Below are positions 1-64,000 of a stretch of DNA of 64,000 nt, piece after piece. The notes beneath the pieces were generated by a model. It was given only the letters and a program-made list of their open reading frames with translations, did not search any database and was not told where the DNA came from. Position numbers and translations under genes: made by a program. Every line of letters begins with the position of its first letter. Position 1 is the first letter of the stretch. The stretch is from Alphaproteobacteria bacterium. Lineage in GTDB: Bacteria > Pseudomonadota > Alphaproteobacteria > MPNO01. The stretch is from NCBI GenBank assembly GCA_965248835.1, contig CBDFLJ010000001.1, positions 416,001 through 480,000 of the forward strand. The letters run 5' to 3'.

Positions 1-673
1 CGAACGGGCCTCGGCGATGAGCCGCGAAGCGGCCGGGCTGCCACGCAACCACGGCCAAGCCGAGGAGATCATCCTGCTCGACCCCGATATCGTGATCGCG
101 AGCAGCTTCACCACCAGTGCAACCAACGCGCTGTTGCGTCGGCTCGGCCACCGAGTCGTCGAGGTGCCGGTCGCAACCACGCTTGACGATGTGGGACGCA
201 GCATCGTCCTGGTTGCCGAGGCGATCGGCGAGCCCGAGAAAGGCCGCGCGCTGATCGACAGGTTCGCGGCCCAAATCTCTGCGGCCAAGCGGCCCCGTCA
301 GGGGGCACCACTCGTCGCGCTCTACTGGGCGAACGGATACACTTCGGGGACCGGCACACTCGCCAACGCGGTCGTCGAGGCGGCCGGGTTCAGAACGCTC
401 GGCCGCACGCTGGGCATTGCCGGGACCGGCATCCTTCCGTTGGAGACCCTGTTGGTTGCGCGGCCCGACGTCCTGATCCTCGGGCGCGAAAGGGCCGCGC
501 CGGCACTTGCCGGCGCCGTGCTGCGGCATCCGGCGCTCGCCCGCAGCTTCGCCGGCCGCCCTTTGATCCGCCTGCCCGACAACTTGTGGCTCTGCGGCAC
601 GCCGCACGTCGCGGCCGCCTTCGAGCGGCTGGTGCGGCTGCGCACCGCCCTCACCGAGGGACAGCCGCGATGA
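1..673 (+). CDS. ABC transporter periplasmic binding protein, BtuF/FecB class (cobalamin or iron-siderophore), 5'-truncated by window edge
   Basis: AEEIILLDPDIVI and LETLLVARPDVLIL...LRHPAL...WLCGTP are typical of class III SBPs; followed by FecCD permease and ATPase; no signal peptide within the window, so the start is likely upstream. Confidence 0.8.
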   Translation, partial: ERASAMSREAAGLPRNHGQAEEIILLDPDIVIASSFTTSATNALLRRLGHRVVEVPVATTLDDVGRSIVLVAEAIGEPEKGRALIDRFAAQISAAKRPRQGAPLVALYWANGYTSGTGTLANAVVEAAGFRTLGRTLGIAGTGILPLETLLVARPDVLILGRERAAPALAGAVLRHPALARSFAGRPLIRLPDNLWLCGTPHVAAAFERLVRLRTALTEGQPR

Positions 674-1662
674 GGGCCGGGCGTGGCCTGCTCGCGGGCC
701 TTGCGGTCGTGGTGGCGATCGCCTTCGCGGCCTCTCTCCTGGTCGGGCCGGCGGCAATCGGCATCGGCGCGATGCTCGATGCGCTGTTCGGCGGCCGGGC
801 CGGGACCGCGGCGGTGATCGTCCAGGAAATCCGCCTGCCGCGCACCATCCTCGGGCTCGCGATCGGTGCCACCCTGGGCCTGGGCGGCGCGGCGCTTCAG
901 GGCTTCCTGAGAAACCCGCTGGCCGAGCCGGGGCTGATCGGGGTCTCGGCCTCGGCGGCCCTGGGTGCGGTGCTGACGTTCTATTTCGGCCTGGCGGCAC
1001 TTTTTCCCCTGGCGCTGCCGATCGGCGGGATGGCCGGCGCCTGCGTCGCGGTGATCCTGATCCAGGGGCTGGTGGGCAGGCAGGCGAGCGCGCTGACGGT
1101 GATCCTGGCCGGCGTTGCGATCACCAGCCTCGCCTCGGCGCTCACCGCCCTGGCGCTCAACCTCGCACCCAACCCGTTCGCCGCCCTGGAGATCGTCTTC
1201 TGGCTGCTCGGCTCGTTCGCCGACCGCAGCCTCGATCACGTCTGGCTCGCCGTTCCGTTCATGCTCGCAGGCTGGGTGCTGCTCGCGGGCCTCGCCCGCC
1301 CGCTCGATGCGTTGACGCTGGGCGAGGATACCGCAGCCACGCTCGGCATCGATCTTGCCGCGGTCCGCCGCCGGCTGGTCTTCGGTATCGCGCTGTCGGT
1401 CGGTGCGGCCACCGCTGTCGCCGGCGCGATCGGCTTCGTCGGCCTCGTTGTCCCCCACCTGATGCGCCCGCTGGTGGGCCACCGCCCGAGCGCGGTTCTG
1501 CCGGCCAGCGCGCTGGCCGGTGCCGCGCTGACACTGGCGGCCGACATCCTCGTGCGGCTGATCTCGCCCGGACGCGAGATCAAGCTCGGCGTCGTCACCG
1601 CGCTGGTCGGTGCGCCGTTCTTTCTTTATCTCGTGCTCAGAATGCGCAGGCGGCTGGTATGA
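670..1662 (+). CDS. FecCD/BtuC-family ABC permease
   Basis: EIRLPR, QGFLRNPLAEPGLIGVS, GAIGFVGLVVPH motifs; ATG at 670 overlaps the upstream TGA (ATGA). Confidence 0.93.
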   Translation: MRAGRGLLAGLAVVVAIAFAASLLVGPAAIGIGAMLDALFGGRAGTAAVIVQEIRLPRTILGLAIGATLGLGGAALQGFLRNPLAEPGLIGVSASAALGAVLTFYFGLAALFPLALPIGGMAGACVAVILIQGLVGRQASALTVILAGVAITSLASALTALALNLAPNPFAALEIVFWLLGSFADRSLDHVWLAVPFMLAGWVLLAGLARPLDALTLGEDTAATLGIDLAAVRRRLVFGIALSVGAATAVAGAIGFVGLVVPHLMRPLVGHRPSAVLPASALAGAALTLAADILVRLISPGREIKLGVVTALVGAPFFLYLVLRMRRRLV

Positions 1663-2459
1663 GCCTCATCGAAGCACGCGGGCTGACGGTTGCGCTCGGC
1701 GGCGCCAGGATCCTCGACGGGCTCGACCTCGCGATCGAGGAAGGGGAGATGGTCGGGCTGATCGGCCCCAACGGCGCCGGAAAGACGACCCTCCTGAAGA
1801 CCCTGGCCGGTCTGCTGGAACCCTCGGCCGGCCAGGTGCGGTTGCGCAACAAGCCGCTGGCGGGGGTAGACCGGACGACCCGCGCACGCCTGCTTGCCTA
1901 TCTCGGGCAGGGAGCGGGACCACAATGGCCGGTCGATGTCCGCACCCTGGTCGAGATGGGCCGTCTGCCCCATCTCGACCCCTGGCGCGGGCCACGGCCG
2001 GCTGATCGCGAGGCGGTCGAGCGCGCGATGGCCGACTGCGCGGTTGCCGGTTTCGCCGACCGGCCGGCGACCGAACTTTCGGGCGGCGAGCTTGCCCGGG
2101 TCCTGCTCGCCCGGGCGCTCGCCGGCGAGCCGGACCTGCTGCTCGCCGACGAGCCGACTGCGGGGCTCGATCCCGCCCATCAGCTCGACGTGATGGACCT
2201 GCTCGCCGGGCTCGCCCGCAAGCGCCGGGCCGTCGCCGTGGTGATGCATGACCTGACGCTCGCCGTGCGCTTTTGCGGCCGTCTTGCGCTGCTGCATGGC
2301 GGGGCGATCGCCGCCGACGGTCCAGGTTCCGAGGTGCTCACGCCCGACAGGCTGGCCGCGTGTTACGGTATCGTGGCCCACCGCGGCTCGATCGACGGGC
2401 TGGAATATGTGATCCCCCATGCCCGCGCGGGCGGGGAACCGCCGGGTGCCGGGCAATAG
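1659..2459 (+). CDS. ABC transporter ATP-binding protein (FecE/BtuD-like)
   Basis: Walker A GPNGAGKT, LSGGE signature, LLADEPT Walker B, H-loop VMHD. Confidence 0.95.
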   Translation: MSLIEARGLTVALGGARILDGLDLAIEEGEMVGLIGPNGAGKTTLLKTLAGLLEPSAGQVRLRNKPLAGVDRTTRARLLAYLGQGAGPQWPVDVRTLVEMGRLPHLDPWRGPRPADREAVERAMADCAVAGFADRPATELSGGELARVLLARALAGEPDLLLADEPTAGLDPAHQLDVMDLLAGLARKRRAVAVVMHDLTLAVRFCGRLALLHGGAIAADGPGSEVLTPDRLAACYGIVAHRGSIDGLEYVIPHARAGGEPPGAGQ

Positions 2460-3276
2460 CACCCACGTCCGGACGGGCAGCAGGCTGCGATACGCCGTAG
2501 CGCTGTCTTTGGCCTTGCACGGGATGGCCGTCGCCGCAGCGCTGGCATGGTGGCAGTCCGATCCACGCCCGGTCCAGCCCGCAATCACGGTCGTGCTGGT
2601 TACACCGCAAGCCATGCCGCCGCCGGCCAGGGTCTCGGTAGCGGACTCCTTGGCCGGCCCGGCGCGCAAGGCACCGGCGCAGCACGCCCCGGCGGAGTCG
2701 GTCGCCCCGAATCCGGATCCGGATTCGGCTCCGTCGCCGGCGGCCGCGCGGCCGCTTGCGCTGGAGCATGTTGCGAACAAGCGGGATCGGTCGGAAACCG
2801 ATGCCCCGACCGCGCCTGCGCCGATCTCTGCCGCGGACGTTTCGGGGGCGCTCTCGATGGTGCCGGCCGAGCCGCAACCGGCGGTTTCGATCGAGCTTAC
2901 CGCACCGGCGAAGCCGCGCGCCGGAGCGAAGCCGCGCGCGCCGGCGCCGGTGGGGACCGGGACGGGGCCGGCCGCCGTCACGGCCCTCACCGACAAGGCC
3001 CCACGGTTCGAAGGTGCCGGTCTGGCCAATCCGCTGCCCCGCTATCCCTATCTCGCCCGCCGGCACGGGCAGGAGGGCCGGGTGGTGCTGCGCGTTCTGG
3101 TCACCGCCGCGGGCGATGCCAAGGCGGTTTTCATCCGACGGTCGAGCGGCTACCGTTTGCTCGACGAGGCGGCATTGAAGGCCGTCGGCACCTGGCGGTT
3201 CGTCCCGGCACGGAAGGCCGACATGCCGGTTGCCGGTGCGGTCGATGTGCCGGTCTCGTTCAGGCTGACCGAATGA
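2419..3276 (+). CDS. tonB: TonB energy transducer
   Basis: N-terminal TM helix with S-x3-H (SLALH), Pro/Ala-rich linker, C-terminal YP..ARR.GQEGRV...SSGYRLLDEAALKAV..WRFVPA; exact start uncertain. Confidence 0.88.
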   Translation: MPARAGNRRVPGNSTHVRTGSRLRYAVALSLALHGMAVAAALAWWQSDPRPVQPAITVVLVTPQAMPPPARVSVADSLAGPARKAPAQHAPAESVAPNPDPDSAPSPAAARPLALEHVANKRDRSETDAPTAPAPISAADVSGALSMVPAEPQPAVSIELTAPAKPRAGAKPRAPAPVGTGTGPAAVTALTDKAPRFEGAGLANPLPRYPYLARRHGQEGRVVLRVLVTAAGDAKAVFIRRSSGYRLLDEAALKAVGTWRFVPARKADMPVAGAVDVPVSFRLTE

Positions 3277-3288
3277 GGACGGCTCCCC

Positions 3289-4263
3289 ATGCCGCGCGGA
3301 TTGGAGGTCGAGCAGGTCCTGGCCCGCCATCTCGGTGATCCGGCCAGCAGCTTCAGCGTCGGCTCGCTGGGCGCGATCGCGGAGTTCCACCGGGATCCGG
3401 ACGAAGCGCTGACGCTCGATGACCGGGCGCATCTGCGCATCGCCACCGGGCGCGGCGCGCTGTCGATCGGCCGCGGCGCGGAGCCGGTCCCGCTGGCCTA
3501 TGAGACCCCTAGCAGGAACCGCAGAGGCTGGCAGCACGGCGTGGTCTTCTGCCTGCCGGCCGAGCGCGGGTGCGGTGCCGGGCGCAGGGTGCTGACGGAG
3601 ATCGGCCCGGACGCCGGCGCGGTGCGTGAGGCCGACCGCGGGGCGATCCTTTTCGACATGGGGCTCGGCGCGGCCAATGTCGATTTCTGCATCCGGACCG
3701 GCGATCCACCGCTGATCCGGACGTTGCGCGCAGGCCTCGGCCGGTCCGTCCTTGACCCCGGCAACCCGGCGATGGGTGTGATCTTGGAGGCCAATCCGCA
3801 CCGCATCGCGGTCTCGGCGATCGCCCGCTTGGAGGTCTTTCAACCGATCGGCCGGACGGTCACGCCCGAGGGTCCGCATACCCACGTCCTGCCCGACCTG
3901 TTGAAAACCGGCCGGACCCATGAGGCCGGGATACCGGTCCCGGCGGGGCTGCTGCCCTGCCTCAGCCTCTATCCCGCCAACCCGCTGGTCGACGGTATGG
4001 GCCGCGCGCGGCCGTTCGACCGCAAGAGCCTCGATGCGTTCCTGCCCTATATCGAGGCCTGGGGCGCCCCCGAACACGCCGGGGAGAAGCGGCGCGCCGC
4101 CAAGGCCCTGGACGCAGGGACCGCGCCGGAGACCTTCGAAGCCGCCGGCACCGCGATTGCCCGTGCCGCGCTGAAGGTCGCGCTGCGCCAACGCCGCCAG
4201 ACCGGCCCGTCGGACCCGTTGCTCGCGGCGTGGGAAACGGCCTTCGATGCCCCCGCGGGCTAG
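3289..4263 (+). CDS. conserved hypothetical protein (resembles DUF6925-type proteins)
   Basis: 324-aa ORF 12 bp after tonB with conserved-looking motifs GAIAEF, LFDMGLG, PEGPHTHVLP; family assignment from memory only. Confidence 0.6.
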   Translation: MPRGLEVEQVLARHLGDPASSFSVGSLGAIAEFHRDPDEALTLDDRAHLRIATGRGALSIGRGAEPVPLAYETPSRNRRGWQHGVVFCLPAERGCGAGRRVLTEIGPDAGAVREADRGAILFDMGLGAANVDFCIRTGDPPLIRTLRAGLGRSVLDPGNPAMGVILEANPHRIAVSAIARLEVFQPIGRTVTPEGPHTHVLPDLLKTGRTHEAGIPVPAGLLPCLSLYPANPLVDGMGRARPFDRKSLDAFLPYIEAWGAPEHAGEKRRAAKALDAGTAPETFEAAGTAIARAALKVALRQRRQTGPSDPLLAAWETAFDAPAG

Positions 4264-4290
4264 GAAGACGGGATCGGCCTCGGCTCCGGG

Positions 4291-6117
<1,827 letters not shown>

Positions 6118-6121
6118 CGTT

Positions 6122-7507
6122 TCAGCTTTCCTCGAGGCGCTTTGCCGCCGCAGCAAGTTTCGCCTGTTTCTCGGCGCGCCGGCGGATGCGGAAGCCCTCC
6201 GCCCAGCCGTCCTCGACGGTCTGGCTCGTCCGCTCGACGGCCAGCGCGTCGGCCGGTACGTCGCGGGTGATCACGCTGCCGGCGCCGGTGATCGCGCCTT
6301 TGCCGACGGTGACCGGCGCGACCAGAGAGGTGTTCGATCCGACGAACGCACCGGCGCCGATCTCGGTATGCGACTTGGAGAACCCGTCATAGTTGCAGGT
6401 GATGGTGCCGGCGCCGACATTCGCCTTGGCGCCGACCCGGGCATCGCCGATATAGCTGAGGTGATTGACCTTGGCGCCATGCTCCAGGATTGCCGCCTTG
6501 ATCTCGACGAAGTTGCCGACATGGACCTCCGGTCCGACCTGTGTGCCGGGGCGCAGGCGGGCGAACGGGCCGACGATGGCGTCATCGGCAATCGTGGCGC
6601 CTTCAAGATGGCAAAAGGCGCGGATTTGCACCCGGTCTCCAACCTTGACGCCAGGGCCGAAAAAGACATGCGGACCGATACTCACGTCACGCCCCAACGC
6701 GGTATCGTGGCTCAAATAGACGCTGTCGGGGTCGAGCAGGCTGGCGCCTTCGGCCATCGCCCTGGCGCGCAGCCGGCGCTGGACCGCCGCCTCGGCGAGA
6801 GCGAGGTCGGCCCGCGCGTTGATGCCCATGACCTCCTCGGCCTCGTCGACCATGCACACCGCGCAGCCATGGCCGCGGGCGCGCGCGACCTCGACGATAT
6901 CGGTCAGGTAGTATTCGCCCTTGACGTTGTCGTCGTCGATCGCTTCCAGGAGCGGCAGAAGGTGGCGCCCGTCGACCGCCATGATCCCGGCATTGCACAG
7001 CCCGATCGCCCGCTGGGCCTCGGTCGCCTCGCGGTGTTCGACGATGGCCTGGAGCGCGCCGTCCGCGCCGATGACGAGCCTGCCGTGCTCCGCGGGGTCT
7101 TCGGGTCGGAAGCCGAGGACGACCACCGCGGGCTCGGCCGGAGCATGCAGCGCGGCCAACATGCGGGTCATGGTCGGGGCGGTGATCAGCGGCGTGTCGC
7201 CGTACAGGATCAGGACATCGCCGTCGAAGCCGGTCAGGTACGGACGCGCGGCCAGCACTGCATGCGCCGTCCCCAGCGGCGGGTCCTGGACGACCGTCGG
7301 CGTCGGCGCGACGGCATCGCAGACCTGCGCGGCGGCGCTGCCCACCACCACCACGCGGCGCTCGAATGCGATCTCGGCCAACCGGTCCAGCACATGACAC
7401 ACCATCGCCCGCCCGGCGATCTCGTGCAGCACCTTGGGCCGGGAGGATTTCATTCGCGTGCCGTTGCCGGCAGCGAGCACGATGGCCACGGATTTCCTGT
7501 CGCTCAT
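6122..7507 (-). CDS. glmU: bifunctional UDP-GlcNAc pyrophosphorylase / GlcN-1-P acetyltransferase
   Basis: LAAGNGTRMKS..PKVLH, EYYLTD, GPFARLRPG, NHLSYIGDA, TCNYDG; adjacent to glmS. Confidence 0.98.
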   Translation of the reverse strand: MSDRKSVAIVLAAGNGTRMKSSRPKVLHEIAGRAMVCHVLDRLAEIAFERRVVVVGSAAAQVCDAVAPTPTVVQDPPLGTAHAVLAARPYLTGFDGDVLILYGDTPLITAPTMTRMLAALHAPAEPAVVVLGFRPEDPAEHGRLVIGADGALQAIVEHREATEAQRAIGLCNAGIMAVDGRHLLPLLEAIDDDNVKGEYYLTDIVEVARARGHGCAVCMVDEAEEVMGINARADLALAEAAVQRRLRARAMAEGASLLDPDSVYLSHDTALGRDVSIGPHVFFGPGVKVGDRVQIRAFCHLEGATIADDAIVGPFARLRPGTQVGPEVHVGNFVEIKAAILEHGAKVNHLSYIGDARVGAKANVGAGTITCNYDGFSKSHTEIGAGAFVGSNTSLVAPVTVGKGAITGAGSVITRDVPADALAVERTSQTVEDGWAEGFRIRRRAEKQAKLAAAAKRLEES

Positions 7508-7605
7508 CTATCGAATGCCGGTTCACATTGGCGCGGTGGCGCCAGACGTTGCCACAAAGCTCTATTGGACGCCACGTCCTTTGCCCCGCTGCGGGCGCAT
7601 CCGCC

Positions 7606-8472
7606 CTATTGGTGCGCGGTAAGGACCCGGTTTTCGCCGTCGCCGTCGAAATCCGCGCGGGTCAGATGGGCGACGACCATGCCCCAGCGCGTGTCGTATT
7701 GGACCCGCACCGGTATCGGCGGCACGCCCTCGAAGATCGGCGCGATCCAGATCGCGGCGTTGCGCCCCTGGCTGCCGAACCCGCCATAGTCGTTCTCGCG
7801 CTTTTTGCCGTGCAGCATCTCCATGGCAACCTGGCATAGCAGCGCGGTGCCGGAAAACGCTGAATAGCGGTTGCGGACCAGCCGCTCCTCGCCCACCCGG
7901 TCGACGACGAAATCGAAACGGCGCTTGCCGTCGAAGACCGGGACCTTGGTATCGCATTTCTGGCCGGATTGGACCGCGTGCGACAGCAGAAGGATCGCGC
8001 TTGCCACATCGACCGCATCGCGCAGATCATCGGGCGGGATCTCGATGCGCTTGCGCTTGGAATTGGAGCTGACGACCTTGGGTCCATCCTCATCGAAGCG
8101 CAGCGTCATCCAGCCCTTCTTGCCGCGCCAGACTCTCTCCGAATGGGCCCTGAAGGGGCGTACCCGGGCCGCGTCCACCTTGCCGGAGGCGTCGGTCCGG
8201 AGCGACCAGGGGAACATGAAGCCGACGAAGCCCTGGGTCTTCATCGCCGCCTTCAGTTCGTAGCGGGTGCCTTCGAACGCCAGGCGTGCGTTGAGCTGCA
8301 GGGCCTCGAAGCCGCCGAAATAAATCGTGTAGTCGAGGCCGACATCGCGCCGTTTAGCGGATTCATCGGGGGGGCCGGCGGCCGCCGTGCCGCAGAGCGC
8401 GACCGCGAGGACGAGCCCAGCAGTCGCGCGCAGCGTGTTCCCCAAAAGGGCCATGGTGAGTCTCCCCGACAC
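7606..8472 (-). CDS. exported DUF3108-like protein
   Basis: signal peptide, Y.IYFGG, PVFDGKRRFD motifs; start may be the internal ATG (MALLG). Confidence 0.65.
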   Translation of the reverse strand: MSGRLTMALLGNTLRATAGLVLAVALCGTAAAGPPDESAKRRDVGLDYTIYFGGFEALQLNARLAFEGTRYELKAAMKTQGFVGFMFPWSLRTDASGKVDAARVRPFRAHSERVWRGKKGWMTLRFDEDGPKVVSSNSKRKRIEIPPDDLRDAVDVASAILLLSHAVQSGQKCDTKVPVFDGKRRFDFVVDRVGEERLVRNRYSAFSGTALLCQVAMEMLHGKKRENDYGGFGSQGRNAAIWIAPIFEGVPPIPVRVQYDTRWGMVVAHLTRADFDGDGENRVLTAHQ

Positions 8473-8551
8473 TCCGAAACCCCACTATATCGACCCTGTG
8501 CGGCGGGAAATCAAGCCGGACTCGGGGTGACGCCCGGTGCCGGCGGCTTGC

Positions 8552-8580
8552 TTGACACCCCTCGGCCGGCGCCCTTAAAT
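8552..8580 (+). promoter_or_regulatory. sigma70 promoter of tRNA-Val
   Basis: TTGACA (8552-8557), 17-bp spacer, TTAAAT (8575-8580), ending 18 bp before the tRNA. Confidence 0.7.
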
Positions 8581-8598
8581 CCGCGCTCCCGATCGTTC

Positions 8599-8673
8599 GG
8601 GCGCGTAGCTCAGCGGGAGAGCGCTCGCCTCACACGCGAGAGGTCGCTGGTTCAATCCCAGCCGCGCCCACCA
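8599..8673 (+). tRNA. tRNA-Val (anticodon CAC), CCA encoded
   Basis: GGGCGCG/CGCGCCC acceptor stem, GCTC/GAGC D-stem, CTCGC-CTCACAC-GCGAG anticodon arm, GCTGG-TTCAATC-CCAGC T-arm, 3' ACCA. Confidence 0.97.
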
Positions 8674-8726
8674 TCCTCGCCATCGCCAAGCACTCGCCGG
8701 AGCGCATCCGCCCGGCCATCCCGCGA

Positions 8727-9500
8727 CTATGGCGTTGGGTGGCCGGGCCGGACTCCATCCGCCGGCGCTGATCCGCCAGCGGCGCCGGACGTCCAGGCAG
8801 CACAGATCTCCTCGAATTCGGCTCTGGTCGTCGTCCAGCCGACGAAGCGCTCGATGTTGAAGACCACCGCATCCTGGATCTGCGCCGGGCCGGCGGGCAT
8901 CGTCGCATCGCGCACCATGATCCCGTAATACTCGCGCGACAGGCCCTCGCGCAGCGTCCACTCCACGCCGACATTGCTGGCAATGCCCAGGACGACGATC
9001 GCCCGGATGCGCCGGGCGCGGAGCTGGGCGTCGAGCGCGGTGCCGGCGAAGCAGCTCGGGCGCGATTTCCGGATCACGATCTCGCCTTCGGCGGGCGCGC
9101 AGCGCGCAACGAAGTCGAAGTCCCAGCTTCCCTCCACCAGGACCTGGCCGGCAAGCTCCGGACGCTCCCGCATGAGCCGCAGCGCGGGCGATTTGTGCCA
9201 CCAGGGCGAGTCCGCGGGCGCGTCGCTGAAATCGGCGGCGAAGCCGTTCTGGGAGTGGAACACGGGCAGGCCGGCGCGCCGGGCCGCAGCCAGGACGCGG
9301 GCCACGGCGTCGATGACCCCTTCCGCGCCGGCGAGGTCGAATCCCAGCCGGTCGAGATAGCCGCCGGGCGAGCAGAACGCGTTCTGCATGTCGTTGATGA
9401 CGACGGCGGTCGAGCTCGCGCCGAGCGGGATCGGCTCCGGGCGGGCATTCAAATTCGCCACCCGGTCAATCCCACCACCGTGATCTGTCGGTTCCGCCAT
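8727..9500 (-). CDS. isochorismatase/cysteine-hydrolase family protein, RutB-like
   Basis: ARPEPI...NDMQNAFCSPGGYLD..GFD, WHKSPALRLMR, GSWDF, AGP..IQDAVVFNIERFVGW follow RutB closely; nucleophile Cys position is Gly; start taken as ATG 9500. Confidence 0.8.
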   Translation of the reverse strand: MAEPTDHGGGIDRVANLNARPEPIPLGASSTAVVINDMQNAFCSPGGYLDRLGFDLAGAEGVIDAVARVLAAARRAGLPVFHSQNGFAADFSDAPADSPWWHKSPALRLMRERPELAGQVLVEGSWDFDFVARCAPAEGEIVIRKSRPSCFAGTALDAQLRARRIRAIVVLGIASNVGVEWTLREGLSREYYGIMVRDATMPAGPAQIQDAVVFNIERFVGWTTTRAEFEEICAAWTSGAAGGSAPADGVRPGHPTP

Positions 9501-9741
9501 CGCTGCTTCACCCCGTCGCTTGCGGCATCGCGCTTCGATCATAACGCCTCGCCCGTCCCTCGGGGAGCGAGTCGGGCGCGCGGATGGCTTGCGGACGGGG
9601 GCCGATCGCCTATGTTTGGAAGCGATGTCGGGATGAGCCGCAAGGACGGACGATGATGCATTGCCGTGCCGCAACCTGTCTTGCCGCCGCCTCTGCTTCG
9701 AGGACGGCCGCGGCGGCCTGCCCCGTGCGGGGGGCATAAGC

Positions 9742-10575
9742 GTGGTCTGTGCGGTCTCGGACGGTGTAAGGCTCTACTGTGAGGACACCGGGTCGGGCAC
9801 GCCGATCGTCTTCGTCCACGAGTTCGCCGGCGATTGCCGGAGCTGGGAGCCGCAGGTCCGCTATTTCTCCAGGCGCTACCGCTGCATCACCTACAACGCC
9901 CGCGGCTACCCGCCTTCGGACGTGCCCGAGGCGTCCGCGGCCTACGGCCAGGCCCAGGCGGCCGATGACATCGCGGCCGTCATGGACCATTTCGACATCG
10001 CGCGCGCCCACGTCGTCGGGCTGTCGATGGGCGGGTTCGCGACGGTTCATTTCGGCATGCGCCACGGCGAACGCGCCCGCTCGCTCGTGGTCGCGGGCTG
10101 CGGCTATGGCGCACCGCCGGACAAGCACGCGGCGTTCTCGGCCTCCGCGCAAGCCAACGCGGACCGGATCGACCAGATCGGCATCGAGGCGTTTGCGGCC
10201 GCCTACAGCGAGATGGAAGGCCGCCAGACCCTGAAGCGCAAGGACCCGCGCGGCTTCGCAGCGTATCTTGAGCAGTTCGGCTCCCATTCCGTGCACGGCT
10301 CGGCAATGCACATGCGCCATGTTCAGGGGGCGAGGCCCTCGCTGTGGGACTTCGCCGACGAACTGGCGGGACTCGCCATGCCGGTACTGGTGGTCTCCGG
10401 CGATACCGACGGCGATTGCCTGGAGACCGGCATCTTCCTCAAGCGTACCATCGGCGATTGCGCCTTCTGGCTCGCGCCGGATACCGGCCATGCGGTGAAC
10501 CTGGAGGAGCCCGACGCCTTCAACCGCGAGCTCGCGGCCTTCTTCACCGCTGCGGAAGCGCGCAGCCCGGCCTGA
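9742..10575 (+). CDS. alpha/beta fold hydrolase
   Basis: FVHEFAGD.RSW, YNARGYPPS, GLSMGG nucleophile elbow, GHAVNLEEP; GTG start at 9742 is a guess. Confidence 0.85.
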   Translation: MVCAVSDGVRLYCEDTGSGTPIVFVHEFAGDCRSWEPQVRYFSRRYRCITYNARGYPPSDVPEASAAYGQAQAADDIAAVMDHFDIARAHVVGLSMGGFATVHFGMRHGERARSLVVAGCGYGAPPDKHAAFSASAQANADRIDQIGIEAFAAAYSEMEGRQTLKRKDPRGFAAYLEQFGSHSVHGSAMHMRHVQGARPSLWDFADELAGLAMPVLVVSGDTDGDCLETGIFLKRTIGDCAFWLAPDTGHAVNLEEPDAFNRELAAFFTAAEARSPA

Positions 10576-10847
10576 GGGCGGTCATCGACAAGGTGTCCGG
10601 CCGCGGCGTTTCGGACTGGATCGCGGTCCGGCAGGACCAGCAGGGCCTGGCCTCGCGCGCCTACGGCGTCAAGCGCGGCGCGGACATCACCAACCTGTCC
10701 GCGGCGGCGATGGACGCATGGGTCGCCCGCGCTGCGTCAGCCCACGAGCTGTGGGCCAAGGAGATGGACCAGCGCGGCCATGACGGCGCGGCGCTGGTCG
10801 CCTTTCTCAAACAGACCGCTCGGAAATACCAGGCGATGGCCAAGTAA
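10572..10847 (+). pseudogene. C-terminal remnant of a TRAP transporter solute-binding protein (DctP-like)
   Basis: LRAVIDKVSG...NLSAAAMDAW......HELWAKEMDQRGHDGAALV......KY resembles the last ~90 aa of DctP proteins; no start codon or N-terminal part. Confidence 0.55.
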
Positions 10848-10898
10848 CCGCCGCCGCCATCGGCGCCCGGCGGTGCAGACATCGTCGGAACCGGGCGT

Positions 10899-11420
10899 TC
10901 AGAGAATCGTGCTCAGCGCACCGTCGGGCAGGACGGTGTGGTCGAGGCGAACCTCGCGGCGGGCGACCGCGAGGCCCGAGGCGGTGCGGCGCAGCACGTC
11001 GCGGCGTGCGCCGACATAGAAGCCGCCGTCGGGGATCGTCCCGCGGCTGCGCCAGACCAGGATGTTGGAGTCCACCCGGTAGGTATCCGGCGACGGCGCA
11101 GTCTCCACATGGAAGTTCGACAGGAAGCGGCGCGCCAGCGACGGCGGGTTCTCGGCGTGCGACAGCCTGGGGTCGGCGAGCTGGCGGACCCTGAGCGTAA
11201 GGCTGGGCAGGGATTCGTCGACGATCGCAACCTCGACCGGCTGCGCCTCGGCTCGGCGCGCGACGCGGGCCAGAACCAGATAGCGGACATCTTCGGTCAG
11301 CAGCGCCAGCCAGTCCTCGTAGGCGCGGCGGTCGAGCACGGCCGCCTCGTGGTGCAGAAAGCGCTGGGCCTCGACATAGGCCGCGTCGTCGACGGGCGCC
11401 CCGACCGGGCGGCCCGCCAT
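10899..11420 (-). CDS. aromatic ring-hydroxylating dioxygenase beta subunit
   Basis: FLHHEAAVLD.R.YEDWL.LL.EDVRY, AENPPS..RRFLSN, RRDVLR, ARREV.LD; TAATG-coupled to the alpha subunit. Confidence 0.92.
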   Translation of the reverse strand: MAGRPVGAPVDDAAYVEAQRFLHHEAAVLDRRAYEDWLALLTEDVRYLVLARVARRAEAQPVEVAIVDESLPSLTLRVRQLADPRLSHAENPPSLARRFLSNFHVETAPSPDTYRVDSNILVWRSRGTIPDGGFYVGARRDVLRRTASGLAVARREVRLDHTVLPDGALSTIL

Positions 11421-12730
11421 TAGCGATTCGACCGCATCGCGCCGTCCCAGCAACGCATGAAGCTGAACTGGGCAACCTCGGTGTTGGCCGGCCGGAAAGC
11501 ACGGCCGGGCCATTTGTGATCGGACTCCGGGTTGTCCTGGAAGAGCAGGCTGGTTTGGAAGCTGTAGGGGTAGCGCCGGGCGATCGGGTTGTTGCTGGCT
11601 TGGGTCGCGGAGGCCCAGATTTCCAGGTCGTCCTGCTCGAAGACCCCGGCGGCGCCGAAATTGTGGAACCCGTGCTTGAGCGCGCGGTCCTTGTAGCCGT
11701 CATCGGCCTCGGCTTCGGCGAGCACCCAGCTCAGCACCTCCATCTCGGTCGCGCTCACCGGCTGCCACAGCCGGATGATCAGCGCCTTCTCGCCGAGCGC
11801 CACCTGGGTCTCGATGAACGAGAAATTGGGGAAGACCGTGCCGACGCAGACGCGCAGGTGGTGGAGCATCGAGAGCTGGTCGGCCCCCAGCGCATCGGGG
11901 TAGTACGGCATCAGCGCCGGGGCGTGGGTGAGGTAGTTGCCCTCCGGCATGCCGGGCGCGAGGTAGGTCAGCGTGCAACCATGGCCCTGGTCGGTCACCA
12001 CCTGGTAGCTGTCTCCGCTGGCGTTGTAGAAGCCCTCCTTGGCCGAGCGCACCTTGTCGAGCTCGATCGGCCCGGCGTGGGTGGAGCGCACGTGCTGGCT
12101 GTCGCCGATGAAGTTGAGCGAGCCGATCTTCCAGTTCGCTCCGACCCGCCAGCGATGGGGCGGCGCCAGCACCTCCATGCCGCGCGGGGTGCGCCAGAAG
12201 AAGGCATCGAGATACCAGGCAATGTCACCGAGGAAGTCCGCCAGATCGACCACGTCCTCGTTCCACGACCCGAAGACCAGCCCACGGAAGGTCTCCACCC
12301 TGGGAGCCGGGATCAGCCCCCAGTCGGCGAGGTCGGTGCCCGGTGGCAGATGCTGGTCGTAGGTCGTGGTAATCAGCCGGCCGTCGCGCGCGTAGCTCCA
12401 GCCGTGATAGGGGCAAACGAAGCTGCGCGTGCTGCCCGAATCGGCGCGGCACAGCCGGGTGCCGCGGTGCCGGCAGCTATTGAGCAGGACCCGGATCCCG
12501 CCGTCGGAATCGCGCACCACGATGACCTGGGCGCTGCCCAGTTTGCGAACGACATAGTCGCCGGCTTCGGGGATCTCGCTCTGGTGGGCAAGGAACACCC
12601 AGGTGCGGTCGAAGATCCGTTCGACCTCCAGCCGGTAAACCTCCTCGCTAACGAAAGCATCCCGGCTGACGATGCCCCGGGCGGCATCGACCCAACCCTG
12701 GCCGAGCCCATTCGATGCGTTGCCGTCCAT
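11420..12730 (-). CDS. Rieske ring-hydroxylating dioxygenase alpha subunit
   Basis: Rieske CRHRG...CPYHGW, NWK, NFIGDSQH...TH Fe ligands, FEQDD; start ATG 12730 or TTG 12784. Confidence 0.95.
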   Translation of the reverse strand: MDGNASNGLGQGWVDAARGIVSRDAFVSEEVYRLEVERIFDRTWVFLAHQSEIPEAGDYVVRKLGSAQVIVVRDSDGGIRVLLNSCRHRGTRLCRADSGSTRSFVCPYHGWSYARDGRLITTTYDQHLPPGTDLADWGLIPAPRVETFRGLVFGSWNEDVVDLADFLGDIAWYLDAFFWRTPRGMEVLAPPHRWRVGANWKIGSLNFIGDSQHVRSTHAGPIELDKVRSAKEGFYNASGDSYQVVTDQGHGCTLTYLAPGMPEGNYLTHAPALMPYYPDALGADQLSMLHHLRVCVGTVFPNFSFIETQVALGEKALIIRLWQPVSATEMEVLSWVLAEAEADDGYKDRALKHGFHNFGAAGVFEQDDLEIWASATQASNNPIARRYPYSFQTSLLFQDNPESDHKWPGRAFRPANTEVAQFSFMRCWDGAMRSNR

Positions 12731-12816
12731 GGCGAGTCCCGCCGTTGCCGGTCCGATCGGCTCCGATCTTACGGGCTTGCGCAACCGCTGGCCAGCGCCT
12801 GGGCCACTCGGTGCTA

Positions 12817-12840
12817 TGCGGGTGCGGGTGCGGGTGCGGG
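12817..12840 (+). repeat. (TGCGGG)4 tandem hexamer repeat
   Basis: four exact copies between the grxD stop and the dioxygenase start. Confidence 0.9.
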
Positions 12841-12850
12841 TTCGGAAGGT

Positions 12851-13198
12851 CTATTCGGGGTTGGCGAGCTGGATGTTGATGCCGCGGGTGCTGAACAGCT
12901 CCATCAGTTCGCCGGTGCCGTACATCTCGCGCACGATGTCGCAGCCGCCGACGAACTCGCCCTTGACGTAGAGCTGCGGAACGGTCGGCCAGTTGGAGAA
13001 GGCCTTGATCCCCTCGCGCAGCTCGGGGTCCTGCAGCACGTCGATGCCGCGAAAGGCCACGCCCAAATTGCTGAGCGCCTGGACCACGGTCGCCGAGAAG
13101 CCGCATTGCGGGAAGACCGGCGTCCCCTTCATGAACACGACGACGTCGCTGTCGGTGATGTCCTCGCGGATACGGTTGAAAACGGTGGGCTCGCTCAT
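12851..13198 (-). CDS. grxD: monothiol glutaredoxin Grx4
   Basis: FMKGTP.FPQCGFS, WPTVPQLYVKGEFVGGCDI. Confidence 0.97.
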   Translation of the reverse strand: MSEPTVFNRIREDITDSDVVVFMKGTPVFPQCGFSATVVQALSNLGVAFRGIDVLQDPELREGIKAFSNWPTVPQLYVKGEFVGGCDIVREMYGTGELMELFSTRGINIQLANPE

Positions 13199-13225
13199 CG
13201 GTGGCTCCTTCGCGAAACGTGCGGC

Positions 13226-13465
13226 TCAGCTGTCCTCTGGGGTCGTGGTCTGCAGGGCCAGCGCGTGAAGCTCGCCGCCCATGCGGCCCTGAAGCGCCTG
13301 GTAGACCATCTGGTGCTGCTGGACGCGGGTCTTGCCCTTGAAGGCGGTCGAGACGACGTGCGCGGCATAGTGGTCGCCGTCGCCGGCCAGATCCTGGATG
13401 CTGACCTGCGCATCGGGCAGGCTGTCCCTGATCAGGCGCTCGATCTCCCCCGGGTCCATGGGCAT
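13226..13465 (-). CDS. bolA: BolA family protein
   Basis: GDGDHY, F.GKTRVQQHQMVY, LHALALQT; next to grxD. Confidence 0.95.
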   Translation of the reverse strand: MPMDPGEIERLIRDSLPDAQVSIQDLAGDGDHYAAHVVSTAFKGKTRVQQHQMVYQALQGRMGGELHALALQTTTPEDS

Positions 13466-13498
13466 CGCGGCTGTCCTTGTCCTTCACCCCGGCTCGCA

Positions 13499-15672
<2,174 letters not shown>

Positions 15673-15688
<16 letters not shown>

Positions 15689-16428
15689 GGCCCGCCCCTC
15701 CGGCGCAGCCTGATCGGCTCGCGGATCCGGGCGCCCGGCTGGCGGTCCCACAGCGGCACGTGAGCGTGGCGAAAAAACGGGATCAGCAGGGCGCCGGCGG
15801 CGAACCCGCCGATATGGGCCCACCAAGCAACCCCGGCCCCGCCGCCGGGATCGAGAAAGGCATTCAGCAGATCGAGTCCGATCCAGCTTCCCAGCACGAT
15901 CACGGTCGGCAGGCGGATCGGGATGACCGAGAACAGCAGGCCCCAGATCCCGACCCGGGGGTGGAGGACGAGATAGGCGCCGAGCACGCCGGAGATCGCC
16001 CCGCTGGCGCCGATGGTCGGGATTTCGGAGACTGGCGCGCTCCAGGCATGGGCAAGCCCCGCAACGGTCCCGCACAGCAGATAGAAGACGATGAACCGCC
16101 GGTGGCCCATCGCGTCCTCGACATTGTCGCCGAACACCCACAGGAACATCATGTTGCCGATCAGGTGCAGCCAGCCGCCGTGCAGGAACAGGCTGGTCAG
16201 CAGCGTCGCCTCGGCCGGCAGCGCCGCAAGGCTGGGCGGAAGCCTGGCGTTGCCCCACAAGACGCTCGGCACGACCCCGAAGCGGTAGACCGCGGCATTG
16301 CCGGCATCGGACGGCAAGGCCGCCTGCCAGAAGAAAACCAGCACGCAGGCCGCAATCAGCGCCAGCGTGACGTAGTGATAGCGAATCCAGGTCCGCGGGT
16401 TGTCGTCGCTGAAGGGGACGAAGACCAC
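15673..16428 (-). CDS. rhomboid family intramembrane serine protease
   Basis: [27 protein letters not shown] catalytic Ser, AWWAHIGGF catalytic His. Confidence 0.93.
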
Positions 16429-16434
16429 GCCGGT

Positions 16435-17109
16435 TCAGCCCGACAGCGCCCGGGCCAGCCCCTCGAACAGCGGTGCCCCGTCGGTGCCGCCAAGCGCCAA
16501 GTCCACGGCGCGCTCGGGATGGGGCATCATCCCCAGCACGCGGCCGGACGGATCGAGGATGCCGGCGATATCGGCCATCGAGCCGTTCGGATTGTCGCCG
16601 CCGGGCCCATAGCGAAAGACGATGAGCCCCTCGCCTTCGAGCCGTGCCAGAGTTTCGTCATCGGCGACATAGTTGCCCTCGTTGTGAGCGATCGGCAACC
16701 GGATCGGCGCGCGGGCCGCATAGAGTGCGGTGAAGATCGTATCGTTGCGTTCGACGCGCAGCCCGACGTCGCGGCAGACGAACCGCAGGCCCGCATTGCG
16801 CATCAGCGCGCCGGGCAGCAGCCCCGCCTCGGTCAGCACCTGGAAGCCGTTGCAGATGCCGAGCACGGCGACGCCGGCCCGCGCCTTTTCCGCGACGGCG
16901 CGCATCACCGGCGAATGGGCCGCCATCGCGCCGGCCCGCAGATAGTCGCCATAGGCGAACCCGCCCGGCACCACGATCAGGTCCACATCGGGCAGCGCGG
17001 TCTCGCCATGCCAGACCATCCTCGGCGCCCGCCCCGCCGCCATCCGCAAGGCCACCGCCGCATCGCGGTCGCAGTTCGACCCGGGAAAGACGATGACGGC
17101 GGATCTCAT
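16435..17109 (-). CDS. purQ: FGAM synthase glutaminase subunit
   Basis: [40 protein letters not shown]. Confidence 0.98.
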
Positions 17110-17348
17110 GAATCGATGGTGATCGCGTAGTCCTCGATGACGGTGTTGGCGAGCAGGCGCTCGCACATCCGGCTCAGGGCGTCGCGAGCCCGGGTGGAGT
17201 CGGTCTCGGCGAGGTCGATGTCGAGCACCTTGCCCTGGCGGACCGCGCCGATGCCTGCGAAGCCGAGCGCGGCCAGCGCCTGGGCGACAGCCTTGCCTTG
17301 CGGGTCGAGCACGCCCGGTTTGAGGGTGATGTGGACCCGAGCCTTCAC
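17106..17348 (-). CDS. purS: FGAM synthase subunit PurS
   Basis: GTG start, [32 protein letters not shown]. Confidence 0.96.
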
Positions 17349-17373
17349 CCGGGTGTCACGGCGGCGGTCGCGG

Positions 17374-18138
17374 TCATTGCATGACCGCCGGGCCCTTGAG
17401 GTCGCCGGGCCCACCCTCGAGCAGGATGCCCAGACGGCGGGCGACTTCCTGGTACGCCTCCTCGACCCGGCCGAGATCGCGGCGGAAGCGGTCCTTGTCC
17501 ATGCGCTCGTTGGTCTTGATGTCCCACAGGCGACAGTTGTCGGGGCTGATCTCGTCGGCAAGCACGATTCGCATGTCCTCGTCGTTCCACAGCCTGCCGT
17601 ATTCGAGCTTGAAGTCGACCAGGCGGATGCCGACGGCGACCAGCAGGCCGGTCAGGAAATCGTTGACCCTGAGCGACATGTGCATGATCTCGTCGAGCTC
17701 TTGCGGCGAGGACCAGCCGAAGGCGGTGATGTGCTCCTCGGCGACCAGCGGATCGCCGAGGTCGTCGGACTTATAGTAGTACTCCACGATCGAGCGCGGC
17801 AGCGGCGTGCCCTCTGCTATGCCGAAGCGCTCGGCGATCGAGCCGGCGGCGACGTTGCGCACCACCACCTCGACCGGGATGATCTCGACCTCGCGGATCA
17901 ACTGCTCGCGCATGTTCAGGCGGCGCACGAAATGGGTCGGAATCCCGATTTCGGCGAGCTTGACCATCAGGAACTCGGAGATCCGGTTGTTCAGCACGCC
18001 CTTGCCGGTGATCGTGCCCTGTTTGGCGTTGTTGAACGCGGTCGCGTCGTCCTTGAAGTACTGCACCAGGGTGCCGGGCTCGGGCCCTTCGAAAAGGACC
18101 TTGGCCTTGCCCTCGTAAATCCGTCTGCGGCGGGCCAT
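17374..18138 (-). CDS. purC: SAICAR synthetase
   Basis: [47 protein letters not shown]. Confidence 0.98.
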
Positions 18139-18198
18139 CGTGTACGTCTTTAAGACACCGGGAAAGGCGTGCGGCGCGGCGATCGGCGCGGCTGCCTT

Positions 18199-18227
18199 CG
18201 TATATCAACTAGATCCTTTCCGAACAA
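18199..18227 (-). promoter_or_regulatory. candidate sigma70 promoter of the purC operon
   Basis: minus strand TTGTTC-17 bp-TATACG in an AT-richer patch ~60 bp upstream of purC. Confidence 0.35.
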
Positions 18228-18263
18228 TGGCAAGGCACGCGCGCCCGGGACGATAATGCTCAT

Positions 18264-19025
18264 TCAAATTTCAACCGGCCGGTGCGGCCTCTCGCCCGGC
18301 CGGCCGGCGCAGAACAGCCAGAGCGGACGGACGGGCGGACGGTCTGCCGCCGGCAGTGCGATCAGCGAGCTCGACAGGGTGCCGAACGGCGTTTCGGTGA
18401 CCACCGTCATTGCCTCGCCCGGGCCGGCGCCGGGCAGGCTGTCGCGTGAGGCGAGGAGCGCGATCCAGGCCGACCAGTCCCCGGCCTCGGGATCGGGCGC
18501 CGGCGCAGCGGCAAAGCGCGGCCGGTGCAGCCTTATCCGCGCCGAGCCCTCGGCATCGTCGAGATCGAAGGCGCTCAGCATGCCCAGCCCGTCGGCAAGC
18601 GGCTGCAGGTTGATCCGCCCGTCGCCGTCCGCGCCCAACCCGCGCAGCCAGAAGGCATCGCGGTTATCGGCGATGACCATGTTGAAGCTGCGGTAGCTGC
18701 GTGCATCGATCGCCGCCAGCGCGCGGGCTGCCTCGTGCGCATCGGCGTGGTCGAGCGCTTCGAGCACCAGCTCGCCGCGGCTGCGCAGGATCGGGTCAGG
18801 CCCGAGCGATTCGCGCCGGTTGAGGATGCCCGCCGCCACGCCCCAATCGTTGAGCCCGAGCCAGGTGCCGCCCGCGAGCTCGTCCATCCCGGCTACGACA
18901 TCCGGCCGGGCGGGCCAGTGCCGGGCGGGTGGGCGCCACGGCCGGTCGGCCATCTCGTCGCGGTTGGACGCCAGCAGAACCGGCCAGGGATGACCCGGCC
19001 GGCGCAGTATGATCAGGGTGCACAT
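18264..19025 (-). CDS. NRDE/TANGO2 family protein
   Basis: MCT N-terminus, ASNRDE, D..AGGTWLG.N, SRGELV, FNMVIAD, FGTLSSS. Confidence 0.9.
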   Translation of the reverse strand: MCTLIILRRPGHPWPVLLASNRDEMADRPWRPPARHWPARPDVVAGMDELAGGTWLGLNDWGVAAGILNRRESLGPDPILRSRGELVLEALDHADAHEAARALAAIDARSYRSFNMVIADNRDAFWLRGLGADGDGRINLQPLADGLGMLSAFDLDDAEGSARIRLHRPRFAAAPAPDPEAGDWSAWIALLASRDSLPGAGPGEAMTVVTETPFGTLSSSLIALPAADRPPVRPLWLFCAGRPGERPHRPVEI

Positions 19026-19135
19026 CCTATCCCGTCCGGCCGATAAGTCGTTGCAGCCGGACCGGCGCGGCTGTATTTGGCAGGGTGAGCCCGACATGGT
19101 GGGCTGGACCGGCAGGCCAGGGGAGAGACACGCGC

Positions 19136-19453
19136 ATGACGACCTTCAATGATCGCGAAAAGGGCTTCGAAGCCAAGTACAAGCACGACCAGGAGACCCA
19201 GTTCAAGGTCACCGCCCGGCGCAACAAGCTGCTCGGGCTATGGGCCGCGGAAAAGCTCGGCCTCTCGGGCGATGCCGCGGAGGCCTATGCGAAGGAGGTC
19301 GTGGTCTCGGACTTCGACGAGCCGGGCGAGGAGGATGTCTTCCGCAAGGTCCAGGGCGACCTCGACGGCAAGGGCGTCTCGGAGAAGGACATCCGCTACC
19401 AGATGGAGCGGCTGGTCGCCGTCGCCCACGAGCAGGTCGCCAGGAAAGACTGA
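19136..19453 (+). CDS. DUF1476 family, F1Fo ATPase inhibitor zeta subunit
   Basis: MTTFNDREKGFEAKY.HD, ARRNKLLGLWAA, DFDEPG.EDV.RKV; usual position between purB and purC. Confidence 0.92.
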   Translation: MTTFNDREKGFEAKYKHDQETQFKVTARRNKLLGLWAAEKLGLSGDAAEAYAKEVVVSDFDEPGEEDVFRKVQGDLDGKGVSEKDIRYQMERLVAVAHEQVARKD

Positions 19454-19485
19454 GACGGGCGGTTGGCGTCTGGTCCGGACAAGCG

Positions 19486-20787
<1,302 letters not shown>

Positions 20788-20839
20788 TACGCCCAGTCTA
20801 GCAGAATCACCGGGCCGAGGTCACGGTGTCGGGTTGGGC

Positions 20840-21742
20840 TCACCTTGCGGCGGCGATCATCGCACGCAGGTCCGGAGCGAGGGCGCGCGCGATCAGACGG
20901 GCGAGAGCCGGCCAGCCCGACTCCAGGGCGGTGATCTCCTCATCGTTGGCTTGATGGAGCCGGCCGATCTCCCGGCCACTCGGATCGTCGAGCCGCCAGA
21001 CCAGGCTGAGCCGGCGGCGCGCGCCGACCGGCGGGCCGAGTGTGATTGTGCCGTTCAGGAGCAGGTTCCCGGCCGTCCGACGGCGGGCCAGCCGCAGACC
21101 GCGGTCGGGCAGCACCGCGCCGAGCGCCCGGCGCAGCACCGCGCCGTCGAGGCTTGCCGGGGTCCGAAGGGTTTGAAGGAAAACGGCGCGTGCGCCTTGT
21201 GCCCGCGGCGGCGGCAACGAATCCTCGCCTCGGATCAGGGCAGCGATCCCGTCGGCTGCCGATCCGGCGAGCGCCTTGACCATAGCCGGTTCCCCCGACC
21301 GCCATGCCCGGACGGATGGCCGGGCCTTGACCCGGTGACGGCCGAGCGGCCGGGCCTGGGGATCGACAAGGTACCAGACGGCCTCGACATCGAGCCGTCC
21401 GCTCGCGGACGGCACCGCCTCCGCCTCGCCGTAGACGAACAGGCTGCGCCGGTTGCCGACAGAAAAGGCAGCGGGGATATTGCGCTCCAGCAGCGCCTCG
21501 ATCAGCGCGAACGTCACCGCCCGCGACGTCGGCTCCGGCGCGCCGGCGAGGTCGAGCACCGCAACGCCCGACCCATCCTTGACGTAGATCAGCGGATTGG
21601 CGGCGGCCGTATCCGAAGAAGGCGCGAAGGGGCGGGGAAGCGGTTGGCACGCGGCGAGGACCGCAACGATCAGCAACCAGGCGAGCGGGCCGGACCTAGA
21701 GCGCACAGGTCGCCAACAGGCCCAGGACCAGGAGGCACGCAA
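20840..21742 (-). CDS. putative lipoprotein
   Basis: hydrophobic stretch ending in lipobox LAAC then QPLPRPF; follows pgeF; start uncertain. Confidence 0.6.
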   Translation of the reverse strand: MRASWSWACWRPVRSRSGPLAWLLIVAVLAACQPLPRPFAPSSDTAAANPLIYVKDGSGVAVLDLAGAPEPTSRAVTFALIEALLERNIPAAFSVGNRRSLFVYGEAEAVPSASGRLDVEAVWYLVDPQARPLGRHRVKARPSVRAWRSGEPAMVKALAGSAADGIAALIRGEDSLPPPRAQGARAVFLQTLRTPASLDGAVLRRALGAVLPDRGLRLARRRTAGNLLLNGTITLGPPVGARRRLSLVWRLDDPSGREIGRLHQANDEEITALESGWPALARLIARALAPDLRAMIAAAR

Positions 21743-21767
21743 AGATGATCAGGTGCGGCACGACCCC

Positions 21768-22529
21768 TCACGGCGCAAGGACGATGCTCGACAAGGCCCG
21801 ACCATAATCCGTTTCGCCTTCGATGCACGACCGCCGGTAGCTGAAAAACCGTGCCGAATCGGCGCAGGTATCGGCGCCGGTCACCGAGACGGCGGCCAGC
21901 CCCAGCGCTTCCAGCCTGCTTGCGACATAGCCTTCCAGGTCGAAATGCGGCCGGCCGGCTTCATCGGGGGCAGAGAACCATATCCGGTTTTCGGCATCCT
22001 CTGCCTCGAACGACGCGGCGAAGTCCGGGCCGATCTCATAGGATGCCTGGCCGATGCACGGCCCCACGGCGGCAGCGATCCGTGCGCGCGCGGCGCCCAG
22101 CCCCTCCATCGCTTCGACCGTTGCGGCCAGCACACCCGCCAACGCGCCGCGCCAGCCGGCATGGGCCGCGCCGATGACCCCGGCGTCCAGGTCCGCGAAC
22201 AGCACCGGAGCGCAATCGGCGGTCAGAATGCCGAGCGCAATCCCGGGCACCGCGGTGACCAGTCCATCGGCCTCCGCCCGGTCCCGGTCGGGCGCCTCCA
22301 CGCGCAGTACTGTCGTCCCGTGGACCTGATAGGCGGTCCGCAACGCACCGGCCGGCAGCGCCATCGCGGCCATGGCGCGGGATCGGTTCTCCCGCACCGA
22401 AGCCGCATCGTCCCTGGAGCCCAGGCCGCAGTTGAGCGCAGCGTAGATCCCGCCGGAGACGCCCCCGGCGCGGGTGAAGAAGGCGTGCCTTACGCCTGCG
22501 CGGCGAGCGAGGATCTCGCTGTTCAGCAT
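21768..22529 (-). CDS. pgeF: PgeF/YfiH family (purine nucleoside phosphorylase, laccase-domain)
   Basis: HAFFTR.GGVS, QVHG, LTADC.PVL, AAHAGWRG, FFSYRR. Confidence 0.95.
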   Translation of the reverse strand: MLNSEILARRAGVRHAFFTRAGGVSGGIYAALNCGLGSRDDAASVRENRSRAMAAMALPAGALRTAYQVHGTTVLRVEAPDRDRAEADGLVTAVPGIALGILTADCAPVLFADLDAGVIGAAHAGWRGALAGVLAATVEAMEGLGAARARIAAAVGPCIGQASYEIGPDFAASFEAEDAENRIWFSAPDEAGRPHFDLEGYVASRLEALGLAAVSVTGADTCADSARFFSYRRSCIEGETDYGRALSSIVLAP

Positions 22530-23623
22530 GTCCGCCCGCCGGTCTCGCTGCGCTCGAACCCGGCCGGGACAGGTGTATCGGAGCCGGTCAGCGCAATCGC
22601 CTTGAACAGCAGGCCCATCTGGTCGGGGGCGACCAGGCGCCGGCAGCCCGAGCGGATGCCGGCGCGCTGCGCCGGCTTGGCCGCGGCAAGAAGCCGCTGT
22701 TGCCGTGCTTGCAGGCCGAGCCGGGTGAGGAAAACCCCCTGCGGCACCGGTCCGTGGACCGCAGCGCCGCGCGACCGGGCAGCATGGGCCAGCGCCTGGA
22801 AGTCGACATGGGCGGACAGGTCGGCCTCACCCGGCGCATCGAGGACGGCGGCGGGGCGGTGCCGCCTTACCGCCTGCAGCGTCTCGCCGGGTGCGCTCCG
22901 GCCGTGGCCGTAGTCGATGATCAGCGCAGCGCCGCTCGAACCGACGATGCGCTCGGCGATCGACGCAACGACCGCGCATGCGGCCGGGCTGGTCTCCCAC
23001 ACCGCGCCGTCGGGTGCGTCGGGGTCCACCATGTTCGGAACATGCGCCAGCGGGCCGTCGACGAAGCACAGCCGGCCGGTCCCGTGGTCGATTGCGACGC
23101 ACCGCCGATGCCAGCCGGCGCCGTGCCGGACATAGTGTTCGACCGGCAAGGCGTCGAAGAATTCATTGGCGATCAGGATCAACGGGCCTTTGGGCAGGGC
23201 GTGGAGTCCGGCGTGCCAACGCGCCCGGTTGCCGCCAAGGGCGGCGCGCTGCAGGCGTGTGAGCACCGGGCTGGTCTCGATCAGTCGGAGGTCGATCGCG
23301 GCGGCGAATTCCGGCAGCGTCGTCGACGCTGCGCGCAGGACATCGGCCATCAGCGTGCCGCGCCCCGGGCCGAGTTCGGCCAGCACCACCGGTGCCGGCG
23401 CGCCCAGGGACTGCCAGGCGACCGCACACCAGGCACCGATCAACTCGCCGAAGACCTGGCTTATCTCGGGCGCGGTGATGAAGTCGCCGTTCCGCCCCAA
23501 CGGGTCGCGGCCGCGGTAGTAGCCATGATCGGGGTCGTTGTTCGCCGCTTCGATGAACGCCGCCAGCGGCATCGGCCCCTCGCGCTCGATCCGGGCTCGG
23601 ATCACTTCTTCCAGCGGCGTCAT
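22523..23623 (-). CDS. SAM-dependent methyltransferase, NDUFAF7/MidA family
   Basis: GYY, GDFITAPEISQVFGE, ELGPGRGTLM.D, ANEFFDALP, IDYG, ADLSAHVDF. Confidence 0.93.
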   Translation of the reverse strand: MTPLEEVIRARIEREGPMPLAAFIEAANNDPDHGYYRGRDPLGRNGDFITAPEISQVFGELIGAWCAVAWQSLGAPAPVVLAELGPGRGTLMADVLRAASTTLPEFAAAIDLRLIETSPVLTRLQRAALGGNRARWHAGLHALPKGPLILIANEFFDALPVEHYVRHGAGWHRRCVAIDHGTGRLCFVDGPLAHVPNMVDPDAPDGAVWETSPAACAVVASIAERIVGSSGAALIIDYGHGRSAPGETLQAVRRHRPAAVLDAPGEADLSAHVDFQALAHAARSRGAAVHGPVPQGVFLTRLGLQARQQRLLAAAKPAQRAGIRSGCRRLVAPDQMGLLFKAIALTGSDTPVPAGFERSETGGRTC

Positions 23624-24408
23624 CGGCGGCATGCGCGGAAGATCAGGTAGAGGCCCGCAAGCAGCAGCGGCAGCGACAGAAGCTGGCCCATGGTCGTGCC
23701 AAGCACGAGGAATCCCAGATGGACGTCGGGCTGGCGGAACAGCTCGGCGAACCCGCGCGCGATCGCGTAGCCGGCGAAGAACGCCCCGCTCACCAGCCCC
23801 GGACGTTCCAGCGCCCGGCCGCGACCGGCCAGGAGCGCCAGGATCGCGAACAGCACCAGGCCCTCGAGCACCGCCTCGTAGAGCTGGCTCGGGTGACGCG
23901 CCAGCGGCCCGCCGCCGGGAAAGACCATGCCCCACGCCGCTGTGGTCGTGCGCCCGTAAAGCTCCCCGTTGATGAAATTGGCGAGCCGGCCGAGGAACAG
24001 CCCGATCGGCACTGCTGCACAAATAAGATCGCCCAGCGCCGGCCACGCGATCCTGCGCGTCCTGGCGAAGGCCACCGAGGCAAGGACCATGCCGCACACC
24101 CCACCATGGAAGGACATGCCGCCCTGCCACATGGCGAGAACCTCGCCGGGGTGATCGAGGAAGTAATCCGGCTTGTAGAACAACACGTAGCCGAGCCGGC
24201 CGCCCAGCACCACGCCAAGCGTCGCCCAGAGTACGAAATCGTCGATATCCCGCGCGGCGATCCGCGCCGGCGACCGCCTGGCCAGGACGATCATGTAGCG
24301 CCAGCCGAGCAGGATGCCCACGACATAGGCCAGCGCGTACCAGCGGATCGCCAGCGGACCGATCTCCAGGGCGACCGGGTCGATGGCTGGGAAGGCGATG
24401 GCGTACAC
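23620..24408 (-). CDS. lgt: prolipoprotein diacylglyceryl transferase
   Basis: IRWYALAY, GGRLGYVLFY, GGMSFHGG, GRLANFINGELYGR, RHPSQLYEA, TMGQLLS; GTG start 24408 inferred. Confidence 0.97.
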   Translation of the reverse strand: MYAIAFPAIDPVALEIGPLAIRWYALAYVVGILLGWRYMIVLARRSPARIAARDIDDFVLWATLGVVLGGRLGYVLFYKPDYFLDHPGEVLAMWQGGMSFHGGVCGMVLASVAFARTRRIAWPALGDLICAAVPIGLFLGRLANFINGELYGRTTTAAWGMVFPGGGPLARHPSQLYEAVLEGLVLFAILALLAGRGRALERPGLVSGAFFAGYAIARGFAELFRQPDVHLGFLVLGTTMGQLLSLPLLLAGLYLIFRACRR

Positions 24409-24424
24409 CGACCGACGCTCCGGT

Positions 24425-25354
24425 TCAGAGGTAGGGGTCGGCGTGGGCGAGAAAGCCGCCGACGTAACGCGCGACACCTTCCTCGAGCGGGGTGAACCGT
24501 GCCGTGTAGCCGGCGGCGCGCAGCCGGTCCAACACGGCCTGGGTGAAACACTGGTCGTCCTCGCCGCTGTACGAAAAGCCGGGTTCGGGCTCTTCGCCTT
24601 GCGCGCGGCCGACGGCGGCGACGACCTCGGCGGTGCTGCGCGCGACCCCGGTGCCCAGGTTGAACAGCCCGCTGACCTCCAGCGTGTCCAGCAGCCAAAG
24701 CATCACATCCACGCAATCGCCGACCCAGACGCGGTCGCGCCTCGACTCGGGCAGGCGCGTCCGGCCGCGCCATGCCCTGAGCGGCAGGCTCGGATCGGCA
24801 TCGCGGTGGTACTCGTTAGGCCCATAAGGGTCGAACAGCTTGAGGCCGGCCCATTGCGGCGGGCGCGGCGCGCCGGCGGTAATGGTCCGGGCGACCGCCC
24901 GATCGAACAGGTGCCGGGTCCAACCGCGCGCCGTGCTCGGCCGAAGGCGCGCCAGCGCGGCCTCGTCGATGTCGTCCTCGAAGCCCGCCTCGCCGTTGCC
25001 ATAGGTCTCCACGCTGGACGCATAGATCAGGCGCACGCCATGGGCCGCGCACCAGGCCCATAGGGTGGCCGCATTGTGATAGTTGCGCCGCAGCAGCTCA
25101 TCGACATCGTCGGCCTCGCCGTCGGCGTCCTCGGCCAGATGAAAGACCGCCTCGATCGGCGCGGCGGTCTCATCGAGGAAGGACATCAACCCCTCCGGCG
25201 CTATGATCGTAGCGATGTCGCGCTTGGCGATATTGCGCCATTTCACGCCGTTGCCCAGCCGGTCGCACACCACCAGCCCCGTGTGGCCACGGGCTTCCAA
25301 CCCGGCGATGAGGTTGGAGCCGACGAACCCGGCCCCACCGGTGACGACGATCAT
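24425..25354 (-). CDS. ADP-L-glycero-D-manno-heptose 6-epimerase (HldD/RfaD)-like protein with degenerate active site
   Basis: VTGGAGFVGSN, KWRNIAKR, IYASS..TYG, PPQWAGLK.F, YGPNEYH, FNLGTG, FTQA, LEEGV..YV are HldD-like; YxxxK is replaced by RGWTR. Confidence 0.75.
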   Translation of the reverse strand: MIVVTGGAGFVGSNLIAGLEARGHTGLVVCDRLGNGVKWRNIAKRDIATIIAPEGLMSFLDETAAPIEAVFHLAEDADGEADDVDELLRRNYHNAATLWAWCAAHGVRLIYASSVETYGNGEAGFEDDIDEAALARLRPSTARGWTRHLFDRAVARTITAGAPRPPQWAGLKLFDPYGPNEYHRDADPSLPLRAWRGRTRLPESRRDRVWVGDCVDVMLWLLDTLEVSGLFNLGTGVARSTAEVVAAVGRAQGEEPEPGFSYSGEDDQCFTQAVLDRLRAAGYTARFTPLEEGVARYVGGFLAHADPYL

Positions 25355-25458
25355 GCTGCCCCGCGCACGCTGACCGGCGTCCTTATAGGGGCGCACGAGC
25401 CGGACCGGCAAGCGGCAGTTGGATTGCCGGCGATCCGGATCCGAACCATAATGGCGCA

Positions 25459-25725
25459 ATGCGATCGAAGAACCGCCTTTTCGAGGATGCCGCACGCGTC
25501 GCCGAAGGCGCGCTGGGCACCATGGTCGGGCTGCGGCGCGAGGTCGAAGCCATGGTCCGGGCACAGTTCGAGCGCATGCTGGTCGGGATGGACCTGGTCA
25601 AGCGCGAGGAGTTCGAGGCGGTGCGCGAGATGGCCGCCAACGCGCGCGCCGAGCAGGAACGGCTGGCCGAGCGGCTCGCCGCACTCGAAGCGGCGCGGGA
25701 CGCCGGTCGCACGGGCGAGGGCTGA
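25459..25725 (+). CDS. ubiK: ubiquinone biosynthesis accessory factor UbiK/BMFP family
   Basis: MDLVKREEFEAVREMA..AR.E.E.L..RLAALE signature. Confidence 0.88.
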   Translation: MRSKNRLFEDAARVAEGALGTMVGLRREVEAMVRAQFERMLVGMDLVKREEFEAVREMAANARAEQERLAERLAALEAARDAGRTGEG

Positions 25726-25803
25726 CCGGCCCGGCGGACTCGCCGCAGACCCGGACTTATCCCCAGACGGCGGCCAAACCCGCCCGCCGGCCAGGCAAAA
25801 CCC

Positions 25804-25876
25804 TTGCAACGCCGAATCGGATCTGGCACGCTACATATTGTAGTCGTGGCGCCAGAGACTCCACAATATCTGGTCA
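25804..25876 (+). promoter_or_regulatory. candidate promoter of ybjN-proC with a GANTC site and tandem NrdR-box-like operators
   Basis: TTGCAA at 25804, CGAATCG in the spacer, boxes ACGCTACATATTGTAG (25828-25843) and CCACAATATCTGGTCA (25861-25876) match acaCwAtATaTwGtgt at the core positions. Confidence 0.6.
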
Positions 25877-25940
25877 TTTCCGCGAATTTGCGTCGCCGGT
25901 ATCGGGTGCGTTCGCGGCGGCGTTGCCCGGGATCAATCGC

Positions 25941-26444
25941 ATGGACATTGAATTGGAAAGCCACTACGAGGTCGGGGCGAATCCGCTCGACCTGATGGAG
26001 GAGTTGGCTTCGGCCAACGAGTGGCGGTTCGACCGGTCCGGCCCGCAGGACCTTTCGCTGGAGGCCGCCGGACACTGGTGCGATTACCGGATTTTCATGA
26101 CTTGGCATCCCGATGTCCGCGCATTGCTGTATGCCTGCGCCTACGAATTGCGGGTTCCGGAGCAGCTACGCTCGCGGGTGGCGGTGCTGATCGCCATGGT
26201 CAACGAACGTCTGATCATCGGCCATTTCGACCTGTGGATCGGCGACGGGCTGGTCGTTTACCGGCATGCGCTGCTGCTGCGCGGGATCTCCGCGGCAAGC
26301 GTCGAGCAGCTCGAGGACCTGGTCGACATATCGCTCAATGAATGCGAACGTTTCTACCCGGCCTTTCAGTTCGTCATCTGGGGCGGCAAGGAGCCGGCGG
26401 AGGCCATCGAAGCCGCGATCCTGGAAACCAGCGGCGAGGCCTGA
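25941..26444 (+). CDS. YbjN domain-containing protein
   Basis: NPLDLME, G.WCDY, NERL.IGHFDLW, CERFYPAFQFVIWGGK, C-terminal ET.GEA; conserved upstream of proC in alphaproteobacteria. Confidence 0.88.
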   Translation: MDIELESHYEVGANPLDLMEELASANEWRFDRSGPQDLSLEAAGHWCDYRIFMTWHPDVRALLYACAYELRVPEQLRSRVAVLIAMVNERLIIGHFDLWIGDGLVVYRHALLLRGISAASVEQLEDLVDISLNECERFYPAFQFVIWGGKEPAEAIEAAILETSGEA

Positions 26445-26459
26445 ACGGAGGGAGGCCGC

Positions 26460-27275
26460 ATGGGCGAACGTCTGCTTCTGGTCGGCTGCGGCAAGATGGG
26501 CGGCGCGATGCTGTCCGGCTGGATGGAACGGGGCCGCGCGGCGGAGGACATCGTCGTGGTCGAGCCGGCCGCGGCCGCGGCCGCGGCGACCCGTTCACGC
26601 CACGGGGTGCGCGTGCTGGCCGATGCTGGAGCGATTGCGGACGATCAGCCACCGTCCGTCGTCGTCTTTGCGGTCAAGCCGCAAGGCCTGCCCGAAATCG
26701 CGCCGGCTTATGCCCCGCTTGCCGGCGCCGACACGGTATTTCTTTCGATCGCCGCCGGCAGGCCGTCGGGTTTCTTCGAGGCGGCACTCGGCGAGAACGC
26801 GGCCGTGGTGCGCAGTATGCCCAACACCCCGGCCGCGGTCGGGCGTGGGATCACCGCCGCCTACGCCAACCGCAAGGTCAGCCCGGCGCAGCGGAGCCTG
26901 TGCCAGGGGCTGCTGGAAGCCGTCGGCGAGGTCGTCTGGCTCGACGACGAGGAGTTGATGGATGCGGTCACCGCGGTCTCGGGCAGCGGGCCGGCCTATG
27001 TGTTTTTGCTGATCGAAAGCCTTACCGAGGCCGGAATCGCCGAGGGCCTGCCGGCCGAGATCGCCGCCAGGCTGGCGCGGGCGACGGTCGCCGGCTCGGG
27101 CGAACTCGCCCGGCAATCGAGCGAGGAAGCCGCCCAGCTTCGCATCAACGTCACCAGCCCGGGCGGCACGACCGAGGCCGCGCTCGGCGTCCTGATGGCC
27201 GGCGACGGTCTTGGACCGCTGATGCGCCGGGCTGTCGAGGCGGCCGCGCGCCGTTCGCGCGAGCTCGCCGGGTAG
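26460..27275 (+). CDS. proC: pyrroline-5-carboxylate reductase
   Basis: GCGKMG, AVKPQ, SIAAG, MPNTPA, TAVSGSGPAY, VTSPGGTT. Confidence 0.97.
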   Translation: MGERLLLVGCGKMGGAMLSGWMERGRAAEDIVVVEPAAAAAAATRSRHGVRVLADAGAIADDQPPSVVVFAVKPQGLPEIAPAYAPLAGADTVFLSIAAGRPSGFFEAALGENAAVVRSMPNTPAAVGRGITAAYANRKVSPAQRSLCQGLLEAVGEVVWLDDEELMDAVTAVSGSGPAYVFLLIESLTEAGIAEGLPAEIAARLARATVAGSGELARQSSEEAAQLRINVTSPGGTTEAALGVLMAGDGLGPLMRRAVEAAARRSRELAG

Positions 27276-27345
27276 GCCGCTGCCGTCGATCCCGATGGCG
27301 TAGCGTTTCGGTCGTGAAGGCTCCAGCAGCTTCCTCGGGTCGGGA

Positions 27346-28587
27346 TTACGCGACGGCGCTTTCGAAGACGCCATTGCGCATTACCCCGACACACGGGTTG
27401 ACGCCGAACCAGTAGCACAGCTCGGCCGGCTGCTCGATGTCCCAGAACGCCAAGTCGGCGCGCTTGCCGATCTCGATCGTGCCGCGGTCCGCAGCCATGC
27501 CAAGGGCGCGCGCGGCAACGCGGGTCACCCCGGCCAGCGCCTCCTCCGGCGTCAGCCGGAATATGGTGCAGGCCATGTTGAGCATCAGCAGCAGCGACGG
27601 CGTGGGCGAGGACCCCGGGTTGAAGTCGGTCGCGACCGCGATTTCCACGCCGCGGCTGCGCAGCGCCTCGATCGGCGGCATCCTGGTCTCGCGCAGGGTG
27701 TAGAAGGCTCCGGGCAGAAGGACGGCGACGGTCCCGGCGTCGGCCATGGCGGCGACTCCCTCCTCGGAGGTGTATTCCAGATGATCGGCCGACAGCGCGC
27801 CATAGCGGGCGGCAAGCGCCGCCCCACCCAGGTCGGAGAGCTGGTCGGCGTGCAGCTTGACCCTGAGGTCGTGATCGCGCGCCGCGGCGAAGACCCGCTC
27901 GGTCTGCCGGGGGGTGAAGCCGATGGTCTCGCAGAACGCATCCAACGCATCGGCAAGCCCCGCCTTGGCGACCGCCGGCAGCATGTCGCCGATCACCAGT
28001 TTGATATAGTCGTCCTGGCGTCCGTTATATTCCGGCGGCAGGGCATGGGCGCCAAGGAAGGTCGTGGCCACGCTGACCGGCAGCGCCTCGCCGAGCCGGC
28101 GCGCCACCCGAAGCTGCTTGAGTTCGCTCGCCCTTTCAAGCCCGTAGCCGGACTTGATCTCGACGGTGGTCACCCCCTCTTTTATCAGATGACGCAGCCG
28201 CGGCAGGGCGGCCTCGAACAGCGCCTCGTCGTCCGCCTCCCTCGTCGCCCGCATGGTCGAGACGATGCCGCCGCCGGCCTGGGCGATCTGCTCATAGCTC
28301 GCTCCGTTGAGCCGCATCTCGAACTCGCCGGCGCGGTTGCCGCCGAAAACCAGGTGGGTGTGGCAGTCGACCAGCCCCGGGGTCACCCAGCGCCCGTCGG
28401 TACGATGCACCTCATGCGCGCAGGTTTCCGGCGGGCCGGGCAAGGCGGACGGCGCGCCGACCCAGGCAATTCGGCCGCCCTTGACCGCGACCGCCGCATC
28501 GGTGACCGCGCCATAGGGCTCGCCGCCCGGCACCATCGTCGCGATATTGACGTTGATCCAAAGACTGTCCCAGATCTCGTTCGCCAT
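27346..28587 (-). CDS. hutI: imidazolonepropionase
   Basis: [56 protein letters not shown]. Confidence 0.97.
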
Positions 28588-28645
28588 TATTCAACTCCCC
28601 CTGCGGCAACGAGATTACCCGAAACGGCGCGGCTTGGCAGGCCTG

Positions 28646-28666
28646 GAGCACGTTCCGAACATGCTC
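28646..28666. repeat. near-perfect palindrome between divergent hutI and hutG
   Basis: GAGCACGTTC-C-GAACATGCTC, 10-bp arms with one mismatch. Confidence 0.6.
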
Positions 28667-28852
28667 TGGCACCACCGCTGCGCTGCAGCTAGGCTGCGGC
28701 CATCCACCCCGAGATGCTCGCAGGGGCAATCGATGAGCGGCCCGACCCTGCTCGACGACAGATGAAAATCCTCGACCCGAAGTCGCGGATGAGCCGACGG
28801 TCCATGGCGGGATCGGCGGGATGGCTGGCGCCTGGATGATCGGAGGCGCGCG

Positions 28853-29647
28853 ATGACCGAGCCGGTCTATGCGTTCTCCGCCGGCACGGCGCCCGTCCTG
28901 GTCAGCATCCCCCACGACGGCCGCCTGATCCCGCCGGAAATCGGCGGCCGCATGACCGGGGAAGCGCTGCGCATTCCCGATACCGACTGGCATGTCGGCC
29001 GGCTATACGATTTCGCCGGCATGATGGGCGCTTCGGTGCTGGCCGCGCGCTATTCGCGTTATGTCGTGGACCTCAACCGCAACCCCGCAGGCGAGGCGCT
29101 CTATCCCGGTGCGGACAATACCGAGATCGTGCCGTCCAGCACCTTTGACCGCGCGCCGATCTACCGCGCCGGCGAGGCGCCGGACGAGGCCGAGATCGCC
29201 GTGCGGGTGCGGGACTACTGGCAGCCCTACCACGACCGGCTCGGTACGGAGATCGCGGCGCTGAAGGACCGTTACGGGCGCGCCGTGGTCTTCGATGCTC
29301 ATTCGATCCGGTCGGTGGTGCCTCGGTTCTTCGAGGGCACGCTGCCGGATTTCAACTTCGGCACGGCATCGGGGGCCAGCGCCGATGCGGGACTGGCTGC
29401 GCGCGCGTTCGCGGTCCTGGATGCGGCTGCGGGCTACACGGCGGCCGACAACGGCCGGTTCACCGGCGGCTACATCACCCGGCGTTACGGCGCGCCAGAA
29501 GACGGCGTGCACGCGATCCAGCTCGAGCTGTCGCAGCGCACCTACATGGACGAGATCTATCCGTTCGACTACCGGCCCGATCTAGCCGGCACGGTGCAAC
29601 CGATCCTGCGCGACCTGCTGGCGGCGATTCTCGAATGGGCGGGATAA
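28853..29647 (+). CDS. hutG: N-formylglutamate deformylase
   Basis: SIPHDG, DTDWHV..LY, SRYVVDLNR, YWQPYH, DAHSIRS, NGRF.GGYITR.YG, HAIQLEL. Confidence 0.95.
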   Translation: MTEPVYAFSAGTAPVLVSIPHDGRLIPPEIGGRMTGEALRIPDTDWHVGRLYDFAGMMGASVLAARYSRYVVDLNRNPAGEALYPGADNTEIVPSSTFDRAPIYRAGEAPDEAEIAVRVRDYWQPYHDRLGTEIAALKDRYGRAVVFDAHSIRSVVPRFFEGTLPDFNFGTASGASADAGLAARAFAVLDAAAGYTAADNGRFTGGYITRRYGAPEDGVHAIQLELSQRTYMDEIYPFDYRPDLAGTVQPILRDLLAAILEWAG

Positions 29648-31008
29648 ACCGGAGCCTGACCTTCGCGCACCTGTCCACGCCCGACGGCTGGCTGTCGCCC
29701 GGCCGGGTGGATATCGAAGACGACGGAACGATCGCCGCGGTCGCGGCCGGCGATGCCGCGTTTGCGTTGCCCGGCACCGCGCTTGCCGGGATGCCCAACC
29801 TGCACAGTCACGCCTTTCAGCGGGCGATGGCTGGGCTCACCGAGCGGGCCGGCCCCGGCGAGGACAGCTTCTGGACTTGGCGCGAGGTGATGTACGGCTT
29901 CGTCGGCCGCCTCGAGCCCGAGGATGTCGAGGCGATCGCCGCACAGCTCTATGTCGAGATGCTCAAGGCCGGCTATACCGCGGTCGGCGAGTTCCACTAT
30001 CTCCACCACGACCGCGACGGCACGCCCTACGGCGATGTCGCGGAGATGGCCGGGCGCGTAACCGCCGCCGCGCGGCGCGCGGGGATCGCGATCACGCTGT
30101 TGCCGGTGCTCTACGATTCGGGTGGATTCGGCGGGGCGCCGCCGGCCGGGGAACAGCGCCGGTTCCTCAACGGTGCCGATCGGCTGCTGCGGATCATCGA
30201 GACCATGACGGAGCGCCACCGGACCGATGCCGAGGTGCGCGTCGGGCTCGCACCCCATAGCCTGCGCGCGGCGAGCCCTGCGGCGCTGGAGACCGCGATC
30301 GCGGGACTCGATGGCCTTGACCCGTCCGCGCCGATCCACATCCACATCGCCGAACAGACCAGGGAGGTCGAGGATTGCCTTGCGTGGTCGGGCAAGCGCC
30401 CCGTCGCCTGGCTGTTCGACAACCATCCCATCGGCCCGCGCTGGTGCCTGGTCCATGCTACCCACATCGATCCGGACGAGAGGCGCGCGCTGTCCGGAAG
30501 CGGCGCGGTCGCCGGCCTGTGTCCCACGACGGAGGCCAATCTCGGCGACGGCATCTTCCCGCTCCAGGCGTTCCTTGCCGATGGCGGCCGATTCGGCGTC
30601 GGCTCGGACAGCCACGTCTCGGTCAGCCCGGTCGAGGAGCTGCGCTGGCTCGAATACGCTCAGCGCCTGACCACGCGCCGCCGGACCGTAAGCGCACCGC
30701 CGGAAGGCTCGAACGGTGCGCGGCTCTATCATGAGGCGATATCGGCCGGCGCCCAGGCGCTGGGGCGTCGCGCCGGGGGCATCGCGCCGGGCAACCGCGC
30801 GGACATCATCGTCCTCGACCACGCCCACCCGCTGCTCGTCGGCAGAACCGGTGATCGATTGCTCGACAGCTACCTGTTCGCCGGCAACGAAAACCTGGTC
30901 CGCGACGTCATGGTCGGCGGCCGCTGGGTGGTGCGTGAGGGCCGGCACGAGAACGAGCAGCCGATCGCGCAAGCCTATCGCCGGGTGATTTCCCGGCTCT
31001 TCGGCTGA
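29635..31008 (+). CDS. hutF: formimidoylglutamate deiminase
   Basis: NLHSHAFQRAMAGL.E, FWTWR, EFHYLHH, APHSLRA, HIHIAEQ..EV, CPTTEANLGDG, GSDSH. Confidence 0.96.
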   Translation: MGGINRSLTFAHLSTPDGWLSPGRVDIEDDGTIAAVAAGDAAFALPGTALAGMPNLHSHAFQRAMAGLTERAGPGEDSFWTWREVMYGFVGRLEPEDVEAIAAQLYVEMLKAGYTAVGEFHYLHHDRDGTPYGDVAEMAGRVTAAARRAGIAITLLPVLYDSGGFGGAPPAGEQRRFLNGADRLLRIIETMTERHRTDAEVRVGLAPHSLRAASPAALETAIAGLDGLDPSAPIHIHIAEQTREVEDCLAWSGKRPVAWLFDNHPIGPRWCLVHATHIDPDERRALSGSGAVAGLCPTTEANLGDGIFPLQAFLADGGRFGVGSDSHVSVSPVEELRWLEYAQRLTTRRRTVSAPPEGSNGARLYHEAISAGAQALGRRAGGIAPGNRADIIVLDHAHPLLVGRTGDRLLDSYLFAGNENLVRDVMVGGRWVVREGRHENEQPIAQAYRRVISRLFG

Positions 31009-31146
31009 GAATCGATCAAGGATGCCCCGCCGGCAGTGTTGCAGAAGGGCTGGTGTCAGCGACAGTGCTCCAAAACGGGCTTGTCGAGGGAATTGATTGG
31101 CGGCATAAAGGTCACCTCAATGCAACAACGGAAAGGAGGTGATCCA

Positions 31147-31218
31147 GTGTCTCATTGTCGCCAACCGCGGACGCGGGTGACCTGGGTCTCCACCTATCGG
31201 GGGCCGTCCGTCGCCTGA
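31147..31218 (+). CDS. 23-aa small ORF MSHCRQPRTRVTWVSTYRGPSVA
   Basis: GTG directly after GAAAGGAGGTGATCCA, a maximal Shine-Dalgarno; TGA at 31216-31218. Confidence 0.55.
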   Translation: MSHCRQPRTRVTWVSTYRGPSVA

Positions 31219-31258
31219 TGCGACGCTCGCGGACACTGCGTTCCGCGGTTAGACAATG

Positions 31259-31288
31259 TAAGGGCCGCCCGGTTACGGGCGGCCCTTA
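31259..31288. terminator. intrinsic (probably bidirectional) terminator hairpin
   Basis: perfect TAAGGGCCGCCCG-GTTA-CGGGCGGCCCTTA between the sORF unit (+) and the convergent cupin-like gene (-). Confidence 0.8.
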
Positions 31289-31293
31289 TCATT

Positions 31294-32139
31294 TCAGGCC
31301 GCGGCCTTGGCCGCGATCATCGGCAGGGTGATGACCAGCAGCTCGGTGTCGGTTTCGGCGGCGAAGGTGAAGGTCTCGCCGGGGTCGAGCCGGATGGCGG
31401 TGTAGCGGCGGTAACCATCGCCCTCGCCTTGGGTGACGAAGATCAGCCTGCGGTCGGGCGAGGCGGAAAACGTCTCCGACGCCCCACGATCGATTGCGAA
31501 CTGGTCGAGCGCCATGCCGCGCTCCGAAAAACTGCCGAGCGGCTTGCCGCGGACACTGCTTTGGCCCGCGAGCGCCGACCAGGCGAAGTTCTGCGGCTGC
31601 ATCACCACCGGGCCCTTGAACCGCGGCGCGGGGTAGGCGACGGGTTTGCCCATCACTTTCTGCCAGATCGCCTCGTAGCCGTCCTGGTTGCGCCGTCCCT
31701 CGCCCGAACCGTTGCGGCGGAAGACACCGCCCTCGAAAGTCCCTTCGGCCTCAAGCGCGCCGTGGCCGGCCTTGACCTGTGAGCGGCTGAGATAGCCCTG
31801 GCCGCTCGCCCCGCCGAATTGGAGGACCAGGACCAGCCGGTCGCTGTCACCTTCCTGCGGACCGTAATGGACGCCCTCGGGGAAATAGCCCACCTCGCCG
31901 GCATCGATGGTCAGCCGCGGGGCGATCGGTACGCTGCCCTCGATGCAGAACCGCACCTGGTCCCACGGATGGCGGTGGCGCGGGGAGAAGAAGGACGCGC
32001 TCTCGCGCGAGAGCACCAGGCTGAAGTTGTCAGGGCTCATCGGCTCGCCGTCGAGCAGATACTTGAAGGCGATCTGGCCGACGCGGTGGGGCAGCGGGTT
32101 CTCGTCATAGCTCAGGTCGTCGACGTGGCTGATTTGCAT
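31294..32139 (-). CDS. cupin-like hypothetical protein
   Basis: SPRHRHPWDQVRF and GYFPEGVHYGPQ resemble cupin motifs 1 and 2; start ATG 32139 with GAGGAG upstream. Confidence 0.65.
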   Translation of the reverse strand: MQISHVDDLSYDENPLPHRVGQIAFKYLLDGEPMSPDNFSLVLSRESASFFSPRHRHPWDQVRFCIEGSVPIAPRLTIDAGEVGYFPEGVHYGPQEGDSDRLVLVLQFGGASGQGYLSRSQVKAGHGALEAEGTFEGGVFRRNGSGEGRRNQDGYEAIWQKVMGKPVAYPAPRFKGPVVMQPQNFAWSALAGQSSVRGKPLGSFSERGMALDQFAIDRGASETFSASPDRRLIFVTQGEGDGYRRYTAIRLDPGETFTFAAETDTELLVITLPMIAAKAAA

Positions 32140-32216
32140 CCCGGTCGCTCCTCGCGGCATCTTCGGCCCGCATGATAGTAGGGCCGCCGTCGGATAGGTA
32201 GTGGGATGGGCATGGA

Positions 32217-33851
32217 ATGAAGGACGGGAAGACATACGACTACATCATCGTGGGTGCGGGCTCGGCCGGGTGCGTGCTGGCGGGGCGGCTGGGCGAGGAC
32301 CCCGATCTCCGCATCCTGCTGCTGGAAGCAGGCCCGCGCGACACCGACCCCTTGATCCACATCCCGATCGGCATCGGCCGGTTGCACGCCGAGCGCCGGC
32401 ACGACTGGGGCTTCGACACCGAGCCCGAGGAAGCGCTGGGCGGGCGGGTGATCGAGGCCATGCGCGGCAAGGTGCTTGGCGGTTCCTCGTCGATCAACGT
32501 GATGGCCTATGTCCGGGGCAACCGGGGCGATTACGACCGCTGGGCCCAGAAGGGCTGCATCGGCTGGTCCTACGCCGACATCCTGCCCTATTTCCGCCGG
32601 TCCGAGACCTGGGAGAAGGGGGCGGACGCCTACCGCGGCGGCGCGGGACCGCTAGGGGTGGTGCCCTCGCGCACTCGGGACCCGCTGTTCTCCGACTGGA
32701 TCGAGGCCGGAAAATCCGCCGGCTTCGGGTTCACCGAGGACTATAACGGCGCCAAGCAGGAGGGGATGGGCCGCAGCCAGTGGACGATCCGCAACGGCCG
32801 GCGGTGCAGCGCCGCGGTGGCCTTCCTGCGCCCCGCGCTGCGGCGCGGCAACCTCACCGTCGAGACCGGAGCGCTGGTCCACCGGGTGATCATGGACGGC
32901 ACCCGGGCCGGCGGCGTGATCTATTCCCACAACGGAAGCGAGGTCCGCGCCCACGCCGATCGCGAGGTGATCCTGGCCGGCGGTGCGTTCAACTCACCCC
33001 AACTCCTGATGCTCTCGGGCATCGGCCCGGCCGATCATCTGCGCGAGCACGGAATCGCGGTCACGCTCGACCTGCCGGGAGTCGGCGCCAACCTCCAGGA
33101 CCACCTTGCGGTGATGGTCTCGGTCGAGCGCACCGCGCCGGGCCATTTCCACGCCAGCATGCGCTACGACAAGCTGGCGGTGAACCTGCCGCGCGCCTAT
33201 GTCGCTGGGACCGGCCCGGCGACCTGGCTTCCCAACGGGCTGCACGGATTCGTCAAGACGCGGCCAGAACTTGCCGTGCCCGACATCCAGTTCATCACCC
33301 GCGGCACCGCAGCCGATGCCCACCCCTGGTTCCCCGGGATCAGGCCGCCCTATGCCGACAGCTTCGGGATGCGGCCGGTGCTGCTCCACCCCGACAGCCG
33401 CGGGACGATCCGTCTGGGCTCGGCCGATCCGCGTGCGCCGATGCGGATCGGCCAGAACTTCTTTTCCGTCAAGGAGGATTTGGAGACCCTGCGCGGCGGC
33501 TTCAAAGCGGTCCGCGAAGTGCTCTCCCGGTCGCCTCTCGCCCACCACACCAAGGCCGAGATCCAGCCGGGTCCCGGCGTCAGGACCGACGACGAGATCG
33601 ATGACTGGATCCGCCGGACTGCGATCACGGCACACCACCCGGCGGGATCCTGCCGAATGGGCATCGATGAAGGCGCGGTGCTTGATACCGAACTCCGCGT
33701 GCGCGGCGCCGAATCCCTGCGCGTGGTCGATGCTTCGGCCATGCCCGACCTTGTTTCGGGCAACATCAATGCCTGCGTCCTGATGATGGCCGAGAAGGCC
33801 GCCGACATGATCGCCGGGCGGGTGCCGCCGACGCGGGCAATCGAGGCCTGA
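32217..33851 (+). CDS. GMC family FAD oxidoreductase (choline/4-pyridoxate dehydrogenase-like)
   Basis: GAGSAGCVLA, RGKVLGGSSSIN.M.YVRG, SPQLLMLSGIG, NLQDH, HHPAGSCRMG, SGNINA. Confidence 0.93.
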   Translation: MKDGKTYDYIIVGAGSAGCVLAGRLGEDPDLRILLLEAGPRDTDPLIHIPIGIGRLHAERRHDWGFDTEPEEALGGRVIEAMRGKVLGGSSSINVMAYVRGNRGDYDRWAQKGCIGWSYADILPYFRRSETWEKGADAYRGGAGPLGVVPSRTRDPLFSDWIEAGKSAGFGFTEDYNGAKQEGMGRSQWTIRNGRRCSAAVAFLRPALRRGNLTVETGALVHRVIMDGTRAGGVIYSHNGSEVRAHADREVILAGGAFNSPQLLMLSGIGPADHLREHGIAVTLDLPGVGANLQDHLAVMVSVERTAPGHFHASMRYDKLAVNLPRAYVAGTGPATWLPNGLHGFVKTRPELAVPDIQFITRGTAADAHPWFPGIRPPYADSFGMRPVLLHPDSRGTIRLGSADPRAPMRIGQNFFSVKEDLETLRGGFKAVREVLSRSPLAHHTKAEIQPGPGVRTDDEIDDWIRRTAITAHHPAGSCRMGIDEGAVLDTELRVRGAESLRVVDASAMPDLVSGNINACVLMMAEKAADMIAGRVPPTRAIEA

Positions 33852-35462
33852 ATGACCGCGCAGACCGAGGTGATGATTGCCGGCGGCGGACCGGTCGGGC
33901 TCACGCTCGGCCTGGCGCTGGCCCATTACGGCATCGACTGCCAAATCGCCGAGCGCAACCCGAGCCCCACCCATGTCCCGAAGATGGACGTAACCAACTG
34001 TCGCTCGATGGAGCTGTTCCGCATGTTGGGGGTGGCCGAGCGCCTGCGCACGGCGGGCGTGCCCGAACGGAACAATATGGACGTGGCATGGATCACATCG
34101 ATGTCGGGCCACGAGCTCCACCGCTTCTGCTACCCATGTGTCCCCGAGGCGCGGCGGCGGATCCGGGCGTGCAACGACGGCACCCAGCCGCTCGAGCCCA
34201 ACATGCGGATTTCCCAGGTCGTGCTCGAGCCGGTGTTGCGCGACATCCTGCGCGAGCGCCGCGGCGTCCGGCTCGATTACGGCCATACGGTCGAGGATTT
34301 CGTCGAGGAGGAGGATGGCGTAAGGACCACCGTGCGAGCCGATGACGGCACGGTGCGCGAGGTCCGCTCACGCTATCTGGTCGGCTGCGACGGCGGCGGC
34401 AGCCTGGTGCGCCGGAGGCTCGGGATCGGGCTCGAAGGCGAGGCCGCGGCGCGAACCCGCTACATGGTGCATTTCCGCTCCCACGACAGGGCCGTTCTGC
34501 AGCGCTGGGGTGTGGCCTGGCACTATCAGTCGCCGCGCTACGGCACGGTGATCTGCCAGGACGACCATGAGATCTGGACATTGCAGGCCATCGTCCCGGA
34601 CGGCGTCGCGCCCGAGGACGCCGACCCGCGCACGCTTCTGGCCCGCTTCCTGGGCACCGAGATCGATTGCGAGATCCTGCAAGCCAACGACTGGCTCGGC
34701 CACCTGCTGGTGGCCAAAGCCTATGGCGCCGGCCGGGTGTTCGTGGCCGGCGATGCGGCGCACCAGTACATTCCGACCGGCGGGTACGGCATGAACACCG
34801 GCGTGGGCGATGCGATCGACCTGGCCTGGAAGTTCGCCGCGGTTATCCGCGGCTGGGGCGGCGCGCGGCTGCTGGAGAGCTACGAGGCAGAACGCCGGCC
34901 GGTCGGGTTGCGAAACAGCGCCGCATCGGCCGAACATACCCGGACCCGGCAGAGCATCGGCGCCTTGTGGAGCGCGGCGCTCGAAGACCCCGGACCCGAC
35001 GGCGACCGCGTTCGCGCCGACGCCGCGACCGAGATCGCCGCGATCGGCAACGCCGAGAACGAGAGCCTGGGCATCGAGATCGGCTATCGCTACGACGGAT
35101 CACCGGTGATCGCACCGGAGCCCGGCACGCCGCCGCCGCTCGATCCGCTGGTCCATCACGGCGGAACCTGGCCCGGCGCCCGCGCGCCCAGCGTCTTCCT
35201 TGCCGACGGGCGCGCAATCTTCGACCTGTTCGGACAGGGGTTCACGCTGGTCGCCTTCACCGAGGCGGGCGCGACCGGCCTTGCCGATGCGGCACGGCGG
35301 GTCGGCCTGCCGCTCAACCACCTCCGGCTCAGTGATCCAGCCGCACGCTCGGCCTGGGAGCGCGACCTCGTGCTGGTCCGCCCCGACCAGCACGTCGCCT
35401 GGCGCGGCGATGCACCGCCCGCGGACCCGGCGGCAATCGTCGATCTCGTACGCGGGGCATGA
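33852..35462 (+). CDS. FAD-dependent monooxygenase (PheA/TfdB-type aromatic hydroxylase family)
   Basis: GGGPVGL, GCDGGGS.VR, GRVFVAGDAAH..PTGGYGMNTG..DA.DL.WK, C-terminal LVRPDQHVAWRG. Confidence 0.92.
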   Translation: MTAQTEVMIAGGGPVGLTLGLALAHYGIDCQIAERNPSPTHVPKMDVTNCRSMELFRMLGVAERLRTAGVPERNNMDVAWITSMSGHELHRFCYPCVPEARRRIRACNDGTQPLEPNMRISQVVLEPVLRDILRERRGVRLDYGHTVEDFVEEEDGVRTTVRADDGTVREVRSRYLVGCDGGGSLVRRRLGIGLEGEAAARTRYMVHFRSHDRAVLQRWGVAWHYQSPRYGTVICQDDHEIWTLQAIVPDGVAPEDADPRTLLARFLGTEIDCEILQANDWLGHLLVAKAYGAGRVFVAGDAAHQYIPTGGYGMNTGVGDAIDLAWKFAAVIRGWGGARLLESYEAERRPVGLRNSAASAEHTRTRQSIGALWSAALEDPGPDGDRVRADAATEIAAIGNAENESLGIEIGYRYDGSPVIAPEPGTPPPLDPLVHHGGTWPGARAPSVFLADGRAIFDLFGQGFTLVAFTEAGATGLADAARRVGLPLNHLRLSDPAARSAWERDLVLVRPDQHVAWRGDAPPADPAAIVDLVRGA

Positions 35463-35504
35463 ACCGAACTAGGATAGGCCCGGCAGAACCGAACGGGGCG
35501 AGCG

Positions 35505-36383
35505 GTGGATACGATGGCGATCTATCTCGATTACGACGACGCGGACGCTCTCGAGCGGGCCTATGATGTCACCATCGGCGTCGCCGATGTCGAGGGCCTC
35601 CAGGAAGGATACCGGCAGGCCTCCGAGGCGGTCGTCGGCACCGGGCGCGGCCGGCTCGATCTCGCCTATGGCGCCGATCCGCTGCAGCGGCTCGATGTCT
35701 TCGCGCCGGACCGGGCGGACGCCGCGCCGATCATGGTCTATATCCACGGCGGCTACTGGAAGGGCGGCGAGAAGTCCGGCCGGCGGTTCCCGGCACCGTT
35801 GTTCAACGAGGCCGGCATCGCCTGGATCCCGATCAACTACCGACTGGCTCCGGCCGTCGCTATGGATTCCATCGTCGCTGATGCGCGCGCCGCGCTTGCC
35901 TGGATCCACGCCAACGCCCGCGCCCACGGCTGCGATCCCGGGAAGATCTGCATCTCGGGGAGCTCGGCCGGCGGGCATCTCGTCGGCATGTTGCTCGCGC
36001 CCGGCTGGCACCGCGACCACGGCGTGCCGACGGACATCGTCAAGGGGGCGTGCGCAATGAGCGGGATTTTCGATCTCGAGCCGCTGCGTCATATCCCGAT
36101 CGGCGCACACCTCGCGCTCGACCAGGCCGATGCGCGGCGCAACAGCCCGATCGGCCACATCCCCGAGACGCCGTGCCCGACGGTCATCGCCTGGGGCGTC
36201 AAGGAGACCGACGAGTTCTGCCGCCAATCGGAGGTCTACGCCGATGCCCTTCGCGCACGCGGCCACACGGTCGAGACCATCGCTGCCGAGGGCCACGATC
36301 ACTTCTCGCTGATGGGCGAGATGGGGCGCGGGGGGAGCCCGATCGCCGAAGCCATGCTGGCGCTGGCCCGCAGTCCTTCGTAG
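35505..36383 (+). CDS. alpha/beta hydrolase, arylformamidase (kynurenine formamidase)-like
   Basis: LAYG...QRLDVF, IHGGYW, GSSAGGHL, SGIFDLEPL, ETDEF.RQS, HDHF; start 35505 or 35514. Confidence 0.85.
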   Translation: MDTMAIYLDYDDADALERAYDVTIGVADVEGLQEGYRQASEAVVGTGRGRLDLAYGADPLQRLDVFAPDRADAAPIMVYIHGGYWKGGEKSGRRFPAPLFNEAGIAWIPINYRLAPAVAMDSIVADARAALAWIHANARAHGCDPGKICISGSSAGGHLVGMLLAPGWHRDHGVPTDIVKGACAMSGIFDLEPLRHIPIGAHLALDQADARRNSPIGHIPETPCPTVIAWGVKETDEFCRQSEVYADALRARGHTVETIAAEGHDHFSLMGEMGRGGSPIAEAMLALARSPS

Positions 36384-36516
36384 GGCGTGTGCAGGGCCGA
36401 GAACGAATAGCTCGCCAGGCGGGCGAAGCGCGAGGAAAGCGCGAAGGTCTGAGCGCCTTGCCGCCGGACGGCCGCCCGGCGAGGATGGGCGGCCCGACGA
36501 CGACTGGACCCTGGCC

Positions 36517-38124
36517 ATGACCTATCCCGACCTGCGCGCCTATCTCGAGGAGCTCGACCGGCGCGCGCTGTTGCACGTTGTCGACGTGCCGGTCAACAAG
36601 GATACCGAGCTGGTCCCGCTGGTCCGGCTCCAGTTCCGCGGCCTGGCGGAGCCCGACCGCAAGGCGTTCTGGTTCCGCAACGTCACCGATGCGCGGGGCC
36701 GCAGCTTCGACGGCTCGGTCGTGCTTGGCGCGCTCGGCAGCTCGCGGACGATCTATGGCGCCGCCCTCGGGATCGCACCGAAAGAGATCGGACAGACCTG
36801 GGCCGCGGCCCACGGCAACCACCTCAGCCCGGTGCGGGTGCCGCGCGCGGCGGCCCCCGTGAAGGAGGTCACGGTTTCCGCGCCGAATCTCGGCCAGGGC
36901 GTCGACCGCTTCCCGCATCTGATCTCGACGCCGGGCTTCGATCCGGCGCCGTTCATCACCGCGGGCGTCTGGGTGACCCGCGACCCGGAGACCGGCACGG
37001 CCAATCTGGGTATCTATCGCGGGATGATCAAGGCGCCCGACCGGGTCGGCTGCGCGACCGACGTGTCGACCCAGCATCTTGCGATCCAGTGGGAGAAGGC
37101 CAGACGGCTGGGCCGGCACCTCGAGGTCGCGGTGTTCATCGGCGGCCCGCCGGCCTTGTTGCTGGCCGCGGCCTCCAAGGTGCCGTACGGCGTCGACGAG
37201 TACGGCCTCGCCGGCGCGCTCAACCGCGCCGCAATCGAGGTCACCGAAGCGGAGACCGTCGACCTCTTGGTCCCAGCCGCGGCCGAGATTGTCCTGGAGG
37301 GCCGCGTCCGCACCGATATTCTGGAGCCGGAGGCACCGTTCGGCGAGGCGAGCGGATATCTCGGCCCGCGCAAGATGGAGAAGGTCTTCGAGGTCGGCGC
37401 CATCACCCACCGCCGGGCGCCGATCTACCAGGGGATCATCAGCGAGTTCCCGCCGTCGGAGAGCACCGTGATCCGCAAGGCGGCCTTCGATGCGGTCTAT
37501 CTGCGCCATCTCAAGGAGGCCTGCAACATCCCATCGGTCAGCAAGGTCGCCTGCCACGAAATGGCGAGCTGCAACATGCTGTTCGTCATCCAGCTCGACC
37601 GGCCCGAGCTCGGCCAGCCATGGCAGGCCCTGCGGGCGGCGGCGGCCTTCGATGCCTCGCTCGGCAAGATGTTCATCGCCGTCGATGCCGATGTCGACCC
37701 CGACTCGATGGACGCGGTCCTGTGGGCGCTGTCCTACAGCATGCAGCCGCACCGCGACGCCGAGATCATTCGCGGCAAGGTGCCCCGGCTCGACCCGTCG
37801 ATCACGCCCTCGGACGATGCCCGCCAGTTTGCCTATCCGGATGGCTCGGGCGCATCCGCGATCCTGATCAACGCCTGCCGCGAACACCCCTATCTGCCGG
37901 TCTCGCTGCCGCGGCAGGATTTCATGGAAGCGGCCAAGGCGCGCTGGGAGGCGCTCGGGCTGCCAGCGCTGGACCTTGGCGCGCCGTGGTACGGTTATCC
38001 GCTGAGCGCGTGGACTGAGGAAAACGCCGACGAAGCCGAGCGCGCGGTCACCGGACGATATTTCGAGACGGGCGAAAAGCTTGCGGGCCGACGCCAAAGC
38101 ACCGACTCAACAGCGTCGGAATGA
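36517..38124 (+). CDS. UbiD family prFMN-dependent (de)carboxylase
   Basis: YPDLRAYL, TRDPETG..NLGIYR, VPAAAEIVLEG, EAPFGE..GY, AVDADVDP, INACR. Confidence 0.92.
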   Translation: MTYPDLRAYLEELDRRALLHVVDVPVNKDTELVPLVRLQFRGLAEPDRKAFWFRNVTDARGRSFDGSVVLGALGSSRTIYGAALGIAPKEIGQTWAAAHGNHLSPVRVPRAAAPVKEVTVSAPNLGQGVDRFPHLISTPGFDPAPFITAGVWVTRDPETGTANLGIYRGMIKAPDRVGCATDVSTQHLAIQWEKARRLGRHLEVAVFIGGPPALLLAAASKVPYGVDEYGLAGALNRAAIEVTEAETVDLLVPAAAEIVLEGRVRTDILEPEAPFGEASGYLGPRKMEKVFEVGAITHRRAPIYQGIISEFPPSESTVIRKAAFDAVYLRHLKEACNIPSVSKVACHEMASCNMLFVIQLDRPELGQPWQALRAAAAFDASLGKMFIAVDADVDPDSMDAVLWALSYSMQPHRDAEIIRGKVPRLDPSITPSDDARQFAYPDGSGASAILINACREHPYLPVSLPRQDFMEAAKARWEALGLPALDLGAPWYGYPLSAWTEENADEAERAVTGRYFETGEKLAGRRQSTDSTASE

Positions 38125-38135
38125 AAGGCGCAAAA

Positions 38136-38209
38136 GAATCCACAGATTATCCACAGAAAAGAATGCAATGAGGTAAAATATTCAGAGAATATCCACATAA
38201 ATGTCCACA
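38136..38209 (+). promoter_or_regulatory. cluster of four co-oriented DnaA-box-like sites in an AT-rich patch
   Basis: GAATCCACA 38136, perfect TTATCCACA 38147, ATATCCACA 38189, ATGTCCACA 38201; surrounding 38125-38270 is strongly AT-rich relative to the window. Confidence 0.65.
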
Positions 38210-38269
38210 ATAAATTTTTCTCCGGCGCATTTTTTCTTGGCGGACTAGCGGAAATGTAAGAGTATTCAA

Positions 38270-38468
38270 TCGTGGAAACGCGGTCTTCGGATCGGGTGAC
38301 CATAGGCCCCGGAAGGGACGGGGTTCCTGGAAGCGGCGGTGAGCGGTCTTCGGAGCGCGCGCCAAAGGGACCGGAAGCCTCGGGTCGGAAAGGGTCTGGA
38401 GACGTCAGGAGCGTTCTTCGGAGCGCGTTGCGAGGGCCCCGCGTCCAAGCACCTGGCGTCTCTTTTAT
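38270..38468 (+). ncRNA. candidate small RNA with three cUUCGg hairpins, GGA-rich, ending in stem plus U-tract
   Basis: CTTCGG at 38285, 38348, 38416 each closing a short stem; 12 GGA in 38274-38422; GAGACGTCAGG (38400-38410) pairs with CCTGGCGTCTC (38452-38462) followed by TTTTATT. Confidence 0.6.
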
Positions 38469-38549
38469 TGTGCCGGGCGCATGTCCCGGACAAGCCGGAG
38501 CGGTCCGCCGCCCCCGGCGACCCCGCCTCGAGATATCCCGCATCCACCA

Positions 38550-38622
38550 CTGAAAAGGCCCGGCACCCCTGGCACCGAGCCTTTCCGGTCAGTATCGGAC
38601 CCGCGTCCATCGCACTTGGCGG
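38550..38622 (-). ncRNA. candidate ~70-nt small RNA on the minus strand
   Basis: begins just after a TTGACC-17-TATGCA promoter and ends in AAAGGCUCGGUGCC-AGG-GGUGCCGGGCCUUUU, a stem that pairs fully (via G-U) only on the minus strand. Confidence 0.55.
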
Positions 38623-38626
38623 GCTC

Positions 38627-38700
38627 TGCATACCAGACACGCCGAATCGGGTCAACCATATGTTGGGGTACATCAAACAATAACCTGCCAAATGTTGTAA
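38627..38700 (-). promoter_or_regulatory. sigma70 promoter with GANTC site and tandem NrdR-box-like operators
   Basis: minus strand TTGACC-CGATTCGGCGTGTCTGG-TATGCA; boxes CCCCAACATATGGTTG (38653-38668) and TTACAACATTTGGCAG (38685-38700), period 32 bp, first overlapping the -35. Confidence 0.6.
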
Positions 38701-38921
38701 GGCTCAGGGACCTCCCAAAGCGGCCTTGCTCGATCAGGCGGCGGGCACCGCGCGCGGTCGGATCGTTGCCGGGCGCACCCGGTCGGGCCTTCGCCCACGT
38801 TCTCTCCGCTGGGGGCGATCACCGCGCCATTGGACGGGCCGGTCCGTTACCGCCAAAATGGCGCATGCTCCGGCGGTACGGCAATCGCCTGCCGCCGGGA
38901 GCTCAATTGCCGGAGGGGCCG

Positions 38922-39392
38922 ATGGCCGAAAAACTGGGTATCGGGGATTCGTTCCCAAAGCTCCAGCTCTCCCTGGTCGGCGGTGGAACGCTCGACCTGC
39001 CGGATGGGCTGGACTCGCGCTACAAGGTGATCCTGTTCTACAGGGGCCACTGGTGACCCTTTTGCCGCCGGCAGTTGGCCGGCTTCGCAGAACACAAAGC
39101 CGCACTTGAGAAACTGGGGATCAAGGTGGTCGCGGCCAGCATCGATGCGCCCGACAAGGCCAAGGAGTTCGCCGAGGAGGTGCCCTTCCCCGTCGGCCAC
39201 AGCGTAAGCCGGCAGACGGCCGATGCGCTGGGCTCGTTCTGGGAAGACCGGCGCGGGCTGATCCAGCCGTCGGAGTTCATCCTGGACAGCGAGAACAAGG
39301 TCGTCGCCTCCTCCTACAGCGACGGCCCACTCGGGCGAATCGAAGGAGCCGATGTCGTCAAGCTGGTGAACTTCTACGACTCTCGAAAGTAG
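38922..39392 (+). CDS. peroxiredoxin-like (AhpC/TSA, redoxin) protein, probable selenoprotein with UxxC motif
   Basis: GGAGG RBS, ATG 38922, FYRGHW-TGA(39054)-PFCRRQL continuing in frame to TAG 39392; hairpin immediately downstream of the TGA. Confidence 0.85.
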
Positions 39393-39464
39393 TCAAGGCG
39401 GGACGGCTGGCCGGCAGCCGGTCGGGGCAGACCGGCCGGCTGCATGGCCTTCGTCCGATCCGCC

Positions 39465-40319
39465 TCACCCCGCAGCGCCCCTGATCTCCTCCAGGATCGG
39501 CAGCAGGTGGGTCCTGAACAGCTCCGGGTTCTCGGACATCGGGAAATGGCCGAGCCCGGGCATGATCTGCAACCGGGCGCCGGGGATGGCGCTGGCCGTG
39601 CGCACCGAGTCCTCGGGCGTGCACGAATAGTCGTATTCCCCGGTCAGCAGGTAGAGCGGGCAGCGCGCGGTATCGATCCGGCCGGTCCGGTCGCGGTAGT
39701 CGGAATCCTCGCGGTAGAAATGCAGGTCGCCCTTGAACACGCCGGGGCCGGACTGGAGATAGGCCCATAGGGTCTCCCAGCGATACCGGTCCGGGGCTTG
39801 CGGCGCGATGAGACCGGAGATCATCGCCGCACAGATCTCGCCGCCATGGACATCGGGCCGGTTGAGCCACGCGGTGTCGTACCATGGCGTCTGGTGGTCG
39901 GCGCATTCGATGCCGATCAGGGCGCGAAACCGGTCCGGGTGGTTGGCGGCGATGTTGAGCACGACCCGCCCGCCGATCGAGCAGCCCATCAGCACCGGCC
40001 TGTCGAGCTCCAGCGCGTCGGCGACCGCGAGGATCGCCTCGGTATAGAATTCCGTCGTCAGGCGGTAGTCCTCGACCTCGTAGCCCGGCGGCGGAAACGA
40101 CTTGCCGTGCCAGGGCATGTCGAAGGCGATGACCCGGAAACACTCGCTCACCTGCGGGTCGACCATCAGATGGCGGTACTGCCGGGAATCCGCGCCGGCG
40201 GTGTGAAGGCACAACAGCGGAATTCCGCTGCCCGCCTCTTCGAAGAACATCCGACAGGAACGGCCGCCCAACTCCAGGCTCGCGTAGCGACCGAGGATCG
40301 GCTCGAACTCAACGGCCAT
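39465..40319 (-). CDS. alpha/beta fold hydrolase
   Basis: LCLHTAGADSRQYR, FDMPWHGKS, GCSIGG, GEYDYSC, GHFPMSENP. Confidence 0.88.
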   Translation of the reverse strand: MAVEFEPILGRYASLELGGRSCRMFFEEAGSGIPLLCLHTAGADSRQYRHLMVDPQVSECFRVIAFDMPWHGKSFPPPGYEVEDYRLTTEFYTEAILAVADALELDRPVLMGCSIGGRVVLNIAANHPDRFRALIGIECADHQTPWYDTAWLNRPDVHGGEICAAMISGLIAPQAPDRYRWETLWAYLQSGPGVFKGDLHFYREDSDYRDRTGRIDTARCPLYLLTGEYDYSCTPEDSVRTASAIPGARLQIMPGLGHFPMSENPELFRTHLLPILEEIRGAAG

Positions 40320-40728
40320 GGCGGTCTCCTGCTTCGGGCCGGCCGAGGCCTGCACGCCGCGGGGCCTCGAGCATCTCCTTGATGTAGCGCAAGTTGGCCA
40401 TCACCGGTTGGAGATCGCCTTCGATGGAGGCGTTGCCGAACCGGGTCATCGCCAACAGGTCGTGGTAGCCGGGCGCGGGTACCGGCTGCCAGAATTTCCG
40501 CCAGGCCTCCGCGCCGGCACGGATCGCAAACCGCCAGGGCCGCATCAGGGCCGGGCCGCGCGCGGTGCCGATGATCACTCCTTCGCGAATCCGCAGCAGA
40601 ACCGGCAGTTCCGGACAGCCGACCTCGATGTCGCAGCTCATGTAGCGGCCCCTGCGGACCAGATCCGCGTCGGCGTTGACGATCCCCGGCAGGCGCTCGA
40701 ACACCTCGGCGACATCATCCTCGGTCAT
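40309..40728 (-). CDS. hypothetical protein, SCP2 sterol-binding-like fold suspected
   Basis: 139 aa overlapping the hydrolase start; W..FW.P.PAPGYHDL.AM and IEGDL...MANL pattern. Confidence 0.6.
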   Translation of the reverse strand: MTEDDVAEVFERLPGIVNADADLVRRGRYMSCDIEVGCPELPVLLRIREGVIIGTARGPALMRPWRFAIRAGAEAWRKFWQPVPAPGYHDLLAMTRFGNASIEGDLQPVMANLRYIKEMLEAPRRAGLGRPEAGDRHGR

Positions 40729-40799
40729 CGCGACTCCATCCCTGTCACCGTGCCGATTCTACTATCATCTGGAGCGGTCAAGTGATTCGCCGGGGAAAG

Positions 40800-41717
40800 A
40801 TGAAGATCGCGGTTATGGGAACCGGTGGCGTCGGCGGTTATTTCGGCGGCCATCTGGCGCGTGCGCACGAGGTGGCGTTCATCGCCCGCGGCGCGCATCT
40901 GCGGGCGATGCGAGCGGGCGGGCTCAAGATCACCGGGGAGCGCGGCGACATCGCGCTGCCCGCGGTGACGGCCACCGACGACCCGGCGAACATCGGCCCC
41001 GTCGATGTCGTGCTGTTCTGCGTCAAGCTCTACGACACCGAGGCCGCGGCCGAGGCGATCCGGTCAATGGTGGGGCCGGACACCCGCGTGCTGTGCCTGC
41101 AGAACGGGATCGACGGGCCGGAGACGCTCGCCGCGCGGTTCGGTGAGGACCGTGTCCTGGCCGGGGCGGCCTATGTCGCGGCGTCCATCGTCGCGCCGGG
41201 TGTGATCGGCTACACCTCCGACATGTCGCGGATCGTCTTCGGCCCGATGCGGGGCGCCCCGGACGGCTTTGCGGCCGCCTTCGCCGCGCGGTGCCGGGAG
41301 GCCGGCTTCGAGGCTGAGGCATCGCCGGAGATCGCCGTTGTCCTGTGGACCAAGCTGATGCTGCTTGCGGCAAATGCCGGGCTGTCCAGCGTATCGCGCG
41401 TGCCGCCGCGGGCGATCTATGACGACCCGCTGTCTCGCGCGGTCGCCCTGGAGGCGATGGCCGAAGTCCGCGCCGTCGCCGCCGCACGCGGGGTCGAGAT
41501 CGAGCCATGCGCGGAGGACGCGCTAGCCGCGTTGTGCGACACCTATCCGATGGATCTGTACCCGTCGATGTACAGCGACCTGATCGGCGGCCGGCGACTC
41601 GAACTCGACGGGCTTGCCGGGCTGATCGTCCGGCTCGGCGCGGAGGCCGGCGTGCCGACCCCGGTCAACCGCACGCTCCATGCCGCGCTCAAGCCCTACA
41701 AGGACGGCCGGGCCTAG
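40800..41717 (+). CDS. ketopantoate reductase family protein (PanE/ApbA)
   Basis: MKIAVMGTGGVGGYFG, FIARG, VKLYD, LQNG, WTKL, SMYSDL..GRRLELD. Confidence 0.9.
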   Translation: MKIAVMGTGGVGGYFGGHLARAHEVAFIARGAHLRAMRAGGLKITGERGDIALPAVTATDDPANIGPVDVVLFCVKLYDTEAAAEAIRSMVGPDTRVLCLQNGIDGPETLAARFGEDRVLAGAAYVAASIVAPGVIGYTSDMSRIVFGPMRGAPDGFAAAFAARCREAGFEAEASPEIAVVLWTKLMLLAANAGLSSVSRVPPRAIYDDPLSRAVALEAMAEVRAVAAARGVEIEPCAEDALAALCDTYPMDLYPSMYSDLIGGRRLELDGLAGLIVRLGAEAGVPTPVNRTLHAALKPYKDGRA

Positions 41718-42109
41718 GATGCGATCGCGACGCACTCGATCTCGATGTCGAACGGCGCGGGCCAGGATCCGACAGTCACGAACGTGCGCGCCGGCGGGGC
41801 ATCACCGAAATACTCGCGATAGATTGCATTGATCTGCCCGAAATAGGCGGCGTTCGCACAGAACACGGTCGTCTTGACCACCTTGTCGAGACCCGAGCCG
41901 GAAGCCTCGAGGACGGTCTTGAGGTTATCCAGGACCTTACGGGTCTGCGCCTCGATATCGCCCTTGATCATCGCGCCGGCGGCGTAGTCCTTGGGCGGCA
42001 TGCCGGAGACGAATACGAAGTCGCCCGCGCGCACCGCGGCGGACAGCGGCGGATCGCCGGGGCCGGCGGTGTCGCTGATCCCGGGGACGTGCATGATTTC
42101 CTTTTCCAT
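41714..42109 (-). CDS. RidA/YjgF family protein
   Basis: SAAVRAGDFVFVSG, VVKTTVF, N.IY.EYF...PPART, IEIECVA; start ATG 42109. Confidence 0.92.
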   Translation of the reverse strand: MEKEIMHVPGISDTAGPGDPPLSAAVRAGDFVFVSGMPPKDYAAGAMIKGDIEAQTRKVLDNLKTVLEASGSGLDKVVKTTVFCANAAYFGQINAIYREYFGDAPPARTFVTVGSWPAPFDIEIECVAIAS

Positions 42110-42123
42110 AGCCTTCTCCCTTC

Positions 42124-45926
<3,803 letters not shown>

Positions 45927-45931
45927 GAGCC

Positions 45932-46768
45932 CTAGAACATCCAGTCGAAGGCGCGCGCGAAGAACCCGCGGTCGTCCGGCGGACGCGTGTCCCGACCGCT
46001 CGCGAGCGCGTAGCTGTCGCCGTACCACTGGCTGCCGGGATAGTTGTGTCCCAGGACGGAGGCGGCTTTCCGGGCCTCTTCCTGCAACCCCAGCGCAGTG
46101 TGGGCCTCGACCAGCCGGTGCAGGGCTTCGGGCACGTGCGAAGTGGTCTGAAAGTCGTCGACAACGATGCGGAAGCGGTTGATCGCGGCCAGGTAATGCC
46201 CGCGCCTGAGATAGAACCGGCCGACCTCCATCTCCTTGCCCGCAAGATGATCCCTGGTCAGGTCGATCTTGAGCTTGGCATCACGGGCGAAGGCCGTCTC
46301 CGGGAACCGCCTGATGACCTCCTGCAGCGCAGTGAAGGCCTTCTGGGTATTGAGCTGGTCGCGCGAGACGTCGGAGATCTGTTCGTAGTGGCACAGCGCA
46401 CGCAGATAGTAGGCGTAGGCGATGTCGCGGTTTCCCGGATGGAGCTGGATGAACCGGCCGAGCGCGATCAGGGCTTCATCGTAGAGCTTGGCCTGATAGC
46501 TGGCGAAGGCTGCCATGAGCTGGGCCTTGGACGCCCAGACCGAATAGGGGTGCTGACGCTCGACATCGTCGAACAGTTTCGCCGCGGCCAGGTAATCCTC
46601 GCTCTGCAGCGTGTCGACCGCCTGGTTGTAGATCTCGTGGACCGGCCGCTCGACATAGCGCTCGGTGTCTTCGGACTCGCTCGAACCGCAGGCCGCAAGC
46701 AGCAGGATCGATGCGATCAACCCGCATCGACCGCAGAACCGGACCGGCACACTCGACGGTGACGCCAT
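45932..46768 (-). CDS. bamD: outer membrane protein assembly factor BamD
   Basis: lipobox LAAC, ERQHPYS.W, FIQLHPG, RDQ, HLAGKEMEVGRFY, AAINRF, VLGHNYP.S.WY. Confidence 0.96.
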   Translation of the reverse strand: MASPSSVPVRFCGRCGLIASILLLAACGSSESEDTERYVERPVHEIYNQAVDTLQSEDYLAAAKLFDDVERQHPYSVWASKAQLMAAFASYQAKLYDEALIALGRFIQLHPGNRDIAYAYYLRALCHYEQISDVSRDQLNTQKAFTALQEVIRRFPETAFARDAKLKIDLTRDHLAGKEMEVGRFYLRRGHYLAAINRFRIVVDDFQTTSHVPEALHRLVEAHTALGLQEEARKAASVLGHNYPGSQWYGDSYALASGRDTRPPDDRGFFARAFDWMF

Positions 46769-46871
46769 CCATACCTCGATGTCTCGCGCGCACGGCCGGC
46801 GTGCGCGGCAGCGAGTATACCATGGCGACGGTTCGAGCTTAAGCCGCCCGGGCCGGGCTGGCCCGGCGTTT

Positions 46872-46943
46872 CATGCCGCTGCGCCGACCGGCACGGCGGC
46901 ATGCAGGCCGCACCCCGCCTCGCCGGTCGACGAGGCGGGGTGC
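46872..46943 (-). terminator. two GC-rich hairpins directly after ftsZ
   Basis: GCACCCCGCCTCG (46910-46922)/CGAGGCGGGGTGC (46931-46943) perfect 13-bp stem; CATGCCGC/GCGGCATG (46872-46903); no clear U-tract. Confidence 0.5.
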
Positions 46944-46948
46944 TCCGG

Positions 46949-48553
46949 TCAGTTCGCCTGGCGCCGAAGGAAGGCCGGGATGTCCAGAAGGTCGTCCTCG
47001 CTGCCGGCGCTGGGCGCGGTATCCTCGGGGACGAACTCATCGAACGTCGGCTGAGCCGGCGCGGTGGCCCGTGCGGTCGCGGCGTCCGGTTCCAGCTTCG
47101 GCTCCGGTGGTAGCAGCGGCGGCGCGGACGCCGGGGCGCGGGGCTCCAGGACCGGGCTGATCGGCGCGATTGCCGGCTCGTCCTCGGCGACCTCGCGTCG
47201 GCGCCGTGTCTTGCTGCCCCCCGTCATGCGCTCGAGCAGGCTCGGGCTGCGCCGCTGCTGATGTTCCGGCTCGTCCTCTTTCACGGTCGCGGAAAATTCG
47301 AGCCAAGCACTTCCGATCTCCCGGGAACCGATGTCGAGGTCGATGGCCAGCTCCTCGTCCAACACCTCGTCCAGCGGCGGATGCCCGACCGGATCGGCCG
47401 GCTCGTCGAAGGACGCCACAATAGCAGGCTCCGGATCGTCTTGCGGCTCCGGCGCCGGTTCGTCGATTGCCAGCATCGGCCGCATCGCGGCAGCGGGCGG
47501 CGGGGTGGCGGCCGGCGGCGGCACGGCAGCGGCTTTCTTCGCCTCGGTCACCACCTTGAGCACCGGCTTGGCCGGCATGCCGGCCTCGACCTCGATGCCG
47601 GTCGCAACGACGGAGACCCGCATGCGCTCCCCGAGGTTGGGGTCCAAGGTCGAGCCGAAGATGATGTTGGCTTCCGGGTCGACTTCCTGACCGATCCGGT
47701 TGGCTGCCTCGTCGACCTCGAACAGGGTCATTTCGGGGCCGCCGGTGATGTTGATCAGCACCCCGCGTGCGCCCTTCATCGACACCTCGTCGAGCAGCGG
47801 GTTGGAAATCGCCGCCTCGGCGGCCACGGTCGCGCGCTGCTCGCCCTCGGCCTCGCCGGTGCCCATCATGGCCTTGCCCATCTCGCCCATCACCGTGCGG
47901 ATGTCGGCGAAGTCGAGGTTGATCAGGCCGGGCACGACCATCAGATCGGTGATGCCGCGCACGCCGGAATGGAGAACCTGGTCGGCCATCGCGAAGGCAT
48001 CGGCGAATGTCGTCTTCTCGTTGGCCACCCTGAACAGGTTCTGGTTCGGGATCACGATCAGGGTGTCGACATATTGCTGCATCTCCTGGATGCCGGCGTC
48101 GGCAATGCGCGCGCGGTTGACGCCTTCGAAGTTGAAGGGCTTGGTGACCACACCGAGGGTGAGGATGCCATGCTCGCGGGCGAGCCGCGCGATGACCGGC
48201 GCCGCGCCGGTGCCGGTGCCGCCGCCCATGCCGCCGGTGACGAACACCATGTTGGTGCCGGACAGGTGGTCGGCCAGCTCCTCTATCGCCTCTTCGGCCG
48301 CGGCGCGCCCGATCTCCGGACGGGCCCCGGCGCCCAGGCCGTGGGTGATGTTCTGGCCGAGTTGGATCTTGCGCTCGGCCAGAGACTGGACCAGCGATTG
48401 GGCATCGGTGTTGGCAACGAGGAAATCGACCCCCTCGAGCTTGGCGTTGATCATGTTGTTGACCGCGTTGCCGCCCGCGCCACCCACGCCGATCACTGTG
48501 ATTCTCGGTTTCAATGCACTCTCCTGCTGCGGGACCGAAAGGTTGATGGTCAT
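46949..48553 (-). CDS. ftsZ: cell division protein FtsZ
   Basis: [27 protein letters not shown]-terminal [12 protein letters not shown]. Confidence 0.99.
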
Positions 48554-48584
48554 CAGCGTCTCCTCGCTCTAAGGATTGGTGTGT

Positions 48585-49829
48585 TCATTGGATGCTCTCG
48601 CGTAGCCATTGACCCAGCCGGCCGAGCTTGCCGTTGGGGTCTGCGGTGCCGCGCACCGCGAAATCGGGCTGGCCGTGGCGCTCCAGGGCGAACCTCAGCA
48701 GTCCCGCCACGGTCGAGAACGCAGGACCGCTGACCGCCTCGGCCAACCCGTTCATGCGCATCGGCCGACCGAGCCGGACCTGCTTTCCGAGCATCAGGGT
48801 TGCAAGCTCTCGCACGCCGGCAAGCTGGCTCGCCCCGCCGGTCAGAACCATCCGCCTGCCCGCGAACCGGGCCATGCCGTTGGCCTCCAGCCGGTCGCGG
48901 ACGAGCTCGAAGATCTCCTCCACCCGGGGCCGGATGATGCCGACCAGCAGTGAGCGCGGAACGTGGTTGGGCTGGTTGCGGTCCTCCTCGCCGACCAACG
49001 GGACGTCGATCAGCTCCTGCTCATCGGACGGCGAGGGCAGCACGCTGCCATAGAGCACCTTCATCCGCTCAGCATGGACCAGCGGCGTCGACAGCCCGCG
49101 GGCAATGTCCTTGGTGACGTGCCCACCGCCCAGCGGAACCACGTCGGTCAGGACCACATGGCCGTCGTAGAAGACCGCTAGCGACGTCGTCCCGCCGCCC
49201 AGGTCGACCACCGTGGTCCCAAGGTCGATTTCGTCCTCGACCAGGCAGGCCAGACCCGCCGCATAGGGCGATACCACGACCTCCTCGATATCGAGGTGGC
49301 AGCGCGAGACGCAGGTCGTGAGGTTCTTCAGCGCGCCGGACTCCGCGCTGACAAGGTGCATGTCCACGCCCAGGCGCTGGCCGTACATGCCGCGCGGGTC
49401 GTGAATACCCCGGTTGCCGTCGATGTTGTAGGCGATGGGGATGCAGTGGATCAGCGAGCGGTTGTCGCCGCCGTTGCGTGTCAGACCGTGCCCGTAGACC
49501 CGGCGAAGATCCGCATCGCCCACCTCGTGGCCGTCGATCTGCACCTCCACGCCGAACATCCGCGAGGACGGCCGGCCGGCGGAAATGTTGGTGATCACCG
49601 AGCGCAGCCGCTCCCCGGCGAGCTCCTCGGCCGCGCTGACCGCGGTCAGGATCGCGGTCTCGGCCGCCTGCATGTCGACAATCGCGCCGGCGCGCACGCC
49701 GCGCGCGGCATGATGACCGATGCCGCTTACCCGCATGCCGCCTTCGGGCCGCAAGGAGGCGATCAGGCAGGCGATCTTGGAGCTGCCGATGTCGAGTGCG
49801 GCAAGCACGCCGTTGCGCGGCTTGGCCAT
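48585..49829 (-). CDS. ftsA: cell division protein FtsA
   Basis: LDIGSSKIAC, VDLGGGTT, GG.HVTKDIA, AERMK..YG, VLTGGASQL; start ATG 49829. Confidence 0.97.
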   Translation of the reverse strand: MAKPRNGVLAALDIGSSKIACLIASLRPEGGMRVSGIGHHAARGVRAGAIVDMQAAETAILTAVSAAEELAGERLRSVITNISAGRPSSRMFGVEVQIDGHEVGDADLRRVYGHGLTRNGGDNRSLIHCIPIAYNIDGNRGIHDPRGMYGQRLGVDMHLVSAESGALKNLTTCVSRCHLDIEEVVVSPYAAGLACLVEDEIDLGTTVVDLGGGTTSLAVFYDGHVVLTDVVPLGGGHVTKDIARGLSTPLVHAERMKVLYGSVLPSPSDEQELIDVPLVGEEDRNQPNHVPRSLLVGIIRPRVEEIFELVRDRLEANGMARFAGRRMVLTGGASQLAGVRELATLMLGKQVRLGRPMRMNGLAEAVSGPAFSTVAGLLRFALERHGQPDFAVRGTADPNGKLGRLGQWLRESIQ

Positions 49830-50650
49830 CAGCGTTGTCCTCCCGGCTGCGGTCCGGGCGCATCGCTGCGGGTGACGACGATGCGGTCGGAAATCCTGAG
49901 ATCGATCGCCGAGATTTGGCGCGCGAGCAGCGCATGGCGCCGCTCGAGCCGCGCAAGCATGCGCCAGGCCGCTTCCTCGCCCGCCTCGGGCAGCCGCACA
50001 TCGATGCCGTTGTCGAGCCGCAGGTCCCAGCGCCGCTCGCCGACCCGGATGACCGCCTCGACCCGGCTGCCGAGATCGGGTTCGGTGGAGAGCGTCGCGA
50101 AAAGTTGCTTGGCGGCCTGGGGCGTGCGCGTGCCGACGATCAGCGGCAATCCGGCGAAGCGATGGAGGTCGCGCTCGGCGAGCACGATCCCCGCCTCGTC
50201 GATCAGGAACAGGCTGCCGCCGCGCTGCCACAGCGCGAAGGGCCGGCGTTCGACGATCTCGATCACCGCGGTGCCGGGCAGGAGGCGGGAGACGACCGCC
50301 CGCTCGATCCACGCCATGCGCTCCAGGCGGGTGCGGATCGCCGCCGGGTCGAAGGCGAGGATCGGCGCGCCGAGCCGCAACTCCGATTCGCCCAGGACCG
50401 CCTCGCGTGTGATGTGGCCGTTGCCGGTGATGCGAATCTCGCGGATGTATAGGCCGAGATCGGCTGAAGCCGCGACTGCCGCCTTGCGGGCGTGGGCGGC
50501 GTAACCCGGCGCGAGGCCGGATTGCCAGAGCCAGGCCGGTCCCCCGAGGGTGAGCACGACGAAAACCGCGGCCAGCGACAGGGCCGTCACCCTGCGCGCG
50601 CGCGCGAGGTGTGCCCTCAAGACTTCGCGGCGCGGCCCAGTCCGGTTCAT
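49829..50650 (-). CDS. ftsQ: cell division protein FtsQ
   Basis: single TM, POTRA (WI..A.VSR.LP...I.IVER.PFALWQ), RRWDL, IDLR; between ddl and ftsA. Confidence 0.92.
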   Translation of the reverse strand: MNRTGPRREVLRAHLARARRVTALSLAAVFVVLTLGGPAWLWQSGLAPGYAAHARKAAVAASADLGLYIREIRITGNGHITREAVLGESELRLGAPILAFDPAAIRTRLERMAWIERAVVSRLLPGTAVIEIVERRPFALWQRGGSLFLIDEAGIVLAERDLHRFAGLPLIVGTRTPQAAKQLFATLSTEPDLGSRVEAVIRVGERRWDLRLDNGIDVRLPEAGEEAAWRMLARLERRHALLARQISAIDLRISDRIVVTRSDAPGPQPGGQR

Positions 50651-51567
50651 CCGTCGCACCGTGCTTGCTCCACCATCCAGCTCACCAGGGTTGCGAAGTC
50701 GACGCCGGCATGGGCCGCGAGCTCCGGCACCAGCGACAGCGGGGTCATGCCGGGCTGGGTGTTGACCTCGAGCAGATAGACCGCCTCCGGCCCGCCAGCG
50801 GTATCGTCGTAGCGCAGGTCGGCTCGCGACACGCCGCGGCAGCCAAGCGCCTTGTGGGCGGCGAGCGAGACGCTCATGGCCTTCGCGTAGACGGTCTCGG
50901 GCAGCGGCGCGGGGATCAGGTGCTCCGCCACCCCTTCGGTATATTTTGCCGTGTAGTCGTAGAACCCGACCTTGGGGCGGATCTCGGTCACGCCCAGCGC
51001 ACGCTCGCCCATCACCGCAACGGTGATCTCCCGACCCGGCACATAGCGCTCGACCATCACGGTCTCGCCGAACGGCCAGTCGTCTTCGATGAACGGCGCA
51101 TCTTCGGCGTCTTCGGTGACGATGCGCACGCCGAGGCTGGAGCCCTCGTTGAGCGGCTTGATCACGTAGGGCCGTTCCATCGGCTCGCCCACAATCACCG
51201 CTTCGCGGGAGGCGATGATGTGCTCGGAACAACGGATCCCGGCATCGCGGTAGAGCCGCTTCGCCATCGGCTTGTCCATCGCCAGCGCGGATGCCAGCAC
51301 ACCGGAATGGGTGTAGGGAATTCCCAGAATCTCCAGCAGGCCCTGGACCCGCCCGTCCTCGCCGTAACGGCCGTGCAACGCGTTGAAGACCACGTCCGGC
51401 GCCGGGTCGAGCGCCGGCGCAATCGCAGCGATATCCCGGCCGACATCGAGCGTGGCGGCATCGTAGCCGGCCTGCCGCAACGCCTCGGCGACCGCATTGC
51501 CGCTGACCAGAGAAACCTCGCGCTCGCGCGAGATACCGCCCATCAGGACCATGACCGACTTAGCCAT
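50647..51567 (-). CDS. ddl: D-alanine--D-alanine ligase
   Basis: GGIS.EREVSL.SG, NALHG..GEDG, YTHSGVLASALAMDK, FYDY.AKY, EVNTQPGMT. Confidence 0.97.
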   Translation of the reverse strand: MAKSVMVLMGGISREREVSLVSGNAVAEALRQAGYDAATLDVGRDIAAIAPALDPAPDVVFNALHGRYGEDGRVQGLLEILGIPYTHSGVLASALAMDKPMAKRLYRDAGIRCSEHIIASREAVIVGEPMERPYVIKPLNEGSSLGVRIVTEDAEDAPFIEDDWPFGETVMVERYVPGREITVAVMGERALGVTEIRPKVGFYDYTAKYTEGVAEHLIPAPLPETVYAKAMSVSLAAHKALGCRGVSRADLRYDDTAGGPEAVYLLEVNTQPGMTPLSLVPELAAHAGVDFATLVSWMVEQARCDG

Positions 51568-52495
51568 CGCCGCCTCGCCCGGCCGCTTGGCCAAGACGTT
51601 CGATCTCCCACTCGAGCACAGCGCCGGTGCGCTCCTCGACCCGGCGGCGCACCTCCTCGCCCAGCGATTCCAGCTCACCCGCACTCGCACCACCGGTGTT
51701 GATCAGAAAGTTCGCGTGCTGGTCGGAGACCTGCGCGGCCCCGACGCGCAGGCCTCGGCACCCGGCCTGATCGATCAGCGCCCAGGCCGCACCGCCCGGC
51801 GGGTTCTTGAAGGTGCTGCCACCGGTGCGCGAGCGTACCGGTTGGGTTTCCCGGCGCGAGGCCGCGATCTGCTCCATCCTGGCCGATATCGCCGCGCGCG
51901 AATCTCCGGCCCCGCGCAGGTGCGCGGCAACGAAGATCCACCGGGGCGGGACCGCACACGACCGGTAGCCGTAGCCCAACGCATCGCCGTCCAGGTGATG
52001 GCTCGTTCCTGCGGGATCGAGCGCCGTGGCGCTGACGATCACGTCCTTGATCTCGCCGCCGTAGGCACCTGCGTTCATCCGCAAGGCGCCGCCGATCGTG
52101 CCCGGGATGCCGCACAGGAATTCGAGGTCGCCGATGCCGGCATCGCGGCAGGCGCGCGCGACGGTGACGTCCATCGCACCGGCGCCGACGCGGACGTCCA
52201 CACCGGAACAGGCGATCTCCGCGAACGGGCGGCCCAGGCGGACAACGACGCCTGCGATCCCGCCGTCGCGCACGAGCACGTTCGAGCCGACGCCGAGGAC
52301 GGTGACCGGCACTTCGCGGGGCCGCGCGCGCAGGAACGCGGCGAGGTCGGCGGCGTCGGCCGGCTCGAACAGGATCTCCGCCGGCCCGCCGACGCGGAAC
52401 CACATGGTGTCGGCGAGCCGGGCCTGCGTAGTGATGCGGCCGCGCACCGGCGGCAGCCGATCGACCAGGCGGGGCTCCAGCGACGCCGCCATCAT
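51560..52495 (-). CDS. murB: UDP-N-acetylenolpyruvoylglucosamine reductase
   Basis: [60 protein letters not shown]. Confidence 0.97.
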
Positions 52496-53934
52496 GATCC
52501 GATCTCCCGGCCGGCCGCGGACGGCGCCTCGAACAGCGCGTCGAGCCGTTGCGGTAAGGCGTTGGCCCAGGCGGTGATGCTGCCGGCACCGAGGCAGACG
52601 ACCAGATCGCCGGGCCCGCACAAATCGGCGATCACCTCGGCCAGCGTCTCCGGGTCCTCCAGCGCCAGCACGCTGCGGTGGCCGCGCGCGCGCAGGCCCG
52701 CGACCAGCCGATCGCGGTCATAACCCTCGATCGGCGCCTCGCCGGCGGGATAGACCTCGGCGACGATCACCATGTCGGCGTCGTTGAAGCAGGTGCAGAA
52801 ATCCTCGAACAGGTTGGCGAGCCGGCTGTAGCGATGGGGCTGGACGACCGCGACCACCGCACGCTGGCAACTTGCCCGGGCAGCGGCCAGGACCGCGGCA
52901 ATCTCTACCGGGTGGTGGCCGTAATCGTCGATGACGGTGATGCCGCCGGCCTCGCCGGTCCGGGTGAACCGCCGCTTGACGCCGCTGAAGCCGGCGAGCC
53001 CGCGCCTGATCGTCTCCTCGGCGATGCCCATCTCGGTGGCTATCGCGATCGCCGCCAGCGCATTCTGGACATTGTGGTTTCCAGCCATCGGCAGCACGAG
53101 CCCGCAAAGCGTCCTGGTCTGGCCAGTGTTTCGTTCGGCGATCACCACATCGAAACGCGACCCGGTGGCCAGGGTCGCGACATTGACCGCCCGGAAATCG
53201 GCCTGAGGACTCATCCCGTAGGTCAGCAACCGCCGATCGGAGACCTTGTGGATCAGCCCCTGCACCTCGGGGTGGTCGATGCACAAGGCGGCGAACCCGT
53301 AGAACGGGATGTTGGCGACGAAGGAGACGAATGCCCGCCGCAGGTCGGCGAAGGAGCCGTAGAAATCCAGATGCTCCGGGTTGATGTTGGTGACCACCGC
53401 GACGGTCGCCGGCAGCTTGACGAACGAGCCGTCGGACTCGTCGGCCTCGACGACGATCCACTCGCCGTCGCCGCGCCGCGCGTTGGTGCCGTAGGCGTTG
53501 ATTATCCCGCCGTTGATCACCGTCGGATCGAGGTCGGCGGCCTCCAGCAGGGCGGCGACGATCGAGGTGGTGGTGGTCTTGCCGTGGGTGCCGCCGACTG
53601 CGATCGACCATTTGAGGCGCATGATCTCGGCAAGCATCTCGGCGCGGCGGACGATCGGGATCAGCCGGGTCCGGGCATCGACGACCTCGGGGTTCCCGGA
53701 CGTGATCGCCGAGCTGGTCACGACGACCGTCGCATCGCCGAGATTGGCCGCGTCGTGGCCGACATGGACCGTGATCCCGAGGTCGCGCAGCCTGACGACG
53801 TTGGCGCTTTCGGCGACGTCGCTGCCTTGGACGCGGTAGCCGAGATTGTGCAGCACCTCGGCGATGCCGCTCATGCCGATGCCGCCGATGCCGACGAAAT
53901 GGATGGTGCCGACCGAAAGGGGCAGAGGTCTCAT
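52492..53934 (-). CDS. murC: UDP-N-acetylmuramate--L-alanine ligase
   Basis: [50 protein letters not shown]. Confidence 0.98.
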
Positions 53935-55052
53935 GCCGCCCTGCTCCGTGAAGCGGGGCCCTCGCGCCGGACGATGCGCTCGACCTGGTCGGCAAGCAGC
54001 GCAGCAGCGTCGGGCATCGCCATCGCGCGGATGGCGGCGGCGGCATGGGCGAGCGCGGCGTCATCGCACAGCAGTCCCGCCAGCCGGTCGGCCAGAGCCT
54101 GGGCGGTGAATTCGGTCTCGGGCATCACCCAGGCGGCACCCTGGGCCTCCAGCGCCCGCGCGTTGGCGAGCTGGTGGTCGTCGGCGGCAAGGCGGTAAGG
54201 GACCAGGATCGCCGGGCGGGCAATTGTCATCAGCTCGGTGATCGACGAAGCCCCGGCGCGGGTGACAACCACGCTCGCCTGCCCCATCCGGTCGGGGAGG
54301 TCGTCGAAAAAGGCCTTCACCTCGGCGTCAGCCGCGATCTCGCGGTAGGCCGCCGCAACGCGGTCGCAATCCTCCGGGCGGGCCTGCTGGACGATGCGCA
54401 AGCCCGCCCGTGCCGGCTCCGGCAGAAGCGCGACCGCCGCGGGCACCACGTCGCTCAGGATCCGCGCGCCCTGGCTGCCGCCGATGATCAGGACCATGTC
54501 GGGTTGGGGCCTCGAATAGGGCAAGCCGCCGCGCGCGGCCGCGGCCGCGCGCACCGGGTTGCCGGTGTGCACGGTCTTGCGCGCGTCGTTCGGGCGCAGG
54601 CCGGCAACGGCGGCGAAGCCGGTCGCGATGACATCCACCCGCGGCGCAAGCACCGCGTTGGCCCGGCCGAGCACGGCGTTCTGTTCGTGGATCATCGTCG
54701 GCAGCGCGGCTCTTGTGGCGGCGAACACCGTCGGCACCGAGGGGTAGCCGCCGAAGCCGACGACGGCCGCGGGCCCGATGCGGGCGAGCAGGCGGCGGGC
54801 CTGGAGCCAGCCGCGGCACAGCGACGCGGCACCCCGCGCCTTGCCGCCGATGCCGCCGGTCGGCGAGCGCGCGGCGATGCGGTGGACCGGTGTGGCGGCC
54901 GCCCCGCCGCCGAACCCCGCCCCCCGGGCGTCGCTGATCAGCACCGTCGCCCGGCCGCGGTCGCGGAGCGCGCCGGCCAGCGCCTCGGCAGGGAACATAT
55001 GGCCGCCGGTGCCGCCGGCGGCCAGGACGACGGGGCGTGCCGCGGCGTTCAT
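53931..55052 (-). CDS. murG: undecaprenyl-PP-MurNAc-pentapeptide GlcNAc transferase
   Basis: [42 protein letters not shown]. Confidence 0.97.
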
Positions 55053-56170
55053 AGCGGCTCTCCGCCGACCCGGCGCCGGGTCAGAGCCAGCACCATGCCG
55101 ATCGCCAACGCCACCGCGATCATCGACGAGCCGCCATAGGAGATGAACGGCAGCGTCATTCCCTTGGTCGGGATCAGCCGCAGCGTGGAGCCCATGTGAA
55201 CCGCCGCTTGCAGGCCGAACTGGACCAAGAGTCCGGTGAGCGCGATCATCACGTAGAGGCTGGTCTCCTGAAGTGCATGGAACAGGCCGCGCAGAACGAC
55301 GACGGCGAACAGGCCGAGGATGGCAAGGCAGGCGATCAGGCCGAACTCCTCGCCGGCGACCGCGAAGATGAAGTCGGCGTGGGCATCGGGCAGGCTCTCC
55401 TTGACCGTGCCTTCGCCCGGGCCGCGGCCCAGCAAGCCGCCGTTCATGAAGGCCTGCAACGACCTGTCGACCTGGAAGCTGTCGCCCGACCCGGGATCGA
55501 GGAAGAGGTCGATGCGGTTGGCGACATGGGGCAGCAGCAGATAGGCGCCGATCATCGATCCGAGGGCGCCTGCGGCAAGCCCGACCGCCCAGGACAGCGC
55601 GAGCCCGGCCAGCAGGAACTGCGCGAACCAGGCCGCGGTGACGACGCAGGCCATGCCGATATCGGGCTGCAGGATCAGCAGCCCGACCACCAGAACGAAC
55701 AGCCCGACGGCGGCGGTCCGTCCCTCCGACCGGCCCGCTTCGCGGTACTGGGCAAAGCCCCAGGCGGCGACGATGGCCAAGGATGGCTTGATGAACTCGG
55801 AAGGTTGGACCGACAGCGGGCCGAGATCGAGCCAACGCCGCGCGCCGTTGATCTGCTCGCCGGCGAAAAAGGTCACAGCGATCCCGGACAGCGCCAGGCC
55901 GAAGACGGCGAACGCCAGTCGGCGCACCGCCCTGGGCGACAGCAGCGAGACGCCGATCATGATCGCGCAGGCCAGCGGCATATAGGCGACCTGGCGCCAC
56001 GCCAAATGGTAGGGGTCCAGCCGCAGGCGCTCCGCAACCGACGGGCTCGCCGCCAGCACCAGCAGGACGCCGCAGGCCAGCAGAAGCGCGACCGCGGCCA
56101 GGGTCCACCGGTCGATCGTCCACCACCAGCGCCCGAGGACCGATGTGTCGGTGCGGGTGAACGCGCTCAT
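55049..56170 (-). CDS. ftsW: SEDS peptidoglycan polymerase FtsW
   Basis: WWWTIDR, GARRW, QPSEFIKP, QPDIG, LPDAHADFIF, PTKGMTLPFISYGGSS. Confidence 0.97.
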   Translation of the reverse strand: MSAFTRTDTSVLGRWWWTIDRWTLAAVALLLACGVLLVLAASPSVAERLRLDPYHLAWRQVAYMPLACAIMIGVSLLSPRAVRRLAFAVFGLALSGIAVTFFAGEQINGARRWLDLGPLSVQPSEFIKPSLAIVAAWGFAQYREAGRSEGRTAAVGLFVLVVGLLILQPDIGMACVVTAAWFAQFLLAGLALSWAVGLAAGALGSMIGAYLLLPHVANRIDLFLDPGSGDSFQVDRSLQAFMNGGLLGRGPGEGTVKESLPDAHADFIFAVAGEEFGLIACLAILGLFAVVVLRGLFHALQETSLYVMIALTGLLVQFGLQAAVHMGSTLRLIPTKGMTLPFISYGGSSMIAVALAIGMVLALTRRRVGGEPL

Positions 56171-57558
56171 CCGGCGCCCTCCCTGGAGCCGGCGAGCGTG
56201 CGCACCCGGTCGCGGAACGCATCGCCGCGCGCACCGAAGGACGGCCATTGGTCGAACGAGGCGCACGCCGGTGATAGCAGCACGATGCCGCCGGGTTCGC
56301 CGTCGGTCTGGGCGCCCGCATGCGCGGCCTCGAGCGCCCGGTCCAGCGCGCCGCAGCGCGTGGTCGGGATGCGATCGCCGATCTCGGCGGCGAAGCGGTC
56401 CTCGGCCTCGCCAATCAGATAGGCATGCCGGACCCGGTGAAGCTCCGGCAGCACGGCCTCCAGCCCATCGGCCTTGGCGAGCCCGCCGGCGATCCAGTAG
56501 ATCCGGTCATAGCTGCGGATCGCCCGCAGCGCCGCCTCGCCGTTGGTCGCCTTGGAGTCGTTGACGTAGGCGACGTCGCCGATGCGCGCGACCATCTCCT
56601 GGCGGTGCGGCAGGCCCGGATAGCTCGCCAACGCCTCCGCGATGACGGCGGCATCCACCCCGAGCGCGCTGGCGGCTGCGAACGCGGCGGCGGCATTCTG
56701 GTGGTTGTGCGATCCGGGCAGGGTCTGGATGCCGCGCAGGTCGGCTACCGGGATATCGGGGGAGGCGGACGCGCCGTCGAACAGCCGACCGCCGATCACG
56801 TAGACCCCACGGTCGGCGATTTTATCGACGGCGATGGGAATGGTGCGCCAGTCAGGGTCGCGGGCAATTTCGATGCCGAGGCGGTTGGATATCTCGTCAT
56901 CGAGGCCGATGACCGCGGTCTGCCCGGGGCCGCCGGCGCGCTTGCGGAAGATGCGCCGCTTGGCCGCAACGTACCCGTCCATGCCGCCGTGCCGGTCGAG
57001 GTGATCGGCGGTGATATTGAGCAGGACCGCGATGTCGAAGCGGGTCTGCACGATCAGGTCGAGCTGGTAGGACGACAGCTCCAGCACGTAGATCCCCTCG
57101 TCCCCCAGTGCCGGCAGGCCGAGCGCCGGCGGGCCGAGATTGCCGCCGACGGCGACCGGCAGGCCGGCGCGCACCAGGACGTGGCCGAGCAGCGCGGTGG
57201 TGGTCGACTTGCCGTTGGTGCCGGTAATGCCGACGAGCGTGGCGCCGCTGACCGTCTCGCCCAACAGCTCGATATCGCCGATCACCGGGCATCCCGCCGT
57301 GCGCGCCCGGGCCACGACGGGATGCGGCGCGGGATGGGTCAGCGGGACGCCGGGGCTCGGGACCAACGCCGAGACCGCCCGCCAGTCCCAGCCGCCCGGA
57401 TCGCTGAGCGCGATCCGGGCGGCCGCGCGGGCATCGGCGGAATCATCCCAGGCGAGCACCTGCGCGCCGCCTTCGATCAGCGCCGATGCGGTCGCGGTCC
57501 CGGAGCTGCCGAGCCCGAGGACGGCAAGGGTCTGGTCTTTGCGGCTCGCCACGCGCAT
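56167..57558 (-). CDS. murD: UDP-MurNAc-L-Ala--D-glutamate ligase
   Basis: SPGVP, GITGTNGKSTTT, ELSSYQ, DHLDRH, NDSKATN, LLSPACASFDQ. Confidence 0.97.
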   Translation of the reverse strand: MRVASRKDQTLAVLGLGSSGTATASALIEGGAQVLAWDDSADARAAARIALSDPGGWDWRAVSALVPSPGVPLTHPAPHPVVARARTAGCPVIGDIELLGETVSGATLVGITGTNGKSTTTALLGHVLVRAGLPVAVGGNLGPPALGLPALGDEGIYVLELSSYQLDLIVQTRFDIAVLLNITADHLDRHGGMDGYVAAKRRIFRKRAGGPGQTAVIGLDDEISNRLGIEIARDPDWRTIPIAVDKIADRGVYVIGGRLFDGASASPDIPVADLRGIQTLPGSHNHQNAAAAFAAASALGVDAAVIAEALASYPGLPHRQEMVARIGDVAYVNDSKATNGEAALRAIRSYDRIYWIAGGLAKADGLEAVLPELHRVRHAYLIGEAEDRFAAEIGDRIPTTRCGALDRALEAAHAGAQTDGEPGGIVLLSPACASFDQWPSFGARGDAFRDRVRTLAGSREGAG

Positions 57559-57562
57559 CGCT

Positions 57563-58651
57563 TTAGCGCAGCTTCAGCGTCGACAGGCCGGCCAGCGCCA
57601 GCACGGTCGCGATGATCCAGAACCGGATCACGATGGTCGATTCGGCCCAGCCCTTGTGCTCGAAATGGTGGTGCAGCGGCGCCATGCGGAAGATCCGCCG
57701 GCCGGTCAGCTTGAAGGATACGACCTGGACGATCACCGAGATCGTCTCCAGGACGAACAGCCCGCCGATGATCGCCAGCACCAGCTCGTGCTTGGTGATC
57801 AGGCTGACCGCGCCCAGCGCCCCGCCGACGGAAAGCGAGCCGGTATCGCCCATGAACACCATCGCCGGGGGTGCGTTGAACCACAGGAACCCCAGACCGG
57901 CGCCGACGAGAGCGCCGCAGAACACCGCAAGCTCGCCCGCGCCGCGGACGTGATGGATCTGCAGGTAGCTGGAAAACACCGCGTTGCCCGCCAGATAGGC
58001 GATGATCGCGAAACAACCTGCGGCGATCAGGGCCGGCATGATCGCCAGCCCATCAAGCCCGTCGGTCAGGTTGACCGCGTTCGAGGCGCCGACCATCACC
58101 AGCACCGCCCACGGCACGAAGAACCAGCCGAGCGGCACCAGCACGTCCTTGAAGAAGGGAACCGTCAGGCCGTCGGCAAGCGGACCCAGCGTCACCGCGC
58201 CCATCCAGAACGCCGCGGCCACGCCGATGACCACCTGTCCGAGGATCTTGGACCAGCCGGACAGGCCTCGGCTCGACCGGCTGCTCAGTTTCATATAGTC
58301 GTCGATGAGCCCGATCGCGCCGAAGGACATCGTCACCAGGAGCGCGATCCAGACATACTGGTTGGTCAGATCCGCCCACAGCACGGTGGCGATGAGGATC
58401 GAGAACAGGATCAGCACCCCGCCCATCGTCGGCGTTCCCTTCTTGGTCAGCAGGTGCGATTGCGGCCCGTCCTCACGGATCGGCTGGCCCGCGCCCTGCT
58501 GCAGCTTGAGCCAACGAATGATCGACGGCCCGAAGATCAGGGTCAGGAACAGGGCCGTCATCGCTGCCCCGCCGGTCCTGAGCGTGATGTAGCGGAACAG
58601 GTTGAAAATGCCGACCTCGTCGGCGAACGGGAAAAGCGCGTTATAGAACAT
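57563..58651 (-). CDS. mraY: phospho-MurNAc-pentapeptide transferase
   Basis: [43 protein letters not shown]. Confidence 0.98.
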
Positions 58652-60059
58652 GGCTTGGCTGCGCTTCCTGCGCGGCGGACAACAGATGCTCCACCACCGC
58701 TGCCATGCGGCTTGCGTTTGACCCCTTCACCATCACGACGTCGCCGGCCCCGACCGCCGCGGCCACCAAGCCCGCCAGCACCTGCCCGCTGTCCGCGCTC
58801 GCGCCGCGCATCGCCGCCGGCAGGCGGTCCAGCGCAAGCCGCATGTCGCCGGCCGCATGCACCAGATCGATCCCGTTGGCGATCAGCGGGCCGGCAAGCC
58901 CGGCATGCAGCGCGTCGGAGTCGGAGCCGAGCTCGCGCATGGAACCCAAAACCGCGATCCGCCGACCGCCAGGGGCCGGTGCGATCCGGCCGAGCGTCTC
59001 GATCGCGGCCCGCACCGAGGCCGGATTGGCGTTGTAGCTGTCATCGATCAGCGTGAACGTCCCGCCGCTGCAAGCCACGACATGGCTGCGCCCGCGTCCG
59101 TCGAGCGCCGGCAGATCGGCGAGTGCGGCGGCCGCGCGTTCCAGATCGGCGCCCAGCGCGTCGGCCGCGGCCAGCGCCGCCAGCGCGTTCAGCACCCAGT
59201 GCCGCCCCGGCAAGGCGGTCCGAAAGCCGATGCGCCGGCCGGCGAGGTCTGCCTCGACCGTGCTGCCGTCGGGCGCGAGCGCGATGTCGCAAGCGCGGTA
59301 GTCGGCCTCGCCCGTGCCGAAGCTCACGATCCTCGCCCCGGGCCGTTGCGATGCCGCGCTGCGCAACCGCTCGAAGAATGGGTTGTCGCGGTTGAGGATG
59401 CAGGTGCCGCCTGTCTCGAGCCCTTCGAAGATCTCCGCCTTCGCGTCGGCGATGCCTTCCAAGGAGTCGAAGAAGGCGGTGTGCGCCGCCTCGACATTGG
59501 TGATGACCGCGACATGCGGGCGGACGAGCCGCGATAACGGTGCGATCTCGCCGGGATGGTTCATGCCGATCTCGAAGATTCCGAAGGCGGAACTACGCGG
59601 CATCCGCGCGAGCGACAGCGGCACGCCCCAGCAGTTGTTGTAGCTCGCCGCGCTGACCGCGGTCGGGGCCTGGCCGCCGAGCACATGGCCCAGCGCCTCC
59701 TTGGTGCTGGTCTTGCCGACGCTTCCCGTGACCGCGGCGATCCGCGCGCCTGTTCGGTCGCGCGCCGCGGCGCCGAGCGCGCCGAGCGCGGCCAGGGTGT
59801 CGGTGACTTCGAGCAGCGGCGCATCGGGGCCGATCTCCGGCGGCCTGCGATGCACCACCGCCGCAACCGCGCCGGCGCCAAGGGCCTGGGATACGAAGGC
59901 GTGGCCATCGTTCTGCGGCCCTTCTATGGCGACAAACAGATCGCCCGGCGCGGTCGTGCGGCTGTCGATCGAGACACCCTCCGCCCGCCAGGTGCCGAGA
60001 TCGAGGGCACCGGTCGCGCGCGCCGCCTCCACGGCGGTCCAAAGGGGCGCGCCGCTCAC
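58641..60059 (-). CDS. murF: UDP-MurNAc-tripeptide--D-Ala-D-Ala ligase
   Basis: [39 protein letters not shown]; GTG start 60059. Confidence 0.96.
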
Positions 60060-61528
60060 GCGGCAATGCCCCCGAGCGCGCGTGCGGCCTCGCGGGCTAT
60101 CTCGACATCGTCGAACGGGTGCACGCAATCGCCGATGATCTGGCCGGTCTCGTGACCCTTGCCGCTGATGACCAGGACGTCGCCCTGGCGAAGCTCGGCG
60201 ATAGCGACCCGGATGGCCTCGGCCCGATCGCCGATCTCCCGCGCCCCGGGGCAAGCCGCGATCACCGCGTGCCGGATCGCGGCGGGGTCCTCGCTACGCG
60301 GGTTGTCATCGGTCACGATCACCCGGTCGGCAAGCCGCGCCGCGGTCTCGCCCATCTGCGGCCGCTTGCCGGGATCGCGGTCCCCGCCGCATCCGAAGAC
60401 CACCGCAAGCTGGGCTTCGGCATGCTGTTTGAGTGCGGCAAGCGCATGCGAGAGCGCATCCGGCGTGTGGGCGTAGTCGACATAGACCGGCGCGCCGCCG
60501 GGGCCGCGCGCGGCAAGCTGGAGCCGGCCGGGCGGTGCCCGGAGGGTCTCGAACGCTTCGATCGCGGCCTGCCAGTCATCGCCCGCGCCGGCGATCAGGC
60601 CAACCGCGCACAGCGCGTTGGCGACCTGGAATCCGCCCGCCAGCCCGAGCCGGACCTGGCATGCCTGCCCGAATGCGACCAGTTCGACCACCTGGCCGTC
60701 GGCGTCGGGCACGCAGTCGAGGACCCGCAGCTCGCCGGCAGCGAGCCCGTAATCGATCACCGGGCAGCCCCGTTCGATGCAAGAGCTGGCGAACGCGCCG
60801 AACTCGGGGCTGTCGGCATTCAGCACCGCGGTGGCGCCGGGCGGCAGCATTTCGTCGAACAGCCGCCGCTTGGCGGTGCGGTAATCCTCGAACGAGACGT
60901 GGTAGTCCAGGTGATCGCGCGACAGGTTGGTGAACCCGGCCGCGGCGATCCGCACGCCGTCGAGGCGATGCTGCGCAAGACCATGGCTCGATGCCTCCAG
61001 CGCCGTTCGCTCGGTTCCCGCACGGGCAAGCGAGGCGAGCTCGCGGTGCAGCGTGACCGGATCCGGCGTGGTCAGCGCGCCGGATCGCCGCGCCGAGGTA
61101 TGATCGATCCCCAGCGTGCCGATGCTCGCCGCATCCCGGCCCATCGCCGTCCAGATCTGGCGCGCGAACATCGCCACCGACGTCTTACCGTTGGTTCCGG
61201 TAACTGCAACGACGATCTCGGGCTGCGGCTGGTGGAATCGGGCCGCCAGCAAGGCGAGGCGGCGGCGCGGGTTGTCATCGGTGAGAATGCAGATCCGTTT
61301 CTCGGCGTCCTTGAAAACGGCGTCCGGCGGCGCGAGCAACGCCACGGCGCCCTTCGCCAGCGCTTCGGCGATGAAATGCCGTCCGTCCGTGGCGATGCCG
61401 GGCAGGGCGGCGAACAGGAAGCCGGGCTCGACCTCGCGGGAGTCCGCAGTGATGCCGGTGATCTCGACGTCTGCGGCACCCGCACCGGTCACCGTGACAT
61501 CGGCGTCGAGAAGATCAATGAGCCGCAA
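60056..61528 (-). CDS. murE: UDP-MurNAc-dipeptide--meso-DAP ligase
   Basis: VTGTNGKTS, LTTPD, EASSHGL.Q.R, DHLDYH, DYAHTPDAL, DDNPR (DAP-specific), GKGHE; TTG start 61528 inferred. Confidence 0.96.
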   Translation of the reverse strand: MRLIDLLDADVTVTGAGAADVEITGITADSREVEPGFLFAALPGIATDGRHFIAEALAKGAVALLAPPDAVFKDAEKRICILTDDNPRRRLALLAARFHQPQPEIVVAVTGTNGKTSVAMFARQIWTAMGRDAASIGTLGIDHTSARRSGALTTPDPVTLHRELASLARAGTERTALEASSHGLAQHRLDGVRIAAAGFTNLSRDHLDYHVSFEDYRTAKRRLFDEMLPPGATAVLNADSPEFGAFASSCIERGCPVIDYGLAAGELRVLDCVPDADGQVVELVAFGQACQVRLGLAGGFQVANALCAVGLIAGAGDDWQAAIEAFETLRAPPGRLQLAARGPGGAPVYVDYAHTPDALSHALAALKQHAEAQLAVVFGCGGDRDPGKRPQMGETAARLADRVIVTDDNPRSEDPAAIRHAVIAACPGAREIGDRAEAIRVAIAELRQGDVLVISGKGHETGQIIGDCVHPFDDVEIAREAARALGGIAA

Positions 61529-63233
61529 GGCGCATGCTCCCGCCCGGTGCCTTGACCGCGTCAACGCGTATGCGCGGCTCGATATCGTCGGAGCGCTCCT
61601 CGACCGGCTCGATGCCGAGCAGCGGGCCGATGCGGGCGATGATCCGCCCGACGACGGGCGCCGCGACCCAGCCGCCGGTCGCAAAACCTTTGGTCTCGGC
61701 CGTGCCCTGGGGGTCTTCGAACATGGCCAGCACCACGTATCGAGGCCGGTGTATCGGAAAGGCCGCCACAAAGGAGGCAAGCAGCCGCTTGCGGTCATAG
61801 CCGCCGCTGCCGGCCTGTTCGGCGGTGCCGGTCTTGCCGCCGACCAGATAGCCGGCCGCCACGGCGCGCTTTCCGGTTCCCTTGACGACCGCAAGCCGCA
61901 ACAGCCGGCGCATTTTCTCCGAGGTGGCCGGCGAGAGCACGCGGCGCGGCTTGGCGTTGCCGCGGGTTCCCTCGCGCAGCAGCGTCGGGCGGTGCATCAG
62001 CCCGCCATTGACCACCGCCGCCACGCCGACGGCGAGCTGCAGGGGCGAGACCGCCAGACCATGTCCGTAGCCGATCGTCATCGTGTTGATGTCTCCCCAC
62101 CGGCGCGGGTAGAGCGGCCGGCCGACCTCGCCGATCTCGACCGCGACCGGCCGCAACAGACCGAGCTTGTCGAGGAAGGCGCGCTGGCGATGGCCGCCCA
62201 CGGCAAGCGCCATCTTCGCCGAGCCGATATTCGAGGAATGGATGAAGATTTCAGGGATCGTCAGCCACCGCGCCTGCGGATGAAAATCGCGGATCCAGTA
62301 GCGTGCTACGCGGATCGGCCGGGTCGCGTCGAACCCGTCCGACAGGGTCACCGTGCCGGCTTCGAGCGCGAGCGCGGTGGTGAAGATCTTGAAGGTCGAG
62401 CCCATCTCGTAGATGCCGAGCGTGGCTCGGTTGAAACGCTGCGCGGCAGAGGCCCGCGCCGCCCGGTGGGGATCGAAATCGGGCAGCGAGCCGATCGCCA
62501 CCAGCTCCCCGGTCGCGACGTCGAGGACCAGACCCGCGGCGCCGACCGCGCGGTGGGCGCGCATCGCCTCGGCCAGCGCGGTGCGGAGAACATGCTGGAC
62601 CCGGATGTCGAGCGACAGCACCAGCGGCGCCCCGCGCACCCGGAGATCGCCGTCGAACCGGTGCTCGATCCCGGCAAGCCCCTTTCCGTCGGGATCGGAG
62701 AACCCGACGGCATGGGCGGTCAGCGGACCGGCCGGATAGACCCGCCGCTGATCGCGGCGGAATTGGAGCCCCGGGATGCCGAGACGGTTGATCGCATACT
62801 GCTCCTTGGGCGTCAGATGCCGGCGCAGCACGATGAAACGCCGTCCCGCCCGGAGCTTGGCGGCGGTTGCCGCGAGATCGAGGTCGGGCAGAATCCGGTG
62901 TAGGGCCGCGGCGGTGCGGCCCGGCTCGGGGACGCGCCACGAATCGGCGAGCAACGTCGCGGTCGCCAGGCTGGCGGCGAGCACAACGCCGTTGCGGTCG
63001 GTAATCTCGGCACGCGCCGCCGCGCCGCGGGACAGCGCCGTGCTCGGCGCATCGCGCGGCTCGATCCCGGCCTGCAGCACCGTAACGTCGACCAGGCGCG
63101 CGGCGATCACCATGAAGATCGCGGTCAGCACGGCACCGGACATCAGCAGCCGGCTGCGGCCGACCTCGACAGCCTGCTTGCGCTGACCGTCCAGCCTGAT
63201 CGCGCCGCCGGTGAACCGGGACGGGACGGTCAT
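61515..63233 (-). CDS. ftsI: class B penicillin-binding protein PBP3
   Basis: RAEITDRNG, R.YP, STFK, SSN, GKTGTA catalytic motifs. Confidence 0.96.
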   Translation of the reverse strand: MTVPSRFTGGAIRLDGQRKQAVEVGRSRLLMSGAVLTAIFMVIAARLVDVTVLQAGIEPRDAPSTALSRGAAARAEITDRNGVVLAASLATATLLADSWRVPEPGRTAAALHRILPDLDLAATAAKLRAGRRFIVLRRHLTPKEQYAINRLGIPGLQFRRDQRRVYPAGPLTAHAVGFSDPDGKGLAGIEHRFDGDLRVRGAPLVLSLDIRVQHVLRTALAEAMRAHRAVGAAGLVLDVATGELVAIGSLPDFDPHRAARASAAQRFNRATLGIYEMGSTFKIFTTALALEAGTVTLSDGFDATRPIRVARYWIRDFHPQARWLTIPEIFIHSSNIGSAKMALAVGGHRQRAFLDKLGLLRPVAVEIGEVGRPLYPRRWGDINTMTIGYGHGLAVSPLQLAVGVAAVVNGGLMHRPTLLREGTRGNAKPRRVLSPATSEKMRRLLRLAVVKGTGKRAVAAGYLVGGKTGTAEQAGSGGYDRKRLLASFVAAFPIHRPRYVVLAMFEDPQGTAETKGFATGGWVAAPVVGRIIARIGPLLGIEPVEERSDDIEPRIRVDAVKAPGGSMRLAAH

Positions 63234-63607
63234 TGCCGCCTCCCTTCGGCCGCCATCGAAGCCGGCCCTTCGATCTTGACGAACGGAGCCGACGGGCGCC
63301 GGGCGGGCATCGATTCCGACGCATCGGGCCGCTCGGCGAATGGCAGGTCGGAAATCCTCATCACCTGATCGGGCATCGGCATCCGCAGATCCAGGTGGCG
63401 GCGCGCCAGGTCTTCCAACCGGGCCGGCCGGTTGACGTAGCTCCACTCCGCGCGCAACACGTTGATCGCCTCGATCTGGTCGGCGATGTCGCTGTTTATC
63501 CGGTCGAGCCGGCCTTCCTGCTCCTGGACCTCGGTGTTCACGACGATCGAGAACGCGCCGACGATCACGGCGAGGAGCCCACAGGCGACGGTCGAACGCC
63601 GGCTCAC
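63230..63607 (-). CDS. ftsL: cell division protein FtsL (alphaproteobacterial type)
   Basis: TM then coiled coil, [18 protein letters not shown]; between rsmH and ftsI. Confidence 0.85.
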
Positions 63608-64000
63608 GACGCCGTCCCCCGGGCCGGCGCGTGGGTCCGCTCGGCCGCGCGCAGCTTCGCCGAGCGGGCCCGCGGATTGGCCTCGATCTCGGCGTCTGAA
63701 GGCCTGCGGGGGCGGCGGTGCAGCGGCTTGAAGGTCTCGCCGCGGCGGGTCTCGGCGGGCTCCGGCCGATGGCGCGAGGGCCGCGCCCGCAACGACGAGC
63801 GATCGAGAAGGAACTGCTTGACCGTCCGGTCCTCCAGCGAGTGGAAGGTAACCACCGCAAGCCGGCCGCCCGGGCGCAGCAGCGATTCGGCCGCGGCGAG
63901 GCCGCGGCCAAGCTCGCCGATCTCGTCGTTCACATGGATGCGGATCGCCTGGAAGGTGCGGGTCGCCGGGTCGATCGCGTCCTGGCGGGACCTGCGGCCC
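63604..64000 (-). CDS. rsmH: 16S rRNA m4C1402 methyltransferase, 5'-truncated by window edge
   Basis: [48 protein letters not shown]. Confidence 0.96.

Follow-up and report, generated by a model that had tools for sequence, protein, structure and literature searches.

Locus organization

The window analysed here is a stretch of 64,000 nucleotides on contig C1 of an alphaproteobacterial genome. Within it, a UbiD-family gene and an AhpC/TSA redoxin gene (products assigned by Pfam) flank a gap at positions 38125..38921, which is occupied by two convergent RNA genes, one on the + strand (about 38272-38468) and one on the - strand (about 38620-38552). The end of the + RNA and the - strand terminator are 83 bp apart, close to the approximately 80 bp given in the original prediction. 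Both RNAs are real and conserved. Every element named in that prediction was recovered at or near its expected position, and the features are summarized in Table 1.

Table 1. Features of the gap between the UbiD-family gene and the redoxin gene (positions in the window)
Feature	Position	Strand	Details
DnaA-box-like 9-mer array	38136..38209	+	four boxes: 38136-38144, 38147-38155, 38189-38197, 38201-38209
Putative + RNA promoter	38237..38266	+	-35 TTGGCG 38237-38242; 18-nt spacer; -10 AGTATT 38261-38266; T-tract upstream
Modular + RNA, ~197 nt	38272..38468	+	three UUCG-hairpin units, then conserved 3' domain
UUCG-hairpin units, reference copies	38280-38309, 38343-38372, 38411-38440	+	
Conserved 3' domain (model R1)	38393..38472	+	helices P1, P2 and P3, then U-run
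P1 of 3' domain	38398-38409 with 38452-38463	+	
P2 of 3' domain	38411-38416 with 38421-38426	+	UUCG loop
P3 of 3' domain	38429-38431 with 38449-38451; 38434-38437 with 38443-38446	+	
P3 loop	38438-38442	+	CCCGC
Segment complementary to - RNA 5' end	38438..38458	+	9-nt core 38438-38446; GCAC 38449-38452; TGGCG 38454-38458
Minus-strand small RNA (model R2 match)	38551..38623	-	putative start near 38620
Terminator hairpin of - RNA	~38557-38584	-	U-run 38553-38556
5' seed of - RNA	complement of 38600-38622	-	
Promoter of the - RNA	38627..38655	-	-35 TTGACC 38655-38650; 17-nt spacer; -10 TATGCA 38632-38627
GANTC site	38644-38648	-	in spacer of - promoter
Tandem NrdR-type operator	38653..38700		16-bp boxes 38653-38668 and 38685-38700; 16-bp linker

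A coding function of the gap was rejected. None of the five ORFs tested from it matches a Pfam family (0 in 5/5), and across relatives the reading frames are broken by 1-nt alignment gaps and by a variable number of units, so that the absence of a credible CDS between ubiD and the redoxin gene, as predicted, was borne out. A generic promoter and terminator scan listed none of the promoters or terminators of the locus, including the promoter of the + RNA.

The covariance models of Rfam 15 gave nothing at the gathering score in the locus region and only three matches, of 13.5-15.3 bits, at E <= 10; for 14 related loci, E <= 0.1 delivered two unrelated matches elsewhere and no more. Assignment of either RNA to a known family was rejected on the basis of these searches of the window and the 14 related loci. 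There is no family match, in keeping with the predicted undescribed module, and a literature search found no description of this RNA pair.

Structure of the + RNA

The most conserved sequence of the locus is the 3' domain of the + RNA, which shows compensatory changes, and not the DnaA boxes. In an alignment of 29 matches to this domain (23 distinct), 97.8% of the cells are paired and 10 of the 25 pairs vary on both sides; none of 500 shuffles was as good, and slid controls reached at most 52% paired. Single-sequence folding energies of the two RNAs are unremarkable compared to shuffles (z = -1.32 and -1.31). The 3' end consists of the long stem P1 followed by TTTTATT to position 38469, in agreement with the predicted structured RNA ending in a stem and U4 at 38468. 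The predicted + RNA is real and structured, but it is not a small RNA of fixed size: across lineages the number of UUCG-hairpin units, which fold as hairpins with covarying pairs, ranges from none to about 10, and the length from about 85 to about 940 nt.

The start of the + RNA near 38272 and its promoter were placed by comparison of the upstream regions of + RNA loci, in which a T-rich stretch is followed by TTGnnn, 17-18 nt and a hexamer of the type (A/G)nnAT; the putative -10 element is poorly defined. A 157-nt contig from an RNA library (run X5) lies at 38279-38435, inside the + RNA; strand, ends and level are not obtainable from such contigs and the library may contain DNA. The X5 contigs cover neither the flanking genes nor the - RNA and are uninformative on the expression of those.

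The tandem hairpin units, their variable number and the GGA-rich linkers are shared with CsrB, RsmY and RsmZ, and the + RNA might mainly be a CsrB/RsmZ-like sponge that captures an RNA-binding protein with its repeated GGA-rich units, in which case the - RNA would only tune its stability. In line with such a role, GGA occurs 12 times at this locus versus 5.4 +/- 1.9 expected, and 61 and 62 times versus about 29 +/- 4.3 expected in versions of about 900 nt, and covarying pairs support the hairpin fold of the units. However, no GGA enrichment was seen in three other lineages, many of the GGA triplets lie within the stems of the UUCG hairpins, and single-unit versions occur, hence the units are not the conserved core. 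Unlike CsrB, RsmY and RsmZ, the conserved core here is the 3' domain, there is no Rfam match, and CsrA (PF02599) was found in one of 20 family genomes, the genome under study not being that one. A CsrA sponge was rejected on the failure to find CsrA in the other 19, and we give little credence to a protein sponge as the main role of the + RNA.

DnaA-box array

The four DnaA-box-like 9-mers lie in an AT-rich patch, as predicted, and the box at 38147-38155 matches the consensus, taken as TTATCCACA, at 9/9 positions. The start-to-start spacings are 11, 42 and 12 bp, and the box centres lie approximately 67 to 134 bp upstream of the putative + RNA start. Four boxes in 74 bp compare with 0.95 per kb genome-wide; with at most two mismatches allowed per box, the array is the sole cluster of at least four boxes within 130 bp in the 4.89-Mb genome, in which a dnaA gene was also found. 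In 19 of 19 loci the densest 150-bp box window of a stretch of about 3 kb falls upstream of the + RNA. The same holds for 5-6 of six loci from other families, where one cluster, about 1 kb upstream, is uncertain. Among lineages the boxes occur in both orientations and beside differing neighbour genes, several other lineages also have perfect 9/9 boxes, and the placement of the boxes relative to the -35 of the + RNA is kept across loci. Because all boxes are located upstream of the -35, DnaA would be expected to activate the + RNA.

Clusters of DnaA boxes outside the origin are known from datA, DARS1/2 and the DBCs of B. subtilis, and the nrdAB promoter of E. coli is regulated by DnaA. The present array resembles these systems as a dense cluster away from oriC and in the proposed coupling of DnaA with dNTP supply. 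It could act mainly at the DNA level, titrating or recharging DnaA as datA, DARS or the DnaA-box clusters of Bacillus do, with transcription as an auxiliary process, e.g. for clearing or loading DnaA. Its conservation outside the origin and its rank as the densest DnaA-box cluster of the genome, above the hemE-linked origin region, are in favour of such a role, which we nevertheless hold to be distinctly unlikely as the explanation of the locus: the highest conservation, with compensatory changes, is found in the 3' domain of the RNA and not in the boxes, the boxes keep their place with respect to the -35, and a partner RNA with an NrdR-type operator of its own is co-inherited. Unlike datA, DARS and the DBCs, the cluster is situated at a fixed distance before the promoter of an RNA gene, and unlike in E. 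coli nrdAB, the putative DnaA and NrdR inputs are divided over two RNA promoters instead of converging on one nrd promoter. A DNA-level role of the locus and a role of the RNA are mutually compatible.

An AT-rich patch holding four DnaA boxes phased by 11-12 bp would also suit a replication origin, whether the chromosomal oriC or a second origin, yet the locus can hardly be either. The canonical alphaproteobacterial origin context lies 786 kb away at C1:1.2405 Mb, where hemE (C1:1239404-1240414) adjoins an AT-rich gap containing DnaA boxes, followed by ORFs resembling maf and aroE, and the GC skew, weak in this assembly, does not turn at the locus (454 kb); the oriC reading was rejected on these two grounds. 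Moreover, the module is found in different neighbourhoods among genera, is absent from two complete genomes of the family, and the + RNA is present in two copies in one genome.

The ncRNA CcnA of Caulobacter crescentus is a cell-cycle RNA located inside the origin and driven by CtrA (PMC8959179). By its published description, CcnA resembles the + RNA as an alphaproteobacterial ncRNA of about 180-200 nt that has adjacent DnaA boxes, a C-rich pairing loop and ties to the replication cycle (PMC8959179). Unlike CcnA, the present locus is 786 kb distant from the hemE-linked origin and has a partner RNA that is probably controlled by NrdR. Control by CtrA was rejected, as the 64-kb window contains no CtrA-type box TTAA-N7-TTAA with up to one mismatch.

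The - RNA and its NrdR-type operator

Model R2 recovers the - RNA in its own genome at C1:454551-454623 with E = 2.8e-12. The terminator predicted at 38552-38584 corresponds to a hairpin with U-run in which four pairs show compensatory change. The predicted - strand promoter can be read in the sequence, and its GTTGAC is kept in nearly all aligned loci. The original prediction also involved CcrM/GcrA. A GANTC site is indeed present in the promoter spacer, but it is not conserved in the largest genus and was found in only four of 18 loci resolved by script, plus one by eye; the case for a GANTC-based input of CcrM/GcrA at this promoter is weak.

The two predicted NrdR-like boxes form a tandem operator, the proximal box of which overlaps the -35 of the - promoter by 3-4 bp. 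The genome contains an NrdR-type gene (a 168-aa ATP-cone ORF with an N-terminal CxxC...CxxC zinc ribbon, downstream of a glyA-like gene) and, on contig C2, a ribonucleotide reductase (RNR) gene with tandem NrdR boxes 31 bp apart. With a matrix trained solely on five boxes upstream of this RNR gene, the pair at the locus scores 28.7, which is fourth genome-wide behind two training pairs and one other, and second among the non-training pairs; the best pairs in six simulated genomes score 19.0-22.7, all below this value. By script, 18 of 19 loci proved to carry a pair with a 15-16-bp linker that ends in the -35; NrdR-type pairs at the - RNA turn up in other families and in metagenomic sequences as well.

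The published NrdR operator comprises two 16-bp boxes, each partially palindromic, with 15-16 bp between them and is bound by tetramers loaded with ATP and dATP (PMC12051234). Like the operator described here, those at nrdAB, nrdHIEF, nrdDG and nrdJ have two 16-bp boxes, a 15-16-bp linker and one box over the -35 (PMC12051234), and the boxes of the locus resemble the nrd boxes of the same genome in sequence. Known NrdR operators control RNR operons, whereas here a non-coding RNA of about 70 nt lies downstream. NrdR is described as RNR-specific (PMC9110341, PMC12051234), and our literature search found no description of an NrdR-controlled sRNA. As the operator overlaps the -35, the - RNA is expected to be repressed when NrdR carries ATP and dATP.

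Distribution among relatives

DNA matches were obtained in 20 of 41 genomes of relatives, including 16 of 19 from the same family. A class-wide scan of 151 sampled genomes yielded matches to the + RNA model in eight of 150 other alphaproteobacterial families sampled, and environmental contigs were matched as well; one genome-contig match (L037) was judged unrelated by eye, with no RNA features around it, and was dropped from later counts. In the order, represented by 78 genomes, matches to R1 (E <= 1e-15) and R2 (E <= 1e-8) fall in the identical 18 genomes. Both RNAs recur in other alphaproteobacterial families and in metagenomes, where DnaA and NrdR boxes accompany them once more.

The two RNAs are always convergent, with tens to about 130 bp between them. 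The exception in distance is one genus in which they are 1.1 and 2.3 kb apart, which argues for action in trans. Model R2 found a partner of the + RNA in two of five distant genomes, and in two of the rest a partner is visible by eye; the genome with two + RNA copies had no partner detected. The boxes and stems are kept in relatives, and the box sets stay with the RNA genes both in other families and where the neighbouring genes differ. The idea in the original prediction that DnaA- and NrdR-type sites here serve RNA genes, and not nrd or replication genes, gains support from box sets that travel with conserved, structured RNAs.

Complementarity of the two RNAs

The original prediction rightly described two small RNAs but overlooked that they are complementary to each other. 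The 9-nt core of the complementary segment sits in the P3 hairpin of the + RNA, and its counterpart in the - RNA is the free 5' end. Of the 34 loci compared, 28 yielded a partner copy, and none was found for the + RNA of the other six. Co-variation between the two copies is confined to the 9-mer. Position -1 agrees in 28/28 loci, position y in 27/28 (C/C 16, T/T 11) and position -2 in 23/28 (C/C 13, T/T 5, A/A 5), with discordance at the latter in 4-5 loci; just outside the 9-mer, position -3 agrees in only 3/28. None of 5000 permutations matched the observed agreement at -2 or y, in a test that ignores relatedness, so that T/T and A/A may each reflect one or few events. Two loci have G versus A within the core, with a G-U pair kept at the RNA level. 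Between the two paired blocks, most lineages have mismatches.

The two RNAs could also be independent sRNAs with mRNA targets of their own and no mutual pairing, the 9-mer and GCAC being direct-repeat sites of one DNA-binding protein or reflecting another shared constraint. The shared sequence is identical on the + strand of the DNA at both places, certain carriers of the + RNA have no detectable partner, and duplex energy does not place the pair first: the + RNA site ranks about 18th best of 1026 genome sites with the shared 8-mer, so that in this GC-rich genome energy alone does not single it out. Against this stand the drop in agreement at the edge of the 9-mer, from 23-28/28 inside to 3/28 at -3, and the G/A differences, which preserve the G-U pair of the RNA but break the identity of the DNA. 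Both sites furthermore fall in transcribed, structured parts (P3 loop and free 5' end), all 18 genomes with strong matches to one RNA also have strong matches to the other, and weak + RNA homologues with a different P3 sequence have no adjoining partner. We consider independent sRNAs an unlikely, if still plausible, explanation.

Targets of the - RNA were sought, and none emerged. The duplex-energy ranking of the 1026 8-mer sites singled out no 5' region, and a pattern search in 20 family genomes gave background numbers, similar to a reversed-pattern control. A recurrent 13-mer variant lies inside unrelated coding regions. Of two extra sites in the own genome, one falls within a BolA-like CDS and the other is antisense to a gene of the DNA polymerase III alpha type.

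Pairs of sRNA and anti-sRNA (sponges) and kissing antisense RNAs are represented by StsR-UpsM, SroC-GcvB and RNAI-RNAII. As in these, a regulatory RNA has a hairpin loop that is complementary to the free 5' seed of a second, short RNA, and the pair at the locus displays both the conserved, co-varying complementarity and the co-inheritance of an sRNA/anti-sRNA pair. Unlike in StsR-UpsM and similar pairs, the two genes lie side by side in convergent orientation and are co-inherited, each with its own replication-related operator, and the pairing is a predicted one.

Proposed function

Taking the computed conservation, structure, co-occurrence, box geometry and co-variation of the 9-mer together, we regard a conserved convergent pair of interacting sRNAs, responsive to replication and dNTPs and pairing in trans, as a probable reading of the locus; the binding of DnaA and NrdR, the direction of regulation and the RNA-RNA pairing in the cell are what we infer. 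The + RNA would be transcribed from the promoter just downstream of the DnaA boxes, with synthesis tracking DnaA occupancy. The - RNA, an sRNA of about 70 nt with its 5' seed free, a terminator hairpin at its end and a canonical two-box NrdR-type operator over its -35, would be made alongside ribonucleotide reductase when dNTPs run short. Its seed, which is complementary to the P3 hairpin loop of the + RNA and to the 3' strand of that RNA's terminal stem, could pair in trans by an initial kissing contact between loop and seed followed by extension, and one RNA would then neutralise or destabilise the other. The outcome may be a comparator at the RNA level, weighing replication-initiation potential (DnaA) against dNTP supply (NrdR).

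A wider proposal, which we put forward as a tentative and rather doubtful possibility, is a widespread alphaproteobacterial RNA checkpoint, in which a modular RNA driven by DnaA is titrated against an anti-RNA under NrdR control and the survivor acts on replication or cell-cycle targets. NrdR is held to be a dedicated repressor of ribonucleotide reductase genes, and DnaA to be an initiator whose regulon is small and protein-coding; at this locus, co-inherited ncRNAs that are seemingly built for mutual pairing appear to be controlled by the two. If the checkpoint reading were true, NrdR would not be RNR-specific and the strongest non-origin DnaA site of the chromosome would be an RNA promoter. 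Replication initiation and dNTP supply would then be coupled through an additional RNA layer. The locus defines two RNA families that are absent from Rfam and offers a compact system for tests, with two promoters, two RNAs and one 9-bp contact.

Genomic context

The intergenic stretch of 797 bp between a UbiD-family CDS and an AhpC/TSA redoxin CDS is single-copy within the source assembly, which comprises 4.89 Mb on two contigs (C1 and C2); the window corresponds to C1:416001-480000. None of the five ORFs crossing it has a Pfam match. The observation of a non-coding locus with two convergent RNAs in the original prediction is confirmed. The Rfam check proposed there was run with Rfam 15 and gave nothing at gathering score and just three matches at E <= 10 in the region (13.5-15.3 bits); neither the + strand RNA (+ RNA) nor the - strand RNA (- RNA) fits an Rfam family. 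Two stretches in non-conserved parts of the gap look like small dispersed repeats, with 80-91% copies at C1 1652157 and 697295 (38471-38511) and at C1 1403667 and 96493 (38729-38777).

Features of the intergenic locus and its borders (window positions)
Feature	Position	Strand	Remarks
UbiD-family CDS	36517-38124		Pfam UbiD, E = 3e-53
DnaA-box-like array	38136-38209		four 9-mers
+ RNA	~38272-38468	+	predicted
+ RNA 3' domain	38393-38472	+	P1, outer stem of 12 bp; P2, UUCG hairpin; P3, small hairpin with loop CCCGC; U-run 3' of P1-P3
Direct repeat, 13 nt	38435-38447; 38597-38609		first copy in P3
Complementary core, 9 nt	38438-38446		P3 loop and its 3' arm
RNA	~38620-38552	-	predicted
-10 of - RNA promoter	38632-38627	-	17-nt spacer to -35
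-35 of - RNA promoter	38655-38650	-	GTTGAC-type
GANTC	38644-38648		in - promoter spacer
NrdR-type box pair	38653/38685		predicted operator
AhpC/TSA redoxin CDS	start 38922	+	Pfam

The + strand RNA

An element of about 30 nt occurs three times in the + RNA with spacings of 63 and 68 nt, each copy folding as a hairpin with a UUCG loop, and the three lead into the conserved 3' domain. The single-sequence folding energy is unexceptional (z = -1.32), and the terminal stem is not among the terminators listed by a generic terminator scan. The comparative evidence for a structured RNA is strong. Of 41 related genomes, 20 have DNA matches to the + RNA (16 of the 19 from the same family), with 86-92% identity between genera in the 3' domain. 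The stems are conserved in relatives, a point on which the original prediction had staked its case: in the alignment of R1, the covariance model of the 3' domain (29 matches, 23 of them distinct, from genomes of several families), 97.8% of the cells are paired and both sides have changed in 10 of 25 pairs. None of 500 shuffles attained these values and slid controls paired at 52% at most; fitting this alignment to the model biases it in favour of the structure.

The modular 5' part varies in length between lineages: the present genome and the largest genus have about 200 nt of it, another genus has about 400 nt, a third reaches about 940 nt with some ten units of 95 nt, and two distant lineages have a single hairpin. 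The units fold as hairpins with covarying pairs. Possibly they form a CsrB-like sponge, but 19 of 20 family genomes lack CsrA, and the sponge would serve some other protein. A 157-nt contig of one public RNA-library run lies wholly inside the + RNA (38279-38435, 3 differences), which is only a hint of expression because strand, ends and level cannot be read from such contigs and RNA libraries can contain DNA.

DnaA-box array

The four boxes of the array deviate by at most two mismatches from the DnaA-box consensus TTATCCACA, and by sequence the array fits the DnaA-box class. A whole-genome scan at this stringency delivered 4636 such 9-mers (0.95 per kb), and the array is the sole site with at least four of them inside 130 bp. 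As a replication origin it was rejected, the hemE-linked origin context lying 786 kb off; there hemE (C1:1239404-1240414) adjoins an AT-rich gap with DnaA boxes, followed by maf-like and aroE-like ORFs, the usual alphaproteobacterial origin context. The dnaA gene is located at C1:1.82 Mb.

Comparison of loci assigns the array to the + RNA gene, in agreement with the proposal that DnaA-type sites serve an RNA gene. In each of 19 loci the densest 150-bp box window of a stretch of about 3 kb is the one upstream of the + RNA, correspondingly farther off in the genus whose RNA has 940 nt, and the boxes are kept where another gene lies upstream (2-hydroxyacid dehydrogenase-like and others), sometimes in opposite orientation. 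Several metagenome contigs and other families of the class likewise have boxes upstream of the + RNA. Downstream of the last box come an A-rich stretch, a T-tract, a TTGnnn hexamer and, after 17-18 nt, a weak -10, which we infer to be the putative + RNA promoter.

The - strand RNA and its NrdR-type operator

The - RNA of about 70 nt begins with a conserved 5' end that is unstructured and continues into a GC-rich terminator hairpin, whose upper stem shows compensatory changes, and a U-run. The genome has a gene for an NrdR-type protein (zinc ribbon and ATP-cone), and the ribonucleotide reductase (RNR) gene on C2 is preceded by box pairs 31 bp apart. With a matrix built solely from these RNR-gene boxes, the whole genome was scanned for pairs at 30-33 bp. 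The pair at the - RNA scores 28.7 and ranks 4th genome-wide, after the two training pairs and another that lies between PBP-like and GNAT genes; the best pairs of six equally large simulated genomes score 19.0-22.7. Its proximal box ends within the GTTG of the -35. A script resolved a box pair ending in the -35, with 15 or 16 bp between the boxes, in 18 of 19 loci, and the same arrangement was seen by eye in the 19th, in other families and in metagenome contigs. Published NrdR operators have two boxes of 16 bp each, spaced by 15-16 bp, to which NrdR tetramers carrying ATP and dATP bind (PMC12051234; PMC13584703), and the pair agrees with this geometry. The tandem boxes are assigned to the NrdR-box class as a predicted operator, which upholds the earlier suggestion of NrdR-type sites in front of an RNA gene. 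The suggested CcrM/GcrA wiring is weak: these regulators are not counted as part of the predicted module because GANTC in the promoter spacer recurs in so few loci (4 of 18 script-resolved loci and one by eye, none in the largest genus).

Complementarity of the two RNAs

The two RNAs are complementary because the second copy of the direct repeat is transcribed from the opposite strand. The complementary parts are the 9-nt core, then GCAC and then TGGC, with short mismatched spacers between them. Co-variation was tested on 34 loci, 28 of them with a partner copy. The copies agree in 3/28 loci at core position -3, one base outside the core, in 23/28 at -2 (C/C 13, T/T 5, A/A 5), in 28/28 at -1 (C/C 26, T/T 2) and in 27/28 at y (C/C 16, T/T 11). 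None of 5000 permutations, which ignore relatedness, was as concordant at -2 or y, and the T/T and A/A states may trace to few events. Two loci have G versus A inside the core, by which a G-U pair is kept in the RNA. By duplex energy alone, the + RNA site is not top-ranked in this GC-rich genome. Copies that are identical in direct orientation could also be sites of a DNA-binding protein, but the edge of the concordance is sharp and the core occupies a hairpin loop in one RNA and a free 5' end in the other, for which reason RNA pairing appears the better reading. With a co-varying RNA-RNA contact of this kind, the module would be more structured than originally recognized.

Distribution

Searches with R1 and with R2, the covariance model of the - RNA, covered 78 genomes of the order. 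Matches to R1 (E <= 1e-15) and R2 (E <= 1e-8) fall in the identical 18 genomes; at these thresholds both RNAs are absent from the others, two of which are complete genomes from the same family. Two more weak R1 matches have a P3 of other sequence, without a partner alongside. The two genes are convergent in every case. In one genus a protein gene separates them at distances of 1.1 and 2.3 kb, and any interplay must therefore be in trans.

Among 150 other alphaproteobacterial families, each represented by one genome, R1 matches occur in eight, four of which have, by eye, a partner with NrdR boxes downstream; R2 exceeded its threshold in just 2 of 5 distant genomes tested. A degenerate pattern scan of metagenome contigs delivered at least 120 loci, of which 80 were examined and 19 were R1-positive. 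The module reaches class level, wider than first seen. The closest copies are carried by uncultured, Defluviicoccus-like and Rhodospirillaceae-labelled metagenome genomes, which makes bench work harder until a cultured carrier is known. One genome of another family has two + RNA copies (L094 and L102), each with the same four-box DnaA array; a search for a partner RNA at these loci detected none. In a complete genome (L099 1922-2043), a weak rpsB-leader match (34.2 bits, under the gathering score of 40) occurs a few hundred bases downstream of the module, in the first 5 kb of the record.

Proposed role

The most likely role of the predicted RNA pair is to weigh dNTP supply against initiation drive. 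The amount of + RNA made would depend on DnaA occupancy of the array, and the - RNA would be produced once NrdR leaves its operator, at a low ratio of dATP to ATP. The seed of the - RNA would touch the P3 loop and could spread along the 3' strand of the + RNA's terminal stem, leaving one of the two RNAs inactivated or destabilised by its partner. Of the replication- and nucleotide-linked sRNA module originally proposed, the DnaA-type and NrdR-type sites at RNA genes are retained and the CcrM element is dropped. Target searches in the genomes gave nothing usable.

The nearest described case is a cell-cycle ncRNA of Caulobacter, CcnA, which has a C-rich loop for pairing, is located inside the origin and has its transcription driven by CtrA (PMC8959179). 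The locus described here is far from the origin, and no CtrA-type box was found within the 64-kb window. The literature search, which left out most subscription journals, where a description is possible, found no sRNA under NrdR control and none behind such a DnaA-box array.

Additional observations

Apart from the training pairs, the highest-scoring NrdR-like tandem pair of the genome (32.1; boxes 31 bp apart) lies outside the window at C1:1815948-1815994, between PBP-like and GNAT-like genes and near gyrB. Within the window, a DnaA-box-like TTATCCCCA (25757-25765) and an NrdR-like tandem pair with starts at 25828 and 25861 (score 26.9, 5th genome-wide) precede a YbjN-family CDS (25923-26444) and a proC-like gene; this region (25757-25880) is possibly a further promoter linked to NrdR and DnaA. 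At 31123-31286 (+) there is a match to the Rfam family CC2171, a Caulobacter sRNA, with 102.1 bits (gathering score 75).

The redoxin gene (38922-39392) contains an in-frame TGA at 39054-39056, exactly at the AhpC/TSA catalytic Cys (GHW-x-PFC), which is spanned by the Pfam domain (positions 1-123 of 124). A hairpin at 39060-39092 lies 3' of the TGA and SelA is encoded in the genome; the gene product is a candidate selenocysteine peroxiredoxin-like protein.

What the first reader, a model, noticed from the sequence alone, without database searches (positions are those of the whole stretch)
38270..38468. Three-module RNA with repeated cUUCGg tetraloops and 12 GGA motifs (protein-sponge-like)
Seen: three degenerate units, each starting TGGA (38273, 38328, 38397) and containing GCG(G/T)TCTTCGGA(T/G)CG, with the UUCG loops 63 and 68 nt apart. 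The stems use G-U pairs that work on the + strand. There are 12 GGA trinucleotides in ~150 nt, one in a hairpin loop (GGCCCCG-GAAGGGA-CGGGGTT). The last unit is enclosed by an 11-bp stem followed by TTTT. Established: C(UUCG)G is an extra-stable RNA tetraloop, and repeated GGA motifs are the hallmark of CsrB/RsmZ sponges. Inference: a modular RNA that presents repeated binding sites to an RNA-binding protein. CsrA is uncommon in alphaproteobacteria, so the partner may be different.
Basis: partly seen in the sequence, partly recalled or inferred. Interest (0 to 1): 0.72.

Follow-up and report, generated by a model that had tools for sequence, protein, structure and literature searches.

The report
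DnaA-box-linked modular structured RNA gene
This is a real, free-standing non-coding RNA gene of an apparently undescribed alphaproteobacterial family, built from a variable number of very stable hairpins plus a conserved three-way-junction end, and always preceded by a cluster of binding sites for the replication initiator DnaA, which suggests an RNA output tied to the start of DNA replication.

Summary
Three cUUCGg hairpins lie 63 and 68 nt apart, there are 12 GGA, and a 12-bp stem precedes UUUU.

It is a single-copy RNA gene at about 38272-38466 (+), not a dispersed repeat. It has homologs in 15 of 19 same-family genomes and in at least 14 of 150 other alphaproteobacterial families. None was found in 150 phylum-level genomes.

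The 3' domain is a three-way junction and terminator. 19 of 26 pairs show compensatory change, and 0 of 500 shuffles reach this. No Rfam family matches.

The body varies from 1 to more than 15 hairpin modules, giving predicted lengths of 84 to about 956 nt.

A strict cassette pattern hits 8 of 151 genomes, and each hit lies upstream of this RNA domain. The reversed control gives 0 hits. The locus is not at oriC.

The genome has no CsrA, FliW or ProQ.

Best reading: a DnaA-controlled structured RNA whose partner is unknown. The sponge idea remains possible but unproven.

The parts
38137..38145 (+). DnaA-box-like site 1 (GAATCCACA, 2 mismatches to the recalled consensus TTATCCACA)
   Evidence: Read. 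It is one of four TCCACA cores on one strand. This is the only place in the 4.89-Mb genome with 3 or more such cores within 80 bp.
38147..38155 (+). DnaA box 2 (TTATCCACA, perfect match)
   Evidence: The genome holds only 4 matches to TT[AT]TCCACA or its complement on contig 1.
38189..38197 (+). DnaA box 3 (ATATCCACA, 1 mismatch)
   Evidence: It pairs with box 2 as one of only 7 box pairs within 60 bp in the genome.
38201..38209 (+). DnaA-box-like site 4 (ATGTCCACA, 2 mismatches), the promoter-proximal box
   Evidence: The last box sits 27-29 nt upstream of the -35 in the window and in relatives.
38210..38236 (+). A/T-rich tract between the last box and the -35 (UP-element-like; inference)
   Evidence: Read. 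A comparable A/T-rich tract is present in the anchored promoter rows of most of the 21 loci.
38237..38265 (+). Predicted sigma-70-type promoter: -35 TTGGCG (38237-38242), 17-bp spacer, -10 GAGTAT (38260-38265)
   Evidence: Inferred from the anchored comparison of 21 promoters, which show TTGC/TTGN, 17 bp, then an A/T-rich hexamer. The generic scan did not call it.
38272..38466 (+). Predicted RNA, about 195 nt. The start is predicted to within +/- 3 nt and the end lies in the U-run.
   Evidence: Homologs. Covariation. A 157-nt metatranscriptome contig covers 38279-38435 with 3 differences and nothing outside the RNA.
38272..38303 (+). Module 1: 5' hairpin GUGG..CCAU with purine internal loops and a cUUCGg cap (loop 38286-38289)
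   Evidence: Fold. The same 5' hairpin is present in relatives, with one pair changed on both sides in 3 of 13 sequences. It is duplicated in tandem in locus L002.
38304..38397 (+). Central domain. It holds module 2 (cUUCGg loop 38349-38352), a GGAA-capped hairpin region (38306-38320) and a conserved GGAAGCC loop motif (38373-38379).
   Evidence: The fold here is uncertain because two alternative pairings exist. The enclosing helix shows compensatory change at one pair: GU 10, CG 2, UA 1.
38398..38466 (+). Conserved 3' domain, a three-way junction that also serves as the intrinsic terminator. P1 is 38398-38409 with 38452-38463. P2 is 38411-38416 with 38421-38426, capped by UUCG at 38417-38420. 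P3 is 38430-38437 with 38443-38450. The U-run is 38463-38466.
   Evidence: Model R1 scores 96.6 bits. In 27 diverse sequences 90.1% of cells are paired, 19 of 26 pairs have a change on both sides, and 0 of 500 shuffles reach this.
38526..38640 (+). Possible decayed second copy: box-like and -10-like motifs, then a P3-like hairpin and a P1 3'-strand-like stretch. Uncertain.
   Evidence: Resemblance seen by eye. The pairwise alignment is weak and model R1 gives no hit there at E up to 10. A relative's contig covers 38537-38656 with 15 differences.

Best explanation
The finding is a free-standing gene for a structured non-coding RNA of about 195 nt. It belongs to a family restricted to some Alphaproteobacteria and absent from Rfam 15.

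Every member has three parts:
1. A sigma-70-type promoter with an A/T-rich upstream tract, preceded by a stereotyped, helically phased array of 3-5 DnaA boxes.
2. An expandable body of 1 to more than 15 very stable hairpins. Most are capped by cUUCGg and many carry purine-rich internal loops.
3. An almost invariant 3' three-way junction whose outer helix plus U-run terminates transcription.

Shown: the RNA structure is under selection. The gene is independent of its neighbours. The DnaA-box cassette and the RNA domain occur together and, in the genomes searched, the cassette occurs nowhere else.

Inferred: DnaA, probably as an ATP-DnaA oligomer nucleated on the strong boxes, sets transcription of the RNA. 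RNA level would then report the cell's replication-initiation potential. The RNA would act in trans through the conserved 3' junction domain. The repeated hairpins would serve as a multivalent binding platform or as a stabilising, Rho- and RNase-resistant body. The partner is unknown and is not CsrA.
For: Homologs and structure:
- BLAST finds homologs in 21 of 61 relatives' genomes, G000 included.
- Model R1 finds 19 of 77 other genomes of the order, 15 of 19 in the same family.
- R1 finds 11 of 150 and R2 finds 18 of 150 other families of the class. 14 of the 18 are full-length junction hits.
- 0 of 150 genomes in a phylum sample have it.
- The 3' domain is 98.8% paired in 15 sequences. In 27 sequences it is 90.1% paired, 19 of 26 pairs have compensatory change, and 0 of 500 shuffles reach this. 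Slid controls give 38-52% paired.

Independence as a gene:
- Flanking genes differ between families: UbiD, 2-hydroxyacid dehydrogenase, PrpD, HpaB, ApbE, S2, LysE and others.
- No Rfam match in the window region or in 10 loci.
- Not found on phage contigs or plasmids.

Expression hint: one RNA-library contig lies wholly inside the predicted transcript.

DnaA boxes:
- 29 of 38 distinct locus rows have 2 or more boxes with at most 1 mismatch upstream. 6 have one and 3 have none.
- Of the new hits found with the RNA model alone, 7 of 8 full-length junction loci (L081, L082, L085, L086, L091, L092, L093) have clustered boxes and L084 has one. Of the 4 short hairpin-only hits (L087, L088, L090, L094), one has a single box and three have none. 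The ambiguous L089 has none.
- The own genome has 261 such boxes in 4.89 Mb and only 7 pairs within 60 bp.
- Reciprocal test: the pattern TGTGGAWAA-N30-31-TTATNCACA hits 8 of 151 genomes at one place each. All 8 places lie 126-990 nt upstream of an R2 hit on the same strand. The reversed control pattern gives 0 hits in 151 genomes.
- That cassette search led to a second, divergent family member in the own genome on the other contig.

Not oriC: the hemE-adjacent box cluster lies 786 kb away. One genome holds 3-4 copies and another holds tandem copies.
Against: - No binding or expression experiment exists. That these sites bind DnaA rests on the recalled consensus TTATNCACA.
- Whether DnaA would activate or repress cannot be told.
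- Expression support is one 157-nt contig at word depth 3.4 in a metatranscriptome. DNA carry-over cannot be excluded.
- The folding energy of the window RNA is not significantly below shuffles: z = -1.53.
- Three loci show no box at 1 mismatch or fewer (L002, L024, L037). Two of them had only 600 nt of flank.
- The gene is missing from 4 of 19 same-family genomes that are 97-100% complete, so it is dispensable.
- Module anatomy is heterogeneous. Only the three pairs next to UUCG are clearly enriched (72-77% against 41-44% in controls), and internal loops vary in size and sequence.
- GGA excess is not family-wide.
- No partner protein or target RNA was found.
Confidence: 0.55

Rival explanations
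1. The functional unit is the DNA. The box array would be a datA- or DARS-like locus that titrates DnaA or changes its nucleotide state. The adjacent strongly transcribed, highly structured RNA gene would serve mainly to modulate that locus, for example through upstream negative supercoiling or polymerase traffic, and would not act in trans.
For: - The boxes are phased, number 3-5, and lie outside oriC.
- The cassette is dedicated to this locus.
- Copy number varies from 1 to 4 per genome.
- Body length and sequence are very free, 84 to about 956 nt.
- Precedent: E. coli datA function is tuned by transcription from the neighbouring tRNA operon (PMC10950094, abstract read).
Against: - The RNA 3' domain shows strong compensatory covariation. 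This requires selection on the RNA fold beyond what a terminator needs: three helices with conserved junction and loop sequence.
- Transcription runs away from the boxes, unlike the datA read-through case.
- IHF sites were not examined.
Confidence: 0.2
2. It is a base-pairing small RNA. Its seed lies in the conserved 3' domain or the GGAAGCC loop. The hairpin modules would only stabilise the RNA. Hfq, which is encoded in the genome, would be the chaperone.
For: - Hfq is present in the genome.
- Conservation is concentrated at the 3' end next to a U-tailed terminator, as in many Hfq-dependent sRNAs.
Against: - The conserved stretches are mostly base-paired within the junction.
- The loop of P3 is not conserved in the long-form members.
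- A crude duplex screen gave no usable result for dnaA. Only 7-8 nt of complementarity to the dnaA start region was seen by eye, which is chance level in a 67% G+C genome.
Confidence: 0.15
3. It is a CsrB/RsmZ-type sponge that sequesters a CsrA-family protein through repeated GGA sites.
For: - 12 GGA, against 6.46 expected.
- Up to 61-62 GGA in the 860-960-nt members of the same taxonomic family.
- Repeated hairpins followed by a terminator.
Against: - No CsrA (PF02599) and no FliW (PF02623) in a six-frame search of a genome rated 100% complete. The positive controls rang.
- No CsrB/Rsm Rfam model matches at E up to 10.
- Most GGA are not in apical loops.
- GGA excess is absent in many family members.
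Confidence: 0.03
4. It is non-functional repeat DNA, either REP-like or a selfish element, or a repeat-array antitoxin RNA of a type III toxin-antitoxin system.
For: - Tandem 33-nt repeats in some members (L038, L040).
- Non-syntenic, patchy distribution.
Against: - Single copy in the genome by BLAST, so not dispersed.
- Strong structural covariation.
- No conserved downstream protein gene.
- Not found on plasmids or phage contigs.
Confidence: 0.03

Closest known systems
CsrB / RsmX-Y-Z protein-sponge RNAs
   Same: A non-coding RNA made of a variable number of repeated stem-loops, with purine- and GGA-rich sequence, ending in an intrinsic terminator. Unit number varies between species.
   Different: - No CsrA or FliW is encoded.
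- No Rfam hit.
- Hairpins are capped by UUCG rather than presenting GGA in the loop.
- There is a conserved 3' three-way junction.
- The promoter carries DnaA boxes. The Gac/Uvr-type activator site of those RNAs is recalled, not tested.
CcnA (CCNA_R0094) of Caulobacter crescentus (PMC8959179; passages read)
   Same: An alphaproteobacterial non-coding RNA physically associated with DnaA boxes and proposed to link replication control to regulation.
   Different: CcnA lies inside the replication origin, is flanked by CtrA boxes, is 182 nt long and acts through a CCCC loop. The RNA here differs on each count:
- It is 786 kb from the probable origin.
- It has no TTAA-N7-TTAA site anywhere in the window.
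- It is multi-copy in some genomes.
- It has a different architecture.

Sequence similarity to CcnA was not tested because no CcnA sequence was in hand.
datA and DARS DnaA-box clusters of E. coli (PMC10950094 abstract; other details recalled)
   Same: A non-origin cluster of several DnaA boxes. datA activity is coupled to transcription of an adjacent stable-RNA (tRNA) operon.
   Different: Those are DNA elements without an RNA product of their own. Here the boxes sit upstream of a dedicated promoter, and the transcript has a conserved, covarying fold.
DnaA-regulated promoters (for example gcrA in Caulobacter, named in PMC5988900, passages read) and predicted single DnaA sites upstream of some Caulobacter ncRNAs in that paper
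   Same: DnaA acting as a transcription factor. ncRNAs have been proposed as DnaA targets.
   Different: That paper reports position-weight-matrix predictions of single sites in one species. Here a 3-5-box phased cassette is conserved with one RNA family across many families of the class and is exclusive to it.

Membership tests
CsrB/RsmZ-type CsrA sponge | A CsrA/RsmA-family protein is encoded by the organism | tested here: not met
   PF02599 gives 0 matches in the own genome, which is rated 100% complete. Controls rang in E. coli, B. subtilis and T. maritima. FliW PF02623 also gives 0.
CsrB/RsmZ-type CsrA sponge | Many GGA motifs presented in apical loops of repeated hairpins | tested here: inconclusive
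   12 GGA, and 1 of 2000 shuffles reaches this. In the predicted fold, 3 are the 3' side of UUCG hairpins, 2 lie in or at the end of the terminator stem, and at most 2 are apical.
CsrB/RsmZ-type CsrA sponge | Match to the curated Rfam models | tested here: not met
   cmscan of 38000-38800 at E up to 10 gives only a chance miRNA hit on the other strand. 10 homologous loci give none.
CcnA-like origin-encoded ncRNA | Located within the chromosomal origin | tested here: not met
   The probable origin lies next to hemE at contig 1:1240457-1240658, while the RNA is at 454272. GC skew was too weak to confirm the origin.
CcnA-like origin-encoded ncRNA | CtrA boxes (TTAA-N7-TTAA, recalled motif) at the promoter and the gene end | tested here: not met
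   0 matches with up to 1 mismatch in the whole window.
DnaA-box cluster / DnaA-controlled promoter | Several matches to TTATNCACA (recalled consensus), closely phased, conserved in position across homologs | tested here: met
   Four sites at 38137-38209. 29 of 38 locus rows have 2 or more boxes. The cassette pattern is exclusive to this RNA in 8 of 8 hits, and the reversed control gives 0 hits in 151 genomes. The anchored comparison of 21 promoters agrees.
DnaA-box cluster / DnaA-controlled promoter | DnaA binds and changes transcription | not testable with these tools
   Needs EMSA or footprinting, ChIP and reporter assays.
Intrinsic (Rho-independent) terminator | G+C-rich stem directly followed by a U-run | tested here: met
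   P1 stem 38398-38409 with 38452-38463, then UUUU. The simple scanner did not list it because the loop is a whole junction domain.
Dispersed REP-like repeat | Many copies at unrelated genomic sites | tested here: not met
   The 351-nt query has 1 match in the genome. Model R1 gives 1 match. 15-mer look-alikes with 2 mismatches or fewer number 50-92 scattered places, and the 12 printed for each motif are isolated apart from this locus. The three CTTCGG clusters read are coding DNA.

The most novel reading that the evidence does not exclude
Some Alphaproteobacteria would possess a dedicated RNA arm of the DnaA system. Their conserved three-way-junction domain and multivalent body would feed replication-initiation status into post-transcriptional control, or back onto DnaA itself. 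That would be an RNA-containing counterpart of datA/DARS-type initiator control, which has not been described.
Probability: 0.35. Interest if true: 0.9.

Novelty: new variant of a known kind. Interest (0 to 1): 0.78.

Why it matters
Outside the origin, initiator control is understood mainly in E. coli (datA, DARS, RIDA). In Caulobacter it is known through HdaA, proteolysis and the origin RNA CcnA. A conserved non-coding RNA family whose only constant upstream feature is a phased DnaA-box array would give a testable link between DnaA activity and an RNA effector in many poorly studied Alphaproteobacteria. The named carriers are metagenome-assembled genomes labelled Rhodospirillaceae, Defluviicoccus and Kiloniellales. 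One RNA-library hit comes from a run labelled sponge metagenome.

It also adds a new structured RNA class, with members approaching 1 kb and a clear three-way-junction signature, that can be modelled and searched at once. The expandable hairpin body is a natural case of rapid module gain and loss around a fixed functional core.

Tried and rejected
1. Caulobacter origin. I assumed this at first because of the Rfam CC2171 hit and read the CcnA paper. The named records are MAGs labelled Rhodospirillaceae, Defluviicoccus, Kiloniellales, Rhodospirillales, Alphaproteobacteria, Pseudomonadota and one Acidobacteriota, so Caulobacter sRNA lists do not apply. Two of the 24 pattern hits (L030 Sphingomonas, L033 Reyranella) show none of the RNA features upstream and read as chance matches.

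2. Locus equals oriC. Rejected: hemE with its own box cluster lies elsewhere, and other genomes hold several copies. GC skew was too weak and irregular to place the origin.

3. Other CTTCGG clusters in the genome as further members. The three I read are coding DNA.

4. A general module rule of outer stem, tandem G-A loop, inner stem and UUCG. RNAfold of nine members suggested it. A count over 124 UUCG sites showed heterogeneous loops and 29 sites with no flanking pair, so I claim it only as frequent.

5. Target search. The duplex screen did not include dnaA, because my crude start-calling missed it, and its energies were uninformative. Only 7-8 nt of complementarity to the dnaA start region was seen by eye. 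Dropped.

6. Decayed tandem copy at 38526-38640. The alignment is weak and there is no model hit. Left as a note.

7. Phage contigs and plasmids: no match.

8. Earlier notes of this scan: nothing relevant.

9. Literature. Six full-text searches found no paper describing a DnaA-box-linked hairpin-array RNA. Subscription journals are not covered by this library.

10. Parts of the stretch without RNA-contig cover in run X5 are not evidence of silence.

11. ProQ is absent and Hfq is present. Neither result identifies a partner.

Full report
**1. Observation.**
TGGA starts at 38273, 38328 and 38397. Three near-identical 15-mers around CTTCGG start at 38280, 38343 and 38411, so the UUCG loops are 63 and 68 nt apart. 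A long stem (38398-38409 with 38452-38463) is followed by TTTT.

There are 12 GGA in 38272-38466, against 6.46 +/- 1.72 in dinucleotide-preserving shuffles. 1 of 2000 shuffles reaches 12, and the complementary strand has 2. Three CTTCGG are reached by 4 of 2000 shuffles.

The + strand folds to -93 kcal/mol and the - strand to -71. However, the + strand value is not unusual for its composition: z = -1.53, and 17 of 200 shuffles fold as well. Thermodynamics alone would therefore not carry the claim.

**2. It is a real RNA gene.**
- The 351-nt region is single-copy in the 4.89-Mb genome.
- BLAST finds it in 21 of 61 genomes searched, G000 included.
- A covariance model of the 3' part (R1) finds it in 19 of 77 other genomes of the order: 15 of 19 in the same family, 2 of 25, 2 of 26, 0 of 5 and 0 of 2 in the others.
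- R1 finds it in 11 of 150 other families of the class and in 0 of 150 genomes of a phylum-level sample.
- A second model built from 27 diverse members (R2) finds 18 of 150 families. 14 of these are full-length hits. 3 genomes have only 41-52-nt hairpin hits that look like plain terminators, and 1 is ambiguous.

On the 27-sequence alignment the three helices of the 3' domain are 90.1% paired. 19 of 26 pairs show a change on both sides with pairing kept. 0 of 500 column shuffles reach any of the five measures, and sliding the partners by 1-3 columns drops pairing to 38-52%. Frequent A-U to G-U exchanges against an invariant 3' strand fix the strand as +.

No Rfam 15 family matches the region at E up to 10, nor ten homologous loci at E up to 0.1. 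The only hit there is an rpsB leader beside one locus.

Flanking genes are conserved only within the family, where a UbiD-family gene lies upstream. Elsewhere they differ completely. It is therefore a free-standing gene and not a leader or trailer.

A metatranscriptome run holds a 157-nt contig covering 38279-38435 with 3 differences and nothing from the flanks. This is a hint of expression and no more.

**3. Anatomy.**

(a) 3' domain, 38398-38466. It is a compact three-way junction:
- P1 has 12 pairs.
- P2 has 6 pairs, is UUCG-capped, and is absent in one minimal member.
- P3 has 8 pairs, with a 2x2 purine loop that becomes Watson-Crick in other members.
- A U-run follows.

(b) Body. The window RNA has a 5' hairpin (38272-38303) and a central domain with a second cUUCGg hairpin. 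Relatives differ widely:
- One has this 5' hairpin duplicated in tandem.
- Others carry 7 to 12 or more tandem units of about 33 nt.
- One has a single module.
- A long subtype of about 550-950 nt mixes UUCG, GCAA and other caps.

Predicted lengths, counted from the promoter-proximal box, run from 84 to about 956 nt. UUCG counts run from 0 to 18.

Around 124 UUCG sites in 18 members, the three flanking nested positions pair in 72-77%, against 41-44% at random positions. Purine-rich internal loops such as CGAA/GGAA recur but are not universal.

(c) Promoter. An anchored comparison of 21 loci shows TTGC-type -35 elements, a 17-bp spacer, an A/T-rich -10 and an A/T-rich tract upstream of the -35. 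In the window these are TTGGCG at 38237-38242 and GAGTAT at 38260-38265, which predicts a start near 38272.

**4. The DnaA-box cassette.**
Upstream of the window promoter lie four sites on one strand: 38137-38145, 38147-38155 (a perfect TTATCCACA), 38189-38197 and 38201-38209. The consensus is recalled, not taken from a call.

In the own genome there are 261 sites with 1 mismatch or fewer (0.053 per kb) and only 7 pairs within 60 bp. This locus is the only place with 3 or more TCCACA cores in 80 bp.

Across 38 distinct locus rows, 29 have 2 or more boxes upstream, 6 have one and 3 have none. These rows are not independent, because one genus contributes many.

Most families share one architecture:
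- Two to four TGTG-type boxes at 11-12-bp steps, the second usually TGTGGATAA.
- About 31 nt further on, an opposed TTATNCACA followed by A-rich sequence.
- About 29 nt later, the -35.

The window's family has all boxes in the other orientation.

Of the loci found afterwards with the RNA model alone, 7 of 8 full-length junction loci carry the clustered boxes and L084 has one. Of the 4 short hairpin-only hits, one has a single box and three have none. The ambiguous L089 has none.

Reciprocally, the strict pattern TGTGGAWAA-N30-31-TTATNCACA matches 8 of 151 genomes at one place each. All 8 places lie 126-990 nt upstream of an R2 hit on the same strand. The same pattern read backwards matches 0 of 151 genomes.

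One of these places is in the window's own genome on the other contig (264252-264299). It led to a second, divergent member about 550 nt long whose junction domain scores 24 bits with R1 and 43 bits with R2.

**5. Not the origin.**
dnaA lies at contig 1:1822005-1822490. hemE lies at 1239404-1240414, with an adjacent A/T-rich region holding its own boxes. This is the usual alphaproteobacterial origin context (recalled). The RNA is 786 kb away. One genome has 3-4 copies and another has two in tandem. GC skew was too weak to add anything.

**6. What it most likely does.**

Shown: selection acts on the RNA fold, and the cassette is linked exclusively to the RNA.

Inferred: DnaA occupancy of the cassette controls transcription. 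The phased weak sites next to a strong one would make this sensitive to oligomer-forming ATP-DnaA (established for E. coli, recalled). The RNA would act through its junction domain. The hairpin array would serve as a multivalent platform or as a protective body.

The CsrA-sponge analogy fails its membership tests. There is no CsrA or FliW, no Rfam match, and most GGA are not apical. GGA excess is also limited to part of the family. Hfq is encoded and ProQ is not. Neither was tied to the RNA.

The main rival is a datA/DARS-like DNA element whose neighbouring transcription is accessory. It fits the free body length and the variable copy number. It does not explain the covarying three-helix domain.

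**7. Comparison and novelty.**
The closest described items are these:
- CcnA lies in the origin, is flanked by CtrA boxes and has a different fold (PMC8959179, passages read).
- E. coli datA has function coupled to tRNA read-through (PMC10950094, abstract read).
- Single DnaA sites are predicted by matrix scan upstream of some Caulobacter ncRNAs (PMC5988900, passages read).
- CsrB/Rsm sponges.

None combines a dedicated multi-box DnaA cassette with a conserved structured RNA. Six full-text searches found no description. The library lacks most subscription journals, so prior description cannot be excluded. I rate it a new variant of known kinds: a DnaA-controlled gene and a modular ncRNA.

**8. 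Limits.**
- There is no experimental evidence of DnaA binding, of transcript ends or of function.
- Taxon names of most carrier genomes are hidden.
- Counts across kin are not independent.
- The central fold of the window RNA is unresolved, with two alternatives.
- The gene is absent from four near-complete same-family genomes.

Noticed in passing
window 38922-39392 (+): An AhpC/TSA-family (peroxiredoxin-like) gene with an in-frame TGA at 39054-39056, at the position of the first cysteine of a CxxC-type motif. It reads GHW-U-PFC. Read through, Pfam AhpC-TSA matches residues 7-129 at E = 1.1e-21, across the TGA. A small hairpin follows the TGA. SelA is encoded elsewhere in the genome. This is a candidate selenoprotein.
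   Followed up: partly
G000 contig 2: 264252-264907 (loci L083, L093, L104), outside the window: A second, divergent member of the same RNA family in the same genome. It has the canonical opposed DnaA-box cassette, a G+C-rich body of about 550 nt and a junction domain scoring 24 bits with R1 and 43 bits with R2. No clear U-run follows.
   Followed up: partly
window 38526-38640 (+): A stretch downstream of the RNA holds box-like and -10-like motifs, then a P3-like hairpin and a P1 3'-strand-like sequence. It may be a decayed tandem copy. A relative's contig covers 38537-38656 with 15 differences. The model gives no hit and the pairwise alignment is weak.
   Followed up: partly
window 31123-31286 (+): Rfam CC2171 sRNA family hit (102 bits, above the gathering score), in an organism whose relatives carry names other than Caulobacter. 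The family therefore reaches beyond the genus it is named after.
   Followed up: no
G000 contig 1: 1240457-1240658, outside the window: Probable chromosomal origin: an A/T-rich region with several DnaA-box-like sites directly upstream of hemE. GC skew of the two-contig assembly is weak and irregular and does not confirm it.
   Followed up: partly
G000 contig 1: 1384881-1384945 and contig 2: 2339150-2339214: Two near-identical copies of an element with an inverted pair of box-like ends (TGTGGATAA or TATGGATAA, then TTACCCACA) 55 bp apart. It looks like a repeated element and not a DnaA cassette.
   Followed up: no
loci L054/L091 (one genome) and L051, L062, L063 (another genome): Two family members in tandem about 870 nt apart, each with its own DnaA boxes. 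A different genome has three to four dispersed copies.
   Followed up: partly
locus L060: 1920-2041: In one complete genome the RNA gene lies about 4 kb from the start of the record, directly upstream of rpsB. The rpsB leader gives a sub-threshold Rfam hit (34.2 bits, E = 0.0024).
   Followed up: no
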